DNA from: a virus
Taxonomy: Duplodnaviria; Caudoviricetes
IMG/VR virus record: IMGVR_UViG_3300032219_000696
Location: 1-37,032 of that record
Length of the DNA: 37,032 nt
Direction: 5' to 3' (one strand)
How positions within the stretch are numbered: position 1 is the stretch's first letter; each line of letters opens with the position of its first letter. The notes beneath the pieces were generated by a model. It made no database searches, had not been told where the DNA came from, and was given only the letters and a program-made list of their open reading frames with translations. A program made the translations under genes and the position numbers. Shown here in pieces: positions 1 to 37,032 of this stretch.

Positions 1-416
1 AGGACAAACAGGCAATGCAATTATTAGCGGCATTACATTTACTGGGGTTGACTACAACGGGGTTGTTTCGTTGACTGCCGCTACAAGTACTACTTTTACA
101 TTTGTGACAGCGGGGGTTACGAATGCGGTAATAGGAACAACGCCTAGAGTTACACAAATCCTTGTTAACGACTCTGCTGCTGGCAACGTCCGTGCATCCT
201 GCTTGTTTAGTAACCCTAACGAGCAATCCAAGGAGTACGTTATCGTAGCGTTGGATACTGTTGCTAAGAAGATCGACCTTGATACCTATGCGGTAACTAC
301 GATCACCTACCCAGCTTCACAGACGGTAGATGCGTTTACGGATATGCAGCAATGCTTTGACAAGGTGATCTTGTTCCGTGAGGGCAAGCAAGCACTTGTC
401 TGGGATGGTACTAGTG
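1..416. repeat. Terminal overlap, copy 1 (circular or circularly permuted genome)
   Basis: Matches 36614-37032 apart from scattered SNPs and a 3-nt indel, all within ~109-333. Confidence 0.97.
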
Positions 417-1903
417 CTGCGTTTACGGTTATGGTAGGTGGTGATTACACCCAGCCTGTGATTATTGATAATGGTGGTGCTAATAATATTGTAACAACAA
501 ACGGTGTTACAACCGTAACGCACAATGTTGCTCATAACCTTGTTGAAGGAGACATTGTTGAGATTATTGCAATTGGTAGCGGAACAATTACAGGCCCAGT
601 AATTGGTGACCAGTATTACGTTGCAAGTATACCAACCTCATTAACTTTTACAATATATGTAGATTGGGAAGACCACCCAAGCCATAAAATTACCTTCACA
701 AAGCCCCAGAGCAGTGGTGGCGGGTTTATGCACCTACCAGGCGCACCGTGGGGGACGTACTTCCAGAGACGCTTGTTTGTGCCGTACTACTACGACCAGT
801 CTGGTACTAGCACCGTTACATTTACAGACAGGAACATCCGTGACGAGGTGGCAATTAGCGACATCCTCGACGAGAATACGTACGATCAGATCTACAACCA
901 GTTCCGTATTTCAGGTGGTACGGCAGACCAAGTGGTGGCAATGCACGGGTTCTTCGATGATACGATGATTGTGCTAAACCGTAACAGCATCCACTCGATC
1001 AGCAACACGTCTGGCAACCTCACAGACACGGTTGTACGCGAACTTACTGGCGAAGTTGGATGCCTTGCCCGTAAGACGGTGTTGATGCGTGGTAATACCA
1101 TGTATTTCCTGTCTGACAACGGTGTGTACGGTCTTGAGTTCCTCAATGACTACAACCTGCGGGGCATGGATCAACCGCTTTCCAAGAATATCCAGCCGTA
1201 CATCGACAGGATTAACCCTGACAAGGCGGATAAGGCCGTAGCGGTGTACTTTGACAACCGATATTTCCTTGCTGTACCGCTCGATAGCGTTGCTGGTGCT
1301 AACGATGCCATTGGTAACAACGCAGTATTGGTGTATAACTTCTTGAACAAGGGGTGGGAGTCTATTGATACCTACGGGAACAACCAATTTATCATCACAG
1401 ACTATATCACAGCTTCTGGCGGGGTGCGGAATAACTTGTACACGGTTACAAGCAACGGTGGCCTACACCAAATGGAGTTTGCTGAGTCGATCCAAGACAG
1501 ATTAAGCGTGTCAAACCTAAGCAACGACATTGTTACACCGCAGATTGCCGCATCGTTGACATCTAGGGGCTATAATTTCAACACTCTAGAGCGGAAACGC
1601 TTTACGGACACACAAATCCAGATGCAGAACCTTGCTGGCGAGACTGGCGAGTATAGCATCTCATTTGCCGCTGAAGACCCAGACTTTGCTGCTGCCATTG
1701 GCACAACGTCTACGTTCCTCGGTGGCATGCTCACGCCTAGCACGACTAACGAGGCTGAGACTGCGACTATCCGCTGCCGTATTGGTGGTGTGCGTGGGTT
1801 TACTGGCACTTTAATACTTAACAGGACTCAAGGTAGTCCGAAGATTCACTCAATCATGGTCGCGGGTTCCGTGACCAACAGACAAATCATTTCACAAAAA
1901 TAA
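2..1903 (+). CDS. Tail nozzle/stabilisation protein, 3' part (continues the ORF starting at 35826; ~900 aa joined)
   Basis: In frame with the 35826 ORF across the overlap. Beta-propeller-like features (YFLSDNGVYGL, AVYFDNRYFLAVP, VLVYNFLNKGW) and a position before the ejection genes. Confidence 0.75.
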   Translation, partial: GQTGNAIISGITFTGVDYNGVVSLTAATSTTFTFVTAGVTNAVIGTTPRVTQILVNDSAAGNVRASCLFSNPNEQSKEYVIVALDTVAKKIDLDTYAVTTITYPASQTVDAFTDMQQCFDKVILFREGKQALVWDGTSAAFTVMVGGDYTQPVIIDNGGANNIVTTNGVTTVTHNVAHNLVEGDIVEIIAIGSGTITGPVIGDQYYVASIPTSLTFTIYVDWEDHPSHKITFTKPQSSGGGFMHLPGAPWGTYFQRRLFVPYYYDQSGTSTVTFTDRNIRDEVAISDILDENTYDQIYNQFRISGGTADQVVAMHGFFDDTMIVLNRNSIHSISNTSGNLTDTVVRELTGEVGCLARKTVLMRGNTMYFLSDNGVYGLEFLNDYNLRGMDQPLSKNIQPYIDRINPDKADKAVAVYFDNRYFLAVPLDSVAGANDAIGNNAVLVYNFLNKGWESIDTYGNNQFIITDYITASGGVRNNLYTVTSNGGLHQMEFAESIQDRLSVSNLSNDIVTPQIAASLTSRGYNFNTLERKRFTDTQIQMQNLAGETGEYSISFAAEDPDFAAAIGTTSTFLGGMLTPSTTNEAETATIRCRIGGVRGFTGTLILNRTQGSPKIHSIMVAGSVTNRQIISQK

Positions 1904-1907
1904 TATT

Positions 1908-2588
1908 ATGGGAGTACTAGACACTACATACACATTTACTGCCACAGACGTTGTCACAAGTGCAAAGCTCAATAACGTGATCGACCAGACTATGTTTACA
2001 AGTAGTGCTTTTAGTAATACAACACTTGCAATTAACTCATCTGGACAATTAAGAGTAAATACAAGCGGTATTACTCAACTTGAGCTAGCTGATAATTCTG
2101 TTATTACGGCAAAAATCTCAGATAATAACGTAACTACCTCAAAGATTCTTGATGCTAATGTTACGCAAGCAAAGATTGGCGCAAATGTTGTTGGTAAAGG
2201 CCCAGCATTTAGGGCAAGTGCAACTATAACTACTTCTATTGGAGTTCAAACACACACGCCGGTAAATCTTACAGTAGTTTTTGATACAAATTCTAATTTT
2301 GCAAGTAATAAATTTACTGCAACAGTTGCTGGATACTATTTAGTCTCAGGACAGATATTTAGCAATGTTGGACCAAATGGATTTTTAGCATCAATAGCAA
2401 AAAATAATATTCAACATTCATTTGGAACACAAGATGTTGGACAATCATTTAGGTCGGTTGTATCTGATGTAATTTATTTAAATATTGGTGATTTTATTGA
2501 ACTTCACGCTTACGCCGCAGTAGCAACAACTATACAGACTAGTATTGCAGATACATATTTTTCAGGTTGCCTAATACGTTCTGCATGA
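1908..2588 (+). CDS. Short tail fibre/spike with C1q-like C-terminal domain
   Basis: VTSAKLN N-terminus and (V/I)TxxKI repeats. PAFRAS...FTATVAGYYLVS...YLNIGDFIEL...YFSGCLI resembles a C1q/TNF-like fold. Confidence 0.65.
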   Translation: MGVLDTTYTFTATDVVTSAKLNNVIDQTMFTSSAFSNTTLAINSSGQLRVNTSGITQLELADNSVITAKISDNNVTTSKILDANVTQAKIGANVVGKGPAFRASATITTSIGVQTHTPVNLTVVFDTNSNFASNKFTATVAGYYLVSGQIFSNVGPNGFLASIAKNNIQHSFGTQDVGQSFRSVVSDVIYLNIGDFIELHAYAAVATTIQTSIADTYFSGCLIRSA

Positions 2589-2929
2589 ACAAACACCTAG
2601 CAGGTACAATAGAACTATATGAAAGAAACAAGCTCGACTTACAAGAACTCATCACATGGCATCTTTGCCACGGTGTGGTCGTTTGCGACAAGCATTCTTT
2701 CGCGTTGTGCTACTACTCTGACTCAAACAACCCCGAAGAAGCACGGGAACACCATGATTCCAACACGTTGTTTGTCACCATCTGCACGGGGAATATGCGG
2801 AACGCACTCGCAAAGTTCGTCCCCGATTTCGATTACATATCATTTCAACGAGACTTCAAACAATCTCCCCGTGTCAGGGTCTACGACATTCTAAAATTCT
2901 ACAAAAAACTCAAACAAGATCATGGGTAA
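2585..2929 (+). CDS. Small protein between tail and ejection genes, possibly GNAT-like
   Basis: ATGA overlap with the upstream gene. Podoviruses often carry an acetyltransferase-like gene at this position. Confidence 0.45.
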   Translation: MNKHLAGTIELYERNKLDLQELITWHLCHGVVVCDKHSFALCYYSDSNNPEEAREHHDSNTLFVTICTGNMRNALAKFVPDFDYISFQRDFKQSPRVRVYDILKFYKKLKQDHG

Positions 2930-3899
2930 AACTAAAAAAGTCAAAGCTCCCAAGGCTAATTACGGTGCTGATATTAACAAGTTGCTCGGTGCATACCAGC
3001 AATCAATGCCTAGCACCATGGCGTTTGAGGGTCAGTACCGTCCGCAGTTCCAAGGACTGAATCTAGGTGATATCTCAGCGTTTACGCAGGGTGTAGGTGG
3101 GCAGCAAGGTTACTACGGACAAATGCGTGGTGCTACGCAAGAAGCAGGACGGCAACTTGGTGAAGCTAGATCCGCGGAACTAGGTCAGATGACTGGTCAA
3201 GCAGGTCAGGCACGGGGTCTGTTGCAAGCAATGTCACCAGAGGCAGCAGCACGGGTACAGCAATCGCAGGAGCAAGCACTACAGGCGCAGGGTCTGGCTG
3301 GGTTGTACCAAGGTCAGAGCCAAGGGTACGTCAACCAAGCCAACACGCTGGGTAATGAGGCATTCGCTCGACGTGGGTATCTATCCCCAGAGCAGATGCG
3401 TAACGCGCAGCAGGAGGCCCGTGGGAGCGCACAGGCGGCAGGACGTATCGGTGGGAACCTCGGTATAGCCAGTGAGATACTAAACCGTGAGAATGCACTT
3501 GCATCGCGTCGAGGAGAGGCCGCTACAGCAGGTCTTAACGCCTTCAACCAGTTCCAAGCGCAACAAGGCATGATGGGCAACCTCCGTGGTGAGGCACAAG
3601 GGTCAAACCTTAATGCTTACAATTTAGGTCAGCAGTTCTATAGTCCTGGGTTACAAATGCTAGGGTCTACACCACTGAGCTACCAAACAGGGCAACAAAA
3701 CTTAGGCGTAGGCTTGCAACAAATCGGTCGCGGAACACCTGGACTATTCGACGCAGGGCAAGCACTAAACCTTGGTGCAACCGAACGTAGTAACCAACTA
3801 GCGGCACAGCAAGCAAACGCACAAATGAAAGCACAGCAAAATGCCGGAATACTTGGTAGTATTGGTAGCATTGCTGGTGGATACCTAGCAGGACGATAA
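2922..3899 (+). CDS. Internal virion/DNA ejection protein
   Basis: Gln/Ala/Gly-rich helical sequence with a GILGSIGSIAGG tail; gene position. Confidence 0.65.
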   Translation: MGKTKKVKAPKANYGADINKLLGAYQQSMPSTMAFEGQYRPQFQGLNLGDISAFTQGVGGQQGYYGQMRGATQEAGRQLGEARSAELGQMTGQAGQARGLLQAMSPEAAARVQQSQEQALQAQGLAGLYQGQSQGYVNQANTLGNEAFARRGYLSPEQMRNAQQEARGSAQAAGRIGGNLGIASEILNRENALASRRGEAATAGLNAFNQFQAQQGMMGNLRGEAQGSNLNAYNLGQQFYSPGLQMLGSTPLSYQTGQQNLGVGLQQIGRGTPGLFDAGQALNLGATERSNQLAAQQANAQMKAQQNAGILGSIGSIAGGYLAGR

Positions 3900-3925
3900 G
3901 ACTAATAATTTGCACATTTAATATC

Positions 3926-5758
3926 ATGGCACTACTAGGAGCATCAATTGACCCCAGCCTGTTTAGACAGGACTACTCTGGGTTTGTAAACGCAGCAAAC
4001 ACCAACGCTAACGCAATGGCGGGGCTAGGGCAGACTATCGCTGGAGGCATTGAGAGATACGGAGAAGAAAAGCAAAACCGTAAAAAACTTGATGCTAGTA
4101 TCAAAGCAAGTGTCACGGGTATTGAGAGTGCCATCAAAATGGGCAAAAGCCTCGGCATTGATATTGAATCAAGTTTGTCTCCGTATCTACAAAAGATAAA
4201 CGATCCTAATATCTCTCCTATTGAAGCAGCAGCTTACGCTAAAGAAGCGTCAAATTCCATTAGCAATGTTTTGAATTTTGGAATGGAAGGAAGAAAGTTT
4301 GATACAGAACAAAACAGGTTGGATCAACAAGCTACATTGCAAAGGAATCAACTTATTGCTGATCAAAAAGCCGCAATGCGAGCTGAATCAAGAAAAGCTC
4401 CAACTACTCAAAAATTTGGTGTTCAAGGTGGAGAACAAGATATGGTATGGAATGCTGATACTCAGTCTTGGGAAAAACCCAGAATAAGTGGTGGGCTTGT
4501 AGATATTGTAAAAAGTTTTGAAGGGTTTAATCCAAACGCTTATAGTGATTATAAACAAACAAGTGTTGGATATGGGACAAGGGGTAAAGAAGGTGAAGTC
4601 CTAACTGAATCACAGGCAACTGAAAGATTGAATACTGAACTATCAGTACACGCTAAAAGAATTAAGGATGCTGCTGAACTTAAAGGAGTCAGTTTGAATG
4701 AAAACCAATTTAACGCTCTTGCCTCGTTTGATTTTAACACAGGTCAAGGAGCAAGTCTAATTGAAAGATTTGGTGATAAGCCTAACGAATTGGTTGCAAA
4801 AATGCAAGAATATACAAAAGCTGGAGGGGAAGATCTTCCAGGGCTTGTTAATCGCAGAAGAATGGAATCTGCCTTATTCTTGACCCCTGTTGAATCTTCT
4901 GTCGGCTTTACTCCAACAAAGACTCAAGGAAAATTCACAAGAGCTACTCCAGAACAAGCAGCCCAATATAATGCTTCCGCAGGTCAATTTGATGAAGAAG
5001 GAAAATTTTATCCATTTAATCCGCCAACTGGAACATCTTTCAAAACAAATCCAGATGGAAGCGTTGAGTATATTACTGGAGCAGGAGTAAGTCAAAAAAC
5101 TGAAAATGCAGCTAAAGCGGGAGAGCAGTTAAAAAACGAGTCATTTAGACTTAACCAAGCAAATACTGAAGAAGCATTCATACGTCTTGATACAGCAGGA
5201 ACAAATAACCCTGTTTTTGCAGCAGGAAATGCTTTACTTGCTGAGGCTTTGCCAGCATCAGAAACAGGAGAATTAGCTGGGTTTTATGAAAGAATAAATG
5301 GAGAAAACTCTTTTATAAAAATGAAACAGCAAAGAGACAGCTCTGTAACTGGAGGAGCTTCTGGAACAATGACTGAAAAAGAATGGCCTAGATATGAAGG
5401 TCGATTTTCTCCACTTAAAATAAACGCAAGGAAGGATACAATAGCTAAATCCCTTAGTTTGAATCTTCTTAACTCATTTGAAGCAATCAATGGAATGCCA
5501 GATGATGTTATTAAGGCTTTTGACGAAAAGAAAATAACACAAACTGAATACGATAAATATGTTAGCGACTACATAACAAATAGGCAAATTGCGCGAGTGA
5601 ATGCTAATGGCGTTGAAGGTAAGTCATATGAATGGACAAAGCTAAATAAAAATCTTTTGAGCAAGTCAACTATTTACGAAGCTCCTGCTACTTCAAGTGA
5701 CGGGGTTGGATTAGATCAAGGAGCAAGAGACGTATTGCAAGAATTCAAAAATCAATGA
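3926..5758 (+). CDS. Internal virion protein with embedded GH24 phage lysozyme domain
   Basis: IVKSFEG...AYSD...TSVGYGT...NQFNALASFDFNTG...GLVNRRRMESALF. Confidence 0.85.
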   Translation: MALLGASIDPSLFRQDYSGFVNAANTNANAMAGLGQTIAGGIERYGEEKQNRKKLDASIKASVTGIESAIKMGKSLGIDIESSLSPYLQKINDPNISPIEAAAYAKEASNSISNVLNFGMEGRKFDTEQNRLDQQATLQRNQLIADQKAAMRAESRKAPTTQKFGVQGGEQDMVWNADTQSWEKPRISGGLVDIVKSFEGFNPNAYSDYKQTSVGYGTRGKEGEVLTESQATERLNTELSVHAKRIKDAAELKGVSLNENQFNALASFDFNTGQGASLIERFGDKPNELVAKMQEYTKAGGEDLPGLVNRRRMESALFLTPVESSVGFTPTKTQGKFTRATPEQAAQYNASAGQFDEEGKFYPFNPPTGTSFKTNPDGSVEYITGAGVSQKTENAAKAGEQLKNESFRLNQANTEEAFIRLDTAGTNNPVFAAGNALLAEALPASETGELAGFYERINGENSFIKMKQQRDSSVTGGASGTMTEKEWPRYEGRFSPLKINARKDTIAKSLSLNLLNSFEAINGMPDDVIKAFDEKKITQTEYDKYVSDYITNRQIARVNANGVEGKSYEWTKLNKNLLSKSTIYEAPATSSDGVGLDQGARDVLQEFKNQ

Positions 5759-8700
5759 GCGATCTTCAAAAAAACAAAGAGATAATTAAAACTGATCTTT
5801 CAGATCTTTCACTTGGCATTGTTGAGATTGGTAAAAGACTTAGACAAGCTAAAGCAGAAGGTAAAGAAGCAGACCCTTCTCTTTTAGATAAATTAAGGTT
5901 TTTTGAAGGAAAGTCTGAAGAACTTCAAATTCAATACTCTTCACTTCAACAACAAGAAGAAAAGCCAGAACAAGAACGCATTAGCAAACTTGGACAGGAG
6001 CTTAGGACTCCGTATGCAGCAGGTACATCAGTAGTATATTCTCCTTATGGTTTAATGCCAAATGCTCCAAACCTTACTGGAGGTAATGTTAATCCAACAA
6101 CACTAGAACAAGATACACAAAGAAAACGTGAGATTGTAGGTGAACTTTACAATGCTCCAGCAGGTAGTCGAGAAGCAGAGCAACTTCCAGCAGGAGTTAG
6201 GGCTGGTGTTGGTGCATTACCTACACCAGAGTCAGAACTTGAATACTTAAAAAGAACATATCCAAACTCAAATATTGCACCAATTGACATTGGTGGGAAT
6301 ACTGAGTATTTGATAAAGAATCAAGACAATACTAGCTTTACAACGCTTGATAAAGGTGTTGCAGGAACTGCTGGAATGCTTGCAGTTGAAGCACCGCTTG
6401 CTGTTGCTGAAATTGGTGCTACATTAGGAACGCTAGCAGCAACAAAAAGCCCAATTACTGCAACTCTTGCTGGTGGCGCAACAAGAGCAACACTTGGACC
6501 TATTGCGGATTCTATAACAAGAGCAGCATTAAGTATGCCTCAAAAAGTTGTTGAAAGCCTTGGACGAAGAGGTTTAGAAGCAGCTATTGGAACAGCGGCT
6601 GGATTAGGAATAGATGTGATTCCATCCACAATGATTGCCGCTAGAATGCCAAGCAGTTTTAAAAATGAGTTTTTAAAGGCTTATCAAGGATCTGTTAAAA
6701 GACTGGGTCTTCCCGAAACTGCTGTTCCTGCTGGCGCACAATTTGGAAAACAAGGACTTGAAACCGCTCAAGAACTAAGTGGGCAATTTCCAAGAACTGG
6801 AATTGCGTCAAATATGAGAAAAGCTCAAGAAAGTATTCGCACTCTTTTTGAGGGCCTAAAGAAAGGCGTTCCTGCTACGGCTAATGATTTTAGTGCTATT
6901 GCCGTCAATCAAGATGGACAACGCCGCGCACTTGCAAATAGTATTGCTAGATCTAATGATAAAAATACTTTACTTATTGAAGATAGGGTAAATCAAATAC
7001 TTAGACCTCCCGCAAAAGCAAACGTAGATGATTTGGGCAAAATATTTAGAGATACTGTTGCCTCAGCGGAAGATCAAGCAATTAAATCAACAACTGCACA
7101 ATATGACGTATTAGCTGATGTAGCGAATGCTTCTGGATTTAAAATAAGCGCAAAACAATTATTGGATGCTTTGCCAAGACTTAAAGGAAAAGTAAACTTT
7201 GCTGGAGCATTTGATGAATCAGCAGTAAACAGCGTAGAATCAAGGTTGAAATTATTAGCACTAGATGAAAATAAAATTTCTTCAATTCAAAAATTAATAG
7301 ACGCTGAAAAAGATCCTTCTGTTGTTGCACAGTTGCAAAATCAAATACAACAAATTAAAAAAACAGACCAATTAGACTTTAGGTCTTTCGATGCTTGGAT
7401 TAGAGCGTTTAATGATGCTAGACCTGATGGTGGAGCCGTTGGAGGAACAACAACAGATGTTTTTGGCAGTGGTATTTCTGGTGAGTTATCAGAATTAAGA
7501 CGCAATATTTACAGCAAATTTAATGTTGCACTTCCAGATGGAACGGTTGGAAATCTCGGGAAAGAATTCCAGAAAGCAACTGAACTAGTTAAAACTAGAG
7601 GAACGTTTGAGGGAAATATCCTTGGTAGAGTTTTAAAAGAAGTTGTTGGAGAACAAGCAACAACCCCAAGAGATATTGTTAGTTCTGTTATGAAGGAACC
7701 GTTTACTATCAATAGAGTTCTTCAAGCATCAAGAGAACTTGAATTAGCCGACCCAACACAAGCGGGTATTACTCAAAAAATGCAACAAATGATGCAGGTT
7801 CAATACCTTAATGATCTTGGTATGGGTAGCAAAAAGGGAGTCGCACTACTTGATTATGATCAAGGTATGCTTGATTCATTATATGGTAATAAATCGGCAG
7901 CAATAGCTAGGGGATTGGATAGCATAAATGGCAAACTTAGGGTTTTAAAATCAGCAAATGTGCCACAGATGACCCTTACTGATTTAAATTCGTTGTCTTC
8001 TGCTCTTAGTAAAGATGCTAGAGATGAAGTAGCTAACGGGATAATCAAAAGAAACGCTTTAGAAAGACAAGAAGAAGCATTGGTTACATCTTCAATATTC
8101 AAGGCCGCTAAAAAAGGAAATTTTAAGGATATTGATCCAGATTTGCTTTCTAAATCAATACTTTCAAAAGAAAATACCATTAAGGATACTGAAACAGTAA
8201 TGGTACAACTTGGAAAGTTATCACCAGAATCAAGGAATCTTTTTAAGGGTGACTTTATGCGAAATTTGCTTGATGATTATTCTGGTGGTGTTCCTTCTGC
8301 TAGTGCGCCATATACACCATTGTTTGACGCTAAAAAGTTTCTTGCAAATTGGGAATCACCAACTGGAAAGTCTCAATTTGCTCAAAAATTAGAAATTGTT
8401 CTTGGGCAGAAAGATGCTCAGTTCATGTATGACTTAGCCAAAGTTTATGAAGGCAATACTATAACTGATATTGCCGCTAAAGGAAGCAACCTTAGAACAA
8501 TTAAAAATCAAGGGGGAACAACTTATGTTCTTCCAATTACTCCAATTCTTACTGCTGGTAAAAATCGTTACCTAGCAGCAATGCTTTCAACAGGAACAGA
8601 ACGATATGGAGTAAAATCCGCTCTTGCTAGGAATGCTTTGCCTGGAGAGGTAAATGACGCTTACGTTAAAATGTTCAAGGGAACTTTTATGACAAGACAG

Positions 8701-8814
8701 GGAATTACCGCATTAGCAAACCAAGCATCGAGCGATCCAGAGTTTTCCGCTGAATTACAAAATGCACTTAAAGACTTCAATGAAAAAGAAGGCTTGCAGT
8801 TCAAGCAGGATTAG
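5755..8814 (+). CDS. Large internal virion/ejection protein
   Basis: 1019 aa, helical, with Gly/Ala-rich hydrophobic stretches; third gene of the ejection cluster. Confidence 0.65.
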   Translation: MSDLQKNKEIIKTDLSDLSLGIVEIGKRLRQAKAEGKEADPSLLDKLRFFEGKSEELQIQYSSLQQQEEKPEQERISKLGQELRTPYAAGTSVVYSPYGLMPNAPNLTGGNVNPTTLEQDTQRKREIVGELYNAPAGSREAEQLPAGVRAGVGALPTPESELEYLKRTYPNSNIAPIDIGGNTEYLIKNQDNTSFTTLDKGVAGTAGMLAVEAPLAVAEIGATLGTLAATKSPITATLAGGATRATLGPIADSITRAALSMPQKVVESLGRRGLEAAIGTAAGLGIDVIPSTMIAARMPSSFKNEFLKAYQGSVKRLGLPETAVPAGAQFGKQGLETAQELSGQFPRTGIASNMRKAQESIRTLFEGLKKGVPATANDFSAIAVNQDGQRRALANSIARSNDKNTLLIEDRVNQILRPPAKANVDDLGKIFRDTVASAEDQAIKSTTAQYDVLADVANASGFKISAKQLLDALPRLKGKVNFAGAFDESAVNSVESRLKLLALDENKISSIQKLIDAEKDPSVVAQLQNQIQQIKKTDQLDFRSFDAWIRAFNDARPDGGAVGGTTTDVFGSGISGELSELRRNIYSKFNVALPDGTVGNLGKEFQKATELVKTRGTFEGNILGRVLKEVVGEQATTPRDIVSSVMKEPFTINRVLQASRELELADPTQAGITQKMQQMMQVQYLNDLGMGSKKGVALLDYDQGMLDSLYGNKSAAIARGLDSINGKLRVLKSANVPQMTLTDLNSLSSALSKDARDEVANGIIKRNALERQEEALVTSSIFKAAKKGNFKDIDPDLLSKSILSKENTIKDTETVMVQLGKLSPESRNLFKGDFMRNLLDDYSGGVPSASAPYTPLFDAKKFLANWESPTGKSQFAQKLEIVLGQKDAQFMYDLAKVYEGNTITDIAAKGSNLRTIKNQGGTTYVLPITPILTAGKNRYLAAMLSTGTERYGVKSALARNALPGEVNDAYVKMFKGTFMTRQGITALANQASSDPEFSAELQNALKDFNEKEGLQFKQD

Positions 8815-8839
8815 AGCTTAATTCTAAGCAACAAATAAC

Positions 8840-9391
8840 ATGAGTGATAACGAACTTCTTGAGATTGACAGCAAACAAGCAATTAAGGAGTTTTTTCTTG
8901 AGGTTAAAGAACGTGCGAAGCTATTCCCGCGCAACTCAATCGAGCATTACAATCCTAACGTAGCTGCACAGATCCTATGGATGCTTGCACAAGGTGGACG
9001 TATTAGCGTAATTGCTAAGAAGTGCAAAGTATCGCATGAGCTAGTTAGGTCGCTAGAATGGCGGCATAACGACACGCTTGAGTCAAAGCGTAAGGAGTTC
9101 TCTAAACGCTACGCTATTGCTGCGGCTGAGTACACCGATCTATTGTTTGAGAAAGCGGAACAATTGTCCAACGACCCAGAGCAATTGAAGATGATCTCGC
9201 CAGACCGTCTTGCGTTGACTATTGGCATTATGACAGACAAAGCTGGGCAACTATCTGGTATGGCAAGCACAATCGTAGAACATCGTAAGGGTGCAAGTAT
9301 TGACGATGCTGCCAAGATGATTGCTGAGGCAAAGTCTCGCATTGCTAATAAAATCAAGGAACAAGCAATTGAAGTCGAAGTTATTGAATAA
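8840..9391 (+). CDS. terS: Terminase small subunit (probable)
   Basis: N-terminal HTH-like segment and coiled coil; overlaps the terL start. Confidence 0.7.
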   Translation: MSDNELLEIDSKQAIKEFFLEVKERAKLFPRNSIEHYNPNVAAQILWMLAQGGRISVIAKKCKVSHELVRSLEWRHNDTLESKRKEFSKRYAIAAAEYTDLLFEKAEQLSNDPEQLKMISPDRLALTIGIMTDKAGQLSGMASTIVEHRKGASIDDAAKMIAEAKSRIANKIKEQAIEVEVIE

Positions 9392-10989
9392 TGCAATGGC
9401 GTAATCATGCAATATTGCAACCTCCGTCAGACGACGAGATTTGTGCAATGGAACCAGATGAACTTATGGACATCCATAAAGTTTATCACGAAGCTATTGA
9501 TAACGCCGAAAGAGATCCATACAGGTATGGATTTAGATTGCCGCATTGGGAAAAGGCAGAAGAGCAATTGTCACAAGTCTCTGAGGTTCTGGCACTTGGT
9601 GGTAACAGGTCAGGGAAAACTGCCTGGGGTTCTTATTGCGTAGTCAAAGCTGCAATCGAAAATCCTAAGTCTGAGATCTTTTGCTTCTCACAAACGTCAG
9701 AGGTTAGTATACGTCAGCAACAAAGTGCAGTATGGAACTGGATTCCAAACGAGTTACGTACTAAGCAAACATCAGCAAACGCATACATCTCGTACACTAA
9801 GAAGAACGGATTTACAGACAATTCGTTGATCTTCCCCAATGGTTCGCAGATCATCTTCAAGACGTACTCACAGTATCAGAATAATCCAACGATCCTAGAA
9901 GGTGCTGAACTTGGCAGTAAAGACCCTAAATGGCACAATATCGGAGTATGGCTTGATGAATACTTGTTGGGAAACGAGCTAATTGACACGCTTCGATTTC
10001 GACTTGCGACTAGAAATTCAAAGTTGCTACTTACTTTTACCCCGATTGACGGGTGGACTGAAGTCATCAAGGAGTATCTAGACGGTGCGACAACCATCGA
10101 GAACGTCAAAGCTGAGTTGCTAAACGACGAGATCGTTCCATACGTCCAACGCAGCAAGAAGCGCAATGCTAGTGTTCATTACTTTCACTCTAAGGATAAT
10201 CCTTTTGGTGGCTACGAGCGTATCAAGGAAACTTTGATGGGCAGATCAAGGGAAGAGATACTTATCCGAGCATACGGAGTACCAGTAAAGTCTCATGCTA
10301 CAAAGTTCCCTCGCTTTAACAAGGAAGTCAATGTTGTCAAACCTCAAGAAATACCAACAACCAATGTCACAAGGTATCACGTTATCGACCCCGCTGGTGC
10401 TAAAAACTGGTTCATGTGCTGGATTGCCGTTGATGAATCAAATACATACTGGGTTTACCGTGAATGGCCTGGGGTTGACGTTGGTGACTGGGCTGAATGG
10501 CGTGGAGGCAAGTGGGTTGGTGGAGCTGGATCAAAGGGACAAGGATTTGGTATAAAAGACTACGTTGACACAATCCTAGAACTTGAAGAAGGTGAAGAGA
10601 TATTTGAGCGACTCATCGACCCAAGACTTGGTGCTGCAAAATACCAAGCAGCAGATAGTTCATCGAGCATCATCGAAGATCTAAACGAGCAGGAGATTAT
10701 TTGCATACCTGCACCTGGGATGGAGATTGATGACGGTCTACAAGCGTTGATCTCAAAAATGTCATGGGATACAACCAAACCCATAGATTCGGTAAATAGA
10801 CCACATTTCTACGTTAGTTCTGACTGCGAGAACATCATACAAGCACTTTCCGAGTACACTGGCGAGGGTGGATTAAAGGAAGCGTGGAAAGATCCGATTG
10901 ACGTATTGCGATATGCTGCTATTGCTGGTGTTGACCATGTTGATGAATCAAGGTCTTACTGCACAAGGCAAGGTTCTGGAGGATACTAA
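9391..10989 (+). CDS. terL: Terminase large subunit
   Basis: Walker A GGNRSGKT, Walker B WLDE, LTFTP motif, nuclease IDP and DPIDVLRY. Confidence 0.95.
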   Translation: MQWRNHAILQPPSDDEICAMEPDELMDIHKVYHEAIDNAERDPYRYGFRLPHWEKAEEQLSQVSEVLALGGNRSGKTAWGSYCVVKAAIENPKSEIFCFSQTSEVSIRQQQSAVWNWIPNELRTKQTSANAYISYTKKNGFTDNSLIFPNGSQIIFKTYSQYQNNPTILEGAELGSKDPKWHNIGVWLDEYLLGNELIDTLRFRLATRNSKLLLTFTPIDGWTEVIKEYLDGATTIENVKAELLNDEIVPYVQRSKKRNASVHYFHSKDNPFGGYERIKETLMGRSREEILIRAYGVPVKSHATKFPRFNKEVNVVKPQEIPTTNVTRYHVIDPAGAKNWFMCWIAVDESNTYWVYREWPGVDVGDWAEWRGGKWVGGAGSKGQGFGIKDYVDTILELEEGEEIFERLIDPRLGAAKYQAADSSSSIIEDLNEQEIICIPAPGMEIDDGLQALISKMSWDTTKPIDSVNRPHFYVSSDCENIIQALSEYTGEGGLKEAWKDPIDVLRYAAIAGVDHVDESRSYCTRQGSGGY

Positions 10990-10992
10990 TAC

Positions 10993-11280
10993 ATGAATAC
11001 AACTAAACAAGCAAAGAAACGTGGACGGCCATTCAAGGTAAAGGTATCAGAACCATTGCCAACAACTGAGGAAACAATCACATTGGATGACAACTATGTT
11101 GGTTCATTTTTGGTTATTATGTTATGCCCAAACAAAAGCTGGGTAGGAGTGCGTATGGATGGAGAAAAGGTGCTTGTGAGGTGTCACGCAAACCGATCAG
11201 ATAAACTACTTGGCAAAACCATCAAAGTAGGTATCATCAAGTCACAAGACGCAGAAGATTTTTACGAACATATTTTATGA
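10993..11280 (+). CDS. Hypothetical protein with AT-hook-like KKRGRP
   Basis: Packed ORF between terL and portal. Confidence 0.6.
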   Translation: MNTTKQAKKRGRPFKVKVSEPLPTTEETITLDDNYVGSFLVIMLCPNKSWVGVRMDGEKVLVRCHANRSDKLLGKTIKVGIIKSQDAEDFYEHIL

Positions 11281-13346
11281 GCAACATGACCCACGAAGAC
11301 GAAGAAGCAATGATTTACGCCGAGGACGAGCCTAATATCAATGCTTTGACAGATGCTTATAACACTTGTTTGCTCAATCTTGAGGAATACTTTGAGATTT
11401 GCCTACGTTCATACAATGATCGTCGCAACATATGGCCTGGGAAGACTGACGATCTACGGAAGAACGATAGCAATGCTTTCCCTTGGACGGGTGCTAGTGA
11501 TACCGAGGTTAATATCGTTGGCGAGAGGATCAATGCTTTTGTAGCCATCCTAGACCAAGCACTACAACGATCCCACATCAAGGCTTTCCCAACAAGTATG
11601 GCATCCATGTCCCGTGCTGGAATGGTTTCGAGCTTCCTTAAATGGATGAGGTCTTCATACATACCTAATTTCCGTCAAGAGATGGAACTAGGTTCAAATT
11701 ATCTGCTAGAGAAGGGGTTGATGGTATCTTACGTTGGCTGGAAACGAGAAAAAAGAACATACTTACAACAAGTATCCATACAAGAAATAGCGCAAGTCTC
11801 CCCTGATCTAGCGGAACTTATTAGTTCTGGCGTTGATGATACTATGGTTATGGATATGCTGGCTACAGCATTCCCTGACTTATCTAAGAAACGTGCGACA
11901 AGGGTTATCAAAGACCTGCGGAAAAAAGGCACAGCATCTGTGTCTATCCCTCGTACAACGGTAGATTGCCCAATGGTGCATTCTTGCGCCCCAGATGGCG
12001 AAGTGCTATTCCCAGCATACGTTACCGATCCACAAAGGTCGCCATATGTATTCTGGAGGACATTCCTTACCGCCCAAGAACTTGAAAAGAAGGTCACAAG
12101 TGATGGCTGGGACAAAGACTGGGTTGAAAACGCAATCTCCAACCTTCGCGGCAAAGACTCGATGTACCTCGATGGGGAGAAGATTAAGCAAAATACGCGA
12201 CTACCAATCACAGACGACAACGATCTGATCATGGTTGTTTACGCATACCAACGCTTGATCGACGAAGAGGACGGTAGTGAAGGTATTTACTGCACCGTGT
12301 TCCACCCGATGACTGAGGACTACGCAAAGCATGAGTTGCTGAATGGTTATGACGATTATCCGTTTGTAGTGACTAGGTTGTCAAACGATCAGAAGCGGAT
12401 GTACGACACACAGACGTTCTCAGACGTTCTAAGGGGCGCACAGATGCAAGTTAAGACAGAACGAGACTCTCGTATTGATCGTGCGTCAATGTCCACCTTA
12501 CCACCTTTAATGCACCCTGCTGGACGACCTCCTAGTGACTGGGGGCCAGGAGTCCGTGTACCATATCGTCGTCTTGGTGAAATCGCTTGGGGGCCGATCC
12601 CGCCAAATGACAATAACTCAATGGAGATTGAGCTATCAATGACAAGGCAAGCGGATCGCGCTGTTGGTCTTGACCTTGACAATCCTATCTCAGCATCGAG
12701 GCAGCAGTTTTATGTATCACGTTTTCTAGATCATGTTCGTGACGTTTTAACAATGTCATGGAAGCTCTACCAGCGTATGGGGCCAGATGAAGTGTTCTTC
12801 CAAGTTACGGGTAATCCTAACCCGCAGACCATGACAAAAGGAAGTCCCGATGAGAACTTCTCAATCGTGGTAAACTTTGACTCGCAATCAAGTGATCCAG
12901 AGACGGCATCCGAGCAACTAAAGAACATGGTATCGCTGGTGCAAATGGATAGGAATGGCGTTATTGACATCAACAAACTTCTTGAGTTTACAGCAGCAAG
13001 CATCAATCCGATCTTTGCTGACTATGTGTTGCAACCAGTTGAAGAAGCACAGCAGAAGGTGGCTAAGAACGTCACCGATGACCTTGCTAAGATCTTTGCT
13101 GGTATCGAGGTTCCTGCACAAGCCAACGGAGCGCAGATGGCAATGCAGATGATCCAATCGTATGTCCAGCAACCAGACATTGCACAACGCGCACAATCTG
13201 ACGAAGCATTTGGACAACGTCTTCAGAAATACATGGAGCAGTATCAATTCCAACTTCAACAAATGGAGAACGCTCAGATTGGACGTATTGGTACGGCTCC
13301 AGCACAAATGGGCGGTATGCAAACTCAAGGAATGACCCAAGAATAA
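11277..13346 (+). CDS. Portal protein
   Basis: 689 aa after terL; FPWTGASD, YPFVV and a Gln-rich C-terminus as in P22-like portals. Confidence 0.88.
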   Translation: MSNMTHEDEEAMIYAEDEPNINALTDAYNTCLLNLEEYFEICLRSYNDRRNIWPGKTDDLRKNDSNAFPWTGASDTEVNIVGERINAFVAILDQALQRSHIKAFPTSMASMSRAGMVSSFLKWMRSSYIPNFRQEMELGSNYLLEKGLMVSYVGWKREKRTYLQQVSIQEIAQVSPDLAELISSGVDDTMVMDMLATAFPDLSKKRATRVIKDLRKKGTASVSIPRTTVDCPMVHSCAPDGEVLFPAYVTDPQRSPYVFWRTFLTAQELEKKVTSDGWDKDWVENAISNLRGKDSMYLDGEKIKQNTRLPITDDNDLIMVVYAYQRLIDEEDGSEGIYCTVFHPMTEDYAKHELLNGYDDYPFVVTRLSNDQKRMYDTQTFSDVLRGAQMQVKTERDSRIDRASMSTLPPLMHPAGRPPSDWGPGVRVPYRRLGEIAWGPIPPNDNNSMEIELSMTRQADRAVGLDLDNPISASRQQFYVSRFLDHVRDVLTMSWKLYQRMGPDEVFFQVTGNPNPQTMTKGSPDENFSIVVNFDSQSSDPETASEQLKNMVSLVQMDRNGVIDINKLLEFTAASINPIFADYVLQPVEEAQQKVAKNVTDDLAKIFAGIEVPAQANGAQMAMQMIQSYVQQPDIAQRAQSDEAFGQRLQKYMEQYQFQLQQMENAQIGRIGTAPAQMGGMQTQGMTQE

Positions 13347-13366
13347 CTAATAAATACAATAAAAAT

Positions 13367-13651
13367 ATGGCTACTGACAAAGAAATAAGCGATTTTAGAA
13401 AAAAACGCACACAAGCAGAATTGGCGTACCGTCAATCTCAAGATCATGAAGCAAGAAAAAGAGGGGAACCGTCTTTAGATCCACGTTATGTTAAAGATGG
13501 TACATTTTTTGCTACGGCTATGAGAGAATACGGAGAAAGAAAACAAGCAAAAGAACAGAACCTTAATGCCAATATTCAATCAGCACGGCAACACGAGCAA
13601 AACAAGGCAAGAGGAACATCTTCTTCAACCGTTCGCAGGATCATCAAATAA
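13367..13651 (+). CDS. Hypothetical basic protein
   Basis: A-rich leader, packed ORF. Confidence 0.6.
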   Translation: MATDKEISDFRKKRTQAELAYRQSQDHEARKRGEPSLDPRYVKDGTFFATAMREYGERKQAKEQNLNANIQSARQHEQNKARGTSSSTVRRIIK

Positions 13652-13652
13652 T

Positions 13653-13709
13653 ATGAAACAAGGACTATACGCAAATGTTAACGCAAAGAAGGCTCACGCT
13701 TCCAGATGA
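13653..13709 (+). pseudogene. Truncated remnant of a small basic phage protein (MKQGLYANVNAKK...)
   Basis: Good start context; resembles the GLYANI(H/N)AKR N-terminus of small phage proteins but stops after 18 aa. Confidence 0.5.
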
Positions 13710-13875
13710 CATAGCTCGATGCAATGGTGATTGGTCAGAGGATGGCGTAGATTCTGGTTGGCGTGAAGGTTGCGAAACCTGCTTGCGGAGGACGGCCCCT
13801 CGTCCTGAATACTGTTGGATGATTATCCCACCTCCCATCATTGCCTTTGAATGCGAATACTTAATTGAACCATGA
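13675..13875 (+). CDS. Cys-rich small protein (DIARC...CETCLRR...CEY)
   Basis: Four Cys, possible metal binding; ATGA-coupled to the next gene; native start uncertain. Confidence 0.55.
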   Translation: MLTQRRLTLPDDIARCNGDWSEDGVDSGWREGCETCLRRTAPRPEYCWMIIPPPIIAFECEYLIEP

Positions 13876-14117
13876 TCGAAAAACGATTTACAAAAGTAGT
13901 TATAAATCCCACTACGGGACGCAAGAGAACTGTGAAGTTTGGGCAAGCAGGTAAAGCTGCTGATGGTGGTGATCGCATACGTCCTTCTACGAAAAAAGCT
14001 GACGCATATTGCGCTAGGTCAAACGCAATCAAGGGAGACTGGCGTAGTGACCCTAACTCACCAAATAACCTGTCACGCCGCAAATGGAAGTGTAGCGGAA
14101 GCAAATCAATGAAGTAA
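13872..14117 (+). CDS. Small basic conserved phage protein (DUF6321-like)
   Basis: VKFGQAG...YCARS...SPNNLSRRKWKC motif. Confidence 0.7.
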   Translation: MIEKRFTKVVINPTTGRKRTVKFGQAGKAADGGDRIRPSTKKADAYCARSNAIKGDWRSDPNSPNNLSRRKWKCSGSKSMK

Positions 14118-14118
14118 T

Positions 14119-14322
14119 ATGACACCAATACCAAAACCAACGCTACAACAGGCAATCGACGGCATTAGTGACCGTGACGAGTTCAAAGTAATTGTAACAT
14201 TCATCCGCGAGGAGCGTGAAAAGTTCTTTGGTGATCTTCGGTCAGCAGAATCATCCAATGACGTTATGAAGATTGCTGGTTCAATTGCAGCACTTGATGA
14301 ACTGCTTTCAGTCTTGTCTTGA
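14119..14322 (+). CDS. Small helical protein between portal and scaffold
   Basis: Packed ORF with the conserved-looking end AGSIAALDEL. Confidence 0.7.
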   Translation: MTPIPKPTLQQAIDGISDRDEFKVIVTFIREEREKFFGDLRSAESSNDVMKIAGSIAALDELLSVLS

Positions 14323-14345
14323 CATTATCGTAATCATGTTATAAC
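14319..14345 (+). promoter_or_regulatory. Sigma70-like promoter
   Basis: TTGACA (14319-24) and extended -10 TGtTATAAC (14337-45); the spacer is short (15 nt). Confidence 0.55.
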
Positions 14346-14350
14346 AAAGT

Positions 14351-14424
14351 CATGCACGGTTGTTTGTGCGTTTCATTGTTGTTGTGTTTAAAGCCTCCAA
14401 GCGTAAAAACTTGGAGGCTTTTTT
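14351..14424 (+). ncRNA. Candidate ~74 nt small RNA
   Basis: Bounded by a promoter and an intrinsic terminator; 5' mini-hairpin GCACGG/TTGTGC, unpaired GU-rich core, no meaningful + strand ORF. Confidence 0.5.
14390..14424 (+). terminator. Rho-independent terminator
   Basis: AAAGCCTCCAAG-cgtaaaaa-CTTGGAGGCTTT followed by TTT. Confidence 0.9.
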
Positions 14425-14519
14425 ACGTCTATATCTATACATTGCTAAACTACTTGACATACTAATGATTTAATGATTGACTTCGTGCATCGCCAACGCA
14501 AGGCGTAAAACTAGCGTTT

Positions 14520-15569
14520 ATGACTAATAGCACCAATCAAGCCACCGCTGAGGCTACACAATCAGTGTCAGATAACATCTCATTTGAGGAGCTTGTAGCT
14601 CGTAGAATCGGGAAAGAAGTTGCACCAGAGACGGAAGAAGAGTCCGAGGAGGAAGCAGTAGATACTGATGACGCTGAACTTGCCAGTCTAGAAGACGGAG
14701 ATGACGCAGAGGAATCTACTGAAGAATCTGATGACGAATCGGAAGAAACTCCAGAGGAGCATGAAGAAATAGACCTGCTAAGTCTCTCTACAGAGCAGAT
14801 TCAAGAACTTGCCAAAAAAGGTAAAAGCCGACTACTTCAACGAATTGGAGAGCTTACCGCCCAAAAGCGGAGCCTAGAGGAAAAACTTGCTGCTCAACCC
14901 CTGCCAGCACCGCTTGCAAATGGTGACAGAATGCCAGACGACATCCAAGCAATTGGAGATCTAGTGGCACTGAAATCATTCCATGAGGAGATGGCAAGGA
15001 CATTGGAGATGACGGATGACATTCTTGACGAACACCAAGATTATGCTGATGACGATATTATCGTTGTTGGTGACAAGGAGTTCCCCAAGTCTAAAATCCG
15101 TCTAGCTAACCGAAATTCCAAAAAGGCAATTACCAAGTACATCCCTGCTAGACAGCAGGAGATTGCAAAGATTGCTGAGTACGGAGTGATGGAACAGCAA
15201 TACTTAGCAGCAGCACAAAAAGAAGTCCCAGACATTACGGATGAAACGTCCGATATTGGAAAGAACTACAAAGCACTAATTTCTGACCCGCTAATTTCTA
15301 AAATCAAACGAGACATCCCAGAAATTGGGATACAAATAGAATACATCCTTGCACACGCATCAAAGTCTATCTTTGGAGGTAAAGCAAAGTCTATACAAAC
15401 TGGAGCTGGGAACAAGTTGAAGGTGTCGCCACCCGCTTCCCCAGTTGGTTCTGGTTCGTTAAAGATTAACTCTAGCTCAAAGACAAAAACTAAAGATGCG
15501 TACAACAAGTTTGAATCAACAGGATCTGTTGAAGATTGGGTTGCTTCCAGAATTGCTAGAATGAAATAA
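14520..15569 (+). CDS. Capsid scaffolding protein
   Basis: Very acidic N-terminus, RIGELTA coiled coil, directly upstream of the capsid gene. Confidence 0.85.
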   Translation: MTNSTNQATAEATQSVSDNISFEELVARRIGKEVAPETEEESEEEAVDTDDAELASLEDGDDAEESTEESDDESEETPEEHEEIDLLSLSTEQIQELAKKGKSRLLQRIGELTAQKRSLEEKLAAQPLPAPLANGDRMPDDIQAIGDLVALKSFHEEMARTLEMTDDILDEHQDYADDDIIVVGDKEFPKSKIRLANRNSKKAITKYIPARQQEIAKIAEYGVMEQQYLAAAQKEVPDITDETSDIGKNYKALISDPLISKIKRDIPEIGIQIEYILAHASKSIFGGKAKSIQTGAGNKLKVSPPASPVGSGSLKINSSSKTKTKDAYNKFESTGSVEDWVASRIARMK

Positions 15570-15586
15570 TTTACAGAAATAATATT

Positions 15587-16585
15587 ATGCCTATCTCAAG
15601 TACATATTCCCCAAATGCCCCAGCGGCAAAAACTGGTACTGGTTCCGCAGTATCGAACCGTGAGGATCTCAGCAACGAGTTGAGCTTGCTTGCACCAGAA
15701 GAAACCCCAATCCTTAGCCTTTGCTCGAAAGGTAAAGCTACCGCTACTTTTAGCGAATGGACTGTGGACTCCCTTGCTGCTCCAGTTACAACTGGTATCT
15801 CTGAAGGTTCCGATGTGACTTCGTTTAGCGACAAGTTTGCTGATCGCGCTCGCCTTGGTAACTACGTTCAATTGATGCGCCGTGACTATCTTGTGTCCAA
15901 CCTGCAACAAGCTGTTACCTCCGTTGGCCCTGCAAACGTAGCCCAGGCGGAAGCAAAAAGCATGAGAGAAATTAAACGTGACATTGAGGCAACGATTGCT
16001 TCTTCTAACGAAATGACGGTTGAAAACGGTGCTGGTACTCCTTACGGTATGCGCGGTCTTGGTGCTTGGTTGCAAGTTGCGGCTCAAGGTACTAATCCAG
16101 TTCCTACTGCATATCGCACTCCTACTGGTTCAATTTTAACTTCTACCCTTTCGGAAACTACATTTAATGCTATGATTGGTTCAATTTTCTCCAAGAACGG
16201 AGAAATGAACAGTCTTACACTTGTTGCCAATACTGCTCTTCGGACACTTATTAGTAACTTCAGTCGTGCTGTTGCATCTACGCAAAACACTTATCATGTA
16301 AACCAAGATGCAACCTCGAAAGCTATTACTCTTTCGGTAAATCTATATGATTCCGACTTTGGTATGGTGAAAATCCTAAACGGTAATCCATCGTGTATGC
16401 CTACTGGATCTGGAACTAACTTTGGTTATGTCCTCAATCCTAAGTATCTTGGCTTTAACACCTTGATCCCAATGGGTGCTACCCGTCTTGAAAACCAAGG
16501 TGGTGGCGAGCGTGGTTTTGTTGACGTAGCAGGAACCCTGTGCGTTAAGCATCCACAAGCACACGGCAAGATCGCTTACACCTAA
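15587..16585 (+). CDS. Major capsid protein (SU10/DUF5309-like)
   Basis: NREDLS...PEETP...EWTVDSL...EG.D...NYVQ...EIKRDIE...YDSDFG...P.AHG. Confidence 0.92.
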   Translation: MPISSTYSPNAPAAKTGTGSAVSNREDLSNELSLLAPEETPILSLCSKGKATATFSEWTVDSLAAPVTTGISEGSDVTSFSDKFADRARLGNYVQLMRRDYLVSNLQQAVTSVGPANVAQAEAKSMREIKRDIEATIASSNEMTVENGAGTPYGMRGLGAWLQVAAQGTNPVPTAYRTPTGSILTSTLSETTFNAMIGSIFSKNGEMNSLTLVANTALRTLISNFSRAVASTQNTYHVNQDATSKAITLSVNLYDSDFGMVKILNGNPSCMPTGSGTNFGYVLNPKYLGFNTLIPMGATRLENQGGGERGFVDVAGTLCVKHPQAHGKIAYT

Positions 16586-16610
16586 TCCCTAATAATCAGA
16601 AAATAATAAT

Positions 16611-17069
16611 ATGGCTAAACTTACTAATAACGAACGCTCCCCATACACTGATGTGATTCGCCTTACGGCGGCTGATCTTATTGCCATTGGCAATGCAGGA
16701 ACCCGTCAAATCGCGACAATCCCTGCTGGTGGTGCTGTAACTCTCTGCGCTGTTACTAATACTGTTGATATTGTTGGTTCAACAACCTTGTCTATTGGTA
16801 TTGGTACAACTCTTGCTACTCCAGTAGAATTTATCAGTGCACTTGATGTTGATGGCGCAACTGTTGGTCTTCCAACATTTAATACTGGTACTTCATTTGT
16901 TCAAACTACTGGAAATACCACCATTAAAGGAGGTGTATTGCCAGTTGGAGCAGCGTCTACAGCTACACCAATCTACATTAAAGTAGCAGATTCTGCTGTT
17001 GCAAGTATTACTGCTGGTGAAATCTTGATTGGTCTTGAGATTATTGATCTTACCCAACATCAAGCCTAA
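16611..17069 (+). CDS. Capsid-associated/decoration protein
   Basis: Beta-rich ORF co-transcribed after the capsid gene, before a terminator. Confidence 0.6.
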   Translation: MAKLTNNERSPYTDVIRLTAADLIAIGNAGTRQIATIPAGGAVTLCAVTNTVDIVGSTTLSIGIGTTLATPVEFISALDVDGATVGLPTFNTGTSFVQTTGNTTIKGGVLPVGAASTATPIYIKVADSAVASITAGEILIGLEIIDLTQHQA

Positions 17070-17078
17070 ATCCAAACT

Positions 17079-17116
17079 GGGGAGGGAGGGTAAAATCTCC
17101 CTCTCCTTTATTTTTT
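17079..17116 (+). terminator. Rho-independent terminator after the capsid operon
   Basis: GGGGAGGGAGG-gtaaaa-TCTCCCTCTCC followed by TTTATTTTTT. Confidence 0.8.
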
Positions 17117-17395
17117 ATGTTTGAAAGCGAAGCACTTACTTCAGCACTCGTTAAGGAACTTTGTTCTGGACGGATGCTAAAGGAAACAATGCAAAAAACG
17201 CGTGAACAAGCAGCATCTGCTGAAGCACGTTCTATGAAAGATGCTAAATCTATGCTTGGTAGTCCAATCGGAGCTATCCCACAGCATGAATACTTTTTGT
17301 TAGCGAATAAGTACGGAAAAGAATGCTGGGATGACCGAGGCTTTGTCCGTGACTTTTTTAAATCACAATCACACTTGAGAGCGGGACATATTTGA
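17117..17395 (+). CDS. Conserved small head-module protein
   Basis: Packed ORF after the capsid genes. Confidence 0.65.
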   Translation: MFESEALTSALVKELCSGRMLKETMQKTREQAASAEARSMKDAKSMLGSPIGAIPQHEYFLLANKYGKECWDDRGFVRDFFKSQSHLRAGHI

Positions 17396-17396
17396 T

Positions 17397-18140
17397 ATGC
17401 AGACGAGAACCTACGCAGACCTTTTTGAGCTAGTATCAGCACTCTGCGGGGTCACCTTTGCAACTATCGAAGAACCTCGTATCCGTGCCTTGATGAACCG
17501 CAGGGCAGTACGGGCGTTTAAGTCAAGCAACTACTGGACACGTTACATTAAGATCGGTGAGGAGCGTACTGTTACTGATGGCGTAATACCTTTCGTTGAG
17601 GCTGGTAAGACTACCATTGACTCGTTCCTGCGCGTATTCGTCTACGCACCGTTCAAGACTACAGGAAGTCAGGAATACCAGTATACGGTGGGTTCTGACG
17701 GTGCTGAGGTGCTTTCTGGCACTATCACGCCAACGTCTGCCTTCGTGGTCTACAAGGGCATCCTGAGCTTCTCTACGGCAGCAGGGGCAACTTCACAGTC
17801 ACTAACGTCATCGTCGCTAATCCCAGAGGAGTGGTTCGAGTACATGGCACACGGCACATATGCCGATTACCTCCGCGCTGAAGGCCAGCAGGAGAAGGCA
17901 GCATTAGCAGACGCAGAAGCTAGCGAGATACTACTCGACGAGCTAATGAAGTTAGACGAGCAGCACACCCAGACGGTGATTGCAAAGCGCATCTTTACCA
18001 ATATGAATATGCAGTCACGCTACGGTGGTGGTGGTGGCGCATTAGGTGCTAACGGTGGTGGTTCGTCTACCACTAATGGCTACACGTTCAATGGAAACTC
18101 TTATACATTCGGTGGTAACTTTTACACCCAACCAGCATAA
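17397..18140 (+). CDS. Head-tail adaptor (tail tubular A-like), probable
   Basis: TYADL N-terminal helix, IPEEWFEYMAHG.YAD and C-terminal helix; size and position. Confidence 0.7.
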   Translation: MQTRTYADLFELVSALCGVTFATIEEPRIRALMNRRAVRAFKSSNYWTRYIKIGEERTVTDGVIPFVEAGKTTIDSFLRVFVYAPFKTTGSQEYQYTVGSDGAEVLSGTITPTSAFVVYKGILSFSTAAGATSQSLTSSSLIPEEWFEYMAHGTYADYLRAEGQQEKAALADAEASEILLDELMKLDEQHTQTVIAKRIFTNMNMQSRYGGGGGALGANGGGSSTTNGYTFNGNSYTFGGNFYTQPA

Positions 18141-18153
18141 CTAAAAAACTATC

Positions 18154-19554
18154 ATGGCTAATATCGAAGTAAGCGCAGCGATTGACAATCTACTGAAGTC
18201 AACGTCATTAACCACAGTAACTACAGCGCAAGCATTGACGGCACTAGGTGCTGCTACCACAGGCAATTTGTCTATTGTTGCTGGTGACATTGCAGCAGAT
18301 GCCGTGATTGAAGCTAAAATTCTAGACGGTGCAGTGACCGCTGGGAAGATTGGCGCACTTGCTGTGACTTCTGGCAAACTTGCAGTTGGTGCAGCAGTTG
18401 CAAACATTGTAGATAATACGTTGCCAGTTGCAAAAATCTCAGGACTCGGCACGGCGGCGACTGCGACCACATCTACCAACGGAGGCGCGAGCAAGGTTCC
18501 GCTAACGACAGCATCGGGCAACCTTATCCTATCATCAACCAACCCCACTGGAGACTGGACGGGATTTGCCAACTCTCTTTTTATTGGAGACTGGAATGGT
18601 GGCGGAACTCGACTCGTCTTTATGAATGCTGCTGGCACTGGAGGTAGTTCGATTGGACACAATACTTCGCACAGTGGTGGCGGCGAGTTGCAAATCAGCT
18701 CCGAGGCGCGGATGGCGCTTTGCCTTGGGCCTACTGGCGGACTTCAAATCGGCATCGCCACTAACTCCACTTACAATAAACAGTTCGCTTATTTCCAGCG
18801 GCGTGGAGATGCGACTGGATCACTCGCAACCACCACATCACTTCCACTTTTCTTCTCTGGCAGTTATTGGAGCGGGTCCGCGTCGATCGTGAAAGACGGG
18901 CCAATGCTGGTAGGGACCCCAGACGGAACGACAGGACGGATGTTTCTCGATTTCAACGTAGCAACCACCGTTCCAAACGGTAGCGGGGCGGATTGGACTG
19001 GCACGTTAGGAATGAGACTTTCAGAAGATGGCGGGCTTTCCATACCCATTCAAACCATCACCGACGCAAACGCAGTCATCACAAAACCCCTTGGCGATGC
19101 TCGTTATTCCGCCCGTTCGGTAATTTCCTCGCTCTCCGCAGACACAGCAGGGGTGACAGCATCGATCACCAAAGTGGATTCAGGTTTGGAGGTCACACTA
19201 GTCACTGGAGTCACCTACAAAATCGAGATAATGTTGAGCGCAACGCATTCTGCATCTGGCGGAATTAGATTCCAACAAAGCAATGCGGGGACGCTGGCGG
19301 TAATCGGCGGATTGAACGACAGAGGATCGGGTGGTGTTGTTGGCCAGCGTGCCCCGTTCGCTACAGGGGTCGGCATTGATGGGTTAATTTCCGAAAACAC
19401 GTTTTCTGGCACATCCTCATCGAACTATCTCATTCGTGGACTCTACACAGCGACTGTTGGAGGACTGCTTAAAATCCAATATGCGCAGTCAGTCAGTGAC
19501 GCAACGGCAACGGTTTTGAAGAAGGGCAGCTACATCACGGCGGAACCTCAGTAA
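18154..19554 (+). CDS. Tail fibre/receptor-binding protein
   Basis: VTxxKI repeats, GLGTAAT hinge, G/T/S-rich beta domains, LKKGSYI end. Confidence 0.8.
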   Translation: MANIEVSAAIDNLLKSTSLTTVTTAQALTALGAATTGNLSIVAGDIAADAVIEAKILDGAVTAGKIGALAVTSGKLAVGAAVANIVDNTLPVAKISGLGTAATATTSTNGGASKVPLTTASGNLILSSTNPTGDWTGFANSLFIGDWNGGGTRLVFMNAAGTGGSSIGHNTSHSGGGELQISSEARMALCLGPTGGLQIGIATNSTYNKQFAYFQRRGDATGSLATTTSLPLFFSGSYWSGSASIVKDGPMLVGTPDGTTGRMFLDFNVATTVPNGSGADWTGTLGMRLSEDGGLSIPIQTITDANAVITKPLGDARYSARSVISSLSADTAGVTASITKVDSGLEVTLVTGVTYKIEIMLSATHSASGGIRFQQSNAGTLAVIGGLNDRGSGGVVGQRAPFATGVGIDGLISENTFSGTSSSNYLIRGLYTATVGGLLKIQYAQSVSDATATVLKKGSYITAEPQ

Positions 19555-19556
19555 CC

Positions 19557-19871
19557 ATGCGCTCGCTCCTCGCCATCCTCGCGCTTTCCCTGCCTCTTGC
19601 AGCAGAGCGCACAGTGACGTTTGCATGGGACGCTACGCCTGATGCGGACTCATATATGCTATACATAAACGGTTCGCCTGTAGCCAGCACCAACAACACG
19701 CAGATCACCGTGCAGATTGCGGATGCTCGCACAGTAGTCAACGTCACCGCCAGTAACATCGCTGGTGAGTCTGAGCCGTCAGCAACGCTCGTCGTACCAC
19801 CTGCACCGACGATCCCTAAAGGATTCCGTATCTCTAAGATCGTCCGTACCACTACCGCTACACCAAAATGA
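19557..19871 (+). CDS. Secreted fibronectin type III domain protein
   Basis: Signal peptide MRSLLAILALSLPLAA; VTFAWDA...SY.LY...VTASNIAGESEPS. Confidence 0.8.
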   Translation: MRSLLAILALSLPLAAERTVTFAWDATPDADSYMLYINGSPVASTNNTQITVQIADARTVVNVTASNIAGESEPSATLVVPPAPTIPKGFRISKIVRTTTATPK

Positions 19872-19893
19872 AGGCGTTCCCCCACATTGCCAA

Positions 19894-20082
19894 ATGAATC
19901 CGTTCGACAACACTAGCTTGCCTGTAAAGGCGTTTGCGGGTATCTGTGCGCCCATTGCGAGCATGATGACTGACTTAGTGCCAGCGGAGGTTAACCCTTG
20001 GCTACAGACCATTGCGTTCGTAGCGGCAATCATCGTTTCGGTGCTTTCGGCATTGTCGATCATTCGGCAAAATCTTAAGTAG
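19894..20082 (+). CDS. Small membrane protein, holin candidate
   Basis: Hydrophobic helices and basic C-terminus; lysis region. Confidence 0.6.
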   Translation: MNPFDNTSLPVKAFAGICAPIASMMTDLVPAEVNPWLQTIAFVAAIIVSVLSALSIIRQNLK

Positions 20083-20117
20083 TTGACAACAATTTCAAAA
20101 TACACTAAACCATAACT

Positions 20118-20279
20118 ATGAATACGACAATCGTAGGACTACTCGCAGCGGTATTTTCCGCTATCCAAATCATTGTCCAGCAAGGCAACAGCATCGATGA
20201 CTGGAAGACATGGGCATTACCAGCAGCACTTGCAGCACTAGGTTTCCTCGCTCAAGACCAAAAACCACCAACGGCATGA
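20118..20279 (+). CDS. 53 aa two-TM holin candidate (absent from the ORF track)
   Basis: MNTTIVGLLAAVFSAIQIIVQQGNSIDDWKTWALPAALAALGFLAQDQKPPTA; ATGA-coupled to the next gene. Confidence 0.7.
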   Translation: MNTTIVGLLAAVFSAIQIIVQQGNSIDDWKTWALPAALAALGFLAQDQKPPTA

Positions 20280-20452
20280 GATCTGACTCAGCACTACCAG
20301 GCTTATTCATGCTGCTTGCCTTGGCAGGCATTGCAATCTTTGCCGTGACCTGCTCGTCATGCGCTACCAGCGAGGCTTTCCCATTCCGTGGTGAGTTTGG
20401 CTACACGCCATCAACGGGGCAGTTTGACGTGCAATTTAAATCGAGCAAATAA
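20276..20452 (+). CDS. Small lipoprotein (spanin-like candidate)
   Basis: Hydrophobic signal followed by lipobox-like CSSC. Confidence 0.55.
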   Translation: MRSDSALPGLFMLLALAGIAIFAVTCSSCATSEAFPFRGEFGYTPSTGQFDVQFKSSK

Positions 20453-20467
20453 GCTCACATAGTCGCC

Positions 20468-21028
20468 ATGAGACGCGAAGCCATCATCGAGATCCAGCAC
20501 AAGATTGGAGTTGTTCCAGATGGTTTCTGGGGCGTTAAATCTATTGAGGCTTGCCAACGTCATTGCCGCAGGCTTATGCCGATACCTAACCCGTGGCCAG
20601 CACAGTCTGAGGCTGCTTTGATTGGCTTCTACGGTATGCATGGCAACGAGGACAGATTGGTCAACTTATTCGTGGGTGATCTAGATGTGCAATATATGGG
20701 TAGCAAGGTAAAGACCGTGCGTGTCCACAATAGGATTGCTGCTGCACTTAGAAGGGTGCTAGAAGAGGTCGCCATTGTTTCGCCAGAGACTTTGAGGGAG
20801 TACTTCGGCGGGTACAACAATAGACCCATGAGAGGGCTTAATAAGCCTTCCTTACACGCATACGGTGCTGCTGTGGACTTCCGTGCGAATACTAATGCTA
20901 ACCACCAGCATTGGCCTGTATCGGCTGATATGCCGTTTAAGGTGATCGAGGCTTTCTCCCGCGAAGGATTCCTCTCAGCAGGTGTTTTCTGGGGTCGTGA
21001 TTGTCAGCATTTCCAAGCAACAACTTAA
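20468..21028 (+). CDS. Endolysin, M15 family zinc peptidase with N-terminal peptidoglycan-binding segment
   Basis: IQHKIGVVPDGFWG; YNNR...SLHAYGAAVDF...DCQHFQ. Confidence 0.9.
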   Translation: MRREAIIEIQHKIGVVPDGFWGVKSIEACQRHCRRLMPIPNPWPAQSEAALIGFYGMHGNEDRLVNLFVGDLDVQYMGSKVKTVRVHNRIAAALRRVLEEVAIVSPETLREYFGGYNNRPMRGLNKPSLHAYGAAVDFRANTNANHQHWPVSADMPFKVIEAFSREGFLSAGVFWGRDCQHFQATT

Positions 21029-21318
21029 TGGTATTTCCCAAAAAGGTAACGATTGGTGGCGTTACTTTTAGGGTAAAACGTACCAAAATTGAGGCGTATG
21101 GGGAGATGGATTTTGAGGTGCGTGAGATAACTATTTCGACTTCCATAAAGGATAACTTAGTCGCTATTGAAACTTTAAGGCATGAGATGATCCATGCTAC
21201 GCTCGCACTGGCGGGACATTCTTGGGCTGAGAACTACGACGAGGAGGCATTAATACGGTGTCTTGAGAATATGTTCTTCCCAGCGTGGGACAATCTAACT
21301 AAAAAGCATGGCATATAA
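21028..21318 (+). CDS. Small HExxH metallopeptidase-like protein
   Basis: TLRHEMIHA motif with downstream EE. Confidence 0.75.
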   Translation: MVFPKKVTIGGVTFRVKRTKIEAYGEMDFEVREITISTSIKDNLVAIETLRHEMIHATLALAGHSWAENYDEEALIRCLENMFFPAWDNLTKKHGI

Positions 21319-22036
21319 ACGATTCTTAGTGTGCGCCGATAATCATGGTCATTTGGTCGATACTGACGCTATGATCAAACTCATGGCGTTTGCCGATAGT
21401 TGGAAACCACACTACCGCATTCATTTAGGTGACTTGTGGGATTTCTCGCCATTGCGGAAAGGTGCTTCACCAGAAGATCGGGCTGAGGGTATATCTAGGG
21501 ACTACCTTGCTGGCATGACATTCCTCGATGCTTTTAAACCCAACTACCTAACCCTCGGCAACCATGATGATCGTATCTGGATGGGTATGCACAGCGGTGA
21601 CGGCATCCTACAGGAGCGTTGCGTTGAACTAGTAAAGCACTCTAAGGAGCAATTCAAGAAACGCAAGATCACATGGTGTCCGTACCACGTTTCAAAATAC
21701 CTACAAATGCCAGAGGGTGGCCCTAAACTGCTACATGGGTTCCGCGCTACGATGTACCCAGCCCGATCCCATTATGAGAACTGGGGTAGTTGCTTAATTG
21801 GTCATGTCCACAAGCCAGACATATACTCAGCGAGGCATATAGACGGGTCACAGGCATTTAGCCTAGGCTGCATGGCAAACATCGACGCACTAACCTACGC
21901 AGACCGTCATGCCGCAAAGTTGTCATGGCGTAATGGCTTTCTCTACGGACTAATCAACGATAAAACTGGTGCTTGGAACGCTTGGAACGTAACAAAAGAA
22001 GGCAGCGATTGGATCTCGCCACAAGGGATTTTATAA
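21308..22036 (+). CDS. Calcineurin-like metallophosphoesterase
   Basis: ADNHG, GDLWD, GNHD, HG, GHVH motifs. Confidence 0.92.
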   Translation: MAYKRFLVCADNHGHLVDTDAMIKLMAFADSWKPHYRIHLGDLWDFSPLRKGASPEDRAEGISRDYLAGMTFLDAFKPNYLTLGNHDDRIWMGMHSGDGILQERCVELVKHSKEQFKKRKITWCPYHVSKYLQMPEGGPKLLHGFRATMYPARSHYENWGSCLIGHVHKPDIYSARHIDGSQAFSLGCMANIDALTYADRHAAKLSWRNGFLYGLINDKTGAWNAWNVTKEGSDWISPQGIL

Positions 22037-22071
22037 ATTTCCGTACACCGTACATTTTAACCAAACAACAA

Positions 22072-22308
22072 ATGATGAAAAAATCGACAACACTAAAGAA
22101 GACGCTGACAGACCTTGATTTTGCTTTATCGCAAGCACCGGAGTATCGGCGTGACAACGAGTTTACAATAGCTGATTTCATGGAGCGAAAGGGTGTTACG
22201 GAGTCAGTTTCTAGACGCATTTTGAACGAAATGGTTAAAGAAAAAAAGCTCGTTTTCCGCAAAGGTCTACACGATGGACGGTATTCTAGGCTTTACTCTA
22301 AGGCTTAG
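22072..22308 (+). CDS. Small winged-HTH-like protein
   Basis: FTIADFMERKGVTESVSRRILNEMVKEKKL; last gene of the + arm. Confidence 0.6.
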   Translation: MMKKSTTLKKTLTDLDFALSQAPEYRRDNEFTIADFMERKGVTESVSRRILNEMVKEKKLVFRKGLHDGRYSRLYSKA

Positions 22309-22487
22309 TCTAGTGCTGGTATTTCAAACGTGAAGTAATGGTCTAGCTCAAGCATAATAGCCGCGAATACCTCTGCTTCGATATGTTCGTGCGTTGGATC
22401 GTCGGTGTGCTTGTGCGCCCTGCGGATTCCTTTTACGCATCCTGATTCAATCGCGTCTCTGACGATATTGTATATGTTTGGTTTCAT
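22305..22487 (-). CDS. Conserved small phage protein
   Basis: GIRRAHKHTDDP motif; last gene of the - arm. Confidence 0.65.
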   Translation of the reverse strand: MKPNIYNIVRDAIESGCVKGIRRAHKHTDDPTHEHIEAEVFAAIMLELDHYFTFEIPALD

Positions 22488-22495
22488 GTATTTAG

Positions 22496-23428
22496 TTACT
22501 TATTATTTTGAGAGAATTTTCCATGCCATTGCTGCCACTGCTGGAACTTGTCCATTTCCAATGGCTTTAAGTCTGTCCACTCGATTACCCACCCCATGAG
22601 CCACTCGCTGAACGCAGGATTCAGATGCCCACCAGTCTGAAGGCTTGGCATACTCTCCGTCATTTCTAACTTGGTAAGTGAGGTCGTCCATTGTTGGCCC
22701 AGGACACTCGCATTCTCCATATTCATATCCGCATTCTGGACACTCATGGAAACCATCGACATCATCCATGTCTCTGGAGCAGTCGGAGGCGTAAACAACC
22801 CGCTTCCATCCACGGACGTATATACTTGTCGGGAAGTTTGGTCTATTTTCATCCGTCCGTCCTTCCTTTGTTTGCTCATGCCCATTGTATCCTTCCAGTC
22901 TCTGGCGTTTGGGGTAGCCCAGTATCCAAATCCTGTTCCTAACGTGTGGAGCGTTGGCGTGGCATGCTCCCAAAATTCCCCATCGAGCATCATACCCCAT
23001 TCTGGAAAGGTCACACAGGATTTGTCCAAGTCCTCTGTGAACAAGCTGTGGTGAGTTCTCAATAAAAACGTATCTTGGTCGCACTTCATTGGTAATTCTT
23101 GCCATCTCACTCCATAGTCCTGATGACTCTCCCTTGATACCTTCTGCTCCTTGTTTGATTTGGGATATATCAGTGCAGGGAAATCCCCCGCAAACCACAT
23201 CAACTTTCCCTCTCCAGGGTGTTCCATCAAAGGTGCAGACATCGTCCCAGATTGGGAATCTTGGAAGGATTCCGTCTCGTTGTCGTTGGAGTAAGACCTT
23301 TCGGCAGTAAGGTTCAATCTCGACAGCACATACGGTGGTATGTCCGCAAAGCATCCCGTCAAGGATGCCTCCTCCTGCTCCTGCGAAGAGATGGAGTTCT
23401 CGCATTGGTTGTTTAGGTAGTAATACAT
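22496..23428 (-). CDS. Overlapping-frame partner subunit of the C5 methyltransferase (motif IX carrier)
   Basis: 310 codons open inside the MTase gene; WATPNARDWK and GHLNPAFSEWLMGWVIEWTD; the true start may be internal. Confidence 0.7.
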   Translation of the reverse strand: MYYYLNNQCENSISSQEQEEASLTGCFADIPPYVLSRLNLTAERSYSNDNETESFQDSQSGTMSAPLMEHPGEGKLMWFAGDFPALIYPKSNKEQKVSRESHQDYGVRWQELPMKCDQDTFLLRTHHSLFTEDLDKSCVTFPEWGMMLDGEFWEHATPTLHTLGTGFGYWATPNARDWKDTMGMSKQRKDGRMKIDQTSRQVYTSVDGSGLFTPPTAPETWMMSMVSMSVQNADMNMENASVLGQQWTTSLTKLEMTESMPSLQTGGHLNPAFSEWLMGWVIEWTDLKPLEMDKFQQWQQWHGKFSQNNK

Positions 23429-23441
23429 TTTTTAAGGTCAT
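22503..23441 (-). CDS. DNA (cytosine-5) methyltransferase (start may be 23405)
   Basis: Motifs I LFAGAGG, IV GGFPC, VI EN, VIII HVRNRIW, X AIGNGQVP; no motif IX in this frame. Confidence 0.93.
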   Translation of the reverse strand: MTLKNVLLPKQPMRELHLFAGAGGGILDGMLCGHTTVCAVEIEPYCRKVLLQRQRDGILPRFPIWDDVCTFDGTPWRGKVDVVCGGFPCTDISQIKQGAEGIKGESSGLWSEMARITNEVRPRYVFIENSPQLVHRGLGQILCDLSRMGYDARWGILGACHANAPHVRNRIWILGYPKRQRLEGYNGHEQTKEGRTDENRPNFPTSIYVRGWKRVVYASDCSRDMDDVDGFHECPECGYEYGECECPGPTMDDLTYQVRNDGEYAKPSDWWASESCVQRVAHGVGNRVDRLKAIGNGQVPAVAAMAWKILSK

Positions 23442-23508
23442 TCATTTATGTTGTTGTTCAAGAGTCTGTTGAAACATCCGTAATGGACGTTTAGGTCAGC
23501 GAGCAGGG

Positions 23509-24042
23509 TTATCCTGCGTTTCCTCGTTTATCGGTCGAGGCGACTTTGTTCAGTCCATCGCTGTTTAGGTAATATCTAGCAATTAGGAATGCGTCAACCA
23601 TGCCGTCATGCGGTGTCGTGCAGCGTTTATTAGCTAGCCATGTCTCGTCTGGAGCTAACTCGTTTGCCAACGCCAATGCAAGAACTTTCGTCATCCCTGC
23701 TTCCCGCTTCTTACCAAGCATTGCGTCCTGCCACGGTCTGACAGCGATACGAGCAACTGGCAACCCGTGTGCAAGACAAGCCCCGTACAGCATACCGAAC
23801 GCTAACGCCATCGAGCGGATAGCTTGTGATGACTTAGCGTGTGCCAATGGTTCCTCTATGGCAATTGAAACGTCCTGTGGCAGGAATCCTCGGACGTAGC
23901 GCAGCACCGCCAAAACGTCCACCTCGGTCTTGCCGTTGTGTTTGGTCGTCGGCATGGGTATTGAGCTGATAACTGCACCGTTGTGTGCTGAAATAGCGCA
24001 CAAACCACCCGAAATACCATTGTCCGCTCCAATCACAATCAT
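23509..24042 (-). CDS. RuvC-like Holliday junction resolvase
   Basis: IGADNGISGG, IAIEEP, P.W, HDGMVDAFLIA. Confidence 0.88.
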   Translation of the reverse strand: MIVIGADNGISGGLCAISAHNGAVISSIPMPTTKHNGKTEVDVLAVLRYVRGFLPQDVSIAIEEPLAHAKSSQAIRSMALAFGMLYGACLAHGLPVARIAVRPWQDAMLGKKREAGMTKVLALALANELAPDETWLANKRCTTPHDGMVDAFLIARYYLNSDGLNKVASTDKRGNAG

Positions 24043-24281
24043 GGTCTAATGCTGGTAATTTTAATGCCGTGATGCCATCCTACAACGGTGACTTCACCAC
24101 CAAGTTTAGCTCGTAGCAATGTAGCCAGATCCTCTTGGTAGATTTTTAATGGTGCTTCATTCAACGTCCGTAAAATGTCCTCAACCATGATCGTGGCTTG
24201 TGATCGGATCGTGATTTGATAATTGTCCATCAGATCCCCGTTCGGACATGAGGCTCGGTGCGTGGTTTCGTATATGTTCAT
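24039..24281 (-). CDS. QueF-like (T-fold) protein
   Basis: CPNGDLMD, IMVE, YQE, HHGIKITS match the QueF Cys/Asp/Glu/Glu layout; coupled to the DpdA-like gene. Confidence 0.65.
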   Translation of the reverse strand: MNIYETTHRASCPNGDLMDNYQITIRSQATIMVEDILRTLNEAPLKIYQEDLATLLRAKLGGEVTVVGWHHGIKITSIRP

Positions 24282-24889
24282 CTTAATAGGTCAGGGTGGT
24301 TATGATCGTGCGATAGGTAGCTTGCCAGTTCTGCTGTCCTGTGCGGATCGCGGAACCAACCCGTACCATCACAGGATTCTGCTCCAGCATTTTCTGCCAT
24401 TAGCAGCAATCGGATTGAGTTGACCCTGCCAACATGGACGCGAGGGAATGATGATGGCCACATGGGGAGACTTCGCCATTTCCACGATGTTGAGCCGCCG
24501 ACGAAGACCATAGCGCATTCTTTCGGAACATCAGATGGGGTCATACCGTCCTGCACTGCCATTGCTAGCGGTACGCCGAATGCCTGTAGTGCTGGTGCGT
24601 GTTGATCCCACAGGCGTAGCGTCTCGTCTCTGTCTCCGACCCAATCTGGAACAACTACCCATAGTGGTTTCCAAGCTGCATAGTCATCAAGATATTTATA
24701 AAGTGGTTCTTCACTCCATTTCCTTTTAGAAGACCATGCTCCGAAAACTCCGTTGTCCATGGCCCAAGGAATCCCTTGGATTGGTTCCCGTGGTGACTCT
24801 ACTGAGTGCAAGTGTCCAAGTCGCCCAGGGTGTTTTCCGAATAGGAATCCTGCGGCAAATCCAGTGTTGTTTGAAGGCATTATTATCAT
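24278..24889 (-). CDS. DpdA/TGT-like deazaguanine transglycosylase
   Basis: MDNGVF, VVPDWVGD, AVQDG, FVGGS, HVGRVN, SCDGT in TGT motif order. Confidence 0.72.
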   Translation of the reverse strand: MIIMPSNNTGFAAGFLFGKHPGRLGHLHSVESPREPIQGIPWAMDNGVFGAWSSKRKWSEEPLYKYLDDYAAWKPLWVVVPDWVGDRDETLRLWDQHAPALQAFGVPLAMAVQDGMTPSDVPKECAMVFVGGSTSWKWRSLPMWPSSFPRVHVGRVNSIRLLLMAENAGAESCDGTGWFRDPHRTAELASYLSHDHNHPDLLR

Positions 24890-24953
24890 TTAACGATACA
24901 AGTTGACTTATCCTGCATATTTGCTCTAGGCGGGGTTAGTTGGTTTGAGGGAT

Positions 24954-25157
24954 TTACAAGATACCATCATCAATTTCTTGTATCAAATATTCTGGAATAC
25001 CGTGGTATGCGGTTTGGATTTTGTCAAAAGGATCTGTTGCGCTACCGTAGCTTTCATAAACTCCTTTTCCAATAATAGTCAATTTTTCATGAATAATTGG
25101 GCGGGTCATACCTAGCAATTCATATGCATAATCTGTAAGGATTATATTGCTTTTCAT
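24954..25157 (-). CDS. Hypothetical protein
   Basis: ATG with A-rich leader. Confidence 0.55.
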   Translation of the reverse strand: MKSNIILTDYAYELLGMTRPIIHEKLTIIGKGVYESYGSATDPFDKIQTAYHGIPEYLIQEIDDGIL

Positions 25158-25175
25158 GGTGATTTTTAGTTTGAG

Positions 25176-25196
25176 TAGGTGACAGTTTGTCACCTA
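25176..25196. promoter_or_regulatory. Palindromic operator-like site
   Basis: TAGGTGACA-gtt-TGTCACCTA just upstream of a - strand ATG. Confidence 0.55.
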
Positions 25197-25478
25197 GTTG
25201 TGGTTTTCTTCGCGGTAAAGTTTATCGATTTTAACCAACGCTGAAAGCACATCTTTTTCTGAAAGGCTTATGTTTCTGGCTATGTATATTTGAGCGCAGA
25301 TTCTACTAGCCTCCGCAAAGTTTTTATTAAGTTTTTCCTGGAATAGCAACTTGTTGCATAGTTCCTTCATTCGATCCGCTGCTTCAGCAATGGCAGCGTT
25401 GGCTACACCATCTTGCGTTTGGATGTCTTGTGCCAGTACACGCAACGCACCAATGATTGTTTCGGTTTTAGTCCTCAT
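25194..25478 (-). CDS. Hypothetical protein
   Basis: AIAEAADRM motif; packed ORF. Confidence 0.65.
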   Translation of the reverse strand: MRTKTETIIGALRVLAQDIQTQDGVANAAIAEAADRMKELCNKLLFQEKLNKNFAEASRICAQIYIARNISLSEKDVLSALVKIDKLYREENHN

Positions 25479-25695
25479 GCTTTTTGTATTGTGCTAGCAT
25501 TTTCATTGCAGTTTTTGTAATTAATTGTAGCTCGTCAGGATCGACTTTTATGGTTTGCTCGTTTTGGGTTAAAACGATATAACCACCACAAGCTTCATCG
25601 TCGATGGTAATGGTAATAATATCGTCGCCGAATATAGGATTGCGGTCATCCATGTGTACTACGGTGCTTATAATGCTTGTTGTGTATTTGCTCAT
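25468..25695 (-). CDS. Hypothetical protein
   Basis: IDDEACGGYI motif; packed ORF. Confidence 0.65.
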   Translation of the reverse strand: MSKYTTSIISTVVHMDDRNPIFGDDIITITIDDEACGGYIVLTQNEQTIKVDPDELQLITKTAMKMLAQYKKHED

Positions 25696-26075
25696 TGGTT
25701 TATGTACGGTGATGTGAATTCTTTTTTGTTGTGACCCCAGCGGCCTGTGTGTTTTCTTTCAGGTTGGTTAAGCTGTAACAGGTTTAGTAAGTAATCCCTC
25801 TCCGCAACTAACTCAGCGTGACCCTTTTGCCAGATGTGGCAACTGCGGATGGCTTCGTCCCGCTGCTCGGTGACGGCGGTGAGTTTGGTTTGCAACCGTT
25901 TGCACTCACTCCATATAGTCCCGTTTGGATCGAGTAGCTCATGTCCAAGGTCTTTGTTTTGCTGGAGGTATTTTGCTTTCCATTCGTCCCGCTCGCGTTC
26001 TAACTGCTCCGCAAACTCAGTCGGAACAACGTGGTTTCCCCGCGCAAGGTCATCCGTTTCTGTTGTGTCAGTCAT
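25692..26075 (-). CDS. Coiled-coil hypothetical protein
   Basis: MTDTTETD...FAEQLERE; ATGA coupling. Confidence 0.65.
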   Translation of the reverse strand: MTDTTETDDLARGNHVVPTEFAEQLERERDEWKAKYLQQNKDLGHELLDPNGTIWSECKRLQTKLTAVTEQRDEAIRSCHIWQKGHAELVAERDYLLNLLQLNQPERKHTGRWGHNKKEFTSPYINQ

Positions 26076-26353
26076 TTCAGCACCTCCTGCACGGTAATAC
26101 GTTCCCAATTGTAGTATGGGGTTGTGCTGATTGGGTATAAGTAGTTGCTAAACGAGTCTACCCATACCTCAAACGTGCGAGGTTCTGGCTTGATACGGTA
26201 TTCTTCAGGATCGTCGTAAAAGCCAATTTCTTCGTCTTCCTCAAAGTCATCCCAATACGGTTTTTCATGGCAACCGTTTCGATATTGTATCTGCTTGCCG
26301 TCAATCAATGCTTGGACGATTGGCAGGAATAAATGTGCGTTTTCTTTGTTCAT
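26072..26353 (-). CDS. Hypothetical protein, paralog A
   Basis: MNKENAHLFLP...GK.IQ...W.D...YRIKPE. Confidence 0.75.
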   Translation of the reverse strand: MNKENAHLFLPIVQALIDGKQIQYRNGCHEKPYWDDFEEDEEIGFYDDPEEYRIKPEPRTFEVWVDSFSNYLYPISTTPYYNWERITVQEVLK

Positions 26354-26369
26354 ATTGTTTTGTTGAGGT

Positions 26370-26386
26370 GGTTACATTTTGTAACC
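26370..26386. promoter_or_regulatory. Palindromic operator-like site
   Basis: GGTTACA-ttt-TGTAACC. Confidence 0.5.
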
Positions 26387-26623
26387 AGTTGATCGTGCTT
26401 CCTGTACTATTTCACCTTCTTTGAGAAAACGGTACTCTGTTTCAATAGGTTGTTCTGGCTTAATCCGGTAGTATTCTGGCGCGTCGTAAAAACCGATTTC
26501 TTCAGTTTCATCAAAGTCCTCCCAGTGAGAATTACCAAATGCGCCGGATTTAACTTGTAAATTTTTACCATCCACCAATGCTTGCAAGAGTGGCAGGAAT
26601 AAATGTGCGTTTTCTTTGTTCAT
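26372..26623 (-). CDS. Hypothetical protein, paralog B
   Basis: Clear paralog of 26072-26353. Confidence 0.75.
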   Translation of the reverse strand: MNKENAHLFLPLLQALVDGKNLQVKSGAFGNSHWEDFDETEEIGFYDAPEYYRIKPEQPIETEYRFLKEGEIVQEARSTGYKM

Positions 26624-26835
26624 ATTGTTTTGTCGAGATGGTTACAATTTGTAACCGGCTGATCGTGGTTGTAGTCACATTCCTCGCACGTCATGCCGTA
26701 GATGTAATGCGATTCCTTTTCTTTACCGCATTTGTGACACAGGTGTGCCACAGGCTTACGAAATATCCGCTCGTAGTTTGTTGCGTATTTACCGTTATCC
26801 ATCTTGCGTGGGATATCACCCTTACCTGCACTCAT
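26620..26835 (-). CDS. Hypothetical protein with CxxC...CxxC
   Basis: MSAGKGD..R N-terminus and zinc-ribbon-like Cys pairs. Confidence 0.65.
   Translation of the reverse strand: MSAGKGDIPRKMDNGKYATNYERIFRKPVAHLCHKCGKEKESHYIYGMTCEECDYNHDQPVTNCNHLDKTI
26640..26656. promoter_or_regulatory. Palindromic operator-like site
   Basis: GGTTACA-att-TGTAACC. Confidence 0.5.
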
Positions 26836-27080
26836 CTTGATAGTTTCTCCTTGGTTTCTAGTTGCTCGTTTTCTTCATGCTTCTTGACCTCATCCAGAAA
26901 CATTTTGTAGGTAGCTATGTCCTCCTCCAGTCCGTCGATCTCTTCCTCCTCCATTGGCAGGGTTGGTCGAGATTTACCCGTCGATTTGAAATGCAGTTGA
27001 TCAAAGTAGACCTTCAACATACAAAGCAACGGTAAGCTCTCGGCGTGGTGTTTCGGTAGTTTTATGTTTTTTAAACTCAT
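26832..27080 (-). CDS. Hypothetical protein
   Basis: ATGA-coupled ORF. Confidence 0.6.
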   Translation of the reverse strand: MSLKNIKLPKHHAESLPLLCMLKVYFDQLHFKSTGKSRPTLPMEEEEIDGLEEDIATYKMFLDEVKKHEENEQLETKEKLSR

Positions 27081-27661
27081 AATATGTCTCCTTTTCTGTA
27101 CGATTCCCAGCTAAAGTGTACTCCGCATCCGTTTTCACGAATCCGATCCAGCACCGCAGGGGATAGCGACTCAGCGAACCGCTTCCTGTCATGGTTTGAG
27201 ATTAGCAATGTGGGTTTATTATCCATGTATCTTGCATCTATGATGGCCGTTAACTTCTGGTCTTCAAATGCCGTCTCACCTCGATCTTGTATCTCGTCGA
27301 TGACCAGGAAGGCAGCATTGCTGTAATCGTTTATAATGCCCCTCTCGGTGCGCTCAGACTCTTTCTTATACGTCTCCCTAATCTCCATGAACAAATTGAC
27401 TGCGGTCGTGTATACGCAAGGCAAATCACGTTTAACCATGCCAGATCCTCTCCCAACAGTCGTTTGATTATTCGGTGGGGTGCAGACCTTAGCAATCTCG
27501 TATGCCATGCGTGTTTTCCCCGTACCGTGTTTGCCATACAACAAGGTAATCCCACCGTTATTAGTAGATAACAACACGTTGTTGTACCCTTCCCACCACT
27601 CAATCCCAGTAGGAGTGACAGAATCCTTGTAGCGTTTAGGAAATCCCTTAAGGTAGTTCAT
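27077..27661 (-). CDS. DnaC/IstB-like AAA+ ATPase (helicase loader)
   Basis: GKHGTGKT, LVIDE, IIDARY, PTLLISN, VLDRI. Confidence 0.92.
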   Translation of the reverse strand: MNYLKGFPKRYKDSVTPTGIEWWEGYNNVLLSTNNGGITLLYGKHGTGKTRMAYEIAKVCTPPNNQTTVGRGSGMVKRDLPCVYTTAVNLFMEIRETYKKESERTERGIINDYSNAAFLVIDEIQDRGETAFEDQKLTAIIDARYMDNKPTLLISNHDRKRFAESLSPAVLDRIRENGCGVHFSWESYRKGDIL

Positions 27662-27978
27662 TTTAAACCTCTTTTCTTGAAGGATGCGTCCAAAACATTG
27701 GTTAAGCAATAAAAATTACGCTTTTTCTTAAATTCGTTCCAGTCGATCACGGGTGTTGGTTCAATAGCCTCGGATTCTGCCGTCCTAATTAGCCTTTCAA
27801 CCGCTGATGAGAACGAGCAATCAAGCCTTTCTGCAAGGCTCGTAACCCGTCTGAATGTCTCAACTGAGAAGCTGACACGGGTATTCACCTTCTTGTCCTG
27901 TATCTGGTTTCGTTTGCGTCCAGAGCCGAATGAGAACTTGCGGTGCTTTATTTTGACTCGTTCAGTTTGCGCTTGCAT
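27658..27978 (-). CDS. Ribbon-helix-helix-like DNA-binding protein
   Basis: TRVSFSVETFRRVTSLAERLDCSFSSAVERLI. Confidence 0.6.
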   Translation of the reverse strand: MQAQTERVKIKHRKFSFGSGRKRNQIQDKKVNTRVSFSVETFRRVTSLAERLDCSFSSAVERLIRTAESEAIEPTPVIDWNEFKKKRNFYCLTNVLDASFKKRGLK

Positions 27979-28184
27979 TTTTCTTCGATTGCCTCCGTTA
28001 AGGTTTTAAGGTTCTTCTGCTCAATCACAATCCCGTGGGTTTTGCGGTAGATTAGCTTGTCACTAACCAACCCATAAGGGATTTTCTTAGACCTTGCCGT
28101 TGTCATAAGCATCTTACCTTCGACAATCACTTGACCAGGTGCAACAGGATCGCCGTAAAACATATCATCAAGTCTGGTAATCAT
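27948..28184 (-). CDS. Hypothetical protein
   Basis: Packed ORF. Confidence 0.55.
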   Translation of the reverse strand: MITRLDDMFYGDPVAPGQVIVEGKMLMTTARSKKIPYGLVSDKLIYRKTHGIVIEQKNLKTLTEAIEEKCKRKLNESK

Positions 28185-28381
28185 TGCGCTATGAAGTAAT
28201 TGGCAAATGACTTGCCATTTTTCCTAATGGTTTCCGTGATGATCGGTGTACCTGCGTTGCGTAGTTCGTTAATCCTCGCACTAAGCCTAAAGCATCCCCA
28301 TTTCTTCAAGGCCTCCATTGGAGTGATACCGTTTCCGTTTACCAAATGCTCATGTAGTTTGTCTATTATGCTGGTTTTCAT
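28181..28381 (-). CDS. Winged HTH protein
   Basis: ITPMEAL...GCFRLSARINELR.AG..I. Confidence 0.85.
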   Translation of the reverse strand: MKTSIIDKLHEHLVNGNGITPMEALKKWGCFRLSARINELRNAGTPIITETIRKNGKSFANYFIAQ

Positions 28382-28395
28382 TGTGTTTGTGTTGT

Positions 28396-28602
28396 TTATT
28401 CGTTCCAAAGTTTGATTTTAATTTTGCTGGCTAACCCAGCGACTGCGTGTTTCTCCTCCGTATCTCGATGGAAATGCTTAGTTTTCTCCTTGTAAGCGAT
28501 CCAAGTTCCATCCTTCGACTGCTCAACGTGAATCTGGTGCTTACGCATCCATTTTAGCCTCGGAGATAACTCTTCGGGTAGCTCATCAAAGAGAAACTCC
28601 AT
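28396..28602 (-). CDS. Hypothetical protein
   Basis: LSPRLKW motif; packed ORF. Confidence 0.6.
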   Translation of the reverse strand: MEFLFDELPEELSPRLKWMRKHQIHVEQSKDGTWIAYKEKTKHFHRDTEEKHAVAGLASKIKIKLWNE

Positions 28603-28741
28603 TTCGTTTTGCTATGTTCTTGAGGATGTTTAACCACCCAGTTTGCTTCTTAGGTTGGCTAATTGCTTTGATGATTGCTAAGGTCAAAACAGGATCGCTC
28701 CCGATTGCTCTGATTGGTTTGTAAATTTGTTTTAGTCTCAT
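28586..28741 (-). CDS. Hypothetical 51 aa protein (absent from the ORF track)
   Basis: MRLKQIYKPIRAIGSDP...; ATGA-coupled, fills the gap. Confidence 0.5.
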   Translation of the reverse strand: MRLKQIYKPIRAIGSDPVLTLAIIKAISQPKKQTGWLNILKNIAKRNGVSL

Positions 28742-28944
28742 TGTGTAAGTGTGTTGATTTCGTTTTTGTGTCTCCAGACTTCAAGCCCTCTTGGCGTTTC
28801 GACTAGCGAGGATCGGCATCCCGCCATGTCACGCAAGACGGTTCTCAGCCATGTCATTTCTGTTTCGCACTTCTCGTTGTACGGCATGGTGATCGAGGTA
28901 TGTCCAAGTTTGGCGGCTTCTTCTGGTGTAATTATGGTAATCAT
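28738..28944 (-). CDS. Hypothetical protein
   Basis: Packed ORF. Confidence 0.55.
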   Translation of the reverse strand: MITIITPEEAAKLGHTSITMPYNEKCETEMTWLRTVLRDMAGCRSSLVETPRGLEVWRHKNEINTLTQ

Positions 28945-29015
28945 TTTGTGAAATAAACCCTGCTGCAATTCTGCGGGTCACAGTATTTGTATGCCGTTGC
29001 AACTCGGCTTGATGG

Positions 29016-29324
29016 TCAGAACGGAATATCCGAATCGTCATCATCCTCAACTGCCGCTTGTACGTCAGCTTTCATATTCTTAGCTTGGTGGTACGCCTCC
29101 CAGTCAGTAATCTTGGCGTTACCTACGATGATGTCCCGTTCGCCACTCAACTTGCGCTCCTTCGTGACAGCTTGCTTGATAAATCCATCGTCGCCGTATT
29201 GTCCCTTCTCACCCGTGAGGACGAGATTAAGGTTTAGGTACTTCTTGCCAGTTTTTGGCGACTCGTAGATCAAACTCTTGTCGATCTTATCTAGGTTGAT
29301 GCTTAGTGATATGTCTTGTTTCAT
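29016..29324 (-). CDS. Single-stranded DNA-binding protein (probable)
   Basis: Acidic DDDSDIPF tail; follows the recombination genes. Confidence 0.78.
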   Translation of the reverse strand: MKQDISLSINLDKIDKSLIYESPKTGKKYLNLNLVLTGEKGQYGDDGFIKQAVTKERKLSGERDIIVGNAKITDWEAYHQAKNMKADVQAAVEDDDDSDIPF

Positions 29325-30127
29325 TGTTTTATAGCCCAGTGTGGGAGTTTTAGTTTAGTGTTTCCTGAGATTGTTTTCGTCCATTTGTCTTCGCTTACGC
29401 ATTTCTTCCAGAGTGAAATTGCTTTAGTATAGCCATCCCGCCCAAGCTCGATGAATTCGCTGATGTCAACAATCGCGGTTTCATACGGTTCTGACGATTC
29501 GACGAACGCAAGGATGAATCTGTAACGGTTATCCCCTGTAATGGCGTTCCACAAATCGAGGTACATGGCCGCTTGCCAATGGTAGCCTCGGTTCAAGACC
29601 ACATTGACTAAGTTTGCCTCGCTGGTGATCGAGCTAATTGTTTTTAAGTCAATCAGACAATCTCCAGACTTCGGTGCGATGTCAACCATGCCCCTGACGT
29701 TAATTGCGTCCGATTCTGAATACATGGCAACTTCGGTATCGTATCCAGCGACAAGAAGCGGTTGCAGGTCATCGTCATCCATTATCGAATCAACAATGGC
29801 CAATGCTTGCTCATATTGCTCATTCGTTATTGGCGTGATTCCCTTGGCAATCATGTCATCCCGCCATTCCTGCGCGGCCTTCGTCCTGTATGAGTCGAAT
29901 TCGCTGATTGCGTAGTTATCCTGCCATTGATCAAGCGTTAGTGCTAAACAATGAACGAGACTGCCTAAAGCCATCGCAGGAGTGCTTTCCTTGGCTTTTG
30001 AGTGCTTCCATCCCCAAGGACTCTTTGCAAAGTCGAAGAGCATGGATTTGCTGACATATCCGCCAAGGTTTGACGGACTTGCACCACCTTCGTAGTATTT
30101 CCTGCCTAAGTCATGCTCTAGTCTCAT
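29321..30127 (-). CDS. RecE/exonuclease VIII-like PD-(D/E)xK nuclease
   Basis: GSLVHCLAL, EV, RGMVD, IDLKT, YHWQAAMY, FVES.EPY. Confidence 0.9.
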   Translation of the reverse strand: MRLEHDLGRKYYEGGASPSNLGGYVSKSMLFDFAKSPWGWKHSKAKESTPAMALGSLVHCLALTLDQWQDNYAISEFDSYRTKAAQEWRDDMIAKGITPITNEQYEQALAIVDSIMDDDDLQPLLVAGYDTEVAMYSESDAINVRGMVDIAPKSGDCLIDLKTISSITSEANLVNVVLNRGYHWQAAMYLDLWNAITGDNRYRFILAFVESSEPYETAIVDISEFIELGRDGYTKAISLWKKCVSEDKWTKTISGNTKLKLPHWAIKQ

Positions 30128-30906
30128 GGGTTTACCTCCTTTTCGAGTTCTTTAATCATCTCATCCAGAGCAAATCCAGCCTTCTTGCTGGATACCTTCT
30201 TCTCAGGTACAATCTCCGCTTCGATGGTTTCTGGTTCCTTGACGGGTTCCTGTGCTGGTTCCTCTGGTTCTGGCTCGGGTTCTGGCATCACGAATGGGTT
30301 TTTAGGTGTGACGTTCCTAGGTGGTTCCGCGAAGTCACGCACCTCGTCTTGAGTGTACATCCCCAAGCTCATGTCCGAAGCGTAAGCACGGCTCCAGAAG
30401 CTCGCTGCACGGTAGCGGAGCATTTGCCCAGGCATGGTCAGCCACTTGCTTCCGTTCTTGGTACTCCATCCTTCACGTTTAGCCATGTCCAAGGTGATTT
30501 TCTCGCCCTTCAATTCCTCTCCGCTTTCGCGATCCCGTGAAACAGCATAGCAGGAAGTCGGATTGTCGTCGTCGTCCATGATAAAGCGTAAAGGCGAAAA
30601 TTTACCGCTTGCGTTAATCATGCCAATAAGTGCTGTTGCTGACCATGAAGGTCGCCCGTGGATGATTGCGAGGTTTTGGCAGACCATCAAGGGGTCGAGC
30701 CTTGTCCGCTTTGCCACATTGAGAGCAATCGCGCAGTTGGCGACATTTCCCGCAAAGTCTTTAGGTACTAGCGTGGATTTTGAAAGCATCATTGCCTGTC
30801 TTTGGATTAGCTCAAAGGCTTGAGTCTCCGCTTGGACTTTGATCATGACGTAATTCTGTGGTTCGTGCGCCACAATCGCTTCATTTTTTGTTGTTTCAGT
30901 TTCCAT
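30124..30906 (-). CDS. RecT-like ssDNA annealing protein
   Basis: LVPKDF.G..ANC, QNL.IIHGRPSW, KW.TMP.QML.YRA, MGMYT-like LGMYTQDE. Confidence 0.85.
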   Translation of the reverse strand: METETTKNEAIVAHEPQNYVMIKVQAETQAFELIQRQAMMLSKSTLVPKDFAGNVANCAIALNVAKRTRLDPLMVCQNLAIIHGRPSWSATALIGMINASGKFSPLRFIMDDDDNPTSCYAVSRDRESGEELKGEKITLDMAKREGWSTKNGSKWLTMPGQMLRYRAASFWSRAYASDMSLGMYTQDEVRDFAEPPRNVTPKNPFVMPEPEPEPEEPAQEPVKEPETIEAEIVPEKKVSSKKAGFALDEMIKELEKEVNP

Positions 30907-31093
30907 TGTTGTTAAGAAAAGTGTTCTTTTTTTGGTCAATTACGATTCGTGCTTCTGGGTGTCTTGCTTTCGTTTTATCAACGAATTCCTTTAGTTGCTC
31001 AGTTGTTTTGTCGTTTAGGTAGACGACCATTTCTTGGTTTGTACCTAGTAAGACAGTTACTTCGTAGTCTGTTTTATGTTGTTGTGTTTCCAT
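30896..31093 (-). CDS. Hypothetical protein
   Basis: Leader AACACGAA like other early genes. Confidence 0.6.
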   Translation of the reverse strand: METQQHKTDYEVTVLLGTNQEMVVYLNDKTTEQLKEFVDKTKARHPEARIVIDQKKNTFLNNNGN

Positions 31094-31126
31094 TTCGTTC
31101 GTGTTTTATCGTTTTTATTTTATCAT

Positions 31127-31471
31127 TCAAGACAAATTTTCAGTTTCCTCTAAATTCTCATTTATCAAATCCAGCACCGTCTGGGCAGCATCGGCAAATC
31201 TGGGGTCATGCTCGACCAGGTATTGCACCCGCTCCCTTGAGTGCATAATCGTCCCGTGGTGTCTCTTGCCGATTCTCCAACCTGTATCCTGTAACGAATG
31301 CGTTTCGCTCCAGATCGTCGCTAGAAGGTGTCTTGGGGTGCAATACATCGAGAGCTTGCTATCGCTCAAGATTCCCTCTTTAGGTACAGAAAAAACGTGC
31401 GCTACGCAATCTAGAAGCTCTTCAAAACGAGATGCGTCTTCGTCATTTTCTGGCTCAAATCGTGTTTTCAT
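31127..31471 (-). CDS. Stand-alone DnaA domain IV (Bac_DnaA_C)-like HTH protein
   Basis: VAHVFSV...ILS.SK....PRH......SLQDTG..IGKRHHGTIMHS, compared with DnaA RDHTTVLHA. Confidence 0.8.
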   Translation of the reverse strand: MKTRFEPENDEDASRFEELLDCVAHVFSVPKEGILSDSKLSMYCTPRHLLATIWSETHSLQDTGWRIGKRHHGTIMHSRERVQYLVEHDPRFADAAQTVLDLINENLEETENLS

Positions 31472-31707
31472 GCCTTTCTCCTAGCTTCGGTTCTGTTGTC
31501 GTTTCGGATTCGTGAAAGCATCAAGGCGAATCTTATCCTGTCTATTTCCATGGCCTCAAAGCCAAGGATTAAAACAGCGTATTTTTGCCAAGATTCCTTG
31601 CCATGACGGGTGTGAAATCGCGTTGTGGAATTGGTGACGCTACATTTAATCAGATAATTTTTGTAATTATCATTTGCCAGCCATTTTTGTTTTTCAATAG
31701 TCATCAT
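31468..31707 (-). CDS. Hypothetical protein
   Basis: Packed ORF. Confidence 0.55.
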   Translation of the reverse strand: MMTIEKQKWLANDNYKNYLIKCSVTNSTTRFHTRHGKESWQKYAVLILGFEAMEIDRIRFALMLSRIRNDNRTEARRKA

Positions 31708-31987
31708 GTTTAAAATTGTCGTTAAGTTCTTGCTGCATATGTTCTAAATCAATACCTAAGTGATTTAGTAAGGATTGATATTGTTCCCAATTTGGGAACC
31801 CGTAGTGATTATCTGTTGTCTGGTTTCGTTGCCAGTGTTTCCTTAGTTCATTGAGCATTTCCTGTTCTCCAAGGTGGTCTTCAGCGTAGTTTATAACGTG
31901 CTTTAGGTCACTTAGGATGAAGAGCGCATCTTCGGGCGTTGCCCCGCCCTCAGTGAGCAGGTTCAATGCTTGGTTGTCTTGGTTCAT
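31694..31987 (-). CDS. Hypothetical protein
   Basis: Packed ORF. Confidence 0.6.
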   Translation of the reverse strand: MNQDNQALNLLTEGGATPEDALFILSDLKHVINYAEDHLGEQEMLNELRKHWQRNQTTDNHYGFPNWEQYQSLLNHLGIDLEHMQQELNDNFKHDDY

Positions 31988-32526
31988 GGGGTTGTCTCCG
32001 TTATATAGAATTCCTCAATAGTGTTGGCCATAATGCTGGATATTAGCATGAAAACCGCAACCTTCTCAATCGTGTTTTCAACGATGGCATCCCCATGTGG
32101 GTCAAATGCGTGCCACTTTATAGCTCCCCGATAACCATGATTCAACTCGATTGACGGTGCTATTGTGTAACCATTAATCTCCAGCATTATTTCGCTTTGC
32201 CATGACGTTTGTGGGTCCTCGCCAGTCGAAAAGCCAACGTCAATCAACTCAATTTTTGTACCTACAGGCAGGAATCTCTCGATTTTGTAACGTAACCCGT
32301 GACAAAGTAACGAACAGGCAATTGCCGCTTGAGAATCCGTTAGCCCTGATGGTTTAGCAATGTCTCGATTGCTTATTTTTTTACCGTTACCGTGGTCAAC
32401 TTCGATAGACTCGCCTAAAAATGCGTAGACTCGCAATGTGTCAACCGCAAGGCTAAATGGAACAGTTTCGGGCAAGCATCCGCTAATATGAATTTTGCTG
32501 TCTGATTTTGTAAATGATGTTTTCAT
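31984..32526 (-). CDS. Hypothetical early protein
   Basis: MKT start with conserved leader. Confidence 0.7.
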   Translation of the reverse strand: MKTSFTKSDSKIHISGCLPETVPFSLAVDTLRVYAFLGESIEVDHGNGKKISNRDIAKPSGLTDSQAAIACSLLCHGLRYKIERFLPVGTKIELIDVGFSTGEDPQTSWQSEIMLEINGYTIAPSIELNHGYRGAIKWHAFDPHGDAIVENTIEKVAVFMLISSIMANTIEEFYITETTP

Positions 32527-32529
32527 GTT

Positions 32530-32829
32530 TGTTTCGTGTTTGTTAATTAAAGAAATCGTAGAATGCGTGGTTGTCGTTCATGAGAGCCAACTTTCGTGCA
32601 AATCGTTCGATCTTGGGGAATTTCCCTCGACTTCGCGGATTATGGTTGGCAGGTAGGAATTTTTGCCATTTGCACGTTTCACGGCCTTCTGCAATGCTTT
32701 GTCGGCTTTCTCAGCCGCCTCTTCAGTTCGATGGAAAGACAGGATTCCTCCTAAGCGTCCAGGCATTGCGTTGAATGTATTAATTAATGCGTATTTAGTT
32801 TTCATATTGTTTCGTGTTTGTTAATTAAA
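32530..32829. repeat. 22-bp exact direct repeat in early gene leaders (32530-32551, 32808-32829)
   Basis: TGTTTCGTGTTTGTTAATTAAA twice, each just upstream of a - strand ATG AAA AC. Confidence 0.9.
32578..32805 (-). CDS. Hypothetical early protein
   Basis: ILSFHRTEEAAEKA; conserved leader. Confidence 0.7.
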   Translation of the reverse strand: MKTKYALINTFNAMPGRLGGILSFHRTEEAAEKADKALQKAVKRANGKNSYLPTIIREVEGNSPRSNDLHESWLS

Positions 32830-32931
32830 ATAGTGGTAAAATGCATGAAGCAGATGCTTCAGCTTGACGACAAAGGGAATGATTCCCGCGCCGATTAGGC
32901 AACAGGCGAAGACTTCTAATGTGGTTTTCAT
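32821..32931 (-). CDS. 36 aa hydrophobic peptide (absent from the ORF track)
   Basis: MKTTLEVFACCLIGAGIIPFVVKLK...; ATGA-coupled. Confidence 0.5.
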   Translation of the reverse strand: MKTTLEVFACCLIGAGIIPFVVKLKHLLHAFYHYFN

Positions 32932-33179
32932 GCTTTTGATGTAACGATTTTGTAAGACGGGCGCGAGTATTCACCGCTGGATAGTTCATACATGGGCTTT
33001 GCTTGGCTGTAAGAGCCATCAGAATCCCGTTCACAAGCGTATTGATCGCAAAGGTAGTCAATAGCCTCATTTCGCGTTTGAAACTCGATTGCTTGCCCGT
33101 TGTCATGCCGCAATACGCCGTTTTTTGGTGCATTGTGAGACGATGAATAATAAGAATATTTTGCTCTGATTTGGTACAT
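32928..33179 (-). CDS. Hypothetical early protein
   Basis: F.TR.EAIDY and YELSSGEYSRP.Y motifs. Confidence 0.65.
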   Translation of the reverse strand: MYQIRAKYSYYSSSHNAPKNGVLRHDNGQAIEFQTRNEAIDYLCDQYACERDSDGSYSQAKPMYELSSGEYSRPSYKIVTSKA

Positions 33180-33269
33180 TGTTTTTCGTTGTTTGTTGTG
33201 GGTCACTCTCTATTTTCACGGGCTTGTGACCGTCAGGCGGTGTGCCTGGCTAGGTTGCCCCGTAGGGAT

Positions 33270-33449
33270 TTATTTACACCCTCCAGAGGCAAGGAGTTTA
33301 TCAGTCGTCTTATATGGCTTTGCTTTGCTTTCGCTTTGAGCTTTCCACAGTCGAATCATTTCGGCTCTGTCTTCCTGTTCGGTGCTAGGTGTAAGACCTG
33401 AGATCGTAAGTGTGCGCCCCAGATTGTCGGATGTTATTTTTATGGTCAT
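33270..33449 (-). CDS. 59 aa hypothetical early protein (absent from the ORF track)
   Basis: MTIKITSDNLGR...GGCK with A-rich leader. Confidence 0.55.
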   Translation of the reverse strand: MTIKITSDNLGRTLTISGLTPSTEQEDRAEMIRLWKAQSESKAKPYKTTDKLLASGGCK

Positions 33450-33461
33450 GCTTTTTTGTGG

Positions 33462-33662
33462 TTATAAGATTGCGCGGAAAGCCAGTTCATCCGTAATTTC
33501 ACCCGATTTTTCGAGATGATCCACATAGTGGACGAAGGCCATGCGCGTTTCGTCATTGTGGCGGTTATATGGTGCTGTCTTAATGCCCCACATGAGAGCA
33601 TAGGATTCAAGATGTGGGTGATATTGCCAAAATGAGGCGCGGATTTGTTTTTGCGTTGTCAT
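33462..33662 (-). CDS. Hypothetical early protein
   Basis: TQKQIRASFW...R.AFV.YVD.L...GEI. Confidence 0.7.
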   Translation of the reverse strand: MTTQKQIRASFWQYHPHLESYALMWGIKTAPYNRHNDETRMAFVHYVDHLEKSGEITDELAFRAIL

Positions 33663-33712
33663 GTTTTTTGACGTTTAATGTTTGCAAGGGATTGAACCTT
33701 GCTGGTTTGGGT

Positions 33713-34444
33713 TTACTTTGTGGAGATTACGAAACCGCTTTCATCCGCTTTTCCCATGCTGCCTTTTGCGCGTAGTCCAACGATCACACTAGTTTCGTCC
33801 CAAAAGCGGATGTCGGTAATGTCTCCATCAATTACCTTACGCCCCGCCCATGTTGCTGGCAATGGTTGACCTTTTTTAGTATCGAAAACGGCAGCTACAT
33901 TGGCAACAGTATCAATCACGGACAATACCGCCCCAGAATTAGCTTCTGATCTTGAAAATGTAATGTGGTAATTCACTGGCATCTTCCCTTGTCCGTATGC
34001 AATGGCACGGGAAGGATTTTTCGTATAATCGTAGAATTGGACGGCGGGGAATCTTTCCATAAGTGAAACACCAATCTCACCTTTCAAGTTTTCCCAAGGC
34101 AGGTCACTTGTGCCATTCAAGCGAACGGCAGCGATCATGCCAAGCTTCACAGCTTTACGTTCAAGAGCCGCAATGTCCATAGCCAGCATTTCAACGAAAG
34201 CGCGAGGATTAGTGTGAAATAATTTAGTTTTAGCTATCCTGGCACGTTGTACGGAATTAAAAGCACCGCGCCCCGCCGAATAAAGACAAGCGGCCGCACA
34301 CCCTACCGATGCAAATGGGCAAAGGTTTTTCCCGCCGATAGTGTGTGGAGCTAAATAAAGAATGCCAGTAAGAACACCAAGATTTTCACCCTTTGAAGTT
34401 TTAGCGTTGGAAATTCCAAGAAGACTATTTCGTTTTGTTTTCAT
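33713..34444 (-). CDS. Gp88-like protein (Cys-motif family), first early gene
   Basis: NAKT.KG, LAP, CP.AS.GC...CL..AGRG, VRLNGTSD, FYDYTK, DGD..D.RF. Confidence 0.82.
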   Translation of the reverse strand: MKTKRNSLLGISNAKTSKGENLGVLTGILYLAPHTIGGKNLCPFASVGCAAACLYSAGRGAFNSVQRARIAKTKLFHTNPRAFVEMLAMDIAALERKAVKLGMIAAVRLNGTSDLPWENLKGEIGVSLMERFPAVQFYDYTKNPSRAIAYGQGKMPVNYHITFSRSEANSGAVLSVIDTVANVAAVFDTKKGQPLPATWAGRKVIDGDITDIRFWDETSVIVGLRAKGSMGKADESGFVISTK

Positions 34445-34487
34445 GTCGTTTGTTTGTCGTGTTGCGTTGCGTCTTGCAACTGAGAAG

Positions 34488-34516
34488 AACCTACATCACG
34501 AATTTACCATTGCCAA
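34488..34516 (-). promoter_or_regulatory. Early promoter
   Basis: TTGGCA-N17-TAGGTT on the - strand, ~45 nt before the gp88-like ATG. Confidence 0.7.
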
Positions 34517-34678
34517 CAAAAAACTACCAACAAAGTGATTTATTTTCACTTCCGTACGCTTTACGCTCTAAATCAGTGAGTTACACGTGCTAAGCGCGGC
34601 ACGTTAAACAAGCTGCGCTGGTGAATTCGACGAACCGTGAAAGCAAAGTTGATTTGTTATTGAGTAGAGAAGTGATTA

Positions 34679-34710
34679 GTTAGATCGTTAGATGGTTAGA
34701 TCGTTAGACT
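34679..34710. repeat. Tandem 8-mer x4
   Basis: GTTAGATC GTTAGATG GTTAGATC GTTAGACT. Confidence 0.9.
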
Positions 34711-34712
34711 AG

Positions 34713-34810
34713 CAGAATCTAATGCCGCTTGCAATCAATCACCCGCTGGAATCATGCCGCTGAAATCAAACGACCACTCAGAATCAAATTGCCGCTGGAA
34801 TCCATCACCC
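34713..34810. repeat. Iteron-like repeats
   Basis: Five CCGCTGGAATC variants; 32-bp imperfect repeat 34713-44 / 34779-810. Confidence 0.85.
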
Positions 34811-34944
34811 ACACAAAACTTAAACGCAATACGCGTTTAGAACTTATCCCGTTATTATTACGGTAGCGTAATCATTACACGTCAGAATCATACGTGTTCA
34901 TCGAAGCTACGTCATGTAAGACGTAATAGCTTCTTACGGAGTAG

Positions 34945-34974
34945 AGCATAATCAGACTATCTTAAATCCGTCAA
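34945..34974 (-). promoter_or_regulatory. Sigma70-like promoter facing non-coding DNA
   Basis: TTGACG-N18-TATGCT with an upstream A-tract. Confidence 0.65.
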
Positions 34975-35226
34975 GCATTAATTTTTTGCGATCAAGCAAA
35001 TGCGTTCGAAACTTTCACTCTAGAGCTAATCAGGCCGCTAACCTGGGATTATATAAGCGCAAATGACCTGGTCGAATCACAGCGCGAAATGTTCCACAGA
35101 GGTCGCGTGGAACACTCATGACTTGGCATTGGTACGCTGTGCAATGTTCCACGGAATGTTCCACGGATGTTGGCAATGTATGCACAAAGTAAAGTGTGAC
35201 GTTTCTTCACGGATTGACGCAAGCAA

Positions 35227-35242
35227 TGTTCCACGTGGAACA
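35227..35242. promoter_or_regulatory. parS: Chromosomal-type parS site
   Basis: Perfect palindrome TGTTCCACGTGGAACA, matching the bacterial parS consensus. Confidence 0.85.
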
Positions 35243-35476
35243 AACGACAAGCAATCGTTCAATTCAAACAAGTGTTTTAAACAAGCGTACGTTTAAAACG
35301 ATCGTTTAAATTACGCATGACGCAAGTAGTATGCAAATGCAAGCAACAAGCAAACGCCTGGACTATGCAAGCGCATACAATGTGCAATAGGGGGGCGGGG
35401 GTTAGGATTAGGTTGGTGTAGAAATTCCTGTACCATAAGCTAGCCAAACAAAAAATGCTACAATGGGCGAATGTAC

Positions 35477-35506
35477 TTGACAGGTTGGCGTAATTGTGCG
35501 TAGGTT
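35477..35506 (+). promoter_or_regulatory. Late-arm promoter, probably giving a leaderless mRNA
   Basis: TTGACA-N18-TAGGTT with ATG at 35512. Confidence 0.7.
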
Positions 35507-35511
35507 TGTGC

Positions 35512-35769
35512 ATGGCAAGAGGAGATTCATATCAATTGCAGGGTCAGCAGGGCGGGGTGTACCTAAGTGGTACTCAATTCTCGACAAAAAAATTCCGTGT
35601 TATCCATGCGTTAACTGCTACGGTTATTAGCGGCTTTACTTCAACCAATATTGTTGATGATGCTGGTAACCCAATAACTACATTGACATTAGCGGCCAAT
35701 ACGGTTGTTGGTGGTCAGTTTGACGGTGTTCAACTTGCTTCTGGTAGTGTTATTTGTTACTACGCTTAA
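35512..35769 (+). CDS. Small beta-rich virion protein, first late gene
   Basis: 85 aa; GGQF..VQLASGSVICY end. Confidence 0.65.
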   Translation: MARGDSYQLQGQQGGVYLSGTQFSTKKFRVIHALTATVISGFTSTNIVDDAGNPITTLTLAANTVVGGQFDGVQLASGSVICYYA

Positions 35770-35825
35770 TGTGCGGTATGCCGTACAGGACGCATGGCTA
35801 ATGTTGGTTCTATAGCTATTTAAGA

Positions 35826-37032
35826 ATGAGTCAATACAGGTCAACGGGTGGTTTAGATGACGCGATTGCCAGTGATGGTGACAAGGCGTTTAATAGTGTT
35901 AACCTGCGTGACCAGTTGAACCAGTTGCTGCTTACCGAGGTGAGGGAGAGCGTTAACGGGCGCATGGAGGGGTACTGGAAGCCGAGGAAGAGCGTTGAGA
36001 GCAGGACGGGTGCGCTGGTATCTGGTGGGAACCCGTTGCAGTTGCCGTTCCTTATTGTTGGCACAAGTATTGCAATTACTAATGCCACAAGAAGTGGTGA
36101 TACCATTACGCTTACTACTGCGTCAGCACACGGTTTGACTGCTGGTTCTAGGTTGTCCATCGAGGGTATTGGTTATACTTCTGGAACTGACCCTAATGGG
36201 TTATTTGTTGCGATTGCTCCAACATCTAGTTCCACGATTACTTATACGGTAACGGGTGCTGCTGGTTCCTACACTACTAGTGCAACCTCCGTGTTGACCA
36301 CTACGTCAAAAAAGATTTCCGTTGCTACGGTTACTAGTGGCGTTGTAACAATTACAATATTTGAGGCACACGGTTTGACTACTGGTGACTTTGTATCAAT
36401 CCAAGATGTTGTGTTTACTACTGGCACAAACCCAAATGGCAAGTTCCAGATAACGGTTACAAATACAACACAGTTTACATATGCCCTAGCATCTGGTGCA
36501 GGATCATATACGGTTGTTAACGCTTTGGCTAGCAAGCTATCTACCGAAATTACCACTGTTGCTTATGGTTCTAATCTTGTTACGCTTACTGTTGCTACAC
36601 ATGGCGTTGTGGCAGGACAAACAGGCAATGCAATTATTAGCGGCATTACATTTACTGGGGTTGACTACAACGGGGTTGTTTCGTTGACTGCCGCTACAAG
36701 TACTACTTTTACATTTGTGACGGCAGGGGTTACGGCTGTTGCAATAGTAGGAACAACGCCTAGAGTTACACAAATCCTTGTCAATGACTCTGCTGCTGGC
36801 AACGTCCGTGCGTCCTGCTTGTTTAGTAATCCTAACGAGCAATCCAAGGAGTATGTTATCGTAGCACTGGATACCGTTGCCAAGAAGATCGACCTTGATA
36901 CCTATGCGGTAACTACGATCACCTACCCAGCTTCACAGACGGTAGATGAGTTTACGGATATGCAGCAATGCTTTGACAAGGTGATCTTGTTCCGTGAGGG
37001 CAAGCAAGCACTTGTCTGGGATGGTACTAGTG
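35826..37032 (+). CDS. Tail nozzle/stabilisation protein, 5' part (absent from the ORF track because it runs off the end)
   Basis: MSQYRSTGGLDD...; open to the window end and in frame with 2-1903. Confidence 0.85.
   Translation, partial: MSQYRSTGGLDDAIASDGDKAFNSVNLRDQLNQLLLTEVRESVNGRMEGYWKPRKSVESRTGALVSGGNPLQLPFLIVGTSIAITNATRSGDTITLTTASAHGLTAGSRLSIEGIGYTSGTDPNGLFVAIAPTSSSTITYTVTGAAGSYTTSATSVLTTTSKKISVATVTSGVVTITIFEAHGLTTGDFVSIQDVVFTTGTNPNGKFQITVTNTTQFTYALASGAGSYTVVNALASKLSTEITTVAYGSNLVTLTVATHGVVAGQTGNAIISGITFTGVDYNGVVSLTAATSTTFTFVTAGVTAVAIVGTTPRVTQILVNDSAAGNVRASCLFSNPNEQSKEYVIVALDTVAKKIDLDTYAVTTITYPASQTVDEFTDMQQCFDKVILFREGKQALVWDGTS
36614..37032. repeat. Terminal overlap, copy 2
   Basis: Allelic match to 1-416. 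Confidence 0.97.

Follow-up and report, generated by a model that had tools for sequence, protein, structure and literature searches.

A candidate anti-start-codon small RNA gene inside the structural block of a phage, with predicted pairing to the starts of early genes

The seed of the small RNA GcvB is G/U-rich. GcvB silences ACA enhancers (PMC3879156, excerpt), and FopS pairs near start codons, blocking translation (PMC11697453, excerpt). Small RNAs that phages direct at phage genes (sar, OOP, aQ and c4) each control one or few mRNAs (PMC12197685, excerpt). A protein, RegA of T4, is known to shut off a whole class of phage mRNAs at their start codons (PMC3014915, excerpt).

The window, that is, the whole stretch of DNA analysed, is the entire 37,032-nt phage record IMGVR_UViG_3300032219_000696 (98% complete by program estimate), and lake-water RNA libraries contain close relatives of this phage. 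The + strand carries the genes for structure, packaging and lysis (about 100-22308), and the - strand those for recombination and replication together with many small genes (22305-34444). Here, 'early' denotes the - strand set and 'late' the + strand set, an assignment by gene content and strand rather than by expression. The contrast between AC-rich early and AT-rich late leaders, proposed in the preliminary description, was borne out: the T fraction at -12 to -1 is 0.15 for the 33 early starts of the window and 0.30 for the 25 late ones (p 1e-4). ATG-AA begins 39% of early and 8% of late genes, and ACA|ATG is found at 5/33 early starts, 0/25 late starts and 5/235 internal ATGs. For comparison we used records of 41 relatives, some whole and some partial, with genes called by our own codon model; in three of them (G028, G038 and G039) the replication block is on the structural-gene strand. 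Phage C75C1, with 57% capsid identity to the window phage and no host on record, lacks the RNA unit at the corresponding place and, in this one genome, shows no leader-T contrast. No host of the window phage was found in genome scans, a metagenome scan, an atlas, cluster members, or phage and plasmid searches; the sole lead from the genome scans, a weak 24-residue match, was dismissed.

The small-RNA-like anatomy proposed in the preliminary description was confirmed at 14319-14425 (+): TTGACA is followed by a 5' hairpin, a GU-rich core that is unpaired and contains CAT, and a terminator (Table 1). The segment 14352-14425 folds into an 8-bp 5' hairpin, 18 unpaired nucleotides and a 12-bp terminator stem, with an energy (-26.5 kcal/mol, z -5.4) reached by none of 200 shuffles. 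TATAAC occupies 14340-45, with TG-T just before it. A consensus scan listed neither the promoter nor the terminator of the unit, the promoter being absent from that list because it has a spacer of only 15 nt and a -10 box ending in C. The anatomy of a stand-alone sRNA gene is present (promoter, short body and intrinsic terminator, apart from the targets), with a weak -10 box. The 67-aa ORF just upstream matched nothing in Pfam or PHROGs. Against Rfam, the window reached the gathering score of no family, GcvB and c4 included, and 14200-14600 gave six weak matches (E 0.08-9), none of them GcvB or c4. In the search for the FopS/GibS family the sole match was Bacteroides BTnc049, at 21 bits against a cut-off of 82. 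A CAT-based pattern scan of 10 genomes revealed no second copy of the unit with an upstream TTGAC.

Table 1. Coordinates of the RNA unit and of its predicted targets in the window (target positions in brackets are relative to the start codon; energies are modelled).
Feature	Position	Strand	Basis or remark
67-aa ORF	14119..14322	+	last in the block that contains terminase; anchors the RNA gene by position
-35-like TTGACA	14319..14324	+	overlaps stop codon of 67-aa ORF
TG-n and -10-like TATAAC	14337..14345	+	15-nt spacer; a profile of 91 distinct promoters shows degeneracy among relatives
Predicted small RNA, ~74 nt	14352..14425	+	both ends deduced from the terminator and the promoter spacing; fold z -5.4
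5' hairpin, 8 bp including G-U pairs	14352..14371	+	folding; 9 near relatives
GU-rich seed, anti-AUG CAT at 14374-76, unpaired 14372-89	14370..14389	+	near-invariant in 9 near relatives; CAT enrichment in the family
Intrinsic-terminator-like hairpin and U tract	14390..14425	+	folding; 66 distinct terminators compared
Predicted target: winged-helix gene at 28381, start (-12..+4, over AUG)	28377..28393	-	-11.9 kcal/mol
Predicted target, newly found: 51-aa gene at 28741, start (-11..+6)	28735..28752	-	-10.6 / -10.3 kcal/mol
Predicted target: 102-aa gene at 29324, start (-4..+6, over AUG)	29318..29328	-	11/11; -8.9 kcal/mol
Predicted target: RecT-like gene at 30906, start (-7..+4, over AUG)	30902..30913	-	-10.7 kcal/mol
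Predicted target: 65-aa gene at 31093, first codons (+4..+16)	31077..31089	-	-13.3 kcal/mol, best site of the genome
Predicted target: 75-aa gene at 32805, start (-14..+4)	32801..32819	-	-9.0 kcal/mol
Predicted target: 83-aa gene at 33179, leader (-21..-6)	33185..33200	-	-9.1 / -8.9 kcal/mol
Predicted target: first early gene at 34444 (GP88 family, PF17338), leader (-19..-6)	34450..34463	-	-8.6 kcal/mol

Among 80 loci of capsid relatives, 74 hold the 67-aa ORF and every one of these 74 has the RNA unit, directly after the ORF in 73 and behind one inserted gene in L072. Of 80 loci found by an ORF-alignment search, a set that overlaps the first and whose contigs also overlap one another, 76 have the unit (56 directly after the ORF and 20 farther downstream); two of the other four are cut within the unit by contig ends, and in two no unit was seen. 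As the downstream search demanded TTGAC and a terminator, both features are there by construction. TTGAC is within -5 to +20 nt of the ORF stop in 73 of the 74 ORF-holding loci, is retained where the stop precedes it (G027, G028, G030 and G033), and stands about 33 nt ahead of the 5' hairpin whatever the stop position or the genes inserted. Gene insertions on either side leave the unit intact, and its bodies and terminators are swapped as modules.

The unit belongs to the + strand because G-U pairs and the U tract favour that strand. The + fold is the stabler in 61 of 66 distinct terminators, with 118 G-U pairs on + versus 9 on -, and 5.9 T (in 8 nt) follow the stem versus 1.8 A before it. In nine near relatives the unpaired core is invariant save for one inserted T, whereas the promoter spacer and the stems vary. 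All cells of the 5' hairpin alignment (100%) are paired in these nine, with one two-sided and four one-sided changes. Over all stems 94% of cells are paired and 7 of 20 pairs show a two-sided change, six of the seven being in the terminator, where two rows have a different terminator.

At seven loci (L187, L190, L192, L193, L207, L208 and L217) the unit starts 44 nt ahead of the stop codon that closes the preceding ORF, and its promoter and 5' hairpin overlap coding sequence. The gap between the terminator and the scaffold promoter is an insertion site, holding up to ~2.5 kb, often of - strand genes (L005-L016, L021, L026 and others); the window has no insertion there. A pattern scan of viral contigs for promoter plus core returned 37 loci: three of this clade with a terminator, two others with a hairpin behind the match and 32 without one. 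In an unrelated phage (L357:1470-1557, -) a near-identical GU-rich core lies ahead of a terminator, and the 8-nt target word has no further copy in that genome.

The 90 distinct RNA bodies form 24 sequence clusters, whose representatives contain CAT 33 times. Mononucleotide shuffles gave a mean of 10.5 (maximum 23 in 2000) and dinucleotide shuffles 24, with 33 reached by 0/2000 of the latter. At least one CAT is present in 19/24 representatives, and many carry two or three in tandem. Conservation of the CAT-containing seed, a check suggested in the preliminary description, holds for the anti-AUG modules, which recur, and not for the exact CAT, which is missing in 5/24 cluster representatives. 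The representative of the largest cluster (37 loci) is one without CAT; often only TCA is found there, the mirror of TGA in AUG-A. Read in antisense, the modules yield an A-rich profile resembling ACA/ACC-ATG-AAA-C (A at -3, C at -2), and 23 of 28 single-stranded modules are nearer to the early-start than to the late-start profile.

Pairing was modelled with a simplified seed-and-extend procedure of our own, using Turner energies and opening costs for accessibility. Plain duplex energies, computed without accessibility, left early starts no better than internal ATGs, and the accessibility-aware model was therefore used. The four principal matches of the preliminary description are correct (29318-28, 11/11; 30904-13, 10/10; 31077-89, 13/13; 28376-93, 16/18), except that the exact 13/13 match covers codons 2-6 and leaves the AUG uncovered. 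Its three weaker matches, at 32526, 32805 and 34444, have modelled energies of -6.9, -9.0 and -8.6 kcal/mol. Two of its gene labels are supported, RecT-like by PHROG 561 and winged helix by the Pfam family HTH_39. The 'SSB' label of the 102-aa gene is less secure, since the product matches only a PHROG of unknown function and no Pfam family; in its favour is an acidic C-terminal tail that we take to be SSB-like. The small genes at 26623 and 26353 (-) have a duplicated leader and first codons in common, and the leaders at 32805 and 32526 are near-duplicates.

Of the 40 best modelled sites on the transcribed strands of the window, 16 are at early starts and 2 at late starts, the length-based expectation among those 40 being about 2 for each class. 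Two sets of 100 shuffles gave means of 6.0 and 9.1 early starts, and 16 was reached by 0/100 and 1/100. Five of the top 40 sites lie over the AUG, which is not significant, as 6/100 and 36/100 (dinucleotide) shuffles reached this number. The six exact matches of at least 9 nt at early starts in the window were reached by 16/1000 mononucleotide shuffles; with 157/1000 dinucleotide shuffles reaching six, they are not above chance by that measure. Measured against shuffles, the proposed matching to early starts stands in the model's 16 of 40 sites and falls short, against dinucleotide shuffles, in exact matches and in AUG-centred pairing. The mean best energy in the window is -6.2 kcal/mol for the 33 early starts versus -3.7 kcal/mol for the 25 late starts (p 0.003), these being modest energies (mean about -6 kcal/mol) from our own simplified model and gene caller. 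The modelled capsid, scaffold and terminase starts have only -1.8, -1.9 and -2.1 kcal/mol.

Early starts bind better than late starts, as modelled, in 29 of 31 scored genomes, which are related rather than independent; these have the unit and at least 10 early genes, and two further genomes that qualified (G024 and G031) were left out. Early starts are also ahead in the same-strand genomes G028 and G038, and marginally in G039. The AUG-covering energy was reached by at most 3/60 mononucleotide shuffles in 22/31 genomes, the window included, and by at most 3/60 dinucleotide shuffles in 13/31, the window excluded (18/60). Late starts were matched as often as early ones in G035. The seed is conserved and single-stranded, and over short, imperfect stretches it is complementary to several mRNAs, with the exceptions of G016, whose unit has no CAT, and G022, which keeps the unit and has ATG-AA at 63% of its early starts, yet shows no complementarity.

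The fit between an RNA and the early genes of its own phage was compared over 17 representatives. The mean energy was -5.5 kcal/mol with own and -4.9 kcal/mol with foreign early starts (permutation p < 1e-4), AUG-covering sites gave the same own-genome preference (p 2e-4), and an earlier 15-genome matrix agrees. Start tags, in counts that include homologous genes repeatedly, are ACA|ATG at 11/87 starts in the window's group, ATGAACA at 24/174 where the seed mirrors it versus 3/87, and ATGACA at 13/98 versus 3/87. In 13 orthologous early-gene families no own-phage preference was detected (p 0.17 and 0.69). The own-phage preference is modest and vanishes under orthologue control. Because G022 keeps the early-start style without a fitting RNA, that style is independent of a matching RNA. 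The RNA follows the general start style more closely than it co-varies with single genes, and host mRNAs are therefore possible targets.

Cis-feedback on the upstream 67-aa ORF was rejected as a general function (mean match 4.8 versus 4.5 nt, 64 distinct pairs); in the window the seed matches the start of this ORF over 4 nt. In five loci of one group (L063, L065, L066, L071 and L073) and in L053, the seed mirrors the ORF start over 9-10 nt exactly.

The RNA had been proposed as a late-expressed trans-acting switch from early to late genes. The better fit of early than late starts agrees with such a switch. The 'late' timing lacks support, since the promoter is similar to early ones: it is of the TTGACA type, like the scaffold promoter and an early promoter in G016. 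The sole late sign is the place of the unit at the end of the structural-block operon, where an upstream operon transcript would stop at the unit's terminator, carrying the seed. RNA data from 8 of 22 listed runs were available as assembled contigs, which cannot show a 74-nt RNA; that none of the listed RNA contigs spans 14331-14417 therefore carries no weight. RNA contigs from four studies start at 14497-14504, a probable-DNA run and a run of unrecorded kind continue across, and a sediment RNA run reaches 14418 with a loose end. A second TTGACA promoter-like site at 14455 (14455-14490, +), conserved in relatives, stands before the scaffold gene, and the RNA-contig starts at 14497-14504 are a weak hint that it is active. 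The first early gene is preceded at 34444-34520 (-) by a promoter-like site (TTGGCA-17-TAGGTT), a short GC hairpin and then an AC-rich leader, an arrangement also seen in G016, G022 and G051.

Other features of the window deserve mention. In the leader of the scaffold-like gene (start at 14520), the sequence just before the AUG (14484-14517, +) allows a compact H-type pseudoknot. Such a fold can be drawn in 59/63 distinct leaders (138 loci) versus 5/378 shuffles; both stems show compensatory changes, and Rfam gave no match. The C75C1 scaffold leader is similar but fails the pseudoknot rule. This structure is a candidate translational operator for scaffold autoregulation, and it recalls the T4 gene 32 pseudoknot (PMC3014915, excerpt). 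Four 13-nt repeats around TGTTCCAC, one of them palindromic, lie at 35086-35243 within a long non-coding region, and 8-nt tandem repeats lie at 34679-34708; the repeat-bearing non-coding region is a possible origin or packaging region. Two overlapping frames at 22496-23441 (-) both match DNA methyltransferase families and appear to be a frameshifted or recoded gene.

On balance, the unit probably encodes a trans-acting anti-start-codon sRNA that damps early genes as a class, and possibly host mRNAs too. The ~74-nt RNA would be transcribed from its own promoter and/or form the 3'-terminal part of the transcript of the upstream operon. Its GU-rich CAU seed would pair in vivo over the AUG, or with the flanking AC-rich leader or first codons, of many early mRNAs, and this pairing would block 30S loading on early and replication mRNAs as a class. 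The U-rich starts of the capsid, scaffold and terminase mRNAs, which are without AUG-AA, would let these messages escape. Since the promoter resembles an ordinary host-type one, an accumulating brake is likelier than a sharply late-induced switch, and such a brake would strengthen over time and with genome copy number. A broader proposal, which we put forward tentatively and regard as doubtful, is that two start classes and a consensus anti-start RNA together form an RNA-only takeover of translation. The RNA would shut off AC-rich AUG-AA mRNAs, whether own early, strong host or from co-infecting relatives, and ribosomes would pass to the U-rich late messages. If true, this would be an RNA counterpart of T4 RegA.

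Several other explanations were weighed against an anti-start-codon brake on early genes. The identical RNA and pairing could be aimed at the generic strong host-type start (AC-rich leader, AUG-AA), so that host translation is throttled; phage early genes would be caught by copying the host's best starts, and U-rich late mRNAs would escape. This agrees with a seed that stands for the consensus of starts and not for a private tag, with foreign RNAs fitting nearly as well as own ones (-4.9 versus -5.5 kcal/mol), with the absence of covariation at the level of orthologues and with the early-start style of G022, which lacks a matching RNA. We nevertheless think it unlikely, as the own-genome preference is significant over the 17 representatives and the tags shift with the seed. 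It is quite unlikely that there is no trans RNA at all and that the GU-rich stretch simply closes the upstream operon as its 3' UTR and terminator, with a role in stability or processing and complementarity arising from composition. The constant position of TTGAC, ~33 nt before the 5' hairpin regardless of stop codon or insertions, speaks against this, as do an unpaired core better conserved than the stems and a CAT that is enriched and tandemly repeated. Such a 3' UTR would nonetheless account for a stretch that terminates an operon, for the poor -10 box, and for GU-rich shuffles matching early starts 6-9 times in 40.

An RNA for exclusion or immunity, silencing early genes in relatives that co-infect or superinfect the cell, or keeping the phage quiet in a carrier state as c4 does for P1/P7, would fit the broad cross-fit among relatives and a host-type promoter that could fire without phage factors, and it has its precedent in c4 (PMC12197685, excerpt). 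The RNA gene, however, sits inside the structural block, no prophage copy was found in genome and metagenome scans, and among 68 ORFs scanned against PHROGs, many of them without a match, there were no integrase, repressor or antirepressor families and no c4-like linked antirepressor/immunity operon; this role is very unlikely. We give equally little credence to a decoy that pairs with no mRNA and binds a GU/U-rich-binding protein (for example, S1 or an RNA chaperone) or a host RNA, since it would leave both the ACA-ATG-AAA register of the modules and the own-genome preference unexplained. The RNA is indeed short, unstructured and GU-rich, some members are without CAT, and there are known phage sRNAs that act by titrating Hfq or sponging sRNAs (VpdS, AgvB; PMC12197685, excerpt). 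The preliminary description had also allowed that a - strand micro-ORF (MKRTNNRA) might be the functional element, and a - strand ribosome-loading site could be considered along with it, as the - strand of the locus resembles a strong early start with 8 codons behind it. This alternative fails because the peptide is not conserved, ranging from 2 to >80 aa with differing sequences across relatives, and because the hairpins and U tract function on the + strand. The - strand ATG is, moreover, missing at the micro-ORF in 5/24 cluster representatives, and we consider the idea largely refuted and extremely improbable.

If the anti-start-codon reading is true, an RNA that recognizes the consensus surroundings of start codons would give a compact means, needing no protein, of ending early expression, would explain the differing start contexts of early and late genes, and would constitute a portable multi-target translational repressor. 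As the family offers numerous natural variants of the seed, along with control genomes of the same-strand kind, the proposal is directly testable with reporters. In the literature available without subscription no description of the window RNA was found. Six motifs were absent from the seven supplementary files searched of the large viral RNA screen PMC10690425 (excerpt), and the RNA could still be among the candidates of that study.

Like GcvB of enterobacteria, in which one trans RNA silences many mRNAs through ACA-rich elements of the initiation region, the phage RNA would act on many messages. GcvB, however, is a host gene concerned with amino-acid uptake, and its pairing with yifK is upstream of the SD (PMC3879156, excerpt), whereas the RNA described here is phage-encoded, has a predicted length of ~74 nt and explicit anti-AUG modules, and matches nothing in Rfam. 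FopS and GibS of Bacteroides thetaiotaomicron are similar in build, with ~65-70 nt and a single-stranded seed before an intrinsic terminator; unlike the phage RNA, they are host-encoded, have few validated metabolic targets and another promoter type, and are linked to RbpB (PMC11697453, excerpt). The c4 RNA of P1 and P7 is likewise a phage RNA that pairs around the RBS of a phage mRNA and blocks translation, but it controls one antirepressor mRNA in immunity (PMC12197685, excerpt). For the window RNA, by contrast, a whole class of starts is predicted as targets, and there is no match to the C4 family of Rfam.

The start tags may have an analogue in the Start Associated Sequences of actinobacterial phages, a motif common to the starts of some phage genes, with function unknown. 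Those are conserved 13-bp SD-like tags for which the excerpt mentions no antisense partner (PMC7302621), while the window phage combines a loose start tag with a gene for a mirror RNA. By analogy, T4 RegA appears to be the closest functional counterpart, as one phage regulator that occludes unstructured, AUG-containing regions of ~30 phage mRNAs. RegA is a protein that recognizes A+U-rich sites (PMC3014915, excerpt); here an RNA would pair with A+C-rich ones.
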